NCBI GenBank assembly: GCA_044344255.1
Contig: JBIJDH010000025.1
Span: 1 to 64,000, forward strand
From: Myxococcota bacterium
Lineage (GTDB): Bacteria; Myxococcota_A; UBA796; UBA2385
Direction of reading: 5' to 3'
Length of the DNA: 64,000 nucleotides
Shown in pieces: positions 1-64,000 of the stretch; the stretch's first letter is position 1, and the number at the start of each line of letters is the position of its first letter. Both the position numbers and the translations under genes were made by a program. A model generated the notes under the pieces. That model did no database searches and was not told where the DNA came from. It saw only the letters and a list, made by a program, of their open reading frames with translations.

Positions 1-149
1 CGCCATCCTCGGCGGACCCACACCGCGCGCCCTGCCGTTCGTCAGCAGCGGTAGGGGGCGGCGCCGCCGTCCAGTCCCTCACGGGAAGGGTTTCTTCCCA
101 GGGATCAATTGGAGAGTCCTGACCCCACGTCGTCAATTGCCCTGTCGCC

Positions 150-1112
150 CTATCCGGGGTACCGACCGCCCACCGCCGCGCCCGGCGGGAAGACACGGTC
201 CAAGGTGGTGAGATCGTCCGCGCTGAGGTGCAGATTGGCCGCCGCCGTGTTCTCGGCGAGGCGCGCCAGGCTCCGGGTGCCCGGGATGGCGAAGACGTGC
301 GGGCCGCGGGAGAGGACCCAGGCCAGGGCGATCTGTCCGGGGCTGGCGCCGTGCGCCGCGGCCAGGGCCTCGATCTGGCGGACCCGCACGAGGTTCTGGT
401 CAAAGGCCCCCGACTGGAAGCGCGGCGCGATGCGGCGGAAGTCGTTGGCGGCCAGCGTGTCCGTGGTGGTGAGCTTCCCGGTCAAGAAGCCCCGACCGAG
501 CGGGGAGTAGGCGACCACGGCCACCCCGAGCTCGGCGCAGGTCTCGACCACCCCGGCCTCGGGGTCGCGGCTCCAGAGGGAGAGCTCGTTCTGGACGGCG
601 GTGATCGGGTGGACCGCGTGCCCGCGCCGGATGAGCTCGGGGGTGACCTCCGACAGGCCGAGCCAGCGGACCTTCCCGGCCTCGACGAGGCCGGCCATCG
701 CCCCGACCGTGTCCTCGAGCGGGACCGTCGGATCGACCCGGTGCTGGTAGTACAGATCAATGCGCTCGACCCCCAGCCGCCGGAGGCTCGCGTCGCAGGC
801 GGCGCGCACGTACTCCGGCTTGCCGGAGAGCCCAGCGAAGGACCCGCCGGGCCCGCGGACGACGCCGAACTTGGTGGCGATCACCGCCTGCTCCTGGCGA
901 TCTCGCACGGCCTGCCCGACGAGCTCCTCGTTGTGGCCGGAGCCGTACATGTCAGCGGTGTCGAGGAGCGTGACGCCGAGCTCGAGGGCCCGGTGGATCA
1001 CCGCGATGGAGTCAGCGTCGTTGGCCGGCCCGTAAAATTCACTCATGCCCATGCAGCCGAGGCCGATGGCGCCTACCGTCGGCCCCTGTGCGCCGAGCTG
1101 CCTGCTCTCCAT
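150..1112 (-). CDS. Aldo/keto reductase
   Basis: [44 protein letters not shown] and IPGT motifs. Start trimmed to MESRQLG (ATG 1112, GGAG upstream). Confidence 0.93.
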
Positions 1113-1155
1113 GACCTTCTCCATGACCACCCCCGATGCGCAGCGGTTATCCCGA

Positions 1156-1213
1156 TCGCCCTTCGGGGCCATGGTTTCGCCCTTCGGGGCCATGGCATCG
1201 CCCTTCGGGGCCA
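1156..1213. repeat. About three tandem 21-bp units, each containing GCCC-TTCG-GGGC
   Basis: TCGCCCTTCGGGGCCA starts at 1156, 1177 and 1198, in the divergent intergenic region. Confidence 0.85.
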
Positions 1214-1375
1214 ACGAGCCGCGCGGGTCGCGCCCCTGGGTGGGCCAGCTCGCAGACCCGGGTCGGGACCGGCGCGCTCGGTCGCGCGGGGGGCCTCGAA
1301 AGGGGTAGGATCGTGCGGGTCAGCCCTGCGGCCGCGCGGGGTGCCCTCCCTCCCTCTCTGCCTTCAGGTTCCCCG

Positions 1376-2641
1376 ATGGACCCACGCTCCGCCCGTGTCA
1401 TCGCCGATCTCCGTGAGCTCGCCGCGCTCACCTCTGACGCCCGGGGGGCCCAGCGGGTGGCCTGGGGCCCGGTCTGGCGCACCGCCCGCCAGTGGTTCGC
1501 CGAGAAGGCCGCGGCGGAGGCGGGCGCGACGGTGGAGGTGGACCCTGCGGGCAACCTGTGGGCCTCGCTGCCGGGGAGCTCGCCCCGGAGCTTGATCATC
1601 GGCAGCCACCTCGACTCCGTGCCGGGCGGCGGCTGGCTGGACGGCTGCCTCGGCGTGCTCGCGGGCCTGGAGGTGCTGCGGGGGATCAAGGCCGGGGCGA
1701 CCCCGCCGGTCGCCATCCGGGTGGTGGACTGGGCCGATGAGGAGGGGGCCCGCTTCGGGCGCAGCCTCGTGGGCTCGTCGGCGGCCGCGGGCAGCCTCGA
1801 TCCGGCCGCTGAGCTCGCCCACCTCGTGGACCGGGACGGGGTGCGGCTGCCCGACGCCCTCGCGGCCGACGGCGTCCACCTCGACCAGATGATGGGGGCG
1901 AAGGCCCGCCTGGAGAGCTATCAGCCGGTGGCCTCGCTCGAGCTGCACATCGAGCAGGGGCCGGTGCTCGAAGAGCTCGAGGAGCCCGTGGGCGTCGTGC
2001 TGGGGACGATGGGCGTCGAGCGCCACATGCTGCGCTTCACCGGCCAGGCCGCCCACTCCGGCGCCGCGCCGCTGCACCTGCGCAAGGACGCCTTCCTGGC
2101 CGCCGCCGAGTTCGCCCTCGCCTGCCGCGAGATCTCGGTGCGCCACTCGGGCTCCGAGCCGAAGACTCGGGTGGTCGCCACCTGCGGGGTCGTGAAGGTG
2201 GAGCCCAACTTCGTCACCGCCGTGCCGGGGGCGACCGAGATCTCGATCGACATGCGGGCGCTCGACGCCAGCGTCCTCGCCTCGATGTACGCCGAGGCCC
2301 AGGCTGCGGCCGCGGCGGCGGCCCGGAAGCACCTCGTCGAGGTGCAGTGGCGACGAATTTGGGACATCCCGCCCCGCCTCTTTGACCCCACCCTCCTCGG
2401 CTTCGTGCGGGAGTCGGTGCGCGAGGTCACCGGGCGCAGCCCCGAGCTGCCCTCGGGCCCCCTCCACGACTCGGCCGAGATGGTGCCGCTGATGCCCACC
2501 GCGATGGTCTTCGCGCAGAGCAGCCCCGGCGTCTCGCACACCCGCATCGAGGACACCCCGGAGCCGGCGCTGGACGCCTCGATCCAGGCCTTCTTGCGGA
2601 CGGTCGATAAGACGCTCGCGCACCTCGCTCGGTCGGGCTGA
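1376..2641 (+). CDS. M20 Zn-dependent amidohydrolase (allantoate amidohydrolase / N-carbamoyl-L-amino-acid hydrolase family)
   Basis: GSHLDSVP, GWLDGCLGV, DEEGARFG, ELHIEQGPVL, GQAAHSG and SGPLHDS motifs. ATG 1376. Confidence 0.9.
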   Translation: MDPRSARVIADLRELAALTSDARGAQRVAWGPVWRTARQWFAEKAAAEAGATVEVDPAGNLWASLPGSSPRSLIIGSHLDSVPGGGWLDGCLGVLAGLEVLRGIKAGATPPVAIRVVDWADEEGARFGRSLVGSSAAAGSLDPAAELAHLVDRDGVRLPDALAADGVHLDQMMGAKARLESYQPVASLELHIEQGPVLEELEEPVGVVLGTMGVERHMLRFTGQAAHSGAAPLHLRKDAFLAAAEFALACREISVRHSGSEPKTRVVATCGVVKVEPNFVTAVPGATEISIDMRALDASVLASMYAEAQAAAAAAARKHLVEVQWRRIWDIPPRLFDPTLLGFVRESVREVTGRSPELPSGPLHDSAEMVPLMPTAMVFAQSSPGVSHTRIEDTPEPALDASIQAFLRTVDKTLAHLARSG

Positions 2642-2660
2642 CCCTCGCTTTTGGGGGGCC

Positions 2661-3578
2661 CTATCGGACAGCCCCCGCAAATAGCGTACGGGCCCCCGCC
2701 ACGACCGCGCCGAGCGCGGGGTGGCGGATGCGCCGCTCGGCGCTGATGGCCCAGAAGCGCTCGACCACCTCCTCGGCCACCCCGATGGGCTCGACGCCGA
2801 ATTGCTCGGTCACCTCGCGGGCGACGATGGTGGGCGCGGCGAATACGCCGACCCCTCTGTGTCCGAAGGCCTTGAGGAGCGCGCTGTCCTGGATCTCCGC
2901 GACGATGTCGGGCACGATCCCCAGGCGGTCCATCCACTCGTCGAGCGAGCGGCGGAGCGCGATGGCCCTCCCCGGGAGCAGCATGTGGGCGCGGTCCAGG
3001 CTGCCGGGGAAGCCCGGCCGGAGCGCGGCGGCCAGCGATGGGGTGCCAAAGAAGGTGACGCTGCTCTCCCCCAGGGAGTGGCTGTAGGCGCGGATGCCCC
3101 CATCGGCCGCAAGCGGGGCATCGGTGAGCACGAGGTCCAGCCGGTGGGCGCCCAGCTCCGCCAACAACGAGGGGAGGTCGCCGTCGCGGAGATCGAGCCG
3201 GGCGCCGCCCTCGAGGGCGAGCACGGGCTCCAGCAGACGATAGATGACGAGCTTGGGCAAGGCGTCTGACACCCCAACGGAGAATCTGAGCGCGCGGCCG
3301 GCGGGTTTGCCGCGCACCGCGTGCAGAAGCTCCTGCCCCAGCCCGAAGATCTCATCGGCGTACTGATAGACCGTGCGCCCCATGGGGGTGAGCTCGAGGC
3401 GCTTGCCTCGTCGCTCGAAGAGAGGCTCTCCGAGCGACTCCTCGAGCTGCTTGATCTGACCGGAGAGCGTGGGCTGGGCGAGGCGCAGCTTCTTGGCCGC
3501 CGCCGACATGCTCCCGTCGCGGGCGGTGGCGTGGAAGTAGAGCAGGTGATGGTAGTTTAGCCAGGGCAGCGTTGACAT
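2661..3578 (-). CDS. nhaR: LysR-family activator, NhaR-like
   Basis: LNYHHLLYF N-terminal HTH typical of NhaR, plus QPTLSGQIKQLEE, DSALLKAFG and ERRIRHP. Confidence 0.85.
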   Translation of the reverse strand: MSTLPWLNYHHLLYFHATARDGSMSAAAKKLRLAQPTLSGQIKQLEESLGEPLFERRGKRLELTPMGRTVYQYADEIFGLGQELLHAVRGKPAGRALRFSVGVSDALPKLVIYRLLEPVLALEGGARLDLRDGDLPSLLAELGAHRLDLVLTDAPLAADGGIRAYSHSLGESSVTFFGTPSLAAALRPGFPGSLDRAHMLLPGRAIALRRSLDEWMDRLGIVPDIVAEIQDSALLKAFGHRGVGVFAAPTIVAREVTEQFGVEPIGVAEEVVERFWAISAERRIRHPALGAVVAGARTLFAGAVR

Positions 3579-3643
3579 CGGCTCAACCTATCCATGTGGG
3601 CCATCCATTGCCCGCCCTTCCCACCGCTCGCCCGAAGCGAGCC

Positions 3644-3982
3644 CTAGCGGCGTACCTCATTCCGCTCGAGACCGCGTCCGGGTCGCTCTCGGGAGAGCTG
3701 GCGAGCCACACAGCGGGCTGCGCGTGCGGTGACCTGCTGGATGGCGACGTGGGGATCGGCGTGAACGCCATCGACGTGGACCACACCGCCGCGGCGCAGG
3801 TGGACCTGCACCCGACAGCGCTGGTCGACCCCGCCGCGCGGCCCATTCTCATCCACCAGCCGGAGGCGGACCTCGGAGATCACCTCGGTGAACCGGGTCA
3901 TCGCGAATCGGAGGACCTGATCGGCGTGGGCGTACATCGTCTCGCTGTCGCTGACATGGGGTAGTTGAATCGTGAGGTTCAA
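3644..3982 (-). CDS. HPF/RaiA-like ribosome-associated protein
   Basis: VRLRLVDENGPRGGVDQRCRVQV pattern of the short HPF-like family. TTG start at 3982 with GAGGAG 6 nt upstream. Confidence 0.75.
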   Translation of the reverse strand: MNLTIQLPHVSDSETMYAHADQVLRFAMTRFTEVISEVRLRLVDENGPRGGVDQRCRVQVHLRRGGVVHVDGVHADPHVAIQQVTARAARCVARQLSRERPGRGLERNEVRR

Positions 3983-4174
3983 GGTGTACTCCTCGGTCGC
4001 CTTGCGGGGCGCTGTGCTGGATGACGAGCGTGTGAGGGAACCGCACGCCGGATCGGTGTTCCGGAGCTTGGCCGAGTGGGGTGGCGGAGGGCACCCCGCC
4101 TCTTTCGGCCCTCCCTCTCTCATGTGCCACCCCGGGGGCCCCCTGTCGAAGAGGAAGTTTGGAACGAAGACCCC

Positions 4175-4235
4175 GGGAAAAGCTATTATTGATAAAACCG
4201 ATTGATGATGCCGGTAATATCTGTTTTGATTCGAG
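4175..4235. promoter_or_regulatory. AT-rich divergent promoter with candidate LysR/NhaR operator
   Basis: Conspicuously AT-rich patch (ATTATTGATAAAACCGATTGAT...GGTAATATCTGTTTTGATTCGA) between the divergent HPF-nhaR and TerC genes. Confidence 0.5.
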
Positions 4236-4277
4236 ATGGGAGACCGGGTAGCTGAATGGGGCCTGGAGGTCATCGTG

Positions 4278-5306
4278 ATGGACGTCGCTCTCTTCCCGTT
4301 CGCAGAATACTGGTGGTTTTACGGGGTCTTCAGCCTGTTTGTGCTCGGGATGCTGGCCCTGGACCTCGGGGTCTTCCACCGAAAGGCCCACGCGGTCACC
4401 TTCAAGGAGTCCGCGGTGTGGACCGGCGTGTGGATCAGCCTCGCCCTCCTCTTCAACGTCGCGCTCTATGCGTATGCGGGCTCGACCTTCGCCTCCAACC
4501 CGCGGTTGCAGGCCATCCCCGGCTTCGACGCCGCGGCTGCGGCCGATCGTGTGGGGCTCGAGTTCCTGACAGGCTTCGTCATTGAGAAGGCCCTGGCGGT
4601 CGACAACATCTTCGTCTTTGCGGTGGTGTTCTCCTTCTTTGCCATCCCCGCCGCACTTCAACACCGTGTCCTGTTCTATGGGATCCTGGGTGCGCTCTTC
4701 TTTCGTGCAGGGTTCATCGCGTTGGGCGCAGTCCTCATGCAGTACCACTGGGTGGTGGTGTTGGCGGGTGTCTTCCTCATCCTGACCGGCCTGAAGCTGA
4801 TGTTCGGCCCCGAAAAGCCGATGCAGCCCGATCAGAACCCCGTTGTGCGGTTCGTGCGTCGTTTCCTGCCCATCACCTCAGACCATCACGGGGAGCGGTT
4901 CTTTATCCAGAGGGACGGGGTGCGATACGGTACTCCCCTGTTGTTGGCCCTCATCGTGGTCGAGCTCTCCGACATCATCTTCGCCATTGACTCCGTCCCC
5001 GCGATCTTCGCGATCACCAAAGAGCCCCTCATCGTCTTCACCTCGAACATCTTCGCCATCCTGGGCCTTCGATCTCTCTACTTCATGTTGGCGAGCGTCA
5101 TCGACCGCTTCCACCTGCTCAAGTACGGTCTCGCCCTGGTGCTGGTCTTTGTCGGTTTGAAGATGGCGTGGCTCAACAGCCTCTTTGGTGGGAAGTTCCC
5201 CATCACCCTGTCTCTCGGCATCATCGGCGGCATCCTCGTGGTGTCTGTGGCGGCCTCTCTCCTCCGCCCCCCGCCGACGAAGGCGAACTCCGACAGCGGT
5301 GGTTGA
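4278..5306 (+). CDS. TerC/Alx-family integral membrane protein
   Basis: EKALAVDNIFVF, QHRVLFYGILGALFFR, DIIFAIDSVPAIFAIT, FTSNIFAILGLRSLYF. GGAGGT precedes the ATG. Confidence 0.93.
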   Translation: MDVALFPFAEYWWFYGVFSLFVLGMLALDLGVFHRKAHAVTFKESAVWTGVWISLALLFNVALYAYAGSTFASNPRLQAIPGFDAAAAADRVGLEFLTGFVIEKALAVDNIFVFAVVFSFFAIPAALQHRVLFYGILGALFFRAGFIALGAVLMQYHWVVVLAGVFLILTGLKLMFGPEKPMQPDQNPVVRFVRRFLPITSDHHGERFFIQRDGVRYGTPLLLALIVVELSDIIFAIDSVPAIFAITKEPLIVFTSNIFAILGLRSLYFMLASVIDRFHLLKYGLALVLVFVGLKMAWLNSLFGGKFPITLSLGIIGGILVVSVAASLLRPPPTKANSDSGG

Positions 5307-5451
5307 CATGCGGAGCCGACGCGCCGCCTGAGCCTCCTCCCTCGAGGGCTCTGCGGTGCGCGGGCCCCGGCAACGCGCTGAAACGGCCCGAAATGGTGTC
5401 CGGGCCGGGGGTGGGTGACCTTGAGGGTGTCCAACCACCCCGAGGTCTCCC

Positions 5452-5919
5452 TTGTTCACATCTCTCGTGCTCGCCGCCGTCGCGCTCTTTGTCCACCCGG
5501 GTGTCGCGGGGGAGGCCCTCGGCCGTGATCAGCGGGGCGCGCTCCGCCACCTCGGGGACGCCCCGGCGCTCGTCTTCTTCTCGCAAGGCTGTGCGGGTTG
5601 CCTCGACTCGGTGGAGGTGCTCCAGGCCGCAGGGCTCGAGGTCTTGTTGATCAGCGAGGACACGGCGACCGGCCAGTCCGCTGTGGTCCCCTATCTCCGG
5701 GCGCGGGGGCTCCGGGCGCCGGTCGTCGCCGATCCGGACGGTGAGCTCCGGCGGCGCTTCGGCCTCCCGCCGGGCCCAGCGGCGCTGCTCGTCGCGGAGA
5801 GCGGCGCGGTGGTGCTCCGACAGGCGGCCCCCCTCGACGGCGAGGCCATGGCCTGCGCCGCAGCCGCGCTCCCTCCGCGCCTCGGCGCCACGGCCTCCTG
5901 CCTGATCGCGGTGAAGTGA
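5452..5919 (+). CDS. Thioredoxin-fold (TlpA/redoxin-like) protein
   Basis: Hydrophobic N-terminus, LVFFSQGCAGC CxxC, and the redoxin-like segment VVADPDGELRRRFG. Confidence 0.6.
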   Translation: MFTSLVLAAVALFVHPGVAGEALGRDQRGALRHLGDAPALVFFSQGCAGCLDSVEVLQAAGLEVLLISEDTATGQSAVVPYLRARGLRAPVVADPDGELRRRFGLPPGPAALLVAESGAVVLRQAAPLDGEAMACAAAALPPRLGATASCLIAVK

Positions 5920-6050
5920 CCGATGACGGTGCAACTCGCGGTCCGCGGGCTGCAACCGACCGAAATGCCCTGCAATGGCCCTGGCCGCCCCGCTGGACTA
6001 CAGCGGAGGAGTCCAAACAACCCGTCCCACCGATTCTCTGGAGGACCGCC

Positions 6051-8465
6051 ATGCGCTCTCTCTTTCTGGTTCACCTGATGTTGCTCGGGTGTGGGTCCAA
6101 GGGCACCGAGGCCCCGGGCTCTGCCCCCGCTGACGGCGGCTCCGACGGCGGCTCTGACGGCGGCTCTGACACCGGCGCCGACCCCGACCCCGAGCCCGGC
6201 GAGGCCAGCCTCTCCTGGCTCGCCGCCGGGGCGCCGGACATCGCCGCGCCGGAGATCTCCTGGCTCGACGCGGGCGCGCCGACCATCGCTCCGCCCTCCC
6301 GCGCCTGCCCAGCCGGCTGGGTGGAAGACCCGCTCGAGGACGGCGGACACGCCTGCGCGCCCTGGCCCGCCGGCGAGCGAGCCGCCTGCGCCGCGGGGGA
6401 GATGCACCGCCCCGGACAGGCGGGCTGCGCCCCCGTGGGCTCCGCCTGTTCCGAAGGTTGGCCCGAAGATGTCACCGACGAGGGCACCTGGTTTGTCGCG
6501 GCCGGTGGCTCGGGTGACGGCACCCGAGACGCCCCCTTCGGCTCGATCACTGACGCATTGGCCGCCGCCTCGGCCGGCGACACCATTCAGCTCGGCGCCG
6601 GCACCTTTGACGGCCACCTCTCGGTCACCGCCGACCTCACCCTGCGCGGGGTCTGTCCTTCGATGACGACGCTCACCTGGAGCGGCGCGGACGACGAAGA
6701 GGCGGGCGTGGTGGAGATTGAGGGCGCCTCGCTCGCGCTCGCCGACCTCTCGATCGGCAACAGCCAGACCAGCGGGATCGTCGCGACCGACGCCACCCTC
6801 TCGTTGAGCGGCGTCGTGATCCAGGGTGTGGTGACCGAGGGCATCCGCGCCAGCGGCACTACCCTCACCCTCGACGACGTGCTCATCGACGGCGTCGGGC
6901 CCCGCCCGAGCGACCTCGGCAGCGGCGATCCCATCTTCGCGACAGACGCCACCACGGTCGTCGCGAGTGGGCTCACGCTCTCCCGTTCGCATCGCGCGGG
7001 GCTCTGGGTCGAGGGTGGCGCCACGGTCGATCTCGCCGACCTCGTCGTCTTCGGGATGGAGCCGCAGGCCTCGGACAATGGCCGCGGCGTCGCGATGCGC
7101 ATCTCGGGGGCGTCCGGCGCCAACGTGGTGCGGAGGGCTGTCGTGGAAGGCGGCCACGACTACGCCTTCGCCGGGCTCGGCGGGGACCTGACCATCGAGG
7201 ACGCCTGGATCTCTGGGGTCGGCGGTGACCTGCTCGACGGCGCGGGCGCGGGGGCGGTCCTCTATCAGGGCGCGGGCACCTTCCGCGGGGCCGGCATCAC
7301 GGTCATCGACTCGACCCAGTTCGCGATTCGGGGCGTGGGTGTGGACGGGGCGGCGATCGGGCCCTTCACCGTGGAGGACCTCGTGGCGCGGGGCATCTAC
7401 CGAGACAGCGGCTCCACCTACGGCGGGGGCGGCGTGTGCGTGGTCGGCTCCCCCGATGCCCAGATCTCGCGCGTGCTGGCGGAGGACTCCGATGGGGACT
7501 CCATCATCATCGAGCAGGGCACGGTCGCCTCGGTGAGCGACGTCCGGCTCCGGCGCTCGGGGCTGCTCGGCGGCTTCGGGGCGGGGGTCAACCTCAACGC
7601 CTCCACGGTGACCCTGGCCCGCGCGGTGATCGAAGACGAGCCCTTCGCGGGGATCGTCGCCCTGGGGGGGAGCGTGGACGCCAGCGAGGTCTATATCTCC
7701 GCCGGGGGCCTGTCTGCGGACGTGCCGTTCGGCTACGGAGTGGCCGGGTGGGATGGAGCCGTCGTGTCGCTGCGGACCACGCTCATCGAGGACGTCTGGG
7801 CCCTGGGGCTGGACATGGAGGAGGACGTGACGCTGTCGGCGCAGGACCTCATCCTGAGGGGCGTTCGGCCGAGCACGGCTCTGCCCTACGGCCTCGGCGT
7901 GAACACGTATGGGAGCGTGACGGTCTCGCTCGAGCGGGTGGTCATCGATGGCGCGTACGGGACGGGTCTGACCGGCCTCGGCGGCTCCACCTTCTCGTTG
8001 ACCGACGTGCGTGTGTCCAACATCCAGTCGTTTGAGGCGACCGGGCAGTATGGCGTGGGGATGGACAACGCCGATGGGCTGACCTCGCTCACCCGAGTGG
8101 CCTTCGAGGATGTACAGGGCGCTGGGGTCTACCTCGTGGGCGGTGAGGCGACCCTCGAGGACGTGCTCGTGTCCGGCGTGTCGCCGCAGTCCTGCGTCAC
8201 GAGCCTCTGTCCGGACGACACCTCCGCGGCGGGCGTGTTCATCGGCGCAGGCGCCGAGGCCTCGCTCGACGGGGTCCTCATCGAGGACACAACCGTCGGG
8301 CTGCAGGTGGTCGGCGCGGCGACGCTCCGCGACGGCGTGCTCCGCACCAACACCTTCGGCATCGAAGACGTCCAGGGCGACCTCACCATCCAGAGCGTGA
8401 GCTTCGACAACAACGGCGAAGACCGCGCCACCGAGGCGCAGCCCGCGCCGAGCGTGGTGTGGTGA
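6051..8465 (+). CDS. Large lipoprotein with right-handed beta-helix repeats
   Basis: Lipobox LLGC, GSGDGTRDAPFGSITDAL..AGDTIQLGAGTF cap, repeating LxLxDVxI / GxGxxV strands. GGAGG RBS. Confidence 0.75.
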   Translation: MRSLFLVHLMLLGCGSKGTEAPGSAPADGGSDGGSDGGSDTGADPDPEPGEASLSWLAAGAPDIAAPEISWLDAGAPTIAPPSRACPAGWVEDPLEDGGHACAPWPAGERAACAAGEMHRPGQAGCAPVGSACSEGWPEDVTDEGTWFVAAGGSGDGTRDAPFGSITDALAAASAGDTIQLGAGTFDGHLSVTADLTLRGVCPSMTTLTWSGADDEEAGVVEIEGASLALADLSIGNSQTSGIVATDATLSLSGVVIQGVVTEGIRASGTTLTLDDVLIDGVGPRPSDLGSGDPIFATDATTVVASGLTLSRSHRAGLWVEGGATVDLADLVVFGMEPQASDNGRGVAMRISGASGANVVRRAVVEGGHDYAFAGLGGDLTIEDAWISGVGGDLLDGAGAGAVLYQGAGTFRGAGITVIDSTQFAIRGVGVDGAAIGPFTVEDLVARGIYRDSGSTYGGGGVCVVGSPDAQISRVLAEDSDGDSIIIEQGTVASVSDVRLRRSGLLGGFGAGVNLNASTVTLARAVIEDEPFAGIVALGGSVDASEVYISAGGLSADVPFGYGVAGWDGAVVSLRTTLIEDVWALGLDMEEDVTLSAQDLILRGVRPSTALPYGLGVNTYGSVTVSLERVVIDGAYGTGLTGLGGSTFSLTDVRVSNIQSFEATGQYGVGMDNADGLTSLTRVAFEDVQGAGVYLVGGEATLEDVLVSGVSPQSCVTSLCPDDTSAAGVFIGAGAEASLDGVLIEDTTVGLQVVGAATLRDGVLRTNTFGIEDVQGDLTIQSVSFDNNGEDRATEAQPAPSVVW

Positions 8466-9703
8466 TGCTCGCCCTCGTGTTGATCGCATGCAGCTTGATC
8501 GCGTGCAGCGCGGGCTCCAAGACCTCCGGGCCCGCGGACACGGCGCCCGCGGACACGGCGCCCGAAGACAGCCCCCCCGAAGACACGGGCTCCACCGACA
8601 CGGCGGCGCCCGAGTGGGCATCCTGCGACGGCGCCCCTGTTCGGACCACCTGCCCGGACGACGCCCTGGTCTTTCCGGTGTCGGACTCTCAAAACGTACA
8701 GAGCCTGGAGCTGAGCTGGCGCTGGTCGTCTGCCTGTTTCATGAGCGTCGCAGACCCCGTGTACCTGAGTGTCCCCGATGACGCCGCGTCGCTGACCGTC
8801 ACGGTGGACGCGGGGACAGAGAGCACGGAGATGGACCTCCTCCAGGACGGCGCGCTCCTGCCCGATCCCTTCGCGGTCGCCGGAAGCGTCGAGGTGTCCC
8901 CCGCCTTCACACGGAGCCTGCCCCTCACGCCGAGCTCGCCCGCCGTGGCCGGGTGTTGGGCGGTCTTTCCTCGCTCCAACAGCACCACCCCGGACACGCT
9001 CCCGGGGCGGCTCGACGCGTACGTTCGCCGGGGTGACGCCTCGACCGGCACGGTGCGCGTGGTGGGGATCATCGTAGACGAAGCGCCGATGACAGAGGAG
9101 GACGTCGCCGACGTGCTGGCGATCCCCGTGGCCACCTACGCGGTGGGGGGCCTCACGGTCGAGCTCGCGGCGACCGAGACCCTCTCCTTCCACCCCGGCG
9201 AGCGCCTCGGCACGGGGGACGATCGGCGCGCGCTGCTGTCTTCCTGGACAGACCCCAACGACACACAAGCGATCCCGATCTTCTTCATCAACGAGTACGA
9301 CACCAGCGGCACCATCGGCATCGCGGGGGGCATCCCTGGTGCGCCGCGCCCCGGCACCGCCTCCAGCGGCGTGACCGTCGCGGTGGCGCCGCTCTGGGAC
9401 CTCACGCTCGACGGGCCCGACCTCGAGGAGATGGGACAGGTGGTGACCCACGAGCTCGGGCACCAGCTCGGCCTCCGCCACACCTCCGAACGCGACGGCG
9501 CCACCCATGACCTCCTCGCCGACACGCCCGAGTGTACCGCCGACCACGACGACGACGGCGACGGATCCGCGGAGTCGGCGGAGTGTGAGGGGAGCGGCGC
9601 CGACCACGTGATGTTCTGGCAGAGCCGCGGCTACGATCAGACCGTCGTCACAGAGGACCAGCGGTGGATCGTCGCGCGCACCGGGGCGGTGCGGGAGGAC
9701 TGA
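8465..9703 (+). CDS. Zincin metalloprotease lipoprotein (M43/pappalysin-like)
   Basis: Lipobox LIAC, HELGHQLGLRH zinc motif, HVMFW Met-turn. TGATG overlap with the upstream gene. Confidence 0.8.
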   Translation: MLALVLIACSLIACSAGSKTSGPADTAPADTAPEDSPPEDTGSTDTAAPEWASCDGAPVRTTCPDDALVFPVSDSQNVQSLELSWRWSSACFMSVADPVYLSVPDDAASLTVTVDAGTESTEMDLLQDGALLPDPFAVAGSVEVSPAFTRSLPLTPSSPAVAGCWAVFPRSNSTTPDTLPGRLDAYVRRGDASTGTVRVVGIIVDEAPMTEEDVADVLAIPVATYAVGGLTVELAATETLSFHPGERLGTGDDRRALLSSWTDPNDTQAIPIFFINEYDTSGTIGIAGGIPGAPRPGTASSGVTVAVAPLWDLTLDGPDLEEMGQVVTHELGHQLGLRHTSERDGATHDLLADTPECTADHDDDGDGSAESAECEGSGADHVMFWQSRGYDQTVVTEDQRWIVARTGAVRED

Positions 9704-9791
9704 GCGCCGCAGGGCCCCCCAGTCGCTGACCTTCCCGCTCGCGCGTCCCGTAGACTGCACCGCCCGCCCCCCTCTCCCCACCGGAGCGACC

Positions 9792-11276
9792 TTGCCTCTC
9801 CAGAACTCCACTCAGACCTACGTCCTCGCCATCGGCCTGAACGAGTACCCGCGGCTCGGCCCCGCCGCGACGCTGAAGGGGGCCCTCCACGACGCCACCG
9901 CCTGGGCCCGCTTCGCCCGGGAGGGGCTCCTGGTGGGGGCCGACCAGCTCCAGGTGCTCAGCTCGCCGCGCCTCTCCCCCGACACGCTGGGCCTGCCCGG
10001 CGAGCAGGTGCACGGCGCCACGCTCGCCGAGGTGGAGGCCGCCCTCGACGCCATGGTGTCCTGGCTCACGGCGCACGAAGACGGCTCCAGCACCGCCCTC
10101 ATCGTCTTCTCGGGCCACGGCGCGCATCTCGCGGCGGCCGAGGGCGCCGGGCCCGACACCGACTTCGCTGGCGATCGGCTCGCGCTCGTCCTCGAAGACG
10201 GCGAGGTGGAGGGCGGCCTGCTGCGGGGCGCCCTCGTGCTCAATCAGCTCGGGGCGCGGCTCGGCGCCGAGGGGCTGCAGCGCCGCGTCACCGTGGTGGT
10301 CGACGCCTGCTACGACACGGTGCGCGCCGAGGCCTTTGACCGCTCGACCCTCGGCCAGGAGCTCCCCCAGCAGGCGGAGGTCCGCATGCGCCTCCTCCTC
10401 GGCGCCGCCCTCGGCAGCCGGGCCTATGAGGGGGTGTTCGGCGGCGAGTGGCGCGGGGTCTACTCCTTCGCGCTGCTCACCCTGCTCGGCCAGTGGGAGC
10501 GGCGCCGGGTGAGCGACGTGATGGTGGTGCTCGGGAGCTACAGCGAGCTCACCTACCGGGCGCGCGCGCTCCTCGGCGCGCTCGGCTACTCCGACCAGGC
10601 GCCGAGCCTCGCGGGCAACTCCCGGGCCGCAAACCTGCCCTTCAACAACCCATCGGTCTTCAACGTGCCCGTGCCCGCGACCTGGACCCCGGACGGCTTC
10701 CGGCGGCCGAAGGAGCTGAGCGGCGACTCCGGCACCCTCGGGGTCTACTCCTTCACCCTCAAGAGCGGCCAGAGCAGCCTCGTGGTCGCCCAGTGCCTCT
10801 GGCTCTCGAGCGCGGTGTCGTACTCCACCCTGTCGGTGGACTGCACCAGCGCGGCCTACACCCTGAGCAAGGGGAGAGAGATCTGGTGGTTCGGCAGCGT
10901 CGCGCGCCCGAGCTGGTATGACAGCGCCACCTTGACGATCACCTGGACCCCGCTCACCGCGGTCTCGGGCGCGGGGGGTGCGATGTCGGTGAGCTTCAGC
11001 CCAGACACGAGCGTGGCCTGGAAGGCGACCAACATCACCGATCTGGCGAGCTGGGTCACCGGGGTGCCCGGCGGGCAGCATTGGTACAAGGCGGGGGAGC
11101 TCTGGCTGGGGCTGGCCTGGACAGGCAACGCGCTCGACAACGTGCGCTTCCTCGAGGTGGCCACCCTCAGTCAGCCGCCCAGCCTGAAGATCACGGGCGG
11201 CAGGGTCCTCAGCTACGACGCCGGCGCGCCCCCCGCGACCAAGACCCTCTCGTCGGTCCACGTCAAGGCGGTCTGA
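9792..11276 (+). CDS. Caspase-family (C14, metacaspase) protease with unknown C-terminal domain
   Basis: VLAIGLNEY, LKGALHDA, FSGHG (His codon 10116) and VDACY (Cys codon 10308). Confidence 0.85.
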   Translation: MPLQNSTQTYVLAIGLNEYPRLGPAATLKGALHDATAWARFAREGLLVGADQLQVLSSPRLSPDTLGLPGEQVHGATLAEVEAALDAMVSWLTAHEDGSSTALIVFSGHGAHLAAAEGAGPDTDFAGDRLALVLEDGEVEGGLLRGALVLNQLGARLGAEGLQRRVTVVVDACYDTVRAEAFDRSTLGQELPQQAEVRMRLLLGAALGSRAYEGVFGGEWRGVYSFALLTLLGQWERRRVSDVMVVLGSYSELTYRARALLGALGYSDQAPSLAGNSRAANLPFNNPSVFNVPVPATWTPDGFRRPKELSGDSGTLGVYSFTLKSGQSSLVVAQCLWLSSAVSYSTLSVDCTSAAYTLSKGREIWWFGSVARPSWYDSATLTITWTPLTAVSGAGGAMSVSFSPDTSVAWKATNITDLASWVTGVPGGQHWYKAGELWLGLAWTGNALDNVRFLEVATLSQPPSLKITGGRVLSYDAGAPPATKTLSSVHVKAV

Positions 11277-13569
11277 CCCCGCCCGGGATGTCCCGCACGA
11301 GCCGCAGCCCGACGGCGTCGGTGGCCTGGTCGGGCGGGCTGCCGAAGCGAGTGGCGGCGCGCTGGGTGACCACGGGGGAGCCGTAGAAGCCCCCGCGGAC
11401 GGCGCGGTGGGTGCCGGACGCGGGCCAGTCCGCCGCCCGGCGGCCCTGGATGGGGCCGAGGCGAGACCACCAGTTGGCGCACCAGGCGCGGGCGTTGCCG
11501 ACGAGGTCACCCGCGCCGTAGGGGCCCTCGTCCTCGGGGAAGGCGCCCACGGGCAGCAGGCCGGGCGGCGAGGGGGGCGAGCCGAGCACGCGCGACCACC
11601 GGGGCTCGAGCTGCCGGCCCCAGGGGGTGAGGCGCCCGTCCACGCCGCGGGCCGCCTTCTCGAGCTCGAGCTCCCCCGGCAGGCGGGCGCCGAACCAGGC
11701 CGCCGCGCGCGCCGCGGCCGGCTGGGTGAGCCCCGCGGCCGGGAGGTCGGGGTGGCCGATGAGGCGCAGCGTGTCGCCCTCCCGCGAGACGGCGGGGAGC
11801 GAGCGGTTCACGAGCGGCGCGGCGGCGGCGAGGCCGGCCTCGTCACCCAGGGCCAGCAGCGCCTGCAGGTGGGCGAGGTAGCGCCCGAGGGTGACGGGGA
11901 GGCGCTCGAGGACGAAACCATCGACCCAGACCTCTTGCCGCGACAGGCTGTCCGCCGCGGAGGGGTCGCCGCCGACGACACACCAGCCGGCGGGCACATA
12001 GACCTCGTGGGGGCGGACGTCGCCTGGCTCTGGGATCCAGACGGGGTGCGGATCTCCGCCCTCGGGGGGCACGCCGTCCCAGTGGGCGCCGCGGTCGATG
12101 CGCACGGGGTAGCGCACGAGCGCCCCGGGGCCCTCGAGCGTCACCAGATAGGAGCCCTTCGGCATTGGGGCCGCGCGGAGGGGCGTCGGGCCGAGCTCGC
12201 GCTCGAAGCGGGGGACGAGGCGGCGGCCCTCCTCGACGTACCGAAAGAGCCGAGCCCGGGCCGGCCGGGTGGTGTAGAGCGTGAGGGCGCCGTCTCCGCG
12301 CAGGTAGGCGGCGTGTCGACCGCGGTCGTGGGTGGCCAGCATGAGCTCGCTCCGCGCGATGGCGTGGGGGTCGCCCTCGGCCTCGGCGCGGGCGAGGGCG
12401 CCCTGGTACACGTCGGCGAGCAGCGCGTGGGCCTCGGGCAGGGCGGGGGCGCGCTCCAGCGCGGCGCGGAGCTCCTGGAGCAGCGTGGCCTCGCGCAGGG
12501 TCACCTCGGAGGCGGCGGCCTCGGCCCGGTCCTGGAGGGCCCAGCCGGGCGCGAGCGCCGAGACGGGGTCGCCGGGCGCCACGGCTTGCAGCGCCGTCTC
12601 GGCCTCGGCGGAGAGGGTGGTGACGGAGTGACGCAGCGCCGCGATGTCGGGGAGCCGGGCTCGGGCGCGCTCGACGATGAGGAGGGCCTCGGCGCGGCGC
12701 TCCGCCCCCTCGAGCCAGCCGGCGAGGGCCCGGGCGAGGGCGCCGCCGTCGGGGTAACGGTCCGCGGGCCGGAGGCAGAGGGCGCGGGCGCAGATGGCGC
12801 GGAGGTCGTCGGGGACGCAGGGGTCGTCCAAGGCCGGCTCCTCGGGGCCCTGCACGAGGGCGGCCCACACCGCGCGGGGGCTCCCGGCGTAGGGCGGTCG
12901 GCCGCAGAGGGCGTGGAAGAGCACCGCGCCGAGGGCCCAGACGTCGGTGGTGGGCCCGAGCCCGGGCTCGCCGCGGGCCTGCTCGGGGGGCATGTAGGCC
13001 GGCGTCCCGACGACGCCGTCGGCCCCGGCCCCCTCGGGCCCGAAGGTGCGCGCGACCCCCCAGTCCATCACCCGCACCTCGCCGAAGGCCCCCACCATCA
13101 GGTTGGCGGGCTTGAGGTCACGGTGCAGGACGCCGCGGCTGTGCGCATAGGCGACCGTGTCGGCCACCCGCTGGAGCAGGGAGACGAAGCGCCGCTGCGC
13201 CTCGGCGCTGGGGGTGCTGGTGTCGAAGAGGTTCGCCAGCGTCTCTCCCTCGACGAGGGTGATGGTGAACCAGGGGCGGCCATCTTCGAAGACGCCGTGG
13301 TCGTAGACGGCGGGGATGCCTGGGTGTTGGAGGCGCGCGGTGATGGCGACCTCGGAGCGGAAGCGCGCGCGGGCGGCGGGGTCGTCGAGCAGCTCCCAGC
13401 CGAGGATCTTCATCGCCACGGGGATGTCGAGCTTCTCATCCCAGACCCGGCGCACCTCGCCCATCCCCCCGCGCGCGAGGAGACCCTGGTCGCGGTAACG
13501 GGCGCCCTCGCCGAAGGTGGCGCGGTCAAACGGCGTTGCGGTGGGGGAGCCCCAGGTGGAGTCGCTCAT
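11263..13569 (-). CDS. Ser/Thr protein kinase fused to an FGE/SUMF1-like domain
   Basis: ARGGMGEV, VAMK, HRDLKPAN, DWG and GTPAYMPPEQ kinase motifs. C-terminal RLPGELELEKAARG, DLVGNARAW, RGG and GLRLVR. Confidence 0.9.
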   Translation of the reverse strand: MSDSTWGSPTATPFDRATFGEGARYRDQGLLARGGMGEVRRVWDEKLDIPVAMKILGWELLDDPAARARFRSEVAITARLQHPGIPAVYDHGVFEDGRPWFTITLVEGETLANLFDTSTPSAEAQRRFVSLLQRVADTVAYAHSRGVLHRDLKPANLMVGAFGEVRVMDWGVARTFGPEGAGADGVVGTPAYMPPEQARGEPGLGPTTDVWALGAVLFHALCGRPPYAGSPRAVWAALVQGPEEPALDDPCVPDDLRAICARALCLRPADRYPDGGALARALAGWLEGAERRAEALLIVERARARLPDIAALRHSVTTLSAEAETALQAVAPGDPVSALAPGWALQDRAEAAASEVTLREATLLQELRAALERAPALPEAHALLADVYQGALARAEAEGDPHAIARSELMLATHDRGRHAAYLRGDGALTLYTTRPARARLFRYVEEGRRLVPRFERELGPTPLRAAPMPKGSYLVTLEGPGALVRYPVRIDRGAHWDGVPPEGGDPHPVWIPEPGDVRPHEVYVPAGWCVVGGDPSAADSLSRQEVWVDGFVLERLPVTLGRYLAHLQALLALGDEAGLAAAAPLVNRSLPAVSREGDTLRLIGHPDLPAAGLTQPAAARAAAWFGARLPGELELEKAARGVDGRLTPWGRQLEPRWSRVLGSPPSPPGLLPVGAFPEDEGPYGAGDLVGNARAWCANWWSRLGPIQGRRAADWPASGTHRAVRGGFYGSPVVTQRAATRFGSPPDQATDAVGLRLVRDIPGGVRPP

Positions 13570-13576
13570 CGCGGGG

Positions 13577-13582
13577 AGCGTA
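13577..13582 (-). promoter_or_regulatory. Candidate -10 element (TACGCT), leaderless transcript
   Basis: TANNNT 7 nt before the kinase ATG; no SD sequence. Confidence 0.5.
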
Positions 13583-13613
13583 CACCGCGCGGGCTCCGAG
13601 ATAGAGCGTGCCG

Positions 13614-15269
13614 ATGCGGCCCCACCTCGCCATCGGCGTCTCCGACTTTCCTTCCCTCCGGCGGAAGGGCCAACCCTACGTCGATAAGACGAGCGCCGTC
13701 GCCGATCTCATCGAAGCGAGGCGCCCCGCGACGGTCTTCTGTCGGCCACGCCGCTTTGGCAAGTCGCTCCTGCTCTCCACCCTTCGAGCCTTCCTGGAGC
13801 GGGGGCCCGCCGACCTCAGCTCTACCTTTGAGGGCCTCGCCATCTGGGACCGCCCGGCCGCCCGCGCGCACTTTCAGCGCCACCCCGTCATCCACATCAG
13901 CCTGAAGGACGTGAAGGGGGCGACGTGGGCCCAGGCTTCGCAGCAGGTCGCCCTGGCCGTGAAGGCGGAGTGTGAGCGTTTGGCCTGGCTTCACGATGGT
14001 CTGGAGGCGCTGGGGAGGAGCGGATTTCAGAACCTCGTCTCGGCCGCGCCTGACATGGAGGGGGTCCAGAGGGCCCTGATCGATCTGTCCGTCTGGCTGC
14101 ACCGTCTGACTGGGGAAGAGGTCGTGATCCTCGTGGACGAGGTTGACGCGCCCATCCACCTGGGTCAGTCGAGGGGATACTACCGTGAGGTCCTTGACTT
14201 CTTGCGGTCTTTTCTGGGCGGTGGCCTGAAGGACAACCCGGTGGTGATGCTCGGGGTGGTCACCGGAGTGCTGCGCGTCTCTCGAGAAGGCCTGTTCTCC
14301 TCCTTCAACAACGCGGCGATCTATTCGATCCTGGATGAGGCCTATGCCAGCGCCTTTGGATTCCTGGAGTACGAGGTCGAGCAGCTTCGCCTGCAGGTTG
14401 ACAGCCCTCTCTCTCTCGCAGAGCTTCGGCATTGGTATAATGGCTATCGAATTGGCGGACTGGAGGTCTACAACCCCTGGTCCGTCCTCTGCGCCCTCGA
14501 TCGACAGAAGCTCGACGCATGGTGGGTAGACAGCGGCTCCCACGAGGCCCTCGGCCGGCTGCTCCTCAAAGGGGGCGAGCCGGTGCAGCGCGATCTTCGG
14601 CGATGGATGTTGGGGGATGAGGTCCCGGGCTTCATCGAGGACACCGTGCTGCTCGCTCATGAGAGACCCTCCGACATCGTCGCCTTGCTCGTACACGGCG
14701 GCTACCTCACCCCCGTCTCCGTGGAGCCCCGCGCGTCCGGGGGCTGGCAGGCGCTGCTCCGGGTACCCAACCAGGATGTGGCCGAGTCTCTCCTCGCCGC
14801 CAGTCGACGTTGGCTGATGGAGATGGAGCTCGACAGCCCGACCCTTCGAGACATCGGCGCGGGGCTCCTCGGTGGGGACGCACGTTTCGGAGATGCGCTC
14901 GGTCGACTGCTCCGCGGCGCGGCCTCCTTTCACGACTTCCCTTTCGCCGACGCCGAGCGCGGCTATCACACCTTCCTGCTGGGCCTCCTCGTGTCGCTCG
15001 AGCCCCGACACCAGCTCCGCTCCAACGCCGAGAGCGGCTATGGCCGGGCCGATCTCCTCGTGCTCCCCCGACAGGCGGGGCAGGTCGGGGCGGTCATCGA
15101 GCTCAAGCGGGTGGCCAGCGCCGACGAAGCCGAAGCCGCCCTCGACACTGCGGCCGCGCAGCTTGGGCTCCGCGCCTACGACCAGGCGCTCATCGACCGG
15201 GGAGCAACGCCGATCCGGCGATGGGCCGTGGTCTTCTGCGGGAAGCTGGTGTGGACGCGGTTGATGTAG
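13614..15269 (+). CDS. AAA-ATPase-like protein with C-terminal PD-(D/E)XK nuclease domain (DUF1703/PDDEXK_9 type)
   Basis: IGVSDF..YVDKT, RPRRFGKS Walker A, ILVDEVD Walker B, WYNGY..YNPWS, ERGYH, ESGYGRADL..VIELK. Confidence 0.9.
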   Translation: MRPHLAIGVSDFPSLRRKGQPYVDKTSAVADLIEARRPATVFCRPRRFGKSLLLSTLRAFLERGPADLSSTFEGLAIWDRPAARAHFQRHPVIHISLKDVKGATWAQASQQVALAVKAECERLAWLHDGLEALGRSGFQNLVSAAPDMEGVQRALIDLSVWLHRLTGEEVVILVDEVDAPIHLGQSRGYYREVLDFLRSFLGGGLKDNPVVMLGVVTGVLRVSREGLFSSFNNAAIYSILDEAYASAFGFLEYEVEQLRLQVDSPLSLAELRHWYNGYRIGGLEVYNPWSVLCALDRQKLDAWWVDSGSHEALGRLLLKGGEPVQRDLRRWMLGDEVPGFIEDTVLLAHERPSDIVALLVHGGYLTPVSVEPRASGGWQALLRVPNQDVAESLLAASRRWLMEMELDSPTLRDIGAGLLGGDARFGDALGRLLRGAASFHDFPFADAERGYHTFLLGLLVSLEPRHQLRSNAESGYGRADLLVLPRQAGQVGAVIELKRVASADEAEAALDTAAAQLGLRAYDQALIDRGATPIRRWAVVFCGKLVWTRLM

Positions 15270-15313
15270 GGGGCCGTTGTTGTAGGGGACAATTGACGGA
15301 TGGGTGGCCTACC

Positions 15314-15664
15314 TCAGCCGAGGCTGGCCGCCCCTTGGCGCGCCCCCACGGACGGGTCGACGTCGATCGCTTCCTCCCCAAGGAGGCGAATGGCGGATTG
15401 GCGGAGAGACTGCAGGTGCGTTGGGAGGAGGATGAGCGCCCAGGCCCGGTCGGGGTGCCTCGGCTCGAGGGTCTCCTCGGCGAGGCGGACTGCGCTCCGC
15501 GCGTGGTTCAAGGCTGGTTCGAGGTCTCCCAGCTCCCGCTCGACATTGGCCATCATCGTCCGTTGGCGCACCACCTGCCAGCTCGTGCCGCTCACAGAGC
15601 GGGCCCACGAGAGCTCTGATCTGCGGGCGAGTTCGAGCGCTGCTTGTGGCCGCCCCACCACCAT
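15314..15664 (-). pseudogene. TPR-like gene fragment or small TPR protein
   Basis: ANVERELGDLEPALNHARSAVRLAEETLEPRHPD resembles a kinesin-light-chain type TPR unit. Short, with an unstructured tail. Confidence 0.45.
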
Positions 15665-15689
15665 CCAGAAGTCAGCCTACCCCGTCGCC

Positions 15690-16613
15690 TCAGTCCGCGG
15701 CGGCGACCACGATGCGCTCCACGCCGATGCGGAGCTGTCCGCTCAGGCGACGACGCTCAAAGAGGCGAGCGGCGCCCTCCACCCCGGCCTGTCCGAGCTG
15801 CTCGCGGGCGCGGAAGAGGTAGAGGTTGAGCGTGGCCGGCTCGAGCCGCATCGCGCGCTGGAGGTCGTCGGTGTAACGCCAGCCGGCCTCGGCGCGGGAG
15901 GCCCCCTCGGCCTGGTCGGCGAGGCGGGCGCGGGCGAGCTCGAGCATCACGAACTGGTGGGCGCGCGGAGAGAGGGGCGCGCCCCCGCCCGGCCAGGCGA
16001 GCTCGACCTCGACCTGCTCCTCGTCGGCGCTCGGGCGAAAGGTGAGGGAGAGGGTCTCGATCTGCGGCTTCGTGGAGATGTCCCACGTCTCGGGGAGGCC
16101 CTCGGTGCGCGGGCCCACGGGGAGGAGGAGCGACCAGCGCTCCTCACCGAGCGTGAGGGACTGGCCGTCCTCGGCAGGGGAGGGGGCGCCGTCGATCTCG
16201 ACGGTCCAGGCGCCGCCGGCCTCTTCGAAGAGGAGGGCCCGGGGATCGTCGGGGCTGGGGAGGGCGAGCAGGCCGTCGCTCGCCCGCACGAGGGCGCCGT
16301 CTCCCGCTCGGCGGGCGGCGGGGCCGGGGGGCCCGAGGTCGAGCACGACCCCGAGGCGCAGGGCGCCGAGGCGGAGCGTCTGGCCGACCGCGAGGGGCCG
16401 CGACCGCCCGGGCTCGAGCGGCGCGTCGTCTTGAAAGGTGCCGTTGCGGCTCCCGAGGTCTCGGAGCTGCCAGGCGCCGTCCGCCCAGCGGATCGAGGCG
16501 TGCTCGCCGCTCACCTGGCGGTCGTCGACGAACACGGTGCAGAGCGCCGAGCGCCCAAAGAGGGTGCGGGCGCCCAGCGAGATGCACCCATCGGCGAGGA
16601 GGAGCACGGCCAT
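15690..16613 (-). CDS. FHA-domain protein with probable C-terminal winged-helix
   Basis: FGRS, VSGEHA and RDLGSRNGT FHA motifs. C-terminal helix pattern DDLQRAMRLEPATLNLYLFRAREQL. Confidence 0.85.
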   Translation of the reverse strand: MAVLLLADGCISLGARTLFGRSALCTVFVDDRQVSGEHASIRWADGAWQLRDLGSRNGTFQDDAPLEPGRSRPLAVGQTLRLGALRLGVVLDLGPPGPAARRAGDGALVRASDGLLALPSPDDPRALLFEEAGGAWTVEIDGAPSPAEDGQSLTLGEERWSLLLPVGPRTEGLPETWDISTKPQIETLSLTFRPSADEEQVEVELAWPGGGAPLSPRAHQFVMLELARARLADQAEGASRAEAGWRYTDDLQRAMRLEPATLNLYLFRAREQLGQAGVEGAARLFERRRLSGQLRIGVERIVVAAAD

Positions 16614-16619
16614 GGGCGG

Positions 16620-16625
16620 AGGCTA
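16620..16625 (-). promoter_or_regulatory. Candidate -10 element (TAGCCT), leaderless transcript
   Basis: TANNNT 6 nt before the FHA ATG. Confidence 0.5.
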
Positions 16626-16940
16626 CCACGCGCGGCGCGGCGGCTACGGGATGGACAGGTCCCGTGCGTCGTGAACAAACCGCCCAATCGCGTGAGACGA
16701 TCGCCCACTCCCGGTCCCTATCCAAATCACCACTATAGCCGCCTCTGGGCTCCGCGATGGGCTCTTCGACGGTCTCATCGCCTTCGTAGGCACAGAGATC
16801 GGTGGTCTCCCGCAGGGTCGAGGCCACGGACGACGCCCTCTGCCGACGGGGGGTGGGCGCGTGCTACGATCGCGGGGCTGATCAAGCTCCCGGATGAGGG
16901 ATGGATGGAGTGCCCGATGCACTGTGAGCTCCCGTCGAAG

Positions 16941-17546
16941 ATGCGGTCGTCGCAGACCCGGATCGCGGTCGCCTGCCTGTCGGCCAGCCTCGCGCTCGCC
17001 TGCCACCTCGGCGACGCCGACACGGGCGACAAGGGCGGAGTGGGCGACGGGGCGGACGGCGACGGGGACGGCGGGGGAGGGGACGGAGGCACCAACATCA
17101 GCCTCCTGACGTCCACGGGCGTGACCGGTCGGCTGGTCGACCCCGACATCGCCGACGGCCCCGGGATCCTCCGCGAGGAGGGTGGCCTCGAGCAGGGGAT
17201 CCTCTCGTTTCAGGATGATGAGACGGGCGCGTTCTTCGATCTCTCCCTGCTCGGGGGGAGCGACGGGATCGGCCAGGGCTCGGTCTGCCGGGACTTCGGC
17301 CACCAGGCCGAGAGCGTAGGCTGCCAGTGGTTCGCTGGGGGGAGCTCCTCGGTGCCGCTGTCGGACGGCCGCAGCTATGACTCCCTTGAGTGGACGGAGA
17401 CCGACGGGGAGCTCCGCGTCTCGGCCTTCGCCGAGGAGGGCTCGGCGGCGGTGCTCTCGCTCGACTTCTGGCTCGAGCTCGTGGGGGCCGGCGGGGAGAC
17501 CCTTCGGATCGAGGGCGCGGTGGAGGGTGGCCGGCTCAGCCCCTGA
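16941..17546 (+). CDS. Hypothetical lipoprotein
   Basis: Signal peptide ending LALAC, Gly/Asp linker, GC3-rich frame. Start uncertain. Confidence 0.65.
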   Translation: MRSSQTRIAVACLSASLALACHLGDADTGDKGGVGDGADGDGDGGGGDGGTNISLLTSTGVTGRLVDPDIADGPGILREEGGLEQGILSFQDDETGAFFDLSLLGGSDGIGQGSVCRDFGHQAESVGCQWFAGGSSSVPLSDGRSYDSLEWTETDGELRVSAFAEEGSAAVLSLDFWLELVGAGGETLRIEGAVEGGRLSP

Positions 17547-17801
17547 CCCATCCTGGGGTGCCCGACGGACGGGCGGTGGCCGAGGACCGGAGGCACCTCG
17601 CTTCGCGCGCGCGTGACGACGGTCACGGTCCGAACGTTCCTCCGGGCTTCCCGCTGGAGGGCCCGGAGCGCGGCGCGGGCATGCCCACGATCTTCGGCGC
17701 TTCCCGCGCGGCGCGGCGTTTGCGGCGGACGGTCCTTCTTCGGGTGCGCGTCGCCGGACCCCGAGATACCGAGACGCCCCGTCACCGCATCGGAGTGAGC
17801 C

Positions 17802-18167
17802 ATGTCTCCCGCCTGGCAGGCCGCGTTCGGCTTCTCCTCGGCCGCCGTGGTGGTCGTCCTCGGCACCGTCCTGGCCGCGCGGCTGTTGGCCGTCCGTTCA
17901 AAGAAGGTCCGCGCGACGCGGGATCTCACCTACGAGTGCGGCGAGGAGCCGGATGGTGCGGCCTGGGTGCGCTTTCATCCGCGCTACTACGTGGTGGCGC
18001 TCCTCTTCGTCCTCTTCGACGTCGAGACTGCCTTCATCTTGCCCTGGGCCTTGAACCTCGAAGGCGGGGATGGTCCGGCCCTCCTGCTCAAGATGGGCGT
18101 GTTCGTGGGGGTGCTGCTGCTCGGCTGGGGCTACGCGGTGCGGAAGGGCGCGCTCACCTGGCAGTGA
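17802..18167 (+). CDS. nuoA: Complex I subunit A
   Basis: YECGEEP, RYYVVALLFVLFDVE, RKGALTW. Confidence 0.93.
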   Translation: MSPAWQAAFGFSSAAVVVVLGTVLAARLLAVRSKKVRATRDLTYECGEEPDGAAWVRFHPRYYVVALLFVLFDVETAFILPWALNLEGGDGPALLLKMGVFVGVLLLGWGYAVRKGALTWQ

Positions 18168-18253
18168 GCGACGGCGGATGAACGGCGGCGCGGGTGCGCG
18201 GGTGCGCGGGCTGGCGGCGCGAGAACGGGGGCTCCTCACATGGTCGTGATCAC

Positions 18254-18928
18254 ATGGCGGTGAACGAAGAAAACCAGAGCTTTGACCATCCGCTCTACAG
18301 TGTCCTGCAGCAGGTGCCGGGTCTCTCCATGGGGCTCACGACGGCGGATCAGCTCCTCACCTGGGGCGCGTCCAATTCGCTGTGGATCTTCCCGATGGCC
18401 ACCTCCTGCTGCGGGATCGAATTCATGGCCGCCTCGTGCGGCCGCTTCGATCTCGACCAGATGGGCACCATCTCGCGCGGCAGCCCGCGACACTGCGACG
18501 TGATGGTCATCGCTGGCACGATCACCGTGAAGATGGCCCCGCGCGTGAAGAAGCTGTGGGACCAGATGCCCGAGCCCAAGTGGGCGATCGCCATGGGCTC
18601 CTGCGCGATCTCCGGTGACTTCTACCGCGACATCTACAGCGTGATCCCGGGCGTCGACACCTTCATGCCGGTCGACGTCTACGTCCCCGGCTGCCCGCCC
18701 TCGCCCGAGCAGCTCTTCGTCGGCCTCAAGCGGCTCCAGGACAAGATCCGCGCCAAGCGAGACGGCACCTTCGTGGAGCCCGAGCTGCGGCCCGACACGC
18801 CCGGGCTGCGCAGCCCCGGCATCGCGCGGGTGGGCGATCCGGCGCGAGACCCTTCGATCGACGCCGCCCAGGAGGACGCCGTGCTCAACCTCGATCCGGG
18901 CGGTGGCATGCGCAGGAGGCCCTCGTGA
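18254..18928 (+). CDS. nuoB: Complex I subunit B
   Basis: SCCGIEFM, SPRHCD, QMPEPKW..MGSCA, DVYVPGCPP. Confidence 0.93.
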   Translation: MAVNEENQSFDHPLYSVLQQVPGLSMGLTTADQLLTWGASNSLWIFPMATSCCGIEFMAASCGRFDLDQMGTISRGSPRHCDVMVIAGTITVKMAPRVKKLWDQMPEPKWAIAMGSCAISGDFYRDIYSVIPGVDTFMPVDVYVPGCPPSPEQLFVGLKRLQDKIRAKRDGTFVEPELRPDTPGLRSPGIARVGDPARDPSIDAAQEDAVLNLDPGGGMRRRPS

Positions 18929-19389
18929 ACGACGACATCGCCGCGCTCCTCCGCGCGTTCAGCCTCACCGGGGAGCTCTCGGCGGTCGGTCCCGACGTCG
19001 ATCGGGCCCGTGTGGTCGAGCTCGCCCGGGCCCTGAAGGGCCTCGGCTTCCGGTACTTCGTCTACTGCGCCGCGGCCCATTACCCCGCCGCCGGTGAAGA
19101 GCCCGACCGCGTGCTGGTCGAGTACAGGGTCCGGCGAATGACCGGGACCGGGCCGGGCTCGCTCGAGGACGCCGCCTTTCGTGTCTGGGTGCCCACGGGG
19201 GAGACCACCCCCTCTCTCACCGCCGTCTGGATCGGGTCTGACTGGCAGGAGCGGGAGCAGTTCGATCTCGTCGGCGTCGTCTTCGCCGACCACCCCGACC
19301 TCCGCCGCATCATGCTCCCCGAGGACTGGGAGGGGCACCCGCTGCGGCGGGACTACTCGATCTCCACGAGGCATCACCCATGGCGTTGA
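18925..19389 (+). CDS. nuoC: Complex I subunit C
   Basis: WQEREQFDLVGVVFADHPDLRRIMLPEDWEGHPLRRDY. Confidence 0.92.
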   Translation: MNDDIAALLRAFSLTGELSAVGPDVDRARVVELARALKGLGFRYFVYCAAAHYPAAGEEPDRVLVEYRVRRMTGTGPGSLEDAAFRVWVPTGETTPSLTAVWIGSDWQEREQFDLVGVVFADHPDLRRIMLPEDWEGHPLRRDYSISTRHHPWR

Positions 19390-20621
19390 GCGCTCCGACG
19401 GATCAACACGGCGCTCCCGCCGCGCCCGCCGCGCCCGCGCACCGGCCCACCGTGGTGCGGCCCTGGGTGGACGCGTACCTCGACCCTGAGCAGTACGACC
19501 CCGAGGGCGATCTGCTCGTCCTCAACCTCGGCCCGCAGCACCCCTCCACGCACGGTGTGTTCCGCGTGAAGCTGTGGTTGGACGGTGAGGTTTGTATCAA
19601 GGCTGTACCGTACGCGGGCTATCTCCACCGGGGCGTGGAGAAGCTGTGTGAGAAGCTCACCTACGTGCAGATCACGCCGGTGGTCGACAAGAACGACTAC
19701 CTCTCGGCCTTCACGAACGAGCTCGCCATCAACATGGCCTTCGAGGCTCTGAATCAGGTGGAGCCGCCGCGGCGGTCTCAGTACCTTCGCACCCTCGGCG
19801 CCGAGATGCAGCGGGTGGCCTCTCACCTGCTCTGGCTCGGCACCTTCGGCCTCGACATGGGGGGCGCCATCGGCGGAGGTGCCTCGCTCTTCATGCACAC
19901 CATGCGGGAGAGAGAGGGCATCCTCGACTGCTTTGAGCTCTGGACCGGCGGTCGTTTCCACTACAACACGCTCACGGTCGGTGGGAACCGCCACGATGTC
20001 CCGGCGGGCTTCGCGGAGCTGGTGACGAAGAATTTCAAGGCGATCGAGGGGCGGATCATCGAGTACAACGACATGATCCTCGACAACGCAATCTTCCGCG
20101 CCCGCGTGACCGGCGTGGGTCGCCTCGACGCCGAGCTGGCGCTCGAGCACGGCATCAGCGGCCCCAACCTGCGCGCGAGCGGCGTCGACGTCGATCTGCG
20201 GCGCGACCGCCCCTACGCCGCGTATTCCGAGCTCGATCTCAAAGTGGCCGTCCAGTCGGGCGGGGACTGCCTCGCCCGCTACCTCGTGCGCATGGCGGAG
20301 ATGCGAGAGAGCATCCGCCTCGTCCTCTCGCTCATCGATGGCATCCCCGAGGGGCCGATCACGGCGCTCAAGCCCGTGAAGCTGCCCACCGCCTACAAAG
20401 GTAAGGCCGGTCAGGCCTATGTCTCCATCGAGACCGCCCGCGGTGAGCTCGGCACCTGGGTCATCGCCGACGGATCGGACAAGCCCTATCGGTGCAAGAT
20501 CCGGGCGCCCTCCTACCACGCCGTCTCGATCATCCCCTTCCTGGCGCCCGGCAACAACCTGTCGGACATCGTGGTCACCCTCGGGTCTTTTGACCCTGTG
20601 CTCGGGGAGGTCGACCGATGA
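19380..20621 (+). CDS. nuoD: Complex I subunit D
   Basis: NLGPQHPSTHGV, GYLHRGVEK, GPNLRASGV, ETARGELG, DPVLGEVDR. Confidence 0.95.
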   Translation: MALSAPTDQHGAPAAPAAPAHRPTVVRPWVDAYLDPEQYDPEGDLLVLNLGPQHPSTHGVFRVKLWLDGEVCIKAVPYAGYLHRGVEKLCEKLTYVQITPVVDKNDYLSAFTNELAINMAFEALNQVEPPRRSQYLRTLGAEMQRVASHLLWLGTFGLDMGGAIGGGASLFMHTMREREGILDCFELWTGGRFHYNTLTVGGNRHDVPAGFAELVTKNFKAIEGRIIEYNDMILDNAIFRARVTGVGRLDAELALEHGISGPNLRASGVDVDLRRDRPYAAYSELDLKVAVQSGGDCLARYLVRMAEMRESIRLVLSLIDGIPEGPITALKPVKLPTAYKGKAGQAYVSIETARGELGTWVIADGSDKPYRCKIRAPSYHAVSIIPFLAPGNNLSDIVVTLGSFDPVLGEVDR

Positions 20622-21583
20622 ACCCCTGGCTCTATGGCTCCATCTTCGGGCTCGTGGCAGTGAGCGTGCTGATGCTCGTCGCCGCCTATGCGATCTGGTT
20701 CGAGCGGAAGTTCGCCGGCCTGATGCAAAACCGCCCCGGGCCCACGATGGTCGGCTACGCCGGCCTCCTCCAGTCCATCGCCGACCTCCTCAAGCTCCTC
20801 CAGAAGGAGGACATCACCCCGCGGAGCGCCGATCGGGCGCTCTTCAACCTCGCGCCGCCGCTCGGCGTCATCTGCGTGCTGGCGGGCATGGCGGCCTTCC
20901 CCTGGGCGCCGGGGCTCATCCCCTCCGAGGTCGACGTCGGCCTGCTGCTCATCCTGTCGCTCACCTCGCTGATGACCATCCCCGTCTGGATGGCCGGCTG
21001 GTCGAGCAACAACAAGTACGCGCTGCTCGGCGGCATGCGGGCCGCCGCCCAGGCGGTGAGCTTCGAGGTGCCGCTCCTCCTCACGGCCCTGGTGCCGGTG
21101 ATCCTGAGCGGCAGCTTCCGCATCGACGAGATCATCGAGGCGCAGTCGGGCGGGCGCTGGTTCATCTGGTGGCCGCTCGGCCCGGGCACGGTGGCGGGGG
21201 TGATCTTCTTCTTCGCCTCGCTGGCCGAGGCCAACCGCATCCCCTTCGACATCCCCGAGGCCGAGAGTGAGCTCGTGGCGGGCATCACCACCGAGTACAC
21301 CGGGATGAAGTTCGGGCTGTTCTACCTCGCCGAGTACCTGCACACGCTCATCGGCAGCTTCCTCGTCGCCGCCCTCTTCCTCGGCGGCTGGGACGGCCCG
21401 GGCCCCGATGGCGCCCACTGGCTCGTGCTCAAAGGCCTCTCCGTCTTCGCCCTCATCTTCTGGATCCGTTGGACGCTGCTGCGCTTCCGCGCCGATCAGT
21501 TCATGTCCCTCTGTTGGAAGGTGCTGATGCCGATCTCCATCGGCGCGGTCGCCCTGGCGGCGATCTGGAAGGTGTACACATGA
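20618..21583 (+). CDS. nuoH: Complex I subunit H
   Basis: ERKFAG.MQNRPGP, NNKYALLG, NRIPFDIPEAESELVAG. Confidence 0.95.
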   Translation: MNPWLYGSIFGLVAVSVLMLVAAYAIWFERKFAGLMQNRPGPTMVGYAGLLQSIADLLKLLQKEDITPRSADRALFNLAPPLGVICVLAGMAAFPWAPGLIPSEVDVGLLLILSLTSLMTIPVWMAGWSSNNKYALLGGMRAAAQAVSFEVPLLLTALVPVILSGSFRIDEIIEAQSGGRWFIWWPLGPGTVAGVIFFFASLAEANRIPFDIPEAESELVAGITTEYTGMKFGLFYLAEYLHTLIGSFLVAALFLGGWDGPGPDGAHWLVLKGLSVFALIFWIRWTLLRFRADQFMSLCWKVLMPISIGAVALAAIWKVYT

Positions 21584-22161
21584 TGGGCCTCCTCGCCGCC
21601 TTCAGCGCCCTCCGGGTGACGGGGCTGAACCTCCTTCGGAAGAAGATCACCGAGCCCCTGCCCTGGGACGGCGGTCGCCAGCGGCCCGAGCGCTACCGCA
21701 CCTCCTTCGCCCTCGTGCACAACGAGGACGGGGATGAGGCCTGCATCGGCTGCAAGATGTGCGAGAAGATCTGCCCCTCCCAGATCATCACCGTGGTGCC
21801 TGGCGGCCGCGGCCAGTCGCCCATCAGCGGCAAGATGCGCGGGACGGCCAAAGAGTTCACGCTCGATCTGAACGCCTGCATCCACTGTGAGCTCTGCGTC
21901 CAGGTCTGTCCCGAAGACGCCATCCTGATGCTCCACGCCCCGGACGAGCCGGGGTATTCGCGGGAGGCCGTCTTCCTCAGCATGGCGAAGCTCTACGCGA
22001 ATGAGCCCCTGGCCAAGTCCTGGGGCACCGGAGAACGCCTCGTGGCCATGCAGGAGCCCGGGGGCCCGAAGCCGGCCAAGGCCGCCAAGCCCGCCGCCGC
22101 TGCCCCTGCCGCCGCCCCAACGACCGCCGCCCCAACGACCGCCGACGGAGGCGCGCCGTGA
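21580..22161 (+). CDS. nuoI: Complex I subunit I (2x[4Fe-4S])
   Basis: CIGCKMCEKICP and CIHCELCVQVCP. ATGA overlap with nuoH. Confidence 0.9.
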   Translation: MMGLLAAFSALRVTGLNLLRKKITEPLPWDGGRQRPERYRTSFALVHNEDGDEACIGCKMCEKICPSQIITVVPGGRGQSPISGKMRGTAKEFTLDLNACIHCELCVQVCPEDAILMLHAPDEPGYSREAVFLSMAKLYANEPLAKSWGTGERLVAMQEPGGPKPAKAAKPAAAAPAAAPTTAAPTTADGGAP

Positions 22162-22643
22162 TCGACTGGTTCTTCTTCTCGCTGCTCGGCCTCGTGACGC
22201 TCGGGAGCGCCGTGCAGGTCGTCCGTTCGGCTGACCTCGTCCACGTCGTGCTCTGGCTGGCCTTGACCCTCGTGGGCACGGCTGGCCTCTACGTGCTGCT
22301 CGACGCCGGCTTCCTCGCCGCGATCCAGCTCCTGCTCTACACCGGCGGCGTCATCACCCTCATGCTCTTCGCCGTCATGCTCGCCCGGCGGGAGGGCGGC
22401 GTGATCCCGGCCGGCGGGCAGCAAGGCGGCCTCCGCGCCGGCCTCGCGGTGCTCGGCTTCTTCGCGGTGGTGGGCTCGGCCATCCTCGGCGGTGGGGCGC
22501 TGCTCCAGCCCGGCGTCGTGACCCCGGCGGCCCTCGGCGCGGCCGTGATGACCGACCTCGCGCTCCCCTTCGAGGCCCTCTCGGCCCTGCTCACCGCCGC
22601 GATGGTGGGCGCCATCGTCCTCTCGCGGAGGAAGGACGCATGA
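22158..22643 (+). CDS. nuoJ: Complex I subunit J
   Basis: FLAAIQLLLYTGGVITLMLFAVML, LPFE..MVGAIVL; operon position. Confidence 0.9.
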   Translation: MIDWFFFSLLGLVTLGSAVQVVRSADLVHVVLWLALTLVGTAGLYVLLDAGFLAAIQLLLYTGGVITLMLFAVMLARREGGVIPAGGQQGGLRAGLAVLGFFAVVGSAILGGGALLQPGVVTPAALGAAVMTDLALPFEALSALLTAAMVGAIVLSRRKDA

Positions 22644-22948
22644 ACGGTCCTGATCTCAATGCCTGGCTCTTCCTCGCCGCGGCCCTGTTCTCGGTGGGGC
22701 TCTACGGGGTGCTGGTCCGCAAGAACCTGCTCTCCATCGTCATCTCCGTCGAGCTGATGGCCAACGCCGCCAACTTGAACCTCGTCGCTTTCTCTCGCTA
22801 CGGCGGCCACGCCGCGGGGCAGGCGACGGCCCTCTTCGCCCTCGCGCTCACCGTCGCCGAGGTGGTGGTGGGGCTCGCGCTCGTGATCCTGGTGTCGCGC
22901 TCGAAGCCGACGCTGGACGCCGACGATCTGAAGGAGCTCAAGGGATGA
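22640..22948 (+). CDS. nuoK: Complex I subunit K
   Basis: ISVELMANAANLNLVAF, VAEVVVGLAL. Confidence 0.92.
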   Translation: MNGPDLNAWLFLAAALFSVGLYGVLVRKNLLSIVISVELMANAANLNLVAFSRYGGHAAGQATALFALALTVAEVVVGLALVILVSRSKPTLDADDLKELKG

Positions 22949-24768
22949 TTCCTTCGATGTTCCCGCCCGGGACTGATCCGATGTGGTGGGCGGCGGTGCC
23001 GATCCTGCTGCCGCTCGCGAGCTTCCTGCTGCTGGGGCTCATCTGGCCGCTGCGGCACACCGGTAAGCCGGCCGCCTACGTCTCGACGGCGGCGGCGATC
23101 GGCAGCTTCGTCGCGGCTCTCAACGTCTGGCGGATGGTGCCCGACGAGCCCTGGATCGTCTCCTTCGACTGGCTCGTGCACAAGGGGGAGGCCATCGCCA
23201 GCCTCGGGCTGCGCGTAGACGCCACCTCCGCCTCGATGCTCGTCGTCGTCACCCTGGTGGCCGCCTGCGTGCAGGTCTACTCGCTCGGCTACATGGCCGG
23301 CGAGCCGAAGCCGGCGCTTGGCCGCTACTATACTTGGCACTCGCTCTTCATCGTGGCGATGAGCGGCCTCGTGCTCGCTCCCAACATGCTCCAGCTCCTC
23401 GGGGCCTGGGAGCTGGTGGGCCTCTGCTCCTACCTGCTCATCGGCTTTTACTGGGCGAAGCCCTCGGCGGGCAAAGCGGCGGTGAAGGCCGTCTGGGTCA
23501 CCCGCTTCGCCGACATCGGGCTGATGTCCGGCATCGTGCTCCTCTACGCGCGCACGGGCGGCTTCGACTGGAGCCCCGAGGCCGGCCCCCTGGTCGCCGC
23601 GCTGCTCTTCTGCGGCGTGATGGGCAAGAGCGCCCAGGTTCCGCTCCACGTCTGGCTCCCCGACGCCATGGAGGGCCCTACCCCGGTGTCGGCCCTGCTC
23701 CACGCCGCCACGATGGTGGCCGCAGGGGTCTTCCTCGTGGTGCGCGCCTGGCCGATCTTCGAGGCCGCCCCCGACGTGCTCACGGTGATGGCTTGGATCG
23801 GCGGTGTCACCGCCCTGGTCGCGGCCATCACCGCCACCGTCCAGACCGACATCAAGAAGGTGCTCGCCTACTCGACCTGCTCGCAGCTCGGCTACATGGT
23901 GGCCGGCCTCGGCTCGGGCTCGATGCTCGGCGGCTACTTCCACCTCACGACCCACGCCTTCTTCAAGGCCTTGCTCTTCCTCGGCGCCGGCTCGGTCATC
24001 CACGCGGTGCACAGCAACGAGCTCGGCGACATGGGCGGGCTCTGGAAGAAGGCCAAGGGCACCGCGGTGCTCTTCATCATCGGCAGCCTCGCCCTCGCCG
24101 GGCTCCCGGGCCTGAGCGGCTTCTTCTCGAAGGACCTCATCCTCGAGGAGCTGCTGCACGCCGGCCAGTACGGGCCCCTCGCCCTCTGCCTCGCCGCGGC
24201 GGCGCTCACCCCCTTCTACATGACTCGGGTGGTCTTCCTCGCCTTCTTCGGGCCGTCGAACGCGCGCACGGAGCACGCCCACGAGTCCCCCCTGGTGATG
24301 CTGGCCCCGATGGCCCTGCTCGCGCTCCTCGCGGTGGCGGCCGGCTATGGCGCCGGCGGCTTCGCGGCGGGGCTCCACGAGGAGTACCACTTCGCGATCA
24401 CGCCGGTGGGCGGCCTCGCCACCCTGCTCGGCCTCGGGGGCATCGCGGTGGGCGCCCTCAAGTACGGCAAGGGGGCGCTCGGCGGCCTGGAGCTGCCGGC
24501 GGTGGCGCGCTTCGTGCGCAGCGGCCCCATCGACTCCGCCTGGCAGGCGGGCTGGCGGCAGGGGCTGCTGCCCTTCGCCCGGATGGTCGGCTATGTCGAT
24601 CGATACGTCGTGGACGGCCTCGTCAACGTCTTTGGCTGGGCGACCCTGGTGCTCGGAGACCGCCTCCGCGTGCTCCAGACCGGGCGCGTCCGTGACTACC
24701 TGTACATGGTGGCGGTCGCCGCCGTAGCCGTCGCCGCCTGGGGCGCGATCGGCGGGGTGCTGCGATGA
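22945..24768 (+). CDS. nuoL: Complex I subunit L
   Basis: GKSAQVPLHVWLPDAMEGPTPVSALLHAATMV, IKKVLAYST, HAFFKALLFL. Confidence 0.95.
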   Translation: MIPSMFPPGTDPMWWAAVPILLPLASFLLLGLIWPLRHTGKPAAYVSTAAAIGSFVAALNVWRMVPDEPWIVSFDWLVHKGEAIASLGLRVDATSASMLVVVTLVAACVQVYSLGYMAGEPKPALGRYYTWHSLFIVAMSGLVLAPNMLQLLGAWELVGLCSYLLIGFYWAKPSAGKAAVKAVWVTRFADIGLMSGIVLLYARTGGFDWSPEAGPLVAALLFCGVMGKSAQVPLHVWLPDAMEGPTPVSALLHAATMVAAGVFLVVRAWPIFEAAPDVLTVMAWIGGVTALVAAITATVQTDIKKVLAYSTCSQLGYMVAGLGSGSMLGGYFHLTTHAFFKALLFLGAGSVIHAVHSNELGDMGGLWKKAKGTAVLFIIGSLALAGLPGLSGFFSKDLILEELLHAGQYGPLALCLAAAALTPFYMTRVVFLAFFGPSNARTEHAHESPLVMLAPMALLALLAVAAGYGAGGFAAGLHEEYHFAITPVGGLATLLGLGGIAVGALKYGKGALGGLELPAVARFVRSGPIDSAWQAGWRQGLLPFARMVGYVDRYVVDGLVNVFGWATLVLGDRLRVLQTGRVRDYLYMVAVAAVAVAAWGAIGGVLR

Positions 24769-26291
24769 TCCCCTGGCTCTCGGTCACCGTCCTCTCGCCC
24801 CTTGTCGCGGCGGTGTCTCTCCTGCTCATCCCTGGCGCCTCCCGCGCCACGGTGCGGGTCGTCACCGTCACGAGCGCTGTCGTCTCGCTCATCGGCTCGA
24901 TCGTCGTGGCCCTCGGCTACGATCTCGAGGCGGGAGGCGTCCAGTTCCGCGAGCGCTTCGAGCTCGTGCGCTCGCTCGGCATCAGCTACAACCTCGGCGT
25001 GGACGGCTGGGGGGTCTCGCTCCTCCTCCTCACCTCGATCATCCTCTTCGCAGGCTCGTTCGCGACCTGGACCCTGCTCGACCGCGACAAGGACTTCTAC
25101 GTCCTGCTGCTCACGCTGGTCACGGGCGTCTTCGGGGTCTTCGTCAGCCTCGATCTGTTCATGTTCTTCCTGTTCTATGAGATCGCGGTGCTGCCGATGT
25201 ACCTTCTCATCGCGATCTGGGGCAGCACCAAGCAGGTGCCCACCAAGGGCCCCTTCGCCTTCGCGATGCGCAGGCTCGACGTGGGCGGTCGCGAATACGC
25301 CGCGATGAAGCTGACGCTGATGCTGCTCCTCGGCTCCGCCTTCATCCTCGCAGGCATCCTCGGGATGTATGAGGCGGGCGGCCACACCTTCGACATGGAG
25401 GTGCTGGCCCAGGTGAAGTACCCCGCCAGCCTCCAGAGCTGGGCCTTCGTGGCCCTCTGGCTCGGCTTTGGCTCCCTCGCCGGTGTCTTTCCCTTCCACA
25501 CCTGGTCACCGGACGGGCACGCCGCCGCCCCCACCGCCGTCTCGATGCTCCACGCCGGCGTGCTGATGAAGCTCGGCGCCTTCGGCGTGATGCGCATCGG
25601 GATGGTGATGCTCCCCGAGGGCGCGGCCGAGTGGGCCTCGGTCGTCGGCCTCGTGGCGGTGGTCAACGTCGTCTACGGCGCGCTCGGCGCCGCCTCGCAG
25701 ACCGACCTCAAGTACATCGTCGCTTACTCCTCGGTGAGCCACATGGGCGTGGTGATGCTGGGCGCGGCCACGCTCAACCAGGACGGTTGGAACGGGGCCA
25801 TCTACCAGATGTTCGCCCACGGGCTGATGACCGGCCTCCTCTTCGCGCTCGTCGGCCTCATCTACGGCCGCGCCCATGACCGCGAGATCTTCGGCATGGG
25901 CGGCTTCGCCAAGGTGATGCCGGGTGTGGCCGTGTTCTTCACGCTGGCCGGCCTCTCGTCGCTGGGCATGCCGGGCTTCGCGGGCTTCGTCGCCGAGTTC
26001 ATGGTCTTCCTCGGCGCCTGGTCGAGCGGCCACTATCTCTGGGCCCTCGCCGGCATTGTCGGGGCCTGGATCACCGCTGTCTACGTGCTGCGGGCCGCGC
26101 GGGCGATCTTCTGGGGCCAGGGCCCGCCGGAGCGCTTCCATGACCTCTCGGACGCCAAGGGCGTGGAGTGGGTGGCGCTCGGCACGCTCGGCCTCTGCAT
26201 CATCGCCTTCGGGGTCTGGCCTCGGTTGATCCTCGACCACATCGATCTCGGGACCACAGAGCACCTCGCGGCTGTCCTGGGGGTGCGCTGA
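24765..26291 (+). CDS. nuoM: Complex I subunit M
   Basis: FPFHTWSPDGH, MKLGAFG, AYSSVSHMG, QMFAHG, GFVAEF. Confidence 0.93.
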   Translation: MIPWLSVTVLSPLVAAVSLLLIPGASRATVRVVTVTSAVVSLIGSIVVALGYDLEAGGVQFRERFELVRSLGISYNLGVDGWGVSLLLLTSIILFAGSFATWTLLDRDKDFYVLLLTLVTGVFGVFVSLDLFMFFLFYEIAVLPMYLLIAIWGSTKQVPTKGPFAFAMRRLDVGGREYAAMKLTLMLLLGSAFILAGILGMYEAGGHTFDMEVLAQVKYPASLQSWAFVALWLGFGSLAGVFPFHTWSPDGHAAAPTAVSMLHAGVLMKLGAFGVMRIGMVMLPEGAAEWASVVGLVAVVNVVYGALGAASQTDLKYIVAYSSVSHMGVVMLGAATLNQDGWNGAIYQMFAHGLMTGLLFALVGLIYGRAHDREIFGMGGFAKVMPGVAVFFTLAGLSSLGMPGFAGFVAEFMVFLGAWSSGHYLWALAGIVGAWITAVYVLRAARAIFWGQGPPERFHDLSDAKGVEWVALGTLGLCIIAFGVWPRLILDHIDLGTTEHLAAVLGVR

Positions 26292-27703
26292 TGGAGACCC
26301 TCCTCGTCCCGATCGCCGTCGCGGTCCTCGCCGTCCTGGTCCTCGTCGCCGACATCGTCCCCGCCGAGGGTAACGCCCGCGGCTCCGGCGTCCTCGCCGC
26401 CCTCGGCCTCGCGGGCGTCTTTGGGCTCGCGGGCATGAGCCCCTTCGGGCTCGGCTTCGGCGGAGCCTGGAGCAACGACGCCTTCACCGTCTTCGTGCAG
26501 CGCCTCGTGCTCGCGGCGGGGGCGCTCGCCTGCGTGGCGAGCATCGATCACTCCGACCGGGTCTATCCGAAACGACAGGGGGAGTATTACCTCCTGCTGC
26601 TCTCCTCGATCCTTGGCATGACGCTGCTCGCTGGTGCCCGTGATCTCGTGCTGCTCATCGTCTCTTTCGAGCTGATGAGCATCCCGCAGTACGTGCTCGC
26701 CGCCATCCACAAGGACGGCAAGCTGGGGGTCGAGGGCAGCACCAAGCTCTACCTGACCGGCTCCATCTCCGCGGGCCTCACCATCTACGGCGCGAGCTTC
26801 CTCGTCGGCGTGACGGGCGGCACCTCGCTCGACGCCATCGCGCTCGCCCCCGCCTCGCCGATGCTCGTGCTCGGCCTGCTGTTGATGTTGGCCGGGGTCT
26901 CCTACAAGCTCGGCGCGGTGCCCTTTCATGGCTGGGTGCCCGACACTTACCAGTCGGGGCCGGCCCCCTTCATCGCCTTCCTCAGCGTGGCCCCCAAGGC
27001 GGCGGGCATCGCGGCCCTGATCCGCTTGCAGGGGGGCCCCGGCGGCTCGGTGGGGGAGCTGTGGGGCCCCGTGGTGCTGATCATCTGTGTGCTGACCATG
27101 CTGGTCGGCAACGTGCTGGCCATCCCCCAGACGAACGTGCGTCGGCTGCTCGCCTGGTCGGGCATCGGCCACGCCGGCCTGCTCCTGCTCGGCTTCTTCC
27201 TCGACAGCAGCGTCGGCGTCGGCGCCATCCTCTTCTACCTCGCCACCTACGTGGTCTCGAACCTCGGCGCCTTCTTCGTGGCGGAGGCGGTGGGCGCGCA
27301 GGTGGGCGACGAGCTGCCGGCCTGGAACGGCCTCGCCCGGCGCTCGCCCGGCCTCGCCCTGGCGATGCTGCTCTCCATCCTCTCCCTCGGCGGCATCCCC
27401 TTCGTCGCGGGCTTCTGGGGGAAGATGTTCCTCTTCCAGACCGCCTGGATGGCCGGCAACCGCTGGCTCGTGCTGACGGGCGCCATCCTCGCGGTGGTCT
27501 CGCTCTTCTATTACCTGAAGATCGCCCGCGCGATGTATGTCGAGCCGCCGTCCGACACGCGGCCCATCGCCGTCGGCCTGCCCACGCAGGTGGCCATCGC
27601 GCTGGCGCTCGTCGGCGTCGTCGGGCTCGGCCTGCTGCCCGGCCCGCTCTGGGATTATGCCCAGGCGGGCGGCGCGGCGGTGAGCGCGGCCCTCCTCAAG
27701 TAG
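26291..27703 (+). CDS. nuoN: Complex I subunit N
   Basis: YKLGAVPFHGWVPDTY, LSVAPK, RLLAWSGIGH, SLGGIP..GFWGK. TGATG overlap with nuoM. Confidence 0.93.
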   Translation: METLLVPIAVAVLAVLVLVADIVPAEGNARGSGVLAALGLAGVFGLAGMSPFGLGFGGAWSNDAFTVFVQRLVLAAGALACVASIDHSDRVYPKRQGEYYLLLLSSILGMTLLAGARDLVLLIVSFELMSIPQYVLAAIHKDGKLGVEGSTKLYLTGSISAGLTIYGASFLVGVTGGTSLDAIALAPASPMLVLGLLLMLAGVSYKLGAVPFHGWVPDTYQSGPAPFIAFLSVAPKAAGIAALIRLQGGPGGSVGELWGPVVLIICVLTMLVGNVLAIPQTNVRRLLAWSGIGHAGLLLLGFFLDSSVGVGAILFYLATYVVSNLGAFFVAEAVGAQVGDELPAWNGLARRSPGLALAMLLSILSLGGIPFVAGFWGKMFLFQTAWMAGNRWLVLTGAILAVVSLFYYLKIARAMYVEPPSDTRPIAVGLPTQVAIALALVGVVGLGLLPGPLWDYAQAGGAAVSAALLK

Positions 27704-27746
27704 GTCCGGGCAGGGGCCGGGCAGGGTCCGGGCAGGGTCCGGGCGG
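27703..27746. repeat. Four tandem 11-bp units (GGTCCGGGCAG)
   Basis: GGTCCGGGCAG GGGCCGGGCAG GGTCCGGGCAG GGTCCGGGCGG between convergent stop codons. Confidence 0.8.
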
Positions 27747-27751
27747 CGGAC

Positions 27752-28747
27752 CTACCGGGAGCGCCAGGTCTGGAGCACGCGGGCGTAGTTGGCGCGCTCG
27801 AAGGCCTCAGGATCGGGGCAGCGCTCGAGGCTCATGCTGCCGCGGAGCTCGGCCACCGAGCGGTACTCGTGCTCGACGAGCCAGGCCTCGAGGCCCGCCC
27901 GCAAGAGACCGATGTGCTCGGGGCCATTCTTGAGCAGGGCCGAGACCACCTGCACGACGTCGGCGCCGGCCATCAGCGCCTTGACCACGTCGATCGGGGT
28001 GTGGACGCCGCCGCTGGCCGCGAGCGCGAGCCCGACCCGGCCGCGGAGGATGGCCAGCCATCGCAGTCGGAGCAGGAGGTCGTGGCTGTCGGAGAGGACG
28101 AGCTTCGGCGCCACCTCGAGGGTCTCGGGGTCAATGTCGGGCTGATAGAACCGATTGAAGAGGACGAGCCCGTCTACCCCCGCCTGCTCCAGTCGGCGCG
28201 CGAGGTTGGGGAGGGAGGAGTAGAAGGGGGAGAGCTTGACCGCGAGCTTCAGCCCGACGGCGCCGCGCACCGCGGAGACCAGCTCCAGCACACGGTCCTC
28301 GACCTCCGCGGCCGCCACCTCGGGGCGGGTGGCCAGGAGGTAGACGTTGAGCTCGAGGGCGTCCGCGCCGGCCTCCTCGATCAGGCGGGCGTAGCGGGTC
28401 CAGCCGCTGGCGGTGGTCCCGTTGAGCGAGGCGATGACCGGCACCTTCACCGCGGCCTTGATCTTCTCGATCTGGCGGAGGTAGGCCCGGGGGCCGAGCC
28501 AGACCTCGCTGGGATCGGGGAAGAAGCTGAGCGCCTCGGCGTAGCTGTCGTGGTGCTGCGCGTGCTGCGCGGCGGTGGCGTCGGCCTCGAGCTCGATCTG
28601 CTCCTCGAAGAGCGAGTGCATCACGATGGCGGCGGCGCCGGCGGCCTCGAGCCTGCGCACGACGTCGAGGTCGTCGACGAGCGGGCTCGCGCCGCTCAGG
28701 AGCGGGTGGTCGAGCGAGAGGCCAAGGTAGGAGGTCTTCAAGTCCAT
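27752..28747 (-). CDS. Dihydroorotate dehydrogenase-like flavoprotein (PFOR-associated subfamily)
   Basis: SLFEEQI, VIASLNG, ALELNVY, VKLSPF, LFNRFYQPDID, SGGVH, FERANY. Confidence 0.88.
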   Translation of the reverse strand: MDLKTSYLGLSLDHPLLSGASPLVDDLDVVRRLEAAGAAAIVMHSLFEEQIELEADATAAQHAQHHDSYAEALSFFPDPSEVWLGPRAYLRQIEKIKAAVKVPVIASLNGTTASGWTRYARLIEEAGADALELNVYLLATRPEVAAAEVEDRVLELVSAVRGAVGLKLAVKLSPFYSSLPNLARRLEQAGVDGLVLFNRFYQPDIDPETLEVAPKLVLSDSHDLLLRLRWLAILRGRVGLALAASGGVHTPIDVVKALMAGADVVQVVSALLKNGPEHIGLLRAGLEAWLVEHEYRSVAELRGSMSLERCPDPEAFERANYARVLQTWRSR

Positions 28748-28757
28748 GACGGGTCCT

Positions 28758-31700
28758 TCAGCTCGGCTTCGTGGCAGGAGGGGCGGCGAGGGCCTGGTAG
28801 AGCGCCCAGCGATCGGAGATCTCCTGGCGCGAGGTGCGGATCGCCTCTTGGAAGCGCTCGGGGTTCATCGCCTCGGCGGAGCGGAAGCGGGTCTCGGCGC
28901 GCATGAACCTGCCGAGGTCGCCCTTGGGCTCTCCCGCGTCGAGGTGGAGGGGAGACTCTCCCCGCTCCTTGGCGCGGGGGTCGTAGCGGAAGAGGGGCCA
29001 GTAGCCGCTCTCCACCGCCGCCTTCTGCTGCTCGAGGCCGTGGATGAGGTCGTAGCCGTGGGCGATGCAGTGACTGTACGCGATGATCAGCGAGGGGCCC
29101 GGATAGCTCTCCGCCTCCTGGAAGGCCTTGACCGTCTGGGCGTCCTTGGCCCCGAAGGCGACGCGGGCCACGTAGACGTGGCCATAGGCCATCGCCATCA
29201 GCCCGAGATCCTTCTTGGCCGTGGCCTTCCCGGCCACCGCGAACTTGGCCGAGGCGCCGCGCGGGGTGGCCTTCGACTGTTGACCGCCCGTGTTCGAGTA
29301 GACCTCCGTATCGAGGACGAGGATGTTGACGTCGCGCCCCGTCGAGAGGACGTGGTCGAGGCCGCCGTAGCCGATGTCGTAGGCCCAGCCGTCGCCGCCC
29401 ACCAGCCAGACGCTCTTGCGCACGAGGTAGTCGGCCACCCGGAGGAGCTGCTGCGCCTCGGGGCGGTCAAGCCCGGTGAGGCGCTCCTTCAGGGCCGCCA
29501 CCCGCGCCCGCTGGTCGCGGATGCCGGCGGCGTCTACACGCTCCGGGGCCAGGAGCTCGGCGATGAGCGCGTCACCCACCACCGACCCCAGCCGCTCGAG
29601 GAGCGAACGCGCGAGGAGGGCCTGCTGATCGACCGCGAGACGGAAGCCGAGACCGAATTCCGCGTTGTCCTCGAACAGGGAGTTCGCCCAGGCGGGCCCG
29701 CGCCCGTCCCGATTGACCGTATAGGGCGTGGTCGGCAGGTTGCCGCCATAGATCGACGAGCAGCCCGTCGCGTTGGCGATGAGCAGATGGTCGCCGACGA
29801 GCTGGGTGAGGAGCTTGATGTAGGGCGTCTCCCCGCAGCCGGCGCAGGCGCCCGAGAACTCGAAGAGGGGCTGGAGGAGCTGCGCGGTGCGCAGATCGAC
29901 CTTGATGTCGGCGGGGTCGACCTCGGGCAGATCGACGAAGATGTCCCAATTGGCCCGCTCCACGTCGAGGTGGGGCTCCTGGGGCATCATATCGATCGAC
30001 TTGTGCCTCGGGTTGCTCCGGTCCTTGGCCGGACAGACCGCTACGCAGACGCCGCAGCCGGTACAGTCTTCCGGGGCCACCTGGACGGTGTACTGATGCC
30101 CCTCCAGCTCCTTGCCCTTGAGCGGCACCGTGCGGAAGGAGAGCGGCGCGGACGCTACCGCCTCCGCCGGGTATGCCTTCACGCGGATGGCGGCGTGCGG
30201 GCAGACCATCGCGCACTTGTTACACTGGATACAGATCGCGGGGTCCCAGATGGGGATCTCGCGGGCGAGGTTACGCTTCTCCCAGCGCGCCGTCCCGGTC
30301 GGCCACGTGCCGTCCACCGGGAAGGCGGAGACGGGCAGCTGGTCGCCCTTGTCGGCGAGCATGAGCGCGGTGACCCGCTGGACCAGATCCGGCGCGCCGG
30401 CCGCGACCACGGGGGGGCGGTGCCGAGCGGAGGTCGCGGCCGCGGGCAGCGGCACCTCGTGGAGGTTGGCCAGAGCAGCGTCCACCGCGAGGTGGTTCTG
30501 GGCGAGCACATCGGGGCCGCGGCGGGCGTAGGTCTTGTCGATCGCGTGCTTGATGGCGGCGATCGCCCGCTCGCGGGGCATGACCCCCGAGATGGCGAAC
30601 CAGCAGGTCTGCATGATCGTGTTGATGCGGTTGCCGAGGCCGGCCTCCCGCGCGACCTTGTAGGCGTTGATCGTGTAGAGACGCACGCCCAGCGCGATGG
30701 CCTGGTCCTGGACCTCTCTCGGCAGGCTGTCCCACACCCGGTCGGCGGGGTCGGCGCTGTTGAGCAGCAGGCTGGCCCCGGGCGCGGCGTAGGACAGCAC
30801 GTCGTAACGGTCGAGGAAGCCCGGCTGATGGCAGGCGACGAAGCCCGCCCTGCGCACGAGGTAGGGAGCACGGATGGGCTCGGGGCCGTAGCGCAGGTGG
30901 GAGATCGTGATCGCGCCCGACTTCTTCGAGTCGTAGACGAAGTAGCCCTGGGCGTACATGTCTTCGTCTTCGCCGACGATCTTGATCGAGTTCTTGTTCG
31001 CCCCGACCGTGCCGTCCGAGCCGAGGCCGAAGAAGACGGCGCGGCGGGTCTCGGCGTGCTCGATGTCGAGCTCGTCGTCCCAGGGCAGCGAGCTGCCGCT
31101 CACGTCATCGACGATGCCGATCGTAAAGTGGTTCTTCGGGCGCGGCCGGGCGAGGTTCTCGAAGACCGCCGCCACCATCCCGGGGGTGAACTCCTTCGAG
31201 GCGAGCCCGTAGCGCCCGCCGATGACCCGCAGCTCGTGGTCGAGGCGGCCCTCCGCCCGCGCCTCGGAGACGGCGGCGACGAGGTCGAGGTAGAGCGGCT
31301 CACCGGGGGCCCCGGGCTCCTTGCAGCGATCGAGGACCCCGAGGACGCGGGCGGTGGGCGGCAGGGCGCCGAGCAGGGCCTCCGCGTCAAAGGGCCGATA
31401 GAGGCGCACCCTCAGCACGCCGACCCGCTCGCCCTGTTGCGATAGGGCGGCGGCGGTCTCGGCGGCGGTCTCCCCGCCCGAGCCCATCAGCACGATCACG
31501 CGCTCGGCCTCGGCGTGCCCCGAGTATTCGAAGAGTCGGTAGGCCCGGCCGGTCAGGGTGGCGAATTCGTCCATTACCCCCTGCACGATCGCCGGACAGG
31601 CGGCGTACCAGGGGCTGCAGGCCTCGCGGGCCTGGAAGAAGGTGTCCGGGTTCTGCGCGGTGCCGCGGATGACCGGGCGGTCCGGGGTGAGGGAGCGGGA

Positions 31701-32309
31701 GCGGTGCGCGGCCACGTCCTCCTCGCGGACCAAGGCGCGCAGCGTCTCGTCGGCGAGGGGCCTCACCTTCGCCACCTCATGGCTGGTGCGGAAGCCGTCG
31801 AAGAAGTGGAGGAAGGGGAGGCGGGCGCGGAGGCTGGCGGCGGTGGCGATCAGCGCCATGTCACCCGCTTCCTGAACAGAGCCCGACGACAGGAGCGCGA
31901 AGCCCGTCTGACGGCAGGCCATGACGTCAGAGTGATCGCCGAAGATCGACAGGGCGTGGGTCGCGATGGCCCGCGCCGCGACGTGCATGCAGAAGGCGGT
32001 GAGCTCCCCCGCGATCTTGTACATGTCGGGGATCATGAGCAGCAGGCCCTGGCTGGCCGTGAAGGTGGTCGCGAGGGCGCCCGCTTGTAAGGCCCCGTGT
32101 ACGACGCCCACCGCCCCAGCCTCGGACTGCATCTCCATCACCTGAGGCACCGTCCCCCAGATGTTCTGCTTGCCCTTGACCGCCCACTCGTCGCAGAGCT
32201 CGCCCATCGTGGACGAGGGGGTGATCGGGTAGATCGCGATCACCTCGCTCAGGCGGTGCGCGACGGAGGCCGCTGCTTCGTTTCCATCGACCGTGATCCA
32301 GCTCTCCAT
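28758..32309 (-). CDS. nifJ: Pyruvate:ferredoxin (flavodoxin) oxidoreductase, single-chain
   Basis: DGNEAAA, YPITPS, MQSEAGA, GSDGTVGANK, two 4Fe-4S motifs, GACAGCGETPY, GGDGWAYDIG. Start trimmed to MESWITVDGN. Confidence 0.97.
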   Translation of the reverse strand: MESWITVDGNEAAASVAHRLSEVIAIYPITPSSTMGELCDEWAVKGKQNIWGTVPQVMEMQSEAGAVGVVHGALQAGALATTFTASQGLLLMIPDMYKIAGELTAFCMHVAARAIATHALSIFGDHSDVMACRQTGFALLSSGSVQEAGDMALIATAASLRARLPFLHFFDGFRTSHEVAKVRPLADETLRALVREEDVAAHRSRSLTPDRPVIRGTAQNPDTFFQAREACSPWYAACPAIVQGVMDEFATLTGRAYRLFEYSGHAEAERVIVLMGSGGETAAETAAALSQQGERVGVLRVRLYRPFDAEALLGALPPTARVLGVLDRCKEPGAPGEPLYLDLVAAVSEARAEGRLDHELRVIGGRYGLASKEFTPGMVAAVFENLARPRPKNHFTIGIVDDVSGSSLPWDDELDIEHAETRRAVFFGLGSDGTVGANKNSIKIVGEDEDMYAQGYFVYDSKKSGAITISHLRYGPEPIRAPYLVRRAGFVACHQPGFLDRYDVLSYAAPGASLLLNSADPADRVWDSLPREVQDQAIALGVRLYTINAYKVAREAGLGNRINTIMQTCWFAISGVMPRERAIAAIKHAIDKTYARRGPDVLAQNHLAVDAALANLHEVPLPAAATSARHRPPVVAAGAPDLVQRVTALMLADKGDQLPVSAFPVDGTWPTGTARWEKRNLAREIPIWDPAICIQCNKCAMVCPHAAIRVKAYPAEAVASAPLSFRTVPLKGKELEGHQYTVQVAPEDCTGCGVCVAVCPAKDRSNPRHKSIDMMPQEPHLDVERANWDIFVDLPEVDPADIKVDLRTAQLLQPLFEFSGACAGCGETPYIKLLTQLVGDHLLIANATGCSSIYGGNLPTTPYTVNRDGRGPAWANSLFEDNAEFGLGFRLAVDQQALLARSLLERLGSVVGDALIAELLAPERVDAAGIRDQRARVAALKERLTGLDRPEAQQLLRVADYLVRKSVWLVGGDGWAYDIGYGGLDHVLSTGRDVNILVLDTEVYSNTGGQQSKATPRGASAKFAVAGKATAKKDLGLMAMAYGHVYVARVAFGAKDAQTVKAFQEAESYPGPSLIIAYSHCIAHGYDLIHGLEQQKAAVESGYWPLFRYDPRAKERGESPLHLDAGEPKGDLGRFMRAETRFRSAEAMNPERFQEAIRTSRQEISDRWALYQALAAPPATKPS

Positions 32310-32550
32310 CCGACGCTCCGGTGGCGCGCGATGCACGCCGTGGCGGAGGCTTTGCAAGATCCGTACCCGCTCCCGTCGCAGCGCCGCACCTCGGCCGACC
32401 TGCGCCTCTGTCCCGGGCCGCAGGCTGTCCGGTCGCGTCCGCCCGGAGCGGGCCGGAGGGTGATTTCACACAGACGTCCAATCGAGCTGGGCCTGTCCGC
32501 CCAGGCCGCGGGGGCGTGACGCCACGGGGGTCTGTGGCGGTCCGCTGTGA

Positions 32551-32556
32551 TAGGGT
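32551..32556 (+). promoter_or_regulatory. Candidate extended -10 (TGaTAGGGT), leaderless transcript
   Basis: TANNNT 7 nt before ATG 32564. Confidence 0.5.
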
Positions 32557-32563
32557 CCCGCGA

Positions 32564-34054
32564 ATGTCGAACCCGCCCCCGTCCGCTGAGCCCAGTGAAG
32601 CCGTAAAGTCCACCATCCGGGCTTATGGCGAACGGGTGGAGCAGTTTCTCGAGTACTGTGTCACCTACCAGCGACACGATCCGGATGTCTTCCTTTGGAA
32701 CGCGCGTCGGATCGCCGAGGCGAGCTGCAAGATCGTGCTCCTCGCCGTCACTGGTCGGGTAGACCCGAACCCTGAGGCCAAGCTCGAGAGCCTGATCTCG
32801 GAGGCCAGGGCCAAGGGCGGGCTGGACGACGTCGAATTCACCGCGCTCAAGAACATCCAGGGGAGCTCCAACCACGGGGTTCACGTCCGGACGCACGATC
32901 GGGAGAAGTACCTCAAGCTCGTGGGCTTCGTGAAGCAGCCCCTCGCAGACCTCGTGAGTTGGCTCTACACGCGCAGCCCGGCGCATCTCTGGCTCACGCG
33001 GCCCGACAACCTCGACGAGCAGATCGCGCGGCTGGTCGCCGGCGGACGCAGCGAGCGCGCTCCGCTCGATGAGCTGCGACACCAGGACGCCGAGCTCACG
33101 CGGCTCCGCGCCGAGGCCCACCGGCTGTCCCGCGAGCGAGACGCGCTCACCGGCGAGCGAGACCGGCTCGCCGACCTCCTCCAAGCGGCGCGAAACACCC
33201 TCAAGGACGCCGAGAGCCTGTGGATCGCCGAGCGGCGCGGCCTCGAGCACCGCATGCAGGAGTTGGCCGCCCTCCCCGCGCGGAGCCAGCGTCACTCCGC
33301 CCTCCTCGGCCTCGGCGGGCTGGGGCTGGGGCTGGGCCTCGCCTCCTGTGTGGGCCTCGGGCTCTTTGGCTTCGCCGATCTCGGGATGAGCGGCGGCCTC
33401 GCGGGGGCCTCTGCGGAGATCGCCGTGCACCCCCCAGGCGCGGCGCCGGCCGCGGTCGTCGGGGAGGCCCCCCTCCGCTGCCCCTCCGGGATGGTGCTCA
33501 TCCCCGCGGTCACCCTCCAGCTCGGGCAGCCGGTGGGCGGTCGCACGAAGTGGCCTCGGGCGAGCCCCGAGTCGCTCGACCCCATCGCGGTCGAGGCCTT
33601 CTGTTTCGACGTCGACCCGCTCCGCTGGTTTGAAGTGCCCGAGCCCGTGGCTGGAGGGGTGCGCGCCTCCCGCTGCGCGAAGGCAGCCGGTGAGGTGCAG
33701 CCCGTCGGTTGGGCCGGCTGTCACAGCCGCGCACAGGCGGAGGAGGTCTGCGGGAAGCGCGAGCCCGTGGCCCGCCTCCCGAGCATCGCCGAGTGGGAGG
33801 CCGTCGCGCGCGCGGAGGCCGCGGTGAACATCCCCAAGGGGCGGTTCTGGGAGTGGGCGCAGGATGAGTTCCCGCCGCACATCTTCAACCGGCGCGGCGC
33901 GGCGGAGCGCGACCAGGGCATGTTTCGCCAGCCTCTGCCGACGCAGAGCGCGGCGCTGTCCCCTGTGGGAAATGTCCTGTACTCCTGGAACCAGCACGAC
34001 GTGGACGACGGCGTCAATGTCCTCGGCTTCCGCTGCGCCTTCACCGCGCGGTAG
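32564..34054 (+). CDS. DUF4145/HEPN-like domain + coiled coil + TM + FGE/SUMF1-like domain
   Basis: ARRIAEASCK..LESLI..IQGSSNHGVH, a heptad-rich segment, a Gly/Leu TM, then CPSGMVLIP, RLPSIAEWE, WEWAQD, GFRCA. Confidence 0.7.
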   Translation: MSNPPPSAEPSEAVKSTIRAYGERVEQFLEYCVTYQRHDPDVFLWNARRIAEASCKIVLLAVTGRVDPNPEAKLESLISEARAKGGLDDVEFTALKNIQGSSNHGVHVRTHDREKYLKLVGFVKQPLADLVSWLYTRSPAHLWLTRPDNLDEQIARLVAGGRSERAPLDELRHQDAELTRLRAEAHRLSRERDALTGERDRLADLLQAARNTLKDAESLWIAERRGLEHRMQELAALPARSQRHSALLGLGGLGLGLGLASCVGLGLFGFADLGMSGGLAGASAEIAVHPPGAAPAAVVGEAPLRCPSGMVLIPAVTLQLGQPVGGRTKWPRASPESLDPIAVEAFCFDVDPLRWFEVPEPVAGGVRASRCAKAAGEVQPVGWAGCHSRAQAEEVCGKREPVARLPSIAEWEAVARAEAAVNIPKGRFWEWAQDEFPPHIFNRRGAAERDQGMFRQPLPTQSAALSPVGNVLYSWNQHDVDDGVNVLGFRCAFTAR

Positions 34055-34108
34055 GCCCCCGGTTTGGGGGACTCGCCCCATCCCCGTGGCCTCCGGGGCC
34101 CTTTTTGG

Positions 34109-34114
34109 TAGACT
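34109..34114 (+). promoter_or_regulatory. Candidate -10 element (TAGACT), leaderless transcript
   Basis: TANNNT 6 nt before ATG 34121. Confidence 0.5.
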
Positions 34115-34120
34115 GTGCCG

Positions 34121-35686
34121 ATGTTCGCGTGCGCGCCCGCAACTGGCCTCTTGTCCCGCTCCTGGGGCTGCTCACTCGGCTTCGTGCTCGTCGGCTGCGT
34201 CGCCAACGCCGACGTGGCGCCCCCCTCCTCGGAGGGCCCGCCGCAGGCAGGCTCGGCGGGGCCGGCGGCCCTCGGGCTCCGGGGTGTGGTGGTGGTCAGC
34301 CTCGACACGGTCCGCGCTGACGCGGTCGAGCCCGGAGGGGCCCCGGCCGGCCGCAGCCCCACCCTCGCCGCGCTGGCGGCGGAGTCGGTGATCTTCGAGC
34401 GCGCATATGCCCCCTCGAACGAGACGCTGTTCTCCCACGCCTCCCTGTTCACCGGCCGCTGGCCGAGCCACATCGCGCCCGTCACCTACGATCTGCGCAT
34501 CCCCGACGGCATGCCCACGCTCGCCGGCTCACTCCTGGCACAGGGCTGGTCGACCGGGGCCTTCGTCGGCTCGGGCCAGCTCGCCCGTGTCTTCGGCCTG
34601 GATGACGGCTTCGGCACCTACGTGGAGGGTGGGCAATTCGGCTCGCTTCAGGAGACCGCGCCCCTGGCCCTCCGGTGGATCGATGCGGCCTCGAAGGAGC
34701 CTGGTCGCTTTTTAGCCTTTATCCATGGTTATGACGCACACACGCCCTATCTGAAGCCGGGCCCCTTCTCCCGCTCGGCCACCCCCGGCTACGACGGCCC
34801 CTTGCTGCGGCTGATGGGCCTCCCCCGCATCTGGGAGCTCGCGTATGACGGCGCGCTGTTTCCCGCGCTCGATCCCGAGATGGAACGAAATGGCTCGGGG
34901 ATGTCCTTCCTCGGGCGAGAGGCCCTGCGCCAGCTCCAGCGGGCCGCGGCTGACCCCGCCGCCCCCCGCGTGAAGATGTCGCCGGAAGACCGCGCCTTCG
35001 CCTTGGGCCTCTACCAGACAGGCGTGCTCTATGCCGACCTCTGGCTCGGCGTCATCACCGATGAGCTCGAGCGGATGGGCCTCCTCGACCAGGTGCTGCT
35101 GGTGGTGGTCTCCGATCATGGTGAGGGCCTCTTCGATCATGGGGTCTTCACCCATCGCATGGAGCTGCGGGACTCCGTGGGGCGGGTGGTCACCCTCCTT
35201 CGTTTCCCGCACGCCGCCTCCGCAGGCCTCCGCGTCTCGACGCCGATCTCGCTCACCGATCTGACCCCCACCCTCCTCGGTGCGGTGGGCGCGCCGATCC
35301 CCGCCGGCCTCGACGGCGAGGACGTGCTCCCCTGCGTCCGTGGTCCCTGCTCCGTCGGCCACCTCCCCTACAGTGAGGGGGCCCTCGAGATGGTCTCGAT
35401 CACCGACGGACGGTATCGGCTCCTGGTCGATGGGGTGGCGGCCGCCGATCCCCGCCTCGACCAGTGGCTCCAGGCCCCGCTCTCGGCCAGTCCGGTCGGG
35501 GAACTGCGGGGGGGCGCGGGCGCAGGGGAGGGCCCACCGCCGATCCGTGCCTCCCTGTACGATGAGGGCTCGAGCGGCGGACCGGACCTGGCGGGGGATC
35601 CGGTCCACGCCCCTCGGCTCGAGGCCCTCCGTGCGGCGATGGCGGCGGCGCGCGGGTCCGCGGCAGCCGGTGCGGTCGCTCCATGA
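34121..35686 (+). CDS. Sulfatase-like hydrolase (alkaline phosphatase superfamily), lipoprotein
   Basis: SLDTVRAD, TLFSHASLFTG, HGYDAHTPY, VSDHGE, DLTPTLL. Lipobox LVGC. Confidence 0.85.
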   Translation: MFACAPATGLLSRSWGCSLGFVLVGCVANADVAPPSSEGPPQAGSAGPAALGLRGVVVVSLDTVRADAVEPGGAPAGRSPTLAALAAESVIFERAYAPSNETLFSHASLFTGRWPSHIAPVTYDLRIPDGMPTLAGSLLAQGWSTGAFVGSGQLARVFGLDDGFGTYVEGGQFGSLQETAPLALRWIDAASKEPGRFLAFIHGYDAHTPYLKPGPFSRSATPGYDGPLLRLMGLPRIWELAYDGALFPALDPEMERNGSGMSFLGREALRQLQRAAADPAAPRVKMSPEDRAFALGLYQTGVLYADLWLGVITDELERMGLLDQVLLVVVSDHGEGLFDHGVFTHRMELRDSVGRVVTLLRFPHAASAGLRVSTPISLTDLTPTLLGAVGAPIPAGLDGEDVLPCVRGPCSVGHLPYSEGALEMVSITDGRYRLLVDGVAAADPRLDQWLQAPLSASPVGELRGGAGAGEGPPPIRASLYDEGSSGGPDLAGDPVHAPRLEALRAAMAAARGSAAAGAVAP

Positions 35687-36126
35687 GTCGCCGACCCGGG
35701 TGGCTCGCCGCCCTCCATCTGGCGCTCGTGGCCGGCTGTGCGTCGCCGCCGCCGCTCCAGCACCCCGCGGTCACGACGGCGATGATGCGCCGCTTCGACC
35801 TCGACGGCTCGGGGATGATCGAGGCCGGTGAATGGTCCGCCCTGGCCCTCCCCGGTGTGGAGCCGGGCCCCTGGGACGCCGATGGAGACGGTGAGATTAG
35901 CCCTGCTGAGCTGGAGCGGGGCCTGCTGCTGGTCGACCCGCGGAAGGACCGCGAGGTGCAGCTTCGGGCCCTCGAGCAGGGCCTCGTCACCGACCCGCTG
36001 GTGATCGACGGCCAGCGGATCGGCGGCGCAGGGCCGCGGGGGCCGGGCCCGGGCCCAGGGCCGCGGGTTCGGCGTGCCCCCGGGCGAGGCCCGCCGCCCG
36101 GGCCCGGCGGCGGGGCGGCGCCATGA
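35683..36126 (+). CDS. EF-hand lipoprotein
   Basis: Lipobox VAGC. Loops DLDGSGMIEAGE and DADGDGEISPAE. ATGA overlaps on both sides. Confidence 0.75.
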   Translation: MSRRPGWLAALHLALVAGCASPPPLQHPAVTTAMMRRFDLDGSGMIEAGEWSALALPGVEPGPWDADGDGEISPAELERGLLLVDPRKDREVQLRALEQGLVTDPLVIDGQRIGGAGPRGPGPGPGPRVRRAPGRGPPPGPGGGAAP

Positions 36127-37136
36127 GGGTCGGGTGGGCCCTCCCCCTCGGCCTCGCCTGCGCGTGCTCGCCTGCGCAGCCACCGCTGGCCTATGGCGAG
36201 GCGCCCAGGGTCTCGATCCGCATGGTGGACGGGCTGTCCGCCGTCGACCTCCCTGGGGCGATCCCGATGTGGAGCGCGACCGACGAGCCCGTCGCCGGCC
36301 GGGTGTCCCTGCTGGTCGGCGCGCTGCCGGGGGAGCCGGTAACCGGCTCCCGCACCTTGCCGGTCATCGCCGGTCTCTATGGGCTGCGACCGGTGGCGCG
36401 TGTCACCCCGGGCTTCGTCCCCCCCGGGCACCCACTGAGAGGGGACTTCGCCGAATGGGTCGACGCCGAGCCGCAGGCCTTGATCGAGGCCGCAGCCGAG
36501 GCGGAGGCCGACGCCCTCGCCCTCGCAGGAGGCGCTGCCTTGCTGGTCACCGAGGCCCCCGACCTCGCCGCGGCGCTCGAGGCCGAGGCAGCGCTCGACG
36601 CCGCCCTCACCGAGCGGGGCCTGTCCCGCCGCACCCTGCGGGTGGTGCTGGGCGTGCCTACGGGTTCGCCGGCCGCACCGGGCGGCCTGTCTGGCACCCT
36701 CGCCCTCCGCCTGCTCGGGGCCGAGGGCGAACCCCTCGACGCTCCCTTCGCCTGCGCCATTGATCTCCTCCCCACCTTGCTCGCCGCCGTCGGCGCGGTC
36801 CCTCCCTCCGACGCTCAGGGCCGGGACCTGCGCGCCGAACCTCGGCGACCGGAAGAGGCCTGCGTGCAGCATGGCGCCGATGGGAGCCTCGGCGCCTCGA
36901 GCCCGCTCGGTCACCTCTCTGTCCCGGCCGGCGTCGCGCTCGAGGGTCCGCTCCCCGGCGTCGCGCAGGTCTGGGGCGCGGACGGCGCCCAGCTCCCCGC
37001 GGGCGGGGGCGCGACCGGCGCCGCGCTCTGGGCCGCGCTGGTGCAGCATGAGCAGCGCGCGCGGGCGCAGACGGCCGGGGGCAGGGTCGGAGAGGAGCGG
37101 CTGCGCGGAGTGCTCCGTGCCAACGGGTATTGGTGA
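36123..37136 (+). CDS. Degenerate sulfatase-like lipoprotein
   Basis: IDLLPTLLAAVG..QGRDL and terminal LRANGYW resemble sulfatase C-termini; metal-binding motifs are absent. Confidence 0.6.
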   Translation: MRVGWALPLGLACACSPAQPPLAYGEAPRVSIRMVDGLSAVDLPGAIPMWSATDEPVAGRVSLLVGALPGEPVTGSRTLPVIAGLYGLRPVARVTPGFVPPGHPLRGDFAEWVDAEPQALIEAAAEAEADALALAGGAALLVTEAPDLAAALEAEAALDAALTERGLSRRTLRVVLGVPTGSPAAPGGLSGTLALRLLGAEGEPLDAPFACAIDLLPTLLAAVGAVPPSDAQGRDLRAEPRRPEEACVQHGADGSLGASSPLGHLSVPAGVALEGPLPGVAQVWGADGAQLPAGGGATGAALWAALVQHEQRARAQTAGGRVGEERLRGVLRANGYW

Positions 37137-37323
37137 AGGCACGTCCACAGCGTGGACAGAGCGAGGAGGGATCGGATACGTCGGCCGAGAGGGAGGACGT
37201 CTGAATGGAAATTCGGAGGGTGTGCGACGAGTCGAGTCCCACGCGGTCTGTGCGGATAGCCCCGAGGGGGCAGGGCCACCCCTGGCGCGTCATCGGTGCC
37301 GGCGCGCCGTCGGAGCGCAGGTC

Positions 37324-38121
37324 GTGACAGACCTCAACGAGATCGTCTCCGCCCTCCGCCAGCAGCCCCCACCCTCGGAGGCGTGGGGCGCCGTCGCCCC
37401 TGCCATCGAGCGGCTCAGTCGCCGCGTCCTCGGTCACCTCGCCGACAAGCGCCCCGACGTCTTCGAGGAGGTCGTCGAGGGGGTCATCGAGAAGGCGCAG
37501 ACGCGGCTCCTCATGGGCGTGGGCCTCGGCGAACAGCCGAGGGCCTTCGTGGCCCAGATGCTCCGCCACGCGGCGGCCGACGCGCAGCGCCGCAGGACCG
37601 CCTTTGGCGGCGCCCGCCAGCGGATGTCCGATCACGAGGCGGAGCAGCGGGCGGTCGAGCAGTCCCCGACCGGTCACCGCTTCCCGAGCCCCGACGAGGG
37701 GCTGCGCCAGCGCGAGCTGTTGGTGGCGGTCGAGGCGGTGCTCGAGCAGGCCCTCGCGCAGCGACAGCCCCGGTATCGCTCCGATCTGCAAGACGCGTGG
37801 GACTTCGCCCACCGCCGCGCCGTCGAAGGGCGCTCGATCCGCGCGCAGGTGGAGGCCGAGCGCCCCGAGCTCGACGCCGACGGCCTCCGCAAGGAGACCG
37901 AGCGTCGCACGCGAGCCGGGCAGCGCCTGCGAGACCTCCTGCTGGAGGTGGCCGAGGGCCCAGCGTCGATCGGCGGGGGCGGCGTGCAGGAGGCGGATGC
38001 GGGTGAGCTCCTCCTCGAATACCTGCGCCGCTTGGCTGGCTGTCCGGGCGGCGGGGAGCGCGGCGTCTCGGACCTGGACCCCGTCGAACCCGGGGGCGAA
38101 CCGCCGGAGGACGAATCATGA
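37324..38121 (+). CDS. Divergent ECF sigma-70-like factor
   Basis: Region-2-like PRAFVAQMLRHAAADAQRRR and region-4-like EGRSI..RRTRAGQRLRDLL. GTG start after GGAG; start uncertain. Confidence 0.55.
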   Translation: MTDLNEIVSALRQQPPPSEAWGAVAPAIERLSRRVLGHLADKRPDVFEEVVEGVIEKAQTRLLMGVGLGEQPRAFVAQMLRHAAADAQRRRTAFGGARQRMSDHEAEQRAVEQSPTGHRFPSPDEGLRQRELLVAVEAVLEQALAQRQPRYRSDLQDAWDFAHRRAVEGRSIRAQVEAERPELDADGLRKETERRTRAGQRLRDLLLEVAEGPASIGGGGVQEADAGELLLEYLRRLAGCPGGGERGVSDLDPVEPGGEPPEDES

Positions 38122-39158
38122 GCCGCTCCCTCGAACAGCACCTCCGCGACGAGCTGTCGCTCCCGGAGGGGTCTCCGCTGTCCATCCGCCTGCTCGAGGC
38201 GGCTCCCGCCTCTTTGGCGCCGTCGGTGGCCCACGCGCTCCAGCTCCGCGAGCCCCCTCAATCCAGCCTGGCCCGTGGGCTCGATCCCGCCGCGGTCACC
38301 GCCATCCTCGAGGGTGCGCTCCCCTTTGGCCTCGGCCGCTTTGACGAGGCCCCCGACGTCTTCGTGATCCTCCCGACCGAGCTCCATCGGGTGCGGCGGG
38401 CCGACTGGGCCGAGGCGCTCCCCGGGGAGGGCGGCGCGGCCTTGGTGGCCCTCGACAGCCAGCGCGGCCCGATCCGGATCGCGCTCTCGGCCGGGCGGGC
38501 CGTGGTCCTCGACCATGGCGCCGTCTACGAGCTCTCCTTCGCCGATCCGAGCCTCAGCGTGTCGGAGGTTGTCAAGGGGTGTGGCGCCCTGTGGTCCGTT
38601 GAGCCCTGGCTCTGGGAGCGGCTGGTCGCGCTCGAGCAGGGCGCTGACGCCACCGCCTCCCTCGCGGCGGCGGGGGCGCTGCTCCGCCTCTGGCGGCCGG
38701 TCGGCGTCGAAGCGCGGGCGGAGGCCCGGCGGCTGTTACACAGCGGGCGCCTCCCGCCGCCGCTGGCCGCCGCGCAGGCCTGGCTCCGCGCGCTCCCCGC
38801 GGAGCGGCTGAGCGCCACCTCGCGGAGCGCGGCGCGTGAGGCCGACCGCCTCATCGAGGCCCTGGCCCGCGGGATCGAGGCCTGTCTCCGCGCCGAGGTG
38901 GGCGCGACGGCCGCAGTTCGGGCCCTGGTGCTCGATCGGGAGGGGCTCGCCGCCCAGCTCACCGCTCTCCGTGTCGCCGGTGTGGAGGGTGCGGAGGGTG
39001 CGGAGGGCTGCGCCGCCGGCCTCGATCGCGCCGCGCTCTCCGCCTTGGAGGTCCTCCACCTCGCCCTCCCCGCTTGGACCGAGGCCGAACAGGCGCTGCT
39101 CTGGGCCGCGGCCGCCCATGACCCCGCCGCCTGGTGGCCGACCCTGGCGGAGGCCTGA
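38118..39158 (+). CDS. Hypothetical soluble protein (candidate anti-sigma or protease substrate)
   Basis: 346 aa, ATGA and TGATG coupling to both neighbours, no recognisable motif. Confidence 0.7.
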   Translation: MSRSLEQHLRDELSLPEGSPLSIRLLEAAPASLAPSVAHALQLREPPQSSLARGLDPAAVTAILEGALPFGLGRFDEAPDVFVILPTELHRVRRADWAEALPGEGGAALVALDSQRGPIRIALSAGRAVVLDHGAVYELSFADPSLSVSEVVKGCGALWSVEPWLWERLVALEQGADATASLAAAGALLRLWRPVGVEARAEARRLLHSGRLPPPLAAAQAWLRALPAERLSATSRSAAREADRLIEALARGIEACLRAEVGATAAVRALVLDREGLAAQLTALRVAGVEGAEGAEGCAAGLDRAALSALEVLHLALPAWTEAEQALLWAAAAHDPAAWWPTLAEA

Positions 39159-40882
39159 TGCCCCCGAGCCTGCGCGACCTGCTCGACGGCCCACCCCAGA
39201 GCCCCGGCGTCGAGCAGGGGCGGCTGCGGTCCTCCCTCGGCTGGCCCCTCTGCTGGCCCCCTGAGCCCGAGCTGCAAGCCCGCCTCGTGGCCCTCCTCGG
39301 CGCCGCCCCTGCTCCTCGCGACCTGCCGGGCCCGGCCTTCCTCACCGCCGAGGCGGAGCGGGGCGGGCAGGGCGCGCTCTGGCTCTTCGAGGGCAGGACG
39401 CCCACCCCCCTCGGGGGCGTGGCCGCGCGGGCGGTGCAGGCGGCGGCGGCCTTGGCCCTGCGCGCCCTCCCCGACGCCGCCGATCTGGACGCCTTGCTCT
39501 CACCCCCCGAGGCGCCGAAGGGAGCAACGCTCGTCGGGCGCACGGCCGGGCTCCCGCCTGCGGTCGTCGAGGGCGACTCCCTCGGGCTCGCGGCGCTGCT
39601 GCACGCAGGCGCCCGGGCCCTCGGCGTCGATGCGCGCCGCGACGTCGCCATCGGCGCGCTCGACGAGCACGGTCGGGTGCTGCGGGTGGGCGGCCTCGGG
39701 CCCAAGCTCGCGGCGCTGCGCGGTGTCGCCGTCGGGCTCGCCCGCGTCTGGGTCTCGGTAGAGCAGGCCGCCGAGGTGGAGGGGGCGCTGCCTCCGGGGG
39801 TGCAGCTCATCGCGGTGGCCACCTCGGAGGGGGCGATGCAGGTGCTGGGCGCGATGGCCCCCCACCCGAGCCGGCCGAGCGGGGCTGAGCGCGACCAGGT
39901 CGGCGCCCTGTTCGGCCCGCTGATGCGGGCGGCTGTGCAGGTGACGAGCTGGACGGCGGTGGAGCGGGTCGCGAGGCGCTGGGCGGCGCAGGTGGACGAG
40001 CCCCACCTTGGCTGGCAGCTCGACTGGATCGCCGCCACCGCGGGGCGTCACGCGGGGCACCACCCGGAGCGCTTCCCGAGCCCAAGCCCCCCCGTGGGGG
40101 AGCTCGCGGACCCCGTCCGCGCCCTCTTGCTCAGCCAGTGCATTCAGCACGTGGCCGACGGGGGAGAGGGCGACGCCGATCTGCTGCTGGCGGAGCTCCC
40201 CGGAGACGCCGCCCTGCGCGGCGTCGAGTGGCGACAGGCGACGGGCGCGGCCGCCCGACTGGCGCTGTCCCTCGGTCGCCTCGAAGCGGCGGTGCGGTGG
40301 GCCCGGGAGGCGACGCAGGCCTGGATCGAGGCCGAGGCCCGCTCTGGTGCCTCCTTCGCCCTCTGCGCCTGGCTCATCGCCGCGGGAGCCCTGGGCGAGC
40401 CCGGTGCCATTCACTCGGCTCGGCGGGTGGCGACCACCCTCCGGCGCTCCTTCGAGCCCGCTCCCCAGCACTTCGTCGACCTCGCCGCCGCCCGCGCCCT
40501 GCTGCCGATCGACCCCGCGCGGGCCGCCGACGCGCTCCGCGACCTCTCTGGGCGCCTCCAGGCCGCGCCCGACTACCTCCACGGCTCCTGCGGCCGGGCC
40601 TGGGCGGCCGCGGCGCTCGCCCACGGTGATCGGGGCGAGGCGGCGCGCCTCCTCGGGGAGCTCCGGGCCTCCGCGGCGGAGCCCGGCCGCTCGGCAGACC
40701 TCGCCTTTTACCGGGACATGGCCGAGCTCGACCGTGCGCTCGAGGGGGGGCTGCCATGGGAGACAGCGCTCGAGGCCCTGCGCGGCCACCCGCGGCAGCT
40801 CGGCGCCGTCGCCCGCCGCATGCTCCCGCCCGACGCCAGTGCCCCCGCCCTCACGCGCGCGCTCAAGGCCTTCCCGTATTAG
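39158..40882 (+). CDS. Lon-type (S16) Ser-Lys protease domain fused to a TPR-like helical region, no AAA+ module
   Basis: EGDSLG..RRDVAIGALDEHGRVLRVGGLGPK aligns with Lon GPSAG..RADVAMTGEI..GQVLPIGGLKEK. Ser codon 39578, Lys codon 39704. Confidence 0.75.
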   Translation: MPPSLRDLLDGPPQSPGVEQGRLRSSLGWPLCWPPEPELQARLVALLGAAPAPRDLPGPAFLTAEAERGGQGALWLFEGRTPTPLGGVAARAVQAAAALALRALPDAADLDALLSPPEAPKGATLVGRTAGLPPAVVEGDSLGLAALLHAGARALGVDARRDVAIGALDEHGRVLRVGGLGPKLAALRGVAVGLARVWVSVEQAAEVEGALPPGVQLIAVATSEGAMQVLGAMAPHPSRPSGAERDQVGALFGPLMRAAVQVTSWTAVERVARRWAAQVDEPHLGWQLDWIAATAGRHAGHHPERFPSPSPPVGELADPVRALLLSQCIQHVADGGEGDADLLLAELPGDAALRGVEWRQATGAAARLALSLGRLEAAVRWAREATQAWIEAEARSGASFALCAWLIAAGALGEPGAIHSARRVATTLRRSFEPAPQHFVDLAAARALLPIDPARAADALRDLSGRLQAAPDYLHGSCGRAWAAAALAHGDRGEAARLLGELRASAAEPGRSADLAFYRDMAELDRALEGGLPWETALEALRGHPRQLGAVARRMLPPDASAPALTRALKAFPY

Positions 40883-41062
40883 GCCTTCTCCGCGTGCGAC
40901 CCCGAGGTCCGCATCCCCACGGGAGCCCTGTCTGGTCCCGAGCAGCCGGCCAGCCCGGATGAGGGCGTCTACGGCGCGGATCCGGCCCCGAACACCACTT
41001 ACTCTTATCGAGTGGGCGGGCCCGAGGCGTGGTCGGAGGTCTATACCTTCACCACTCCAGGG
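40883..41062 (+). pseudogene. Remnant of a purple-acid-phosphatase-type FN3 domain
   Basis: Start-less frame reading ..PNTTYSYRVGGPEAWSEVYTFTTP. Confidence 0.5.
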
Positions 41063-41099
41063 GTGACGGGCAGCACGAGCCCCATGCGCGGGCAAGCCC

Positions 41100-43007
41100 C
41101 TATCGGGGCGCCCCCGTCTCCCCGAAGACCCGCCGGGTGAAGGGGTTGAGGAGCTTGCCCGTGGGGTCCTGCTGGCGGCGGAGCGCCTGAAAGCGGGTGT
41201 ATCGGTCACCGTAGACCGCGAGCATCTGATCGGCCATGTAGTTGGTCTTCTTGCCGAGGTGAGGCTGACCGCCGTATCGGAGGAAGATCTCGTCGGCCTC
41301 TGCGTAGACCTCGGCGTCGAACTGGGAGAGCGGAGTGGCGAGCTCGATGTACGCGGTGGGCCGACCCACCCCGGGCCCGAGCAGCGCCGCCGACTGGTCG
41401 GGGGTGAAGCGCAGCTCGACGATCGAGAAGAAGCGGCGACGGGAGAGCATGTCGATGATGTCCTTCGTACAGGCCCGCCACACCTCGAAGGGGAGCCCGT
41501 ACTCGATCTCGTCGTGCCGATAGAAGAGCCGGCGCCCGAAGCCCATGCTGCCGGGCATGACGAGGCGGTGGTCGGGGGCGAGCGTGTCGGAGGCGAAGCC
41601 GTCCTCGTCGAGGCTCGCCAGCACCTCGGCCACGCCGGGCAGGGCGGCGCTGATCGCGAAGTCTGTGAGCTCCGCGCGCGCCTTCTGCTTCTGCCAGTCG
41701 GGGGTCAGGGGCTCGGTCGTGCGGTTCCAGCGGTGCATGCGCACGCTGTCGCAGCGCTCGCCGCCGCCCACGTAGTAGAAGCTCAGGTGCTCGTTGTGGG
41801 CGAGCAGCGCCTCCATCTCGGCCTCGACTTGCGCCCGGTCGACCATGGCGGTGCTCTTGGCGATGTGGAAGGCCGGGACGAGCTGGAGCTCCACCTCCGC
41901 GATGATCCCCATGGTGCCGAGCGCGCCGAAGGCCGCGTGGAAGATGGGGTCGCCGGGGCGATGTGTGCGGGCCACGCCGGCGGCGTCAATGATCCGCAGG
42001 GACAGGACCTGCTCGGAGAGGAAGCCGTGGTCGCGGCCGGAGCCGTGCAGATCGGTGCAGATGAGGCCGGCGATGCTCTGGGCGTCGGTGGAGCCGAGCA
42101 CCGGGAGGCCGAGGCCCGCGGCCCACAGGGCGGTGTTGAGGTCGCGGAGGCGAATGCCCGCCTGGACCCGCGCGGTCCTCGCCGCTCGGTCGATCGACAG
42201 GACCGCGTCGTAGGCGTCCAGCGAGATGAGGGTGTCGGGGGAGAGCGGTGAGTCGTTGAAGGTGTGTCCGCCGCCCACGACCCGCAGCGCCTGAGACTGG
42301 CCCACCACCTGACAGAGCTCGGCCTCAGACTGGGGACGCAGGTAGGAGTTCGGTTGGACCGAGTAGTTGTTCGTCCAGTTCCGCCAGACACCGTCCGCGA
42401 AGTGCCCCTCGTGATCGGCGGCGCCGGTCGCGAGATACAGCCCGCCCTGTGCGAGATCGAAGAGGTGCGTGCCCATCCGTTCGGCGGCCCGACTGAGGAG
42501 GCCCCGGATCCCCGTGCGCTCCCGGTGATAGGCCCCGAGGGCCTCCGCGAGCCCTTCGAGGCCATTTCCGTGCAGCGCGCGGAGGCAGAAGGACTCGGAC
42601 CAGCGGCGATCGACATGGCCGAGGGCGTCGATGCGGCGGCTGAGGGCGGCGAGCTGCTCCTCGCGGAGGAGGCCTTGCTCGCTGCGGCCGCTGTCGGTGA
42701 TGATCGCGGCGCGCACAAACGCTCGGGGGAGCGTCAGATCGCCGTCGGCGGCGGCGCGGAAGGCCGCCACCAGGGCCTCGACCGTCGCCGACTGAGCGAC
42801 CGTGGGCATCGGCGTCCAGGGTCGGCGAGCGGTGCTCTCGAGCCACCAGCGCAGATCGGTCGCCTCGAGTGAGTCGGCGGCGCCGGTCGCGGCCTTCACG
42901 GCGAGGTGGTCAAGGGGCCAGGCGCCCAAGCGAAGGTCGACCGCGGCCCGCTCGTCTGGGGTGAGCTCAAGGTAAGCGGGGTGGTCCTGGATACGTCCCT
43001 GGCTCAT
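41100..43007 (-). CDS. FAD-linked oxidase (ALO/gulonolactone oxidase family) with about 200 aa N-terminal extension
   Basis: WRNWT, RVVGGGHTF, ICTDLHGSG, GALGTMGII, VELRF, GGQPHLGK. GGAGG before ATG 43007. Confidence 0.85.
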   Translation of the reverse strand: MSQGRIQDHPAYLELTPDERAAVDLRLGAWPLDHLAVKAATGAADSLEATDLRWWLESTARRPWTPMPTVAQSATVEALVAAFRAAADGDLTLPRAFVRAAIITDSGRSEQGLLREEQLAALSRRIDALGHVDRRWSESFCLRALHGNGLEGLAEALGAYHRERTGIRGLLSRAAERMGTHLFDLAQGGLYLATGAADHEGHFADGVWRNWTNNYSVQPNSYLRPQSEAELCQVVGQSQALRVVGGGHTFNDSPLSPDTLISLDAYDAVLSIDRAARTARVQAGIRLRDLNTALWAAGLGLPVLGSTDAQSIAGLICTDLHGSGRDHGFLSEQVLSLRIIDAAGVARTHRPGDPIFHAAFGALGTMGIIAEVELQLVPAFHIAKSTAMVDRAQVEAEMEALLAHNEHLSFYYVGGGERCDSVRMHRWNRTTEPLTPDWQKQKARAELTDFAISAALPGVAEVLASLDEDGFASDTLAPDHRLVMPGSMGFGRRLFYRHDEIEYGLPFEVWRACTKDIIDMLSRRRFFSIVELRFTPDQSAALLGPGVGRPTAYIELATPLSQFDAEVYAEADEIFLRYGGQPHLGKKTNYMADQMLAVYGDRYTRFQALRRQQDPTGKLLNPFTRRVFGETGAPR

Positions 43008-43082
43008 CAATCGGCCTCCATGATCTCCTCTCTCTTGCACGATCTCCCGCCTTGTGCCATCCTCACTGGCCGGAGAGAAGAT

Positions 43083-43904
43083 TTGGAGATCTGCTTCCCG
43101 CTCCCCACGCGCGACTTCGATCCTACCGAAACCGCGATCCCTTGGCGGACGCTTGTCGACGCGGGGCACCGGATCCTCTTCGCCACCCCCGACGGTCAGC
43201 CTGCGCAGGCCGACGAGCGCGTGCTGACGGGGCGAGGCTTCGCGATCTGGCAGCCCTTCTTGCGGGCGGGCGCCCACGCCCAGGAGGTCTACCGGGAGAT
43301 GGCGGCGAGCCCGGCCTTCCAGCGCCCGATCTCCTATGCGGAGCTCGACCTGCGCTCGCCGGACGGCCTCGTGTTGACGGGCGGCCACGCCCCCGAGATG
43401 AAGGCCTACTTGGAGGCGGAGCCCGTGCAGCGCCTCGTGCTGCGCATGATGCGGGCGCGCCGCCCGGTGGGCGCCCTCTGTCATGGCGTGCTCGTGTTGG
43501 CTCGCACGAGAGACCCCGCCACGGGCCGCTCCGTGCTCCACGGGCGGAAGGTCACCTCTCTCAATCGTGTGCAGGAGCTCCTCGCCTGGGGCATGACGGG
43601 CCTCTGGCTCGGGTCCTATTACCGGACCTACCCAGAGACGGTGGAGGCGGAGGTGCGGCTCGTGCTGGCCTCCCCGAATGACTACCTCTCCGGGCCCTTC
43701 TCGGTGCTGCGGGAGGGCCCGCGGAAGCTCGGCGTCGGCTTCGTGGTGCGGGACGGGAACCTCCTCACCGCGCGGTTTTATGGGGACGCCTATCGTTTCG
43801 GCCAGGCCTTCCTGTCGATGCTGGAGGAGGGGCCGGGGCCGGGGCCGGGGCCGGGCCCGGGGGCGGACGGGGAGGGGGAGGGGCCTCCACCGGGGCCGGC
43901 TTGA
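43083..43904 (+). CDS. DJ-1/PfpI (class I glutamine amidotransferase-like) protein
   Basis: DFDPTE..PW, LVLTGGHA, GALCHGV nucleophile elbow, VVRDGNLLTAR. TTG start inferred. Confidence 0.85.
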   Translation: MEICFPLPTRDFDPTETAIPWRTLVDAGHRILFATPDGQPAQADERVLTGRGFAIWQPFLRAGAHAQEVYREMAASPAFQRPISYAELDLRSPDGLVLTGGHAPEMKAYLEAEPVQRLVLRMMRARRPVGALCHGVLVLARTRDPATGRSVLHGRKVTSLNRVQELLAWGMTGLWLGSYYRTYPETVEAEVRLVLASPNDYLSGPFSVLREGPRKLGVGFVVRDGNLLTARFYGDAYRFGQAFLSMLEEGPGPGPGPGPGADGEGEGPPPGPA

Positions 43905-43958
43905 CGGTGTTACGGTGGGGGGCCAGGCCATCGCCGGCTGGGTGAGGGAGCGGTCTCT

Positions 43959-45254
43959 TTGTTGACGGAATTGTTGTTTATCCTCGGGCTGGTGCTCCTC
44001 AACGGGGTCTTCTCGGGGGCAGAGATCGCCGTCCTCTCGATGCGGCGCACCCGGCTGAATGAGCTCGCGGAGGACGGGAGCCGCGCCGCCGCGGCGGTCC
44101 TCAGCCTCCGGGCTGACCCTGAGAGCTTCCTCGCCACCGTGCAGATCGGCATCACGGTGGTCGGCTCTACCGCGGCGGCCTTCGGCGGCGCCTCGCTCGC
44201 CGACGAGATCGCCCCCTTGCTGGCTCGGGTGCCCGTGCTGGCGCCCTACGCCGATCGCATCGCGCTCGGAATTGTCGTGGGGATGGTCTCCTTCCTCTCG
44301 CTCGTGGTGGGCGAGCTGGTGCCGAAGTCACTCGCCCTGCGGGCGGGGGAGTCTTACGCGCTCCTCGTGGGCCGTCCGCTGAGCAGCCTCGCCTGGGCCG
44401 CGCAGCCGATCGTCAAGCTGCTCACTGGCTCCTCGAACCTCGTGCTCCGCCTGTTCGGAGACCGCACCACCTTCACCGAGACCCGCCTCTCGCGCGAGGA
44501 GGTGCAGCAGATCGTCGAGGAGGCCACCACCGTCGGCTCCCTCAACGCGCAGGCTGGCGAGATCGCGGCGCGGGCCATTGACTTTGGCACCCTCGACGTC
44601 CACTCCGTGATGGTGCCGCAGCCGCGAATGGTCGTCCTCTCGAAGGAGGCCACCGCCGCCGAGGTGGCCGCCGTGGCGCTGCGCTCCGGTCACTCCCGCC
44701 TGCCGGTGTACGACGAGCGCCCCGACAACGTGGTGGGCTTCATCAACGTCCGCCGCTACCTCGCCGAGCAGGCCCTCCGGCCGGGCGCGCTGTTGTCGGA
44801 GTTTGTGCACCCCATCCCGCTCGTGCCCGACACCACCTCCGCGCCAGCCCTTCTCCGCCGCCTGCAAGAAGAGCGCTCGCACCTCGCGCTCGTCATCGAC
44901 GAACAGGGCACCATCGTCGGACTCGTGACGATGGAGGACCTCCTTGAGGAGATGGTGGGCGACATCCTGAGCGAGAATGACCGCCCCAGCGCCCGCATCG
45001 TCGCCGAGTCGGAGCGCTCCTGGATCATCCCGGCGGAGCTCGCCCTGCATACGGTCAATCGGGAGCTGGGCTTCGAGCTCCCCGACGGCTCCTACTCGAC
45101 GGTCGCCGGCCTCTGCCTGAGCCTCGCCGGCAAGATCCCCTCGGTAGGGGAGCGCTTCGAGGGCCCCGACGGGCTCGCCTTCGAGGTCCTCGAGGCCACC
45201 CACCGCGCGATCAAGCGGGTGCGCCTCACCCGAGACCGGCCGATCGAGGACTGA
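43959..45254 (+). CDS. CNNM (DUF21)-CBS-CorC/HlyC family protein
   Basis: NGVFSGAEIA, FLATVQIGIT, GELVPKSLA, HSRLPVY, GLVTMEDLLEEMVG. Confidence 0.93.
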   Translation: MLTELLFILGLVLLNGVFSGAEIAVLSMRRTRLNELAEDGSRAAAAVLSLRADPESFLATVQIGITVVGSTAAAFGGASLADEIAPLLARVPVLAPYADRIALGIVVGMVSFLSLVVGELVPKSLALRAGESYALLVGRPLSSLAWAAQPIVKLLTGSSNLVLRLFGDRTTFTETRLSREEVQQIVEEATTVGSLNAQAGEIAARAIDFGTLDVHSVMVPQPRMVVLSKEATAAEVAAVALRSGHSRLPVYDERPDNVVGFINVRRYLAEQALRPGALLSEFVHPIPLVPDTTSAPALLRRLQEERSHLALVIDEQGTIVGLVTMEDLLEEMVGDILSENDRPSARIVAESERSWIIPAELALHTVNRELGFELPDGSYSTVAGLCLSLAGKIPSVGERFEGPDGLAFEVLEATHRAIKRVRLTRDRPIED

Positions 45255-45262
45255 ACCGAAGG

Positions 45263-46051
45263 TCAGGGCGTGGCGCCCGCCTCCCAGCCGCAGCCCACCG
45301 CGAAGACGTCTTCGCCCTGCGCCGCATAGGCTTCGTTCCAGTAGCCCCAGAAGTCCTGGGTGCGCGCCGCGAAGTCGGCGACCTCTGGGTCATCGGCCGC
45401 GGCGGCGGTCATCGCCTCACCGGTGGGGTCGATTTGACCCGTCGAGTTTCCGAGGCCGGGGACGCGGGTAGACAGGCGGTGCACGTCTTCCCCTTCGCCC
45501 CAGGTGTCGTCGGGATCGGCCATCGGCACGAGGCCCGGCTGATCGGACCAGGCCTCGACGAAGGTGATCTCACCTTGGTCGTTGAAGGTGAACTCCTCGT
45601 AGATCGGGCAGGCCTGCCCCGAGTAGTCGAAGTTCACCCGGCAGCGGGTGAAGGGCTGCTCGTCGAAGACGCGGCAGTCCCGCTCGGGCACGGTGGTGTC
45701 GGGGATGGCGACCAGCACGACGGCATCGACCGCCTCGGTGAGGTCACGGCCATAGCCGGTCAGGAGGAGCCAAGGCGGCCACTCCCAGCGGGCCACGAGC
45801 TCGGCGTAGGTGGGGCGGCTCGAGGCATCGGCGCTGGCGTCGAGGCTGTCGAAGTACCGCTCACCCTGTTCCTGGTACCAGGCCTCGGGCTGGGTGCGCT
45901 CGAGGCAGGTGGAGAGGGCGTCTTCGCCGCAGGCGGGGATCGGCGCTCCCGCTGTCTTGTCACAGCCGGAGAGGGCCGCCGCCAGGAGCGGGACGAAGCG
46001 AGCGCCGGGGGGCAGACAGGGGAGCGCTGGGGGGCGCGACGAACGGCTCAT
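45263..46051 (-). CDS. Hypothetical lipoprotein
   Basis: Lipobox LSGC, Trp/Cys-rich globular body, ATGA coupling to the exonuclease gene. Confidence 0.75.
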   Translation of the reverse strand: MSRSSRPPALPCLPPGARFVPLLAAALSGCDKTAGAPIPACGEDALSTCLERTQPEAWYQEQGERYFDSLDASADASSRPTYAELVARWEWPPWLLLTGYGRDLTEAVDAVVLVAIPDTTVPERDCRVFDEQPFTRCRVNFDYSGQACPIYEEFTFNDQGEITFVEAWSDQPGLVPMADPDDTWGEGEDVHRLSTRVPGLGNSTGQIDPTGEAMTAAAADDPEVADFAARTQDFWGYWNEAYAAQGEDVFAVGCGWEAGATP

Positions 46052-46656
46052 GGTCGCTCCGAAGGGGGGAAGGGATCAGGGGGCCGCGGGGCGCCGCGCG
46101 GGAGGGCGACGGCGAAGAGCCGCAGCGTGTTGGCCGCGTCCACGCCGGCGTCGTGGGCCGGCTGCTCGGGGTGGATCCCGTGGGCGGCGAGGGCGGCCTC
46201 CAGGGAGCGGCGACGGGTGCCCCCGTGGAGGACGTGGAGGAGCTGAGCGAGATCGAGGTTGGGCCCGAAGGGGCTCTCGCCGGAGTGGCGGGCGGCGTGC
46301 TCGGCGAGCCGGGGGACGTCGTCTCCCCAACAGACGGTGAGGCGCCGCGCGGGGGCCCAGGCCTTGCGGAGGGTAGACAGGACCTCGCGCAGGGGCCGCC
46401 CCCGGGACTGCAGGGTGGCCGCGTCGAGGCCGGTGAGCGCGGTGCAGAACGCGCTCACGCTGCGGTCGGGGGTCAGGCGGGGCGGGCGGACGAGCCAGGT
46501 CTCCCTGCGGGAGAGCTGGCCGTCGGCGAGGCGCAGCTCGGCCATCCCGATCGAGATGATCTCTCGCGCCTCTCCCTCGGGTGTGGGACCGTCCCAGCAC
46601 GTGAGCTCGAGGTCCATCCCATAGACACAGTCAGTGCGGAGCTCGGCGCCGGCCAC
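46048..46656 (-). CDS. DEDDh 3'-5' exonuclease (ERI1/KapD-like)
   Basis: MDLELTCW, EIISIG, FCTALTG, WGDD, HDAGVDA. GGGAGG RBS. Confidence 0.85.
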   Translation of the reverse strand: MAGAELRTDCVYGMDLELTCWDGPTPEGEAREIISIGMAELRLADGQLSRRETWLVRPPRLTPDRSVSAFCTALTGLDAATLQSRGRPLREVLSTLRKAWAPARRLTVCWGDDVPRLAEHAARHSGESPFGPNLDLAQLLHVLHGGTRRRSLEAALAAHGIHPEQPAHDAGVDAANTLRLFAVALPRGAPRPPDPFPPSERP

Positions 46657-46766
46657 GGTCAGTCCTCCCGGTCCGCCACCCTACCAGAGCGCCGGCTCGT
46701 CGGGGGAGCCGCCCCCCGTCGAGCCGCGACCTGCTACCATGACCGCCTCGCATCAGGATCCGCGCC

Positions 46767-49442
46767 ATGTCTGACGCCTCGCCCGCCGCTCCCCACTCGC
46801 CGGCAGCACCCGCTCCCGCGCTCCACCCGCTCCGCTTCAGCCTCAACGGGCAGCCGGTGCAGCTCATGGTGGACCCCAAGCGCTCCACCCTCGACGTCCT
46901 CCGCGAAGACCTCGGCGTCACCACGCTCAAGCCGGGCTGCTCTCCCCAAGGGGTCTGCGGCTGCTGTGTCGCCCTCGTCAACGGCAAGCCCCGGGTGACC
47001 TGCACGCTCGCCTGCAAGACGCTGGAGGGCAAGGAGGTCACGACCCAAGACGGCATCCCCGAAGACGAGCTCCAGCTCTACGCCGACGCCTTCGCCCGCG
47101 CCGGGGGCACGCAGTGCGGCTACTGCACGCCCGGCATCGTGATGCAGACCAAGGCCCTGCTCGACCGCGACCCTGACCCCGATGACGCCGCCATCAAGAG
47201 CGCGCTGGCGATGCACATCTGCCGCTGCACGGGCTGGGTGAAGATCCACGACAGCATCCACCTCGCCGCGAAGATGCGGCAGGGGGTGGCGCGCCTCGGC
47301 CTGGTGGCCGACGGCGTCGGGAACGGCTGGCGACAGGGAGACATCCGCGCCGCTGCGATCGGCCGGCGGCCGTACATCGACGACATGACCCGCCCGGGAA
47401 TGCTCCACGGCGCCCTCGTCTGGACCCCCCACGCCCGCTGCCGCGTGAGCCGGATCGACAGCCGCGCCGCGGAGGCTCTGCCCGGCGTGGTGCGAGTGTG
47501 TACGGCCGCCGACCTCCCCGGAGACCGCAAGGTGGGCCTCATCTTCCGCGACTGGCCGGTGCTCGTGGCCGTGGGCGAGGAGACCCGCTGCGTGGTCGAC
47601 ATCCTCGCCGTCGTCGTCGCCGAGACGCCGGCCCAGGCGCGGGCCGCCGCGGCGGCGGTCGTCGTCGAGGCCGAGGCCCTCGAGGCCGTCACCGACGTCG
47701 CGGTCGCCTTCGAAGACCCGAAGAACCTCCTCGCCACCGCGAAGGTGAAGAAGGGCAGCGTCGAGGGGGCCTGGGAGCGCTGCGCCCTCGTCGTGGAGGA
47801 GCACTTCCGCACCCAGGTCATCGACCAGGCCTTCCTCGAGCCCGAGGCCAGCCTCGCCATCCCCGACGGAGACGGCGGCTTCACGGTCTACTCCTGTGGG
47901 CAGGGCGTCTTCGATGACCAGAAGCAGCTCTGTCAGCTCTATGGGCTGCCGCCCGAGAAGCTTCGCATCGTGCTCGTCCCCACGGGCGGGGCGTTTGGCG
48001 CCAAGGAAGACCTCAACGTCCAGCCGCACGCGATCCTGGCCGCCAAGCTGACGAACCGCCCGGTCAAGATCGCCCTCGACATGGCCGAGTCCACTCGGTA
48101 CCACCCGAAGCGCCACCCGCTCCGCCTCGACTACAAGGTGGGCTTTGACGCCGAGGGCCGCCTGGTGGCGGTCCGGGCGCGCATCCTCGGCGACACCGGG
48201 GGCTACGCCAGCGTGGGTGACAAGGTGCTGGAGCGGGCCGCCGGTCACTCCTGCGGGCCCTATCGGGTGCCGAACGTCGACGTCGAGGCCTATACGGTCT
48301 ATACGAACAACCCGGTCTATGGCGCCATGCGCGGCTTCGGGGTCAATCAGTCGGCCTTCGCGCTCGAGGGCTGCCTCGACCGCGCCGCGGAGCGCCTCGG
48401 CCTCGATCCCCTCGAGCTCCGCGCCCGCAACCTGCTCCGCCCGGGAGACCGCTTCGCCACCGGGCAGGTGATGAACGAGGGCTGCGGCATCGTCGAGACC
48501 CTCGAGGCCATTCGCCCCCACTACGAGCGGGCCAAGGCCGAGGGCAAGCACGTCGGTGTGGCCTGTGGCCTCAAGAACACGGGCATGGGCAACGGGCTGA
48601 AGGAGGTGGGCCGGGTGGAGCTGCTCATCCGCTCCGCCTCGGAGATCCGCCTCTACACGGGCTTCACGGAGATGGGACAGGGGCATGACACGGTCATGGC
48701 CCAGATGGCGGCCGAGGCCACGGGCCTCCCGGCGGCCCTGTTCACCGTCGAGTGCTCCACCCGGGTCATGGTCGAAGGTGGGATGACCACCGCCTCGCGC
48801 GCCACTTACCTCGGCGGCAACGCCGTCCGAAACGCCGCCGAGTCACTCACGGCGGCGCTCCAGGCGGTGGGCGGCGAGCTCGACAAGCTGGTCGGACAGC
48901 GCTTCCACGGGGAGTGGTGGGCCCCGCTCACCCACAAGCCTGGCTACGACCAGGACGTCCTTGCCCCCGTCACGCACTACGCCTTCGGCTTCGCCACCCA
49001 GCTCGCCATCGTCGACGCCGAGGGCCGCCTCGAGGAGATCGTGGCCGCCCACGACGTCGGTCGCGCGATCAACCGCGTCTCCTGCGAGGGGCAGATCGAG
49101 GGCGGCGTGCACATGGGCATCGGCTATGCCCTCTCCGAGGAGCTGGTCATCGACGAGCGGGGCTGGCCGGACATGAAGTATGGCAAGCTCGGCATCCTCA
49201 AGGCCAAGCAGATGCCCAAGGTCACGACGATCCTCGTCGAGAAGGCCGATCCCCACGGCCCCTGGGGCGCCAAGGGCGTGGGCGAGATCGGCCTCGTGCC
49301 CACGGCGCCGGCGATCGCGGCGGCCATCCACAGCTTCGACGGGGAGTGGCGCACCCGCCTGCCGATGCGAGACACCGCGGCGGCGAGGGCGATGGGGGTG
49401 CGCGGCTCCAAGGCGGCGAAGGCCGCCGCCGAGCCCGTGTAG
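46767..49442 (+). CDS. xdh: Single-chain molybdenum hydroxylase (2x[2Fe-2S] + Moco), selenium-dependent xanthine dehydrogenase-like
   Basis: GCSPQGVCGCC, QCGYCTPG, CRCTGW, GGAFGAKE, GAMRGFG, TTASR, GAKGVGE. No FAD domain. Confidence 0.8.
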   Translation: MSDASPAAPHSPAAPAPALHPLRFSLNGQPVQLMVDPKRSTLDVLREDLGVTTLKPGCSPQGVCGCCVALVNGKPRVTCTLACKTLEGKEVTTQDGIPEDELQLYADAFARAGGTQCGYCTPGIVMQTKALLDRDPDPDDAAIKSALAMHICRCTGWVKIHDSIHLAAKMRQGVARLGLVADGVGNGWRQGDIRAAAIGRRPYIDDMTRPGMLHGALVWTPHARCRVSRIDSRAAEALPGVVRVCTAADLPGDRKVGLIFRDWPVLVAVGEETRCVVDILAVVVAETPAQARAAAAAVVVEAEALEAVTDVAVAFEDPKNLLATAKVKKGSVEGAWERCALVVEEHFRTQVIDQAFLEPEASLAIPDGDGGFTVYSCGQGVFDDQKQLCQLYGLPPEKLRIVLVPTGGAFGAKEDLNVQPHAILAAKLTNRPVKIALDMAESTRYHPKRHPLRLDYKVGFDAEGRLVAVRARILGDTGGYASVGDKVLERAAGHSCGPYRVPNVDVEAYTVYTNNPVYGAMRGFGVNQSAFALEGCLDRAAERLGLDPLELRARNLLRPGDRFATGQVMNEGCGIVETLEAIRPHYERAKAEGKHVGVACGLKNTGMGNGLKEVGRVELLIRSASEIRLYTGFTEMGQGHDTVMAQMAAEATGLPAALFTVECSTRVMVEGGMTTASRATYLGGNAVRNAAESLTAALQAVGGELDKLVGQRFHGEWWAPLTHKPGYDQDVLAPVTHYAFGFATQLAIVDAEGRLEEIVAAHDVGRAINRVSCEGQIEGGVHMGIGYALSEELVIDERGWPDMKYGKLGILKAKQMPKVTTILVEKADPHGPWGAKGVGEIGLVPTAPAIAAAIHSFDGEWRTRLPMRDTAAARAMGVRGSKAAKAAAEPV

Positions 49443-49485
49443 CCCGCGGGCGGGTGCTATCATGGCCGCTCGGAGACGCGCCGCC

Positions 49486-51783
49486 ATGCACCGCTGGTCC
49501 AACCCCTCGACAACCTGGGCTCCCGCCCTGTCCCTCCTCCTTACGCTCGCCTCCTGCGCGGGCGGCAAGGGCACGGAGCCCGAGGCCACCGATGAGGGCG
49601 GCGAGCCCACCTTCATCGACGATGACCGGGATGGCTTCGGCGCCGAGGAGGACTGTAACGACACCGACTCCGCGGTCCACTCGGGCGCCGCCGAGCTCTG
49701 CGACGGCATCGACAACAACTGCGACGGCGTGGTCGACGAGGGCGTCACCACCCTCTGGTACGCCGACGAAGACGGCGATGGCTTCGGCGACGTCGAGGCT
49801 GCGGAGGAGGCCTGCAGCATGCCCGAGGGCGCGGTCACCAACGCCTCGGACTGCGACGACGGCGACGAGAGCGTCTATCCCGGGGCCTTCGAGATCTGCG
49901 ACGGGCTCGACAACGACTGTGACGGCGAGGCCGACGACGGCGAGCGCGCCACCTGGTACGCCGACGCCGACGGGGACGGCTGGGGCGACGCCGGCTCCAG
50001 CGTCGAGTCCTGTGACGAGCCCGAGGGCTACGTCCTGGACGACGGGGACTGCAACGACGCCTCCGCCGAGGCCTACCCGGGGCACGTCGAGGTCTGTGAC
50101 GAGATCGACAACGACTGCGACACCGTCGTCGACGAGGAGGTCACGCTCACCTGGTATGAGGACCGAGACGGTGATGACTGGGGCGTGCTCGACTCCACCA
50201 CCGAGGCCTGCGCGCGGCCCACGGGCTACGCCGAGGAAGCGGGTGACTGCGACGATGATGACCCCGCGTATCACCCGTACGCCGACGAGAGCGACTGCAC
50301 CGATCCCCACGACTACAACTGTGATGGGAGCGTCGGCTACGCCGATGACGACGCCGACGGCTGGGCCGCCTGCGTGGAGTGTGACGACGACGACGCCCTC
50401 GTCAACCCGGACGCCCTCGAGATCTGCAACACCATCGACGACGACTGTGACGCCCTCATCGATGACGCCGATCCCGACGCTGACCTCAGCACCGGCAGCG
50501 CCTGGTACGGAGACGCCGACCGCGATGGCTTCGGCCTCGCCACCGACGCGCTCATTCAGTGTGAGGCGCCCACTGGCTATGTCTCCGATGATAACGACTG
50601 CGATGACGACGACAGCTTCGTCAACCCCGACGCCGTCGAGGTCTGTAACGGCTACGACGACGACTGCGACGCCCTCGTGGACGACGCCGACAGCGACGTC
50701 GATCTGAGCACTGGCTCCACCTGGTACCGCGACAGCGACGGCGATGGGTATGGCGCGCTCGGCCTCACGGCGGTGACCTGCGACGAGCCCTCTGGCTACA
50801 CGAGCTCGTCCACCGACTGCGACGACACGAGCGCGGCCGTGCGCCCCGGCGCCACGGAGGTCTGTAACGGGATCGACGATGACTGCGACGGGCTGACCGA
50901 CGACGCCGACGCTGGCCTCGACCTCAGCACCGGCCTCACCTGGTACCGAGATGTCGATGGGGACGGCTTCGGCGACGCCGCCAGCAGCAAACGATCCTGC
51001 CTCCAGCCTACGGGCTACGTCTCTACCGCGACCGACTGCAACGACGCCTCCTCGGCCATCCGGCCCACGGCGACCGAGCTCTGCGACAGCGTCGACAACG
51101 ACTGCGACGGCCTCATCGATGACGCCGACTCCAGCCTCAGCGCCGCCTCCACCACCACCTGGTACGTCGACAGCGACGGCGACGGCTACGGGGCCAGCAG
51201 CGGCACCCGCAACACCTGCACCAAGCCAACCGGCTACTCGGCGGTGAGCACCGACTGCGCCGACTCCGTGGTGACCATCCACCCCGGAGCCATCGAGCTC
51301 TGCGACGCGCTCGACAATGACTGTGACATCGCCATCGACGAGGGCATGGTCGACACAGACGGCGACGGCACCTGCGACAGCCTCGACACCGAGTCCTGCG
51401 ACGGCCGCGACAACGACGGCGACGGCTCCTCGGACGAGGGGCTCACCTGCACCTACAAGCTCGTGCAGAGCGACCTGTCGAGCGGCCTCTGCGTGGACGA
51501 TGACCTCTACGTGAATCAGAACGGCTCCCGTATCTACACGGACACCTCCTGGGGCGCCCAGTGTGGGCACACCGTCACCTTCAACGCCACCCCCGGGGAC
51601 AGCCTCGCGATGTGGGCGGTGGACTCCGTGGGCGGCTGTCGAAACATGAGCGACGTCTACATCGTGCTCGTCGCCACGGGCGCCGGGCAGAAGCTCGCGA
51701 CCGGCTACACGAACACCTGCGGGCACGGGGCCTCGTCGTCGGCCTTCTGGAGCGCGACCGTCTCCGTGCCGGGCGCATTCTGA
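49486..51783 (+). CDS. Lipoprotein with about 10 MopE-type putative metal-binding repeats
   Basis: Lipobox LASC. Repeated ExCDGxDNDCDGxxDE and WYxDxDGDGxG units. Confidence 0.88.
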   Translation: MHRWSNPSTTWAPALSLLLTLASCAGGKGTEPEATDEGGEPTFIDDDRDGFGAEEDCNDTDSAVHSGAAELCDGIDNNCDGVVDEGVTTLWYADEDGDGFGDVEAAEEACSMPEGAVTNASDCDDGDESVYPGAFEICDGLDNDCDGEADDGERATWYADADGDGWGDAGSSVESCDEPEGYVLDDGDCNDASAEAYPGHVEVCDEIDNDCDTVVDEEVTLTWYEDRDGDDWGVLDSTTEACARPTGYAEEAGDCDDDDPAYHPYADESDCTDPHDYNCDGSVGYADDDADGWAACVECDDDDALVNPDALEICNTIDDDCDALIDDADPDADLSTGSAWYGDADRDGFGLATDALIQCEAPTGYVSDDNDCDDDDSFVNPDAVEVCNGYDDDCDALVDDADSDVDLSTGSTWYRDSDGDGYGALGLTAVTCDEPSGYTSSSTDCDDTSAAVRPGATEVCNGIDDDCDGLTDDADAGLDLSTGLTWYRDVDGDGFGDAASSKRSCLQPTGYVSTATDCNDASSAIRPTATELCDSVDNDCDGLIDDADSSLSAASTTTWYVDSDGDGYGASSGTRNTCTKPTGYSAVSTDCADSVVTIHPGAIELCDALDNDCDIAIDEGMVDTDGDGTCDSLDTESCDGRDNDGDGSSDEGLTCTYKLVQSDLSSGLCVDDDLYVNQNGSRIYTDTSWGAQCGHTVTFNATPGDSLAMWAVDSVGGCRNMSDVYIVLVATGAGQKLATGYTNTCGHGASSSAFWSATVSVPGAF

Positions 51784-51786
51784 GCG

Positions 51787-53847
51787 ATGCGACACGCGGC
51801 CATCTGGCTCACGCTTTGCGGCCTCTCCGGCTGCGGCGGAGCGGCGACCGACAAGGGCGGCGCCGGTTCGGACGACGGGTCGAGCGACGGGTCGGACGGC
51901 GGGGCGGACAGCGGCGCGCCGGGGGACAGCGGCGCGCCGGACCCCTCGGCCTGCGAGGACGTGAGCCGTCCGCCCCTCTCGCCCTCGACCTGGGTGGAGG
52001 GCGGTGACATCCCGGGCGGTGGGGTCTGGAGCATCGTCCAGGGGCCGGGGGGTGTGCCCCTCTACGCGGGCTCTCACAACTCCGGCCTCTGGTCGTCCGT
52101 CGACGGGGGAGAGACCTGGCTCAGGGGCCTCGTCCGCAGCACCCACACCCTCGCCGAGCTCGCCCTGTCGCCCGACGACCCCTCGCGGGTCTATCGCTCC
52201 TCCGGCGGCGTCCTCGAGCGCAGCGACGACGGCGGCCTGTCCTGGACGGTCCTCCCGCTCGGGGGCGTCAGCGAGACCGCCGCCGAGGAGGTCTATGCGC
52301 TCGCGGTGGCGCCTTATGACGCTCGGCGGGTCTATGGGGTGCTGAGCACGGGCGGGGCCTACCGGTCCACCGACGCCGGAGACTCTTTTGAGCTCCAGGG
52401 CGCGCTGCCGGTGCTGGTCGACGTCGGAGCGGGCGACCCCTTCCTCAACCACGACTGGCACCTGCTCCCCGACGTTGAGGCCGGAGGTCGGGTCCTCTTC
52501 GCCGACGGCGACATGGTGCAGGTGTCCGACGACGGGATGGTGAGCTGGGGCTGGACGCTCGTGGGCACGGTCGGCCTCGGTGGCCGCTCCCTCCGCCGCG
52601 ATCCGCTCGACCCTGACCACATCCTCATCGGGGCCGAGGATGGGCTCTACGAGTCCTTCGATGAGGGCGACACCTGGGCGCGCCGCGATGAGCTCGGCCC
52701 CGCCTTGCAGATGGGCGCCTGGGCGGAGGACGGCAGCTGGCTCGCGTACGCCTCTGCGGACACGCTCTACGTCTCGACCGACTCCGGTGCGACCTGGGTG
52801 GCGCGCGCCCTGGACTGGCCCATGGTGGAGGCGCTCGCGATCGTCGGCGATCGGTTGATCCTGTCCTGGAATGACGGCCTCGTCTCCTCCGACGACGGGG
52901 GCCTCACCTGGTCGGACGACGACGAGGGGCTCACCGATCCCGGCATGGCGGTCCTCGCGCCGCACCCGGTCTGCGCGAACCGCCTGTTCGCCGCCAGCCG
53001 CTGCTCGGGCGGGGTGTATCGTTCAGACGACTACGGCTCGACCTGGAGCCACGTGGAGGCCTACTTCCACTACGTGATGGGCCTTCACTTTGACCCTCAG
53101 GACCCGGAGACCGTCTGGGCGATCTCCGACGACAGTCTGCTGGTCTCTCGTGACGGCGGCAGCTCCTGGAGCCAGGCGGTGCGGAAGTACCACTTCCACG
53201 GCTTCGCCGTCCACCCCGATGACTCAGACACGCTGCTGCTCGGCAGCGTCGGCAGCGGCGAGTGGGCAGACGACACGATGCGGGTCTACCGAACGGAGGA
53301 CGGCGGCGAGTCCTGGACGGACGCGAGCGCCGGGTTGCCGACCTCGGAGGCCTCCGCCCATACGCTGCTCTACTGGCCCGACAACCCGGAAGTGGTGCTG
53401 CTCGGCACCTACAAGGGGGAGGATCCTTCACACTTCTCCGGGTTCGGCGTCGGGTTGTTCCGCTCCGAGGACGGCGGTCAGAGCTGGACCGAGAGCCCCC
53501 TGCCGGCGGTGGACGTCGCCTGGCTCTCTCCCTGTCCCGGCGGCGTGGTGGCCACCACCGAGGATGGGCTCTATCGCTCGCGCGACGAGGGGCGGAGCTG
53601 GGAGCGCCTCCTGGGGCCGGAGGGGCTGCTCCTCTCGGCCGACTTCGCGGGGGAGCTCGGCCTCACGCTCGGGCAGGACGGGCGGGTGTGGCGCAGCGAT
53701 GATGGGGGAGACACCTGGGCCCGCTTCGACATCGGGCTCACCTCGAACCCGACCTCCTTCCTGGCCTCGATCGCCATCTCGGCCGATGGTGAGACCGCCT
53801 GGGTCACGGTCTTCGACGACGGGGTCTATCGGATCGCCCTGGAGTGA
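51787..53847 (+). CDS. BNR/Asp-box beta-propeller lipoprotein (VPS10/Ycf48-like)
   Basis: Lipobox LSGC, more than ten SxDxGxxW Asp-boxes. Confidence 0.85.
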   Translation: MRHAAIWLTLCGLSGCGGAATDKGGAGSDDGSSDGSDGGADSGAPGDSGAPDPSACEDVSRPPLSPSTWVEGGDIPGGGVWSIVQGPGGVPLYAGSHNSGLWSSVDGGETWLRGLVRSTHTLAELALSPDDPSRVYRSSGGVLERSDDGGLSWTVLPLGGVSETAAEEVYALAVAPYDARRVYGVLSTGGAYRSTDAGDSFELQGALPVLVDVGAGDPFLNHDWHLLPDVEAGGRVLFADGDMVQVSDDGMVSWGWTLVGTVGLGGRSLRRDPLDPDHILIGAEDGLYESFDEGDTWARRDELGPALQMGAWAEDGSWLAYASADTLYVSTDSGATWVARALDWPMVEALAIVGDRLILSWNDGLVSSDDGGLTWSDDDEGLTDPGMAVLAPHPVCANRLFAASRCSGGVYRSDDYGSTWSHVEAYFHYVMGLHFDPQDPETVWAISDDSLLVSRDGGSSWSQAVRKYHFHGFAVHPDDSDTLLLGSVGSGEWADDTMRVYRTEDGGESWTDASAGLPTSEASAHTLLYWPDNPEVVLLGTYKGEDPSHFSGFGVGLFRSEDGGQSWTESPLPAVDVAWLSPCPGGVVATTEDGLYRSRDEGRSWERLLGPEGLLLSADFAGELGLTLGQDGRVWRSDDGGDTWARFDIGLTSNPTSFLASIAISADGETAWVTVFDDGVYRIALE

Positions 53848-53879
53848 CCGTCGAAGTGGGCCGGCCCGTCGCTCGGGCC

Positions 53880-55388
53880 TCAGGGGGTGTGGAGGTCGAG
53901 GAGGTAGACCCGCCCCGCGTAGAGGCCCCCGCTGTTGTTCCAGCGGGCGCCTACGGCGAGGCGGTCGAGGCCGAAGAGGCTGATCGCGCTCGCGAGGTTG
54001 TCGGCGTCGGCCTCCGCGTCGAGGGTGGCGGAGGCGGCGTCGACGGTGAGGGTCCCCGGAGACCAGGGGCCCTCCCAGAGATAGGCGGCGCCGCCCTCGT
54101 AGCGGCGTCGATCGCTGGAGGGGGCGCCGATGAGGAGCTCGAGCTCGCCGTCCCCGTCGAGGTCGATCGGGGCGTGCAGGCTGGCGCCGAAGAGGTCGCC
54201 GGTGGCCTCTCCCACGAAGGTGGTGCGGGCGAGCTGGTCGATGCGACCCTCGAGGAGGGGGCCGGAGAGGAGGTAGACCCGGCCCGCCTCTTGGCCGTCC
54301 GCGGAGACGAGCAGGTCGTCGTAGCCGTCGTGATCGAGGTCTCCGGGCTCGGTGATCGGGGTCCCGGCGTAGCTGCCCATCGCCGGGCCGTGGAGGCGGA
54401 CGTCGGCGTCGGCGACCCCGCCGGGGCCCGGGGCGAGCGGGCCCTCCCAGACGAAGACCCCGCCCGTGTTGGGGCCCAGCTCGACGTCGCCGCTCGCCCC
54501 GAGGGCGAGGTCGGTGAGGCCATCCCCGCTCCAGTCCGACCGCCCGGCGAGGGACTGGCCGATCGCGTCCCCCGAGCCATAGGCCCCGTGCGGGGGGGGC
54601 GCGGCGGCGGGAGGGGCGGCCCCGGTGAGCGCCGCGGTTGAGCCGCCGGAGAGGGCGGCCCAGGCGCTCGTGATCGAGCGGGCGCCGGCCTCGACCGGCC
54701 CCGCGACGAGGTAGGCGCGGCCCCCGCCGGCCCCCCCGTTGTCATTGCCGGGCGCCCCGAAGAGGAGGTCGCCCTGGCCGTCGCCGGTGAGGTCGCCGGT
54801 GGGGGCGAGGGCGGCGCCGAGGTAGTCGCCCGCGTCCTCGCCCGTCCAGGTGGCGAAGCTGTCGGCCAGCGGGGTGTCCGGCGCCCCTGCCGGGACGGGC
54901 CCGCTCACGAGGTAGACCTTCCCGCTGTTACCGCCCGCCTCCCGGTTGGCGATGGCGCCGATGAGCAGGTCATCGTAGGCGTCGCCGCTGCGGTCGTCGG
55001 TGCCGGCGGTGGCGTAGCCGGCGTAGTCGTACTCCACCTCCCCCTGAAGGGTGCCGAGGGGCCCGAGGTCCGCCCCGGACCAGAGGGTGGCTCGGTTGCC
55101 GAGGGGGCCCGAGACGACAAGATCGGTGAGGCCGTCGCCGTCGAGGTCAGCCCCCCCGTCGAGGCAGCCGCCGGCGCTGTCACCGTCCGTCCCGTCGAGC
55201 ACGGCGAAGGGCTCGAGGTTCTGGCCCGGCGTCGGCCCGCCGCTGTCGTCCCCCTCGCCGCCTTCGCCGCCGCCCTCGCCGCCGGGCTTGCCCGAGAGCC
55301 CGGACTCCCCGTCGCAGGCGCCGAGCAGGAGGGGCAGGAGGGGCAGGAGGGGCAGGCGGCGGCGACGTCGGGCGGGGAGGGGGCGCAT
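53880..55388 (-). CDS. FG-GAP / integrin-alpha repeat lipoprotein
   Basis: Lipobox LGAC. Repeated DLDGDG..DLLxGAP..GxxYL units. Confidence 0.85.
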   Translation of the reverse strand: MRPLPARRRRRLPLLPLLPLLLGACDGESGLSGKPGGEGGGEGGEGDDSGGPTPGQNLEPFAVLDGTDGDSAGGCLDGGADLDGDGLTDLVVSGPLGNRATLWSGADLGPLGTLQGEVEYDYAGYATAGTDDRSGDAYDDLLIGAIANREAGGNSGKVYLVSGPVPAGAPDTPLADSFATWTGEDAGDYLGAALAPTGDLTGDGQGDLLFGAPGNDNGGAGGGRAYLVAGPVEAGARSITSAWAALSGGSTAALTGAAPPAAAPPPHGAYGSGDAIGQSLAGRSDWSGDGLTDLALGASGDVELGPNTGGVFVWEGPLAPGPGGVADADVRLHGPAMGSYAGTPITEPGDLDHDGYDDLLVSADGQEAGRVYLLSGPLLEGRIDQLARTTFVGEATGDLFGASLHAPIDLDGDGELELLIGAPSSDRRRYEGGAAYLWEGPWSPGTLTVDAASATLDAEADADNLASAISLFGLDRLAVGARWNNSGGLYAGRVYLLDLHTP

Positions 55389-55470
55389 CGCCGTCCCTTA
55401 ACGGGGGAGGCGCGCACGCCGCCCGTTCGCGGGGTCGCCGCTGCCCCGGGCGGGGATAGGGCCCTGGGTC

Positions 55471-56982
55471 ATGAGCACAGACTGCGACGTCCTGGTGATC
55501 GGCGCGGGCATGGGCGGCCTCGGCGCGGCGCTGTCCCTGGCCGAGGCGGGCGTGCGGGTCTCCCTGTCGGAGGCCCTCGCCTACCCCGGCGGTTGCGCCT
55601 CCACCTTTCAACGACGGGGCTACCGCTTCGAGGCCGGGGCCACCCTGTCTTCGGGCTTGGGCGCAGATCAGCTCTTTGGCCGGTGGATCGATCGGTATCA
55701 GCTCCCGGTGCGGGTCGAGTGGATGGACCCCCTCGTCGAGCTGCGAACGCCAGACCTTCGGCTGCCCGTGCTCCGCGATCGCGCCGCGTTCCAGGCCTCG
55801 CTGGCTGCGCTGCCGGGGGCGCCGGTCGAGGCGCTGCGCTCGTTCTTCGCCGATCAGCGGGCCGTCGCCGACACCCTCTGGCAGCTCTTCGACGATCCGG
55901 CGCTGCTCCCGCCCCTCTCGGCGGAGAGCCTCCTCCAGCACCTGCGCCGCCTCCCTCGGTACCTGCCCCTGCTCGGCCTCGTCGGCCGCCCGCTCTCGGC
56001 GGTGCTGGCGCGGTACGGCCTCGACCGCTGGCCCCCGCTGCGCAGCTACCTCGAGGGCCTGTGTCAGATCACGGTGCAGTGCGGGGTGGACGAGGCCGAG
56101 GCGCCCTTCGCGATGGCGGCGATGGACTACTACTGGCGCGGGACCGGGCATATCTGTGGGGGGATCGGCGCGTTGGCGGTGGGGTTGGTCGCCGCGCTCC
56201 GGGGCCTCGGGGCGGATGTCCGAATGGCCGACCGGGTGACCGCGCTGCGGTGGTCGGGCGACCACTGGCGCGTCCAGAGCCGCTCGGGCGAGCGGCGGGC
56301 GCGGCGGGTGGTGGCCAACCTCCTGCCCGGAGATCTCGGCCGGCTGCTCGCTCCGGAGGGCCCGGGCGAAAGCGCGGCGTCCCCTTGGCCGTGGGCGTCG
56401 TCGCTCTCGGAGCGGCAAGCCTCGGTCTCCCGAGGCTGGGGTGCGGTGATGCTCTATCGGGTGGTCCGCGCCCCGCCCGGCTCGGCCCACCACCTCGACC
56501 TCTGTCTCGACCCTCAGGCGCCGTGGACGGAGGGAAATCACGTCTTCGTCTCGCTCTCCGGGGCTGAAGATGCCCGCGGGGAGCGCCCCGGTGAGCGGGT
56601 CCTCACGGCCTCCACCCACGTCGCCCTCGAGCGCCTCCGCGAGACCGATGCGGCTCCTGAGGTGGAGCGGATCCAGGCCGCGATGCGCCGCACGGTCCGG
56701 GAGCTGGCGCCGGAGCTCGAGGAGGTGGCCTTCGAGATGACGGCCTCTCCCCGCACCTTCGCGCGCTTCACTCGGCGCGCGGAGGGCGCCGTGGGGGGGG
56801 TGCCCCGTCGGGCGGGCCTCGCCGCGTACGCCCAGCTCGGGCCGGTCTCACCCCGTCCGGGGCTCTGGCTGGTGGGCGACTCGGTCTTCCCCGGCCAGAG
56901 CACCTTCGCCACCGCGGTCGGCGGCACGAGGGTGGCCGCCGCGATCCTCCGAGCCGGGTTTGGCGGAGCGGGAGCGGGATGA
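55471..56982 (+). CDS. Phytoene desaturase / CrtD-like FAD oxidoreductase
   Basis: VIGAGMGGL, GGCASTF.R.GYRFEAGAT, SPRTFARFT, LVGDSVFPGQ. Confidence 0.82.
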   Translation: MSTDCDVLVIGAGMGGLGAALSLAEAGVRVSLSEALAYPGGCASTFQRRGYRFEAGATLSSGLGADQLFGRWIDRYQLPVRVEWMDPLVELRTPDLRLPVLRDRAAFQASLAALPGAPVEALRSFFADQRAVADTLWQLFDDPALLPPLSAESLLQHLRRLPRYLPLLGLVGRPLSAVLARYGLDRWPPLRSYLEGLCQITVQCGVDEAEAPFAMAAMDYYWRGTGHICGGIGALAVGLVAALRGLGADVRMADRVTALRWSGDHWRVQSRSGERRARRVVANLLPGDLGRLLAPEGPGESAASPWPWASSLSERQASVSRGWGAVMLYRVVRAPPGSAHHLDLCLDPQAPWTEGNHVFVSLSGAEDARGERPGERVLTASTHVALERLRETDAAPEVERIQAAMRRTVRELAPELEEVAFEMTASPRTFARFTRRAEGAVGGVPRRAGLAAYAQLGPVSPRPGLWLVGDSVFPGQSTFATAVGGTRVAAAILRAGFGGAGAG

Positions 56983-57056
56983 ACGACCGCGTTGGGGCGA
57001 CGCTCCGGTCGATGGTGCCGCGGACTTCGGGTAGAGTGCGGGGGAACGAGGTCGCC

Positions 57057-59198
57057 ATGTCTCCCCGCGCGCGTCGCCTGCACCTGCTCCTCGCGATCGC
57101 CCTCGGGTCTAGCGGCCTCGCGGGATGCATTGAGAACGGGCTCAGCCCCAAGTTCTTCCCGAACGCGCCCGCCGACACCGCCACCTCGAGCACCGACAGC
57201 GGCATCCCCACCGACACCGCCCTCACGGCGGACTGCCCCGAGGGCGACGGCCTCGCGACCTCGGTGTCCTTCGATGAGAGCTGCCAGCATGAGGCGGTCA
57301 GCGGGCCCTTGGAGGCGGTGGTCGAGTGGTCCTTCGACGTCTTCGGAAACTACGGGGAGTACAACGAGCTGCTCGGCACCCCGGTGGTCGGGCAGCTCTC
57401 AGATGACAACCTCGACGGCTTCATCGACGAGCAGGACATCCCCGACATCGTCTTCGTGGCCGATGATCACGGCACCCACAACCATCGGAAGGGCATCCTC
57501 CGCGTCATTCAGGGGGACGGGCTGAATTATGGCTCGGCCATCGCCGAGGCCGTCTCCGATGGCTGGCAGGTCTATCCCTATCGGTACTCGAACACCGCGA
57601 TTGGAGACATCGACAACGACGGTGTGACCGAGATCGTCATCATCTCGCAGGTCATCGCCGACACCGGCGGCGGAGATGGCGGCGGGGACGGCGGCGGCGG
57701 GGGCAGCGACACCGCTCCCCCGGCCGACGGCGGCGGAGACGGCGGCCCGCCCGGGGGCGGAGACACCGGCGGCTCCACCGACAACCCGGTCGGCCCGCCG
57801 CCCCCCTTGGACGAGGGGCTCACGTGTCGGCTCTCGGCCTGGAACGCGTCGGGGGAGCTCGAGTGGCTCGCAGACGCCGTCGAGCTCACCTGCTCGGGCC
57901 ACGCCCCCTCGATCGCTGATCTGGACGGGGACGGCGCGGTGGAGGTGGTGGTCGGCCCCTACATCTTTGACGGCGCCACCGGGGCGATCGAGGCCCAGGG
58001 CGCCGAGGGGCAGGGCTTCTACCCCTCCAACCTCGAGACGGGCATGCACTCCGTGGTGGCTGACCTCGACATGGACGGCGCCCAGGAGGTCATCGCCGGG
58101 CCCACCCGCTACGACGCGACCGGGGCCGTGATCTGCACGGCCGCCGGAGTAGACGACGGCTTCGTGGCGGTCGCCGACTTTGACCTCGATGGGGCGGGCG
58201 AGTGGGTGGTCACCGCGAACGGCCAGGTGACCGTGATGGACACCGACTGCTCGGTGATGGCCGTCTGGGCCCTGTCCGGCGGGGGGAACGGCGGGCCGCC
58301 CACGGTCGCAGACTTCGACGCCGATCTCGCCCCCGAGATCGGCATCGCCGACGCCGGCGCCTACGCCGTCTATGAGCCCAGCGGCGCGCTCCTGTGGTCG
58401 ATGCCGGTCACCGACGCCTCCTCGCACACGACCGGCTCCTCCGTGTTCGACTTCGAGGGCGACGGCTACCCCGAGGTGGTCTACGCCGACGAGACGCGGC
58501 TCTGGGTGTTCGCTGGCGGCACCGGTGAGGTGCGGCTGGAGGACGATCGCCACGCCAGCCGCACGCTCCACGAGTACCCCACCATCGTCGACGTCGATCG
58601 CGACGGCTCCTCGGAGATCGTGGTGCCCAACGGCGGCGGTCACCAGGACGAGGGCCTGACCGGCCTCTACATCCTCGGGCCTGCGTTCGGCTCCTGGAAC
58701 ATGAGTCGACAGGTCTGGAACCAGCATGCGTACAGCATCACCAACATCAACGAAGACTTGAGCGTCCCTGCGCACCCGGTCAGCAACTGGCCCACCCACA
58801 ACAATTTCCGCAGCGGCGATCTCACCCCGCCCTCTGGCAGCGCGCAGCCGGACGCCGTCCCCCTCGCCGAGGTCTGCGTCGAGAGCTGCGGCGCGGGCAC
58901 CTTCCTGGTCAACCTCCGCCTCGGCAACTCCGGCGCCGGCGGTCTGCGGGGGGAGCTGCCGGTCTCGATCTACAACGAGCGCGCCGACGGGCTGCGCACG
59001 TTGATCACCACGGTCTGGACGACCGACTCGGCCGACAAGGGGCACGTGACCTCGCTCGTCACGGTCGAGATCGACGTCGCCTCCGTCCCCGACGGCACGC
59101 TCGTCTTTGTCGCCGACGACTTCGAGGGGCAGAGCTGGGTGTCGGAGTGCCGAGAGGACAACAACGAGCAGCGGGTCGAGGGCGTCGTCTGCCCCTGA
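57057..59198 (+). CDS. FG-GAP/VCBS repeat lipoprotein with C-terminal CARDB-like segment
   Basis: Lipobox LAGC, repeated ADxDGDGxxE, GSSVFDFEGDG, WNQHAYSITN, ECREDNN. Confidence 0.85.
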   Translation: MSPRARRLHLLLAIALGSSGLAGCIENGLSPKFFPNAPADTATSSTDSGIPTDTALTADCPEGDGLATSVSFDESCQHEAVSGPLEAVVEWSFDVFGNYGEYNELLGTPVVGQLSDDNLDGFIDEQDIPDIVFVADDHGTHNHRKGILRVIQGDGLNYGSAIAEAVSDGWQVYPYRYSNTAIGDIDNDGVTEIVIISQVIADTGGGDGGGDGGGGGSDTAPPADGGGDGGPPGGGDTGGSTDNPVGPPPPLDEGLTCRLSAWNASGELEWLADAVELTCSGHAPSIADLDGDGAVEVVVGPYIFDGATGAIEAQGAEGQGFYPSNLETGMHSVVADLDMDGAQEVIAGPTRYDATGAVICTAAGVDDGFVAVADFDLDGAGEWVVTANGQVTVMDTDCSVMAVWALSGGGNGGPPTVADFDADLAPEIGIADAGAYAVYEPSGALLWSMPVTDASSHTTGSSVFDFEGDGYPEVVYADETRLWVFAGGTGEVRLEDDRHASRTLHEYPTIVDVDRDGSSEIVVPNGGGHQDEGLTGLYILGPAFGSWNMSRQVWNQHAYSITNINEDLSVPAHPVSNWPTHNNFRSGDLTPPSGSAQPDAVPLAEVCVESCGAGTFLVNLRLGNSGAGGLRGELPVSIYNERADGLRTLITTVWTTDSADKGHVTSLVTVEIDVASVPDGTLVFVADDFEGQSWVSECREDNNEQRVEGVVCP

Positions 59199-59230
59199 GG
59201 GGCGGGCCTCTCGACTACCCTCAACTACCC

Positions 59231-60337
59231 TCAGCCACCCTCGGCGCGGCGGGCGAGGTCGGCCTCGACCATCGCGTCCCGGAAGAAGCGCCCGAACTCC
59301 AAGAGCAGCGTCAAGGTCTCGATCATCTCCAGCCCGAAGGTGCCGTCTCGGAGCACCTGGACCCTGCCCCCCTCGATGCGGGTCCCGGGCCAGCGCCGAT
59401 ACAAGGCCGTGAGCCGCTTCACCACCTCGGGCTCGGCGAAGAGCTGATTGACGAATTCTGCGTCCTTACAGTCCACGGCCAGGGAGTCGCCGATCTGGGC
59501 GTCGGTGGGGTTGGCGCCGGCGGCGCCCAGCACGTCGAGGCGCTGGAGGACCCGCAGCGAGGCCGCGGCGCGCACCGGCAGCGAGACTTGGACGCGGCTC
59601 TGGGCGCTCCGCCCCGCGCCGGGAGGGGACTCGATCACGAGCACCTTGAGGCCGTCCACGGCGCCCTGGATGCAGCGCGTGCCGGTCGCGGTGGCGCCGG
59701 AGTAGCCGAGGGCGAAGCGGCTGGCCGTGGCACGCCAGGGGCGATCCCCGCTCTCGCTGATCGCCGCGGCGAGCACCCCGCCGATCTCGAGGAGGTCGCC
59801 GAGCTCGGCGCCGACGATGCCGCGCCGCTCGAGCTCCACCGCCCGATCGGTCACGCGGAGGTAGTCCGAGCGCTGGAGGCCGAGGAGCAGGGCCGCGGAG
59901 ACCGCCGGGTCGTTGACCACCTGGAGGGTGCGGGTCCGCTCCTGGCCGCGCACGCGGATGGCTCGATCGAGGGGCTCGGACCCGAGCGGGATCTCGTCGG
60001 GGAGCGCGCCCATGGCCGCGCCGCGCAGCAGCCGTCGGGGCAGGATCTCGAGGCCGGCCGGAGCCCCGCCGCTGAGCTCCATCCGCAGCACCGTCGACAG
60101 GCGCAGCGGGAGGCCCACCCGGCTGGTTCCTAAGGCGATGGAGACGGGCACGCCGTGGTACAGCCCGCGGAGGGTGGAGCGATAGGGGTCGGGATCTTCT
60201 TGGAAGGTGAGCTTGTAGCGGGCGGCGAGCTGACCCCATTGGGCGATGCGCGTGCGGGCCGCCCCTTGCACGAAGCGGTTGCCGACCCCGAGGAGGACGA
60301 CCATCGACAGGAGCGCGAGGGCGAGGCCGGCCGTCAC
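59231..60337 (-). CDS. Hypothetical membrane-anchored protein with internal duplication
   Basis: N-terminal TM, then two similar halves beginning WGQLAARYKL and WRATASRFAL. Confidence 0.7.
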   Translation of the reverse strand: MTAGLALALLSMVVLLGVGNRFVQGAARTRIAQWGQLAARYKLTFQEDPDPYRSTLRGLYHGVPVSIALGTSRVGLPLRLSTVLRMELSGGAPAGLEILPRRLLRGAAMGALPDEIPLGSEPLDRAIRVRGQERTRTLQVVNDPAVSAALLLGLQRSDYLRVTDRAVELERRGIVGAELGDLLEIGGVLAAAISESGDRPWRATASRFALGYSGATATGTRCIQGAVDGLKVLVIESPPGAGRSAQSRVQVSLPVRAAASLRVLQRLDVLGAAGANPTDAQIGDSLAVDCKDAEFVNQLFAEPEVVKRLTALYRRWPGTRIEGGRVQVLRDGTFGLEMIETLTLLLEFGRFFRDAMVEADLARRAEGG

Positions 60338-60358
60338 GGGGTGCCCGTGCTCGAAGAG

Positions 60359-61858
60359 TCAGTATTCATCGATATTTGCGTCCATCCACTCAAGCCGCGC
60401 GCCCGCCCATTCGCGCACCCGGCTATCCTCTTCGGCGTAGCTCGCCACCGGGTAGAGGTACCCGCCGAATTGGATGGTGCCGATGGGCCAGAGGTCGAAG
60501 TTCTCGTCGATCGCGGCCTCGGTCATCGTGGCCTGGTAGCCGTCGATGCGGGCGTTGATCTCTGCCTCGTCGAAGGGGCCGCCGCGGAGCTCGGCCCAGC
60601 GCTCGGCGAGGCGGACGGTGAAGGCGGGGTCGGCGACCATCGTGGCGACCCACGCGGGCCGATAGGCGACCCAGGAGGCGGGGTTCTCGTTGTCGTTGTA
60701 GCTGGGCTGACCGAGAGAGAGATCGAGGTCCCACGGCGTGAAGTGGAGCTTCCCGTCCGCCGCCTTCCAGGCGTGGACCGAGAGGAACCAGGCGTCGTTG
60801 TTCTTGGTGAGCTCCTCGATGAGGACCAGGTTGACGAGGCTGTCGAGGTCGACGTAGGTCCAGATGCCCGTCTCGGCGTTGTAGGGGTCCGCGCTCTCCA
60901 GGGCGCCGTAGAGGCCCGTGAAGAAATTCACCACCTCCGCCCGGGCCTCGGTGCTGAGCGACTCCTGGCTGGGGGAGACCACCCGCCAGCCGCCGGTGCC
61001 GAGGCGATTTGGATAGACAAAGTCGCTGTCGTGGAGCTTGACGACGAAGGCGCGGCCGCTGTCGCCGTCGAGGTCGATCGCGACGCGGTCGTCGTCGGCC
61101 TTGACCCGCTCGACGAGGGCGTAGAGGCCCAGGACCCCGCCGTCCAAGGTCAGGCGGCAGTAGACCGACTGGGGCGCATAGTCGTCGGGTGACATGAGCT
61201 GGAAGAGGTCGTAGCCGAGCTTGTTTCGGAACAGCGCGCGATCGAAGTACATCCCATTCAACACCCAGTCGCTCTCGGCGCCCATCCCGAAGAGGTTGTG
61301 CGCGGAGGGCGCCCCCACCTCGTCCCTCAGCTCGACCGAGTATTGGGGCTTGGGCGCGCCGAAGGAGGAGCGCCCCCGCATCTCCATCCCGGCGGTCCCG
61401 TCAAAGAGCACGGCGCCGCCATCGCTCTCGGCGGCGGTCACCCGGAGCGCGCAGTCGAGCTTGGGCTCGTCGGGGATGGACGAAGGGCAGGTGACCACCA
61501 CCTCGCAGAGGGCGGGATCTCCGTCATTGAGGGGGTCCTCGGCCCCGCCGAGGGCCTCAACGGGCGCGTCTTCGGGGCCCCCGCCGTCGGTGCCGTCGGT
61601 GCCGTCGGTGCCGTCGGTGCCGTCGGTGCCGTCGGTGCCGTCGCTGCCCTCCGCGCCGCCGGAGTCTGCGGTGGGCACCCTACCCTGCGCACCGATCACG
61701 CCCTCCGAGCAGCCGAGGAGGAGGCCGAGCGCAGTGAAGAGGACCGTGAAGAGGACCGTGGGGAGGACCGTGGGGAGGACCGTGAGGCGGAGCGGGAAGC
61801 GCCGCGCGCCCGATAGGGGGGGGGTGCGGAGGTCCGGTGCGGCGCGGGGCGTGGGCAT
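60359..61858 (-). CDS. CotH kinase family lipoprotein
   Basis: RGRSS..PKPQYSVELRD, DWVL, RNKLGY, GLYALVE, PWDLDLSLG. Lipobox LLGC. Confidence 0.88.
   Translation of the reverse strand: MPTPRAAPDLRTPPLSGARRFPLRLTVLPTVLPTVLFTVLFTALGLLLGCSEGVIGAQGRVPTADSGGAEGSDGTDGTDGTDGTDGTDGTDGGGPEDAPVEALGGAEDPLNDGDPALCEVVVTCPSSIPDEPKLDCALRVTAAESDGGAVLFDGTAGMEMRGRSSFGAPKPQYSVELRDEVGAPSAHNLFGMGAESDWVLNGMYFDRALFRNKLGYDLFQLMSPDDYAPQSVYCRLTLDGGVLGLYALVERVKADDDRVAIDLDGDSGRAFVVKLHDSDFVYPNRLGTGGWRVVSPSQESLSTEARAEVVNFFTGLYGALESADPYNAETGIWTYVDLDSLVNLVLIEELTKNNDAWFLSVHAWKAADGKLHFTPWDLDLSLGQPSYNDNENPASWVAYRPAWVATMVADPAFTVRLAERWAELRGGPFDEAEINARIDGYQATMTEAAIDENFDLWPIGTIQFGGYLYPVASYAEEDSRVREWAGARLEWMDANIDEY
61583..61645. 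repeat. 9-bp tandem repeat (GCCGTCGGT x6 plus one variant) encoding a TDG linker
   Basis: Read directly from the sequence. Confidence 0.9.
61734..61781. repeat. 12-bp tandem repeat x4 in the CotH signal region (TVLP/TVLF)
   Basis: GTGAAGAGGACC x2 then GTGGGGAGGACC x2. Confidence 0.85.
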
Positions 61859-61864
61859 CGTCGG

Positions 61865-61870
61865 AGTCTA
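61865..61870 (-). promoter_or_regulatory. Candidate -10 element (TAGACT), leaderless transcript
   Basis: TANNNT 6 nt before the CotH ATG. Confidence 0.5.
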
Positions 61871-61901
61871 CGCCCGGCCCCTGGGCCTCCGCTACCGGCG
61901 C

Positions 61902-62522
61902 TCAGGCTTTCTCGGCCAGGGCCCAGACCACGACGGGGTAGTTGGGCTCGTTCACGAGCGAGCCGCCGAAGCCTCGACGGGCCCATTGATCGAGGTTGGC
62001 CCGGACACAGGCGCGGTTGCCCCAGGAGCCGGTCACGATGCGATCGATCGGGAAGCCGGCCTCGGCGAGGAAGTGGCGGAGCCCGATCTCGGTCCACCGG
62101 GAGCAGTCGGTGGGGTTGGCGTGGACCCGGATGAGGAAGGGGGTGGCGATGAGGAAGCGGCCGCCGGGGCGGAGGCCGTCGAGCACGGTCCGCGCGGCCC
62201 GGTAGGGCCAGAGAAGGTGCTCCCAGACTTGATCGGCGATGATGAGGTCGACCGGCGCGGGGATGGGGTCCCGGCAGACGTCGAAGTCCGGGTACTGCAG
62301 CGAGCGGTAGGAGCGGAAGCCCGTGTCCTTGTAGCGGCTGCCCGAGATCTCGAGGCAGTCCCGTCGGCTCGGATCGAGCCCGGCGATGAGCTTGTCCATC
62401 TCCTCGTACATGACGACCCGGGCCCACGGGCTGTCGTCGTAGCCGATGCCACCGAGGGCGCGGCGGAGCAGGGCCCGGCGAGCCGGGCTGAGGAGCGAGC
62501 GGGCGAGGCGACGGGCGGACAT
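61902..62522 (-). CDS. Class I SAM-dependent methyltransferase-like protein
   Basis: CLEISG, VDLIIADQVWEHL, LRPGGRFLIATPF, PTDCSRWT. Confidence 0.8.
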   Translation of the reverse strand: MSARRLARSLLSPARRALLRRALGGIGYDDSPWARVVMYEEMDKLIAGLDPSRRDCLEISGSRYKDTGFRSYRSLQYPDFDVCRDPIPAPVDLIIADQVWEHLLWPYRAARTVLDGLRPGGRFLIATPFLIRVHANPTDCSRWTEIGLRHFLAEAGFPIDRIVTGSWGNRACVRANLDQWARRGFGGSLVNEPNYPVVVWALAEKA

Positions 62523-62626
62523 CCCTCGCCCTTATTCTTCTGCGGCCCGCCCCGCCGCCGCGGAGTCGTGCTGACCACCCCCGGGCGGGCGCAGGTTGAG
62601 ATAGACAGTCCGCCCTCGGAGCGCTC

Positions 62627-63124
62627 ATGCCCTTCTCCACCGCCGACATCCGCGTCCTACAGACCTCCCCGCTCCTCCAGGGCATGACCCCCGAAGAGGT
62701 GAACCGCTTCTCCGACTACCTCACCGAGCAGACCTTCCAGAAGGGTCAGGTGATCATCTGGGAGAAGAGCGCCCATCGCACCATGCACCTGCTCGTGGAG
62801 GGGCGCGCGGTGGTGACCAAGGTGGTCCGAGGAGAGGTGGAGAGCGTGCTCGCCACCCTCGAGCCGGGCGCCCACTTCGGCGAGCTTACCCTGATCGACG
62901 GGAAGCCGGCGGCGGGCAACGTCACCGCAGAGCTCCGCTGCCGGGTCTACTCGATGGACCGCGATCAGCTCCGGCGGATGTTGTCCAACGAGAGCCCCCT
63001 GTTCGGGAAGCTCTCCTGGGCCCTGCTGCGCGATCTCGCGGGGAAGCTTCGGGACACCAACCGAAAGGTCCAGGAGGCCGTGGCCTGGGGCCTCGACGCC
63101 GCCTCGCTCGATCCCGCCGAGTGA
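62627..63124 (+). CDS. Stand-alone cyclic-nucleotide-binding domain protein
   Basis: FQKGQVII, LLVEG, GAHFGELTLID..AAGNVTA. No HTH. Confidence 0.85.
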   Translation: MPFSTADIRVLQTSPLLQGMTPEEVNRFSDYLTEQTFQKGQVIIWEKSAHRTMHLLVEGRAVVTKVVRGEVESVLATLEPGAHFGELTLIDGKPAAGNVTAELRCRVYSMDRDQLRRMLSNESPLFGKLSWALLRDLAGKLRDTNRKVQEAVAWGLDAASLDPAE

Positions 63125-63279
63125 GCGGTCGGTTACCCGCTCCAGGGCGCTGAAGCCCGAGCGGGCGGCGGGGGTCTCGGTTTGGGGTGTCCAATCGCCC
63201 CGGCTCCGGCTATCCGTGGTCGGGCAGCGGCGGTGGGGTTCAACTGGGTATGCGGGCTTCGTGGCGGGGCGGGTCGTTC

Positions 63280-64000
63280 ATGTCTTCGAGTCTCTCGTTC
63301 TCCTCCTTCCGGTGGGCCTCGTTCGCCGGCGGGGCGCTCTGCCTCTGGGCGAGCGCCTGCGGCGGCTCCGACGCGGAGCGGGCGGAGGCGCCGAGCCCCT
63401 CGACCCCCGAGCTCGAGGAGGTCGCGGCCGGCTCGGCCGGCGTCCCCCTCGAGGAGGTGCCCCCTGCGCGCGCCGGCCGTCGCAGCCGGCCCCCCGAGGC
63501 CGGCGTGGTCTCGGCCTACCCGGAGGAGGATCGGCCGATCAGCGCGGAGCTTCAGCGGGTGCGCTACCTCGTGGAGGAGGGGCAGTGTGACGAGGCTCGG
63601 GCGCGGCTCGAGCCCATCCTCGTCGGCCCCGAGGGACAGACCGCGGACCCTCTGTATTGGCGCGGCCGCTGCGCCGCCTCCGAGGAGCGGTGGGGCGACG
63701 CCGTCCGCGACCTCAAGGCGGCGACCGAGATCGATCCCGCCTTCGTGGGCGCGCTCCAGCACCTCTCCGACGCCTACGTCATGCAGCGGGACTGCCGCTC
63801 GGCCCTGCCCTACCTCGACCGCCTCGTCGAGCTGCGGCCCGAGGACGGCGTCGCCTACTACAATCGCGGGCATTGCCGGTACTACCTGAAGGACGCCGAG
63901 GGCTCGATCGCCGACGCCCACCGAGGCTGTGAGCTCGGCCACACCCCCTCCTGCAACCTGCTCCCCCGCCTCGAGCGCCGGTTGAGCTGGCAGAACGGCC
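63280..64000 (+). CDS. TPR lipoprotein, runs off the window end (not in the ORF track)
   Basis: Open frame from ATG 63280 (or 63250): ASAC lipobox, LYWRGRC, ATEIDPAF, LVELRPEDGVAYYNRGHC. Confidence 0.8.
   Translation, partial: MSSSLSFSSFRWASFAGGALCLWASACGGSDAERAEAPSPSTPELEEVAAGSAGVPLEEVPPARAGRRSRPPEAGVVSAYPEEDRPISAELQRVRYLVEEGQCDEARARLEPILVGPEGQTADPLYWRGRCAASEERWGDAVRDLKAATEIDPAFVGALQHLSDAYVMQRDCRSALPYLDRLVELRPEDGVAYYNRGHCRYYLKDAEGSIADAHRGCELGHTPSCNLLPRLERRLSWQNG

Follow-up and report, generated by a model that had tools for sequence, protein, structure and literature searches.

A sigma factor, partner protein and Lon-TPR protease triad of myxobacteria-like and acidobacterial genomes, a candidate protease-gated switch for defense genes

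Three coupled same-strand genes, encoding an ECF-like sigma factor, a soluble protein of an unrecognised family and a stand-alone Lon-type protease carrying a TPR superhelix, were analyzed in the window, a 64,000-nucleotide stretch of Myxococcota DNA (Table 1). The triad is real and conserved across genomes, and we lean towards reading it as a cytoplasmic, protease-gated sigma switch for defense genes that does not require CRISPR. Bacterial immunity already offers examples of protease-released sigma factors in DdvA-DdvS and a handful of CRISPR-bound systems. In the family described here the same logic, as proposed, resides in a soluble module that stands free and occurs in roughly a tenth of the genomes sampled from the phylum, and its predicted promoter points to its targets.

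Table 1. Positions of the triad and of its predicted functional features in the window.
Feature	Positions	Strand	Description
Gene 1, divergent ECF-like sigma	37324..38121	+	ORF, GTG start, 265 aa; region 2 in N-terminal half, atypical helical C-terminal half
Predicted ECF-type promoter TGTCCGG-N16-CGTC	38041..38067	+	inside gene 1 end, 50 nt before gene 2 start
Gene 2, soluble candidate anti-sigma and candidate protease substrate	38118..39158	+	ORF, 346 aa; AlphaFold2, conservation
Candidate cut site in gene 2, residues 52–55 Ala-Arg-Gly-Leu	38271..38282	+	end of low-confidence linker
Gene 3, stand-alone Lon-type (S16) protease (~25–237) and TPR superhelix (~240–574)	39158..40882	+	ORF, 574 aa; no AAA+ module
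Catalytic Ser141 codon	39578..39580	+	invariant 131/131
Catalytic Lys183 codon	39704..39706	+	invariant 131/131
TPR domain, candidate ligand pocket	39875..40879	+	conserved polar residues and fold match

The coupling described in an earlier note on this DNA was read again in the sequence, with an ATGA overlap at 38118–38121 and a TGATG overlap at 39156–39160, and the junctions between the triad genes mostly overlap or abut across the family. Relatives were recruited by profile searches, as single-protein queries were insufficient: those with genes 1 and 2 retrieved near-identical copies only, the locus scan queried with gene 3 gave no matches, and none of the three window proteins alone matched Pfam. 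All three genes occur in order in 53 of the 60 loci with enough flanking DNA, and in 25 of 30 when only the loci left out of profile building are counted. The triad was found jointly in many myxobacteria-like and acidobacterial genomes, and its carriers account for 39 of 401 genomes, in a patchy distribution. In the main subtype, gene 2 is never absent where the sigma and the protease are both there, and all four parts, the triad and a DUF3800-like gene, still adjoin in the rearranged locus L060. A 942-aa Lon fusion called in L060 was rejected as a wrong start call over the opposite-strand DUF3800-like gene, and six of 43 pattern loci were dropped as chance matches with the protease absent. 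Locus L084 retains an intact Lon-TPR with its partners absent, two of the three orphan copies inspected (L061 and L066) have no normal catalytic dyad, and genome G152 carries the sigma and gene 2 without a Lon-TPR beside them. Many family loci, that of the window included, sit amid housekeeping genes, and the window's own neighbors are mostly non-defense genes. No RNA holder is listed.

Both features noticed earlier in gene 3, a Lon Ser-Lys dyad and a helical tail, were borne out. Ser141 and Lys183 are invariant (131/131) and align to Lon protease domains, with a spacing of 43 residues in 115 of the 131 proteins and of 42 in the window protein. Gene 3 alone found a sole match among PDB sequences, the M. 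jannaschii Lon protease domain (E 0.026), where Ser141 and Lys183 align with the dyad region, while the family profile matched the E. coli Lon protease domain with an E of 4.7e-17, and Foldseek and VIA matched the protease domain to LonA (Z 15.4, rmsd 3.3, 167 aligned). Against full-length Lon, coverage was confined to the protease domain (profile 12–245), and the remainder of the model is TPR. By sequence and model, gene 3 is thus assigned as a Lon (S16) protease domain with the AAA+ ATPase module absent, and an ATP-dependent LonA/LonB identity was ruled out because that module is missing. The top fold match of the tail is the Rap/RRNPP TPR (Z 17.8, rmsd 4.9, 299 aligned), and the best matches as a group are regulators that bind peptides or sugars (Rap, MalT, NprR and PlcR). 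Conservation in the TPR, out of 131 proteins, is 122 for Trp265, 131 for Arg297, 129 for His298, 128 for Gln330, 124 for Asp334, 131 for Arg367, 128 for Arg480 and 123 for the terminal Tyr574. In 301 genomes of the phylum, all 28 matches of the TPR profile were the same Lon fusions, and none was fused to another enzyme, kinase included; ESM Atlas returned generic TPR clusters only for the tail. No SAVED or CARF match was obtained in gene 3, whose residues 240–574 fold as TPR, and the PADLOC CRISPR-Lon model matched one of three full-length members tested, in the active-site surroundings only (E 6.7e-4).

Gene 1 had been credited with segments resembling sigma regions 2 and 4, of which the former was borne out and the latter only in part. 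Sigma70_r2 matches nine of the 33 family members (best E 1.3e-5), and ECF sigma factors came out on top when the family profile was compared with the PDB (SigE, E 1.5e-5, profile positions 30–130), whereas Sigma70_r4 matches none of the 33, and comparison with region 4 of solved sigmas gave nothing significant, just a sub-threshold stretch against SigE. The C-terminal half is conserved and, from its sequence, helical-looking. Gene 1 is accordingly classed, on sequence, as a member of an ECF-like sigma family with region 2 present.

The view of gene 2 as a soluble protein of no recognised family held. No segment in any of 33 members exceeds 1.9 in a 19-residue Kyte-Doolittle window, and the family matched neither Pfam (33 members; zinc anti-sigma, MazF-like and DUF2080 included) nor PDB sequences (Csx30 structures included). 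Foldseek gave no match, ESM Atlas no usable match, and a further fold search generic three-helix bundles only (Z ≤ 8.8); CalpT and Csx30 are absent from these fold-search listings, in which the beta domain was poorly probed, so that neither is thereby excluded. No known anti-sigma resembling gene 2 thus emerged from Pfam, PDB-sequence or fold searches. The AlphaFold2 model (mean pLDDT 84.6) predicts a short N-terminal helix and strand, a flexible linker with pLDDT < 50 at residues 33–48, a beta domain at ~60–141 and a conserved helical C-domain at ~163–345, in which Arg274, Asp303 and Trp339 are invariant. At the candidate cut site, the alignment column holds Gly in 43 of 59 sequences, followed by Leu or Phe in 30 of 59, and residues 52–55 may be taken from alignment and model as a lead only for the cleavage position. 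By analogy with known systems, gene 2 is probably the inhibitor of the sigma.

A predicted promoter motif with the family consensus TGTCAGA-N16-CGTC was found at the sigma/gene-2 junction of 29 out of 55 loci, compared with 3 of 275 control windows, and its reading frame differs between loci or it falls beyond the ORF. The count is partly circular because the motif model was trained on junction windows; the other 26 junctions are without the motif. With the junctions masked, 20 exact copies were counted at N16 in 929 kb against 0–4 at 13 other spacings, and relaxed sites lie within 200 nt upstream of a gene start in 22 of 32 cases compared with 10 of 26 controls. Sites occur upstream of neighboring Csx1, Cas10, viperin and restriction genes: before cas10 in L069 (249 nt) and L132, before viperin in L048, before a type I methylase in L099, and in L060 with a CARF-HEPN RNase and cmr4 behind the motif. 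In Acidobacteriota the motif precedes the sigma gene itself. Enrichment at genome scale is weak, with 59 copies at N16 and 45 at N19 in 38 carrier genomes, and 49 and 29, respectively, in 38 other genomes; 16 of the 49 come from G152, a genome picked as a "Lon-negative" control in which the sigma and gene 2 were then found. Given this weak enrichment, and given G386, in which a type III CRISPR contig bears three copies but gene 2 went unmatched, the motif may be common to other sigma factors as well. It is not enriched in the window's own genome (4 at N16, 4–20 at other spacings). The proven ECF41 promoter, TGTCACA-n16-CGTC, has the same architecture and is one base apart, and ECF41 is governed by a fused C-terminal domain, the relevant passages describing no protease or separate partner (PMC3426412). 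We infer that the motif is read by the gene 1 sigma, and its positions suggest that nearby anti-virus genes are targets of the switch.

A type III CRISPR system, CalpL-CalpT-CalpS, comprises a SAVED-Lon protease, an anti-sigma and an ECF-like sigma, and the ATP-free Lon domain of CalpL cuts the adjoining anti-sigma (bioRxiv 10.1101/2024.05.08.593097). As in that system, three adjoining genes here encode an ATPase-free Ser-Lys Lon protease, a middle protein and an ECF-like sigma. However, TPR stands where CalpL has SAVED, the order is sigma, middle gene, protease, the protease profile matches canonical Lon domains in the PDB, most copies lie away from CRISPR rather than in a type III locus, and the MazF-like and DUF2080 parts of CalpT went unmatched in gene 2, whose beta domain the fold searches probed poorly. 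The Csx29-Csx30-CASP-sigma system likewise has a TPR-bearing protease, a soluble anti-sigma (a candidate here), an ECF sigma and binding sites in its own defense locus (predicted here), but Csx29 is described as a Cas7-11-activated CHAT cysteine protease with a His-Cys dyad (PMC10028731), whereas the protease here is Lon Ser-Lys, no Cas7-11 was seen, and searches with gene 2 did not match the Csx30 structures. In the DdvA-DdvS system of Myxococcus xanthus, an ECF sigma turns on a defense island (CBASS and type III-B CRISPR) and a TPR-protease module is presumed to be the sensor, a pairing resembling the one proposed here. DdvA, however, unites a zinc anti-sigma domain and a TPR-CHAT on the periplasmic side in a single transmembrane protein (PMC11506125), in contrast to three soluble proteins with a Lon-type protease. 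The earlier proposal that the locus follows the CalpL-T-S and Csx29-Csx30 logic, with TPR replacing SAVED, is upheld in part, by the TPR on an ATPase-free Lon, the co-occurring triad, the ECF-like gene 1 and a promoter motif tied to defense genes, and the best reading by analogy is that the module may work like CalpL-T-S yet is not a member of that system. No paper describing the sigma/partner/Lon-TPR module or its TGTCAGA motif was found in a literature search with most subscription journals and defense-survey supplementary tables outside its scope.

Under the switch reading, gene 2 would hold the ECF-like sigma inactive in the resting state, as gene order, size and analogy suggest. An intracellular signal would bind the gene 3 TPR and turn on the Ser-Lys protease, an activation proposed from the domain anatomy. 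Since gene 3 has no ATPase, the protease would cut gene 2 only once, with the N-terminal linker as the likeliest place, and host proteases would probably complete the removal of gene 2, as modeled on CalpT. The freed sigma would then act at TGTCAGA-N16-CGTC promoters, assuming that these belong to gene 1, and its targets would be the anti-sigma and protease genes and a small, mostly local defense set varying between genomes. As the sigma would induce the anti-sigma and protease genes, the switch would reset.

The same switch might instead answer a general cytoplasmic stress or peptide, the defense genes being just some of its targets. RRNPP TPR proteins respond to peptide cues, and the fold matches of the TPR to peptide- or sugar-binding regulators, the housekeeping surroundings of many loci, the window's among them, and a G152 motif site that precedes dnaK all fit this alternative. 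We consider it unlikely, as the module is patchily present, motif sites precede defense genes, and the CRISPR-linked copies are scattered over the tree in no single clade (9 of the 61 tips, accounted for by 9 changes), so that the type III association arose repeatedly.

It is also improbable that the protease serves as an effector or has another target (itself, the DUF3800-like protein, the sigma or a host protein), with genes 2 and 3 merely the output of the sigma. The motif does lie behind the sigma gene and ahead of genes 2 and 3, as for target genes, G152 has no protease adjoining its sigma and gene 2, and no anti-sigma domain was recognised in gene 2; against this stand the cleavage of an adjoining anti-sigma by the ATP-free Lon of CalpL reported in the preprint cited above and the constant presence of gene 2 with sigma and protease in the main subtype.

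Type III CRISPR genes adjoin 10 of 72 family loci, and strong Cas10 matches are commoner in carrier genomes (12 of 39) than in the others (31 of 362). The CRISPR independence claimed earlier is supported by the 27 carriers without a strong Cas10 match but is not strict for the family; the absence of cas genes from the window agreed with its called genes, among which none was seen, a Pfam scan covering part of them. In the window's genome, which is 95% complete, cas1 went unmatched and cas10 gave no strong match, with weak palm-domain matches only, though its copy of the module retains all catalytic and pocket residues. That the module serves type III CRISPR-Cas as an accessory, switched on by a Cas10/Csx1 product or the Cmr complex, and has been orphaned in this genome, is suggested by the adjoining loci and the Cas10 enrichment and is very unlikely in view of these 27 carriers, the intact window copy, the missing SAVED or CARF and the scatter of the CRISPR-linked copies. 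In 26 of 72 loci the triad is joined by a fourth gene, DUF3800-like, which thus belongs to many copies of the module, the window copy excepted, as the family profile found no match in the window's genome.

A DUF3800 gene is also part of CASK, which consists of Csx32 (DUF3800), Csx33 (kinase-TPR) and Csx34, with Csx33 binding a tRNA-derived CCA trinucleotide (bioRxiv 10.64898/2026.08.25.746378). CASK resembles the present module in joining a DUF3800 gene, an enzyme-TPR fusion and a regulator that raises defense gene expression, and differs, as described in that preprint, in using a kinase and a DNA-binding activator and in being tied to Cas13. An extension of the switch reading, which we regard as speculative and rather unlikely, makes the module a portable master control for both innate and adaptive defense. 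Its TPR pocket, with invariant Arg, His, Gln, Asp and Trp, would sense a small nucleic-acid-derived infection alarm, such as short 5′-OH RNA fragments from HEPN nucleases, comparable to CASK's CCA messenger. The RNase-H-like DUF3800 partner would make or clear the alarm, and the freed sigma would induce whichever defense genes, from type III CRISPR, viperin and restriction to TerY-P and dynamin-like genes, have gained its promoter; if this were true, activity of one defense system would prime others. The module bears on the co-ordination of many bacterial defense systems during infection. It is a compact candidate that lends itself to testing through its defined catalytic and pocket residues, predicted promoter and candidate cut site, and its activating signal is worth finding.

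A sister subtype was observed in L075 and L076, in which a canonical ECF and a Lon-TPR with the same motif accompany a middle protein. The helical domain of this protein resembles that of gene 2 weakly (E 5e-4, match probability 31%), and the protein carries an LAA motif similar to the site at which CalpT is cut.

The three open reading frames, their ATGA (38118) and TGATG (39156) overlaps and the motifs pointed out in the earlier note were all found in the sequence by ORF calling and direct reading; they encode an ECF-like sigma factor (gene 1), a soluble candidate anti-sigma protein (gene 2) and a Lon-TPR protease (gene 3). Singly, the three proteins matched nothing in Pfam, PADLOC or NCBIfam, and the window's genome holds one copy of each gene, so the analysis rests on family-level comparison. 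Of 401 genomes from the window's phylum, 39 carried the gene 3 family. Scanning named genomes for a DNA pattern yielded 43 loci, of which 37 include the protease; they come mostly from Myxococcota-type and Acidobacteriota (Vicinamibacterales) genomes, with a few under other labels. After 8 duplicates were taken out the set comprised 72 loci, and co-occurrence was counted in the 60 having at least 2.3 kb of upstream DNA. Relatives of genes 1 and 2 lay in the window's order in 53/60 loci, and in 25/30 loci outside profile building, which confirms the conserved three-gene neighbourhood that the earlier note had put up for checking. The seven misses were a locus with a weaker sigma match (L044), one with every part present and split over two divergent arms (L060), one counted as a miss because it belongs to a sister subtype (L075), one missing the sigma (L040), a fragment at a contig end (L074) and two orphan protease copies (L066 and L084). 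A DUF3800-like gene with DESG, PxH and AD motifs, two members of which reached the Pfam cut-off, stands immediately upstream of the sigma gene in 25 loci (26 counting L060), and its family profile found none in the window's genome. In about ten Acidobacteriota loci the protease is followed by an SMC-like ATPase and a small gene; in L085, L089-L091, L101, L103, L107, L109, L113 and L115 this ATPase has 830 aa and weak LmuB/PDC-S06 matches, mostly accompanied by a 125-aa protein of no assigned family.

The hits of an exhaustive search with gene 3 fell into 148 clusters at the 50% identity level, the majority 550-610 aa long and matched from end to end. In an alignment of the query with 130 hits of 500-650 aa, the Lon Ser-Lys dyad claimed earlier was recovered as Ser141 and Lys183, both invariant (131/131), with a spacing of 43 residues in 115 proteins and 42 in the window protein. 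The family profile matched the E. coli Lon protease domain (E 4.7e-17), and in full-length Lon proteins the match spans the protease domain only. The AlphaFold2 model (mean pLDDT 92.3) has an N-terminal part matching the fold of LonA protease domains, and the helical tail read earlier as a TPR-like sensor proved to be a TPR fold in that model, with residues 240-570 matching phage Rap (Z 17.8, rmsd 4.9, 299 aligned) and MalT domain III (Z 16.6). Arg297 and Arg367 of the TPR are invariant (131/131 each), and His298 (129), Gln330 and Arg480 (128 each), Asp334 (124) and the terminal Tyr (123) are kept nearly throughout; conservation equal to that of the dyad suggests a predicted pocket or intramolecular clamp. 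In 301 genomes a TPR-only profile matched nothing beyond the same set of 28 Lon fusions.

Gene 1 had been said to carry segments like sigma regions 2 and 4. Region 2 stands, with Sigma70_r2 matched by 9/33 relatives and ECF sigmas as the best PDB matches of the profile, over region 2 only; region 4 is still just a candidate. The gene 2 model is confident (pLDDT 84.6). After a short N-terminal element come a flexible linker, a beta domain and then a helical domain that is conserved; Pfam, PDB-sequence, ESM Atlas and fold searches with gene 2 gave nothing specific. A linker glycine, often followed by Leu or Phe, is kept in 43/59 relatives and is a possible cut site. The sister subtype (L075 and L076) has, in this order, a canonical ECF in which regions 2 and 4 are both present, a 360-aa protein and a Lon-TPR with Pfam TPR hits. 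The 360-aa protein has a helical domain weakly like that of gene 2 (E 5e-4, probability 31%), placed N-terminally so that the domain order is reversed, and it carries an LAA motif; cleavage of CalpT falls in LAAA (bioRxiv 10.1101/2024.05.08.593097).

A predicted ECF-type promoter, TGTCAGA-N16-CGTC, was present at the sigma/gene 2 junction in 29/55 loci versus 3/275 control windows, a count that is partly circular. Across loci it falls in each of the sigma gene's three frames or past the stop, and is therefore conserved as DNA. In an independent test with the junctions masked, 929 kb held 20 exact copies at N16 versus 0-4 at any one of 13 alternative spacings, and relaxed sites lay within 200 nt upstream of a gene start in 22/32 cases at N16 versus 10/26 at other spacings. 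The proven ECF41 promoter, TGTCACA-n16-CGTC, has this same layout (PMC3426412). Motif sites precede CARF-HEPN RNase and cmr4 genes in L060, cas10 in L069 and L132, viperin in L048, a type I methylase in L099, a DEDDh nuclease in L078, a helicase of a candidate defence family in L119 and several genes of no assigned function; in six Acidobacteriota loci the motif lies upstream of the sigma gene itself. Genome-wide enrichment was weak (N16 versus other spacing, summed tables: 59 versus 45 in carriers, 49 versus 29 in other genomes), and the window's own variant showed none in its genome (4 versus 4-20). Among 38 control genomes G152 stood out with 16 copies; it carries the sigma and gene 2 with no Lon-TPR adjoining them, and its sites precede dynamin-like, cmr and RT-cas1 operons. 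In genome G386 three sites lie on a type III contig with no gene 2 match, so other sigmas may share the motif. In the window's genome, the operon on contig C9, which we take to be TerY-P-like, is a candidate sigma target and a lead only; it follows one of the three sites of this variant other than the window's copy, its helicase matches PADLOC MkoA and a serine recombinase adjoins it.

Out of 514 neighbouring genes called, 370 were scanned against Pfam or PADLOC, with repeats in addition. Type III CRISPR genes adjoin 10/72 loci, and elsewhere the neighbours include viperin, pPIWI-RE, type I restriction, BREX, HerA, AbiEii-type ATPases or vWA/PP2C/kinase genes; many loci, the window among them, have mostly housekeeping neighbours, and the defence figures are raw counts. 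Strong Cas10 matches (E < 1e-20) were found in 12/39 carrier genomes versus 31/362 others, with a Fisher p of 2e-4 that is overstated because kin genomes are not independent. In a protease tree of 61 tips (11 short or partial loci excluded) the CRISPR-adjacent copies were scattered, with 9 changes for 9/61 tips, no fewer than in shuffles. In the window's genome (95% complete) cas1 was not matched, and the Cas10 search gave no more than weak palm-domain hits. The CRISPR link is therefore repeated yet optional, and the independence from CRISPR proposed earlier is supported, if not strictly so across the family.

Protease anatomy, sigma region 2, tight co-inheritance and the motif with its positions are directly supported. 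Around these parts, gene 2 would inhibit the sigma, a ligand at the TPR would trigger a single cut by the protease, and the released sigma would drive the motif promoters, which would replenish both inhibitor and protease and switch on local defence genes. This working logic is like that of CalpL-T-S (bioRxiv 10.1101/2024.05.08.593097) and Csx29-Csx30-CASP-sigma (PMC10028731), and DdvA-DdvS has a similar role (PMC11506125); the triad falls outside each by sensor, protease type or topology. A literature search of incomplete coverage found no description of a sigma/gene 2/Lon-TPR module. In CASK a DUF3800 gene accompanies a transcription activator and a kinase-TPR that a tRNA-derived CCA trinucleotide switches on, showing that a TPR of this kind is able to sense a short RNA as an alarm (bioRxiv 10.64898/2026.08.25.746378). 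Because of this, and of the DUF3800 partner common to both, the boldest reading is that the gene 3 TPR might likewise read a short RNA alarm, the TPRs being likened by description and not by sequence; a peptide ligand would fit the TPR fold equally well.

Further features were noted in the window and the collected loci (see table). Proteins like the window's DUF4145-type product lie next to the triad in L058, L062 and L081, and are possibly loose members of the module; an RxxxxH-like motif is kept in L058 and L062, with Gln for Arg in the window copy and L081. The genes at 9792-16613 may form a signalling or conflict cluster of their own. The Lon-like gene of L137 sits behind a 448-aa protein of no assigned family and an exact motif site, and the gene preceding this unit had no match to the sigma family. 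In the L127/L131 units the promoter motif recurs where the first gene ends, and the units adjoin RT-cas1/cas2 in G152 and type III genes in G386. The FAD-oxidase overlapped by the DJ-1/PfpI ORF probably starts later than its longest ORF would suggest.

Coordinates of the triad, motif sites and other features (unprefixed positions, window; L, collected loci; G000, the window's genome; C, contig)
Feature	Position	Strand	Observation
Gene 1	37324-38121	+	ECF-like sigma
Gene 2	38118-39158	+	candidate anti-sigma
Gene 3	39158-40882	+	Lon-TPR protease
Inverted repeat	37143-37157		gtccac-agc-gtggac, right after the upstream gene's stop, in the 186-nt gap upstream of gene 1
Window motif copy			TGTCCGG-N16-CGTC, 50 nt upstream of gene 2
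Motif site	G000:C9:8690 (L122:1-10755)	-	24 nt before vWA, PP2C, kinase, SF1 helicase operon
Motif site	G000:C38:16003 (L123:7491-7940)	-	37 nt before 150-aa gene without family match, adjoining DUF3368/UPF0175 pair, prophage-like region
DUF4145-type gene	32564-34051	+	DUF4145 (HEPN-like), coiled coil, membrane segment, FGE-sulfatase-like domain; Pfam hits sub-threshold
Gene cluster	9792-16613		adjacent genes for a caspase-domain protein, a kinase-FGE fusion, an AAA-ATPase/PD-(D/E)XK protein and an FHA protein
DJ-1/PfpI-family ORF	42906-43904	+	overlaps 5' part of FAD-oxidase ORF
FAD-oxidase ORF	41100-43931	-	longest ORF
Orphan proteases	L061:1513-3387; L066:7929-9296		partnerless, no normal Ser-Lys dyad, TPR residues kept
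Sister subtype	L075:639-4153; L076:6891-9754		Lon-TPR without full RH/Q/D set; promoter motif shared with main family
Second stand-alone Lon-like gene	L137:3613-7968 (G152:C471)		Ser and Lys in Lon-like motifs, probability 83%
Different three-gene unit	L127:6797-11535; L131:2564-7058		about 500, 590 and 430 aa, no Pfam match
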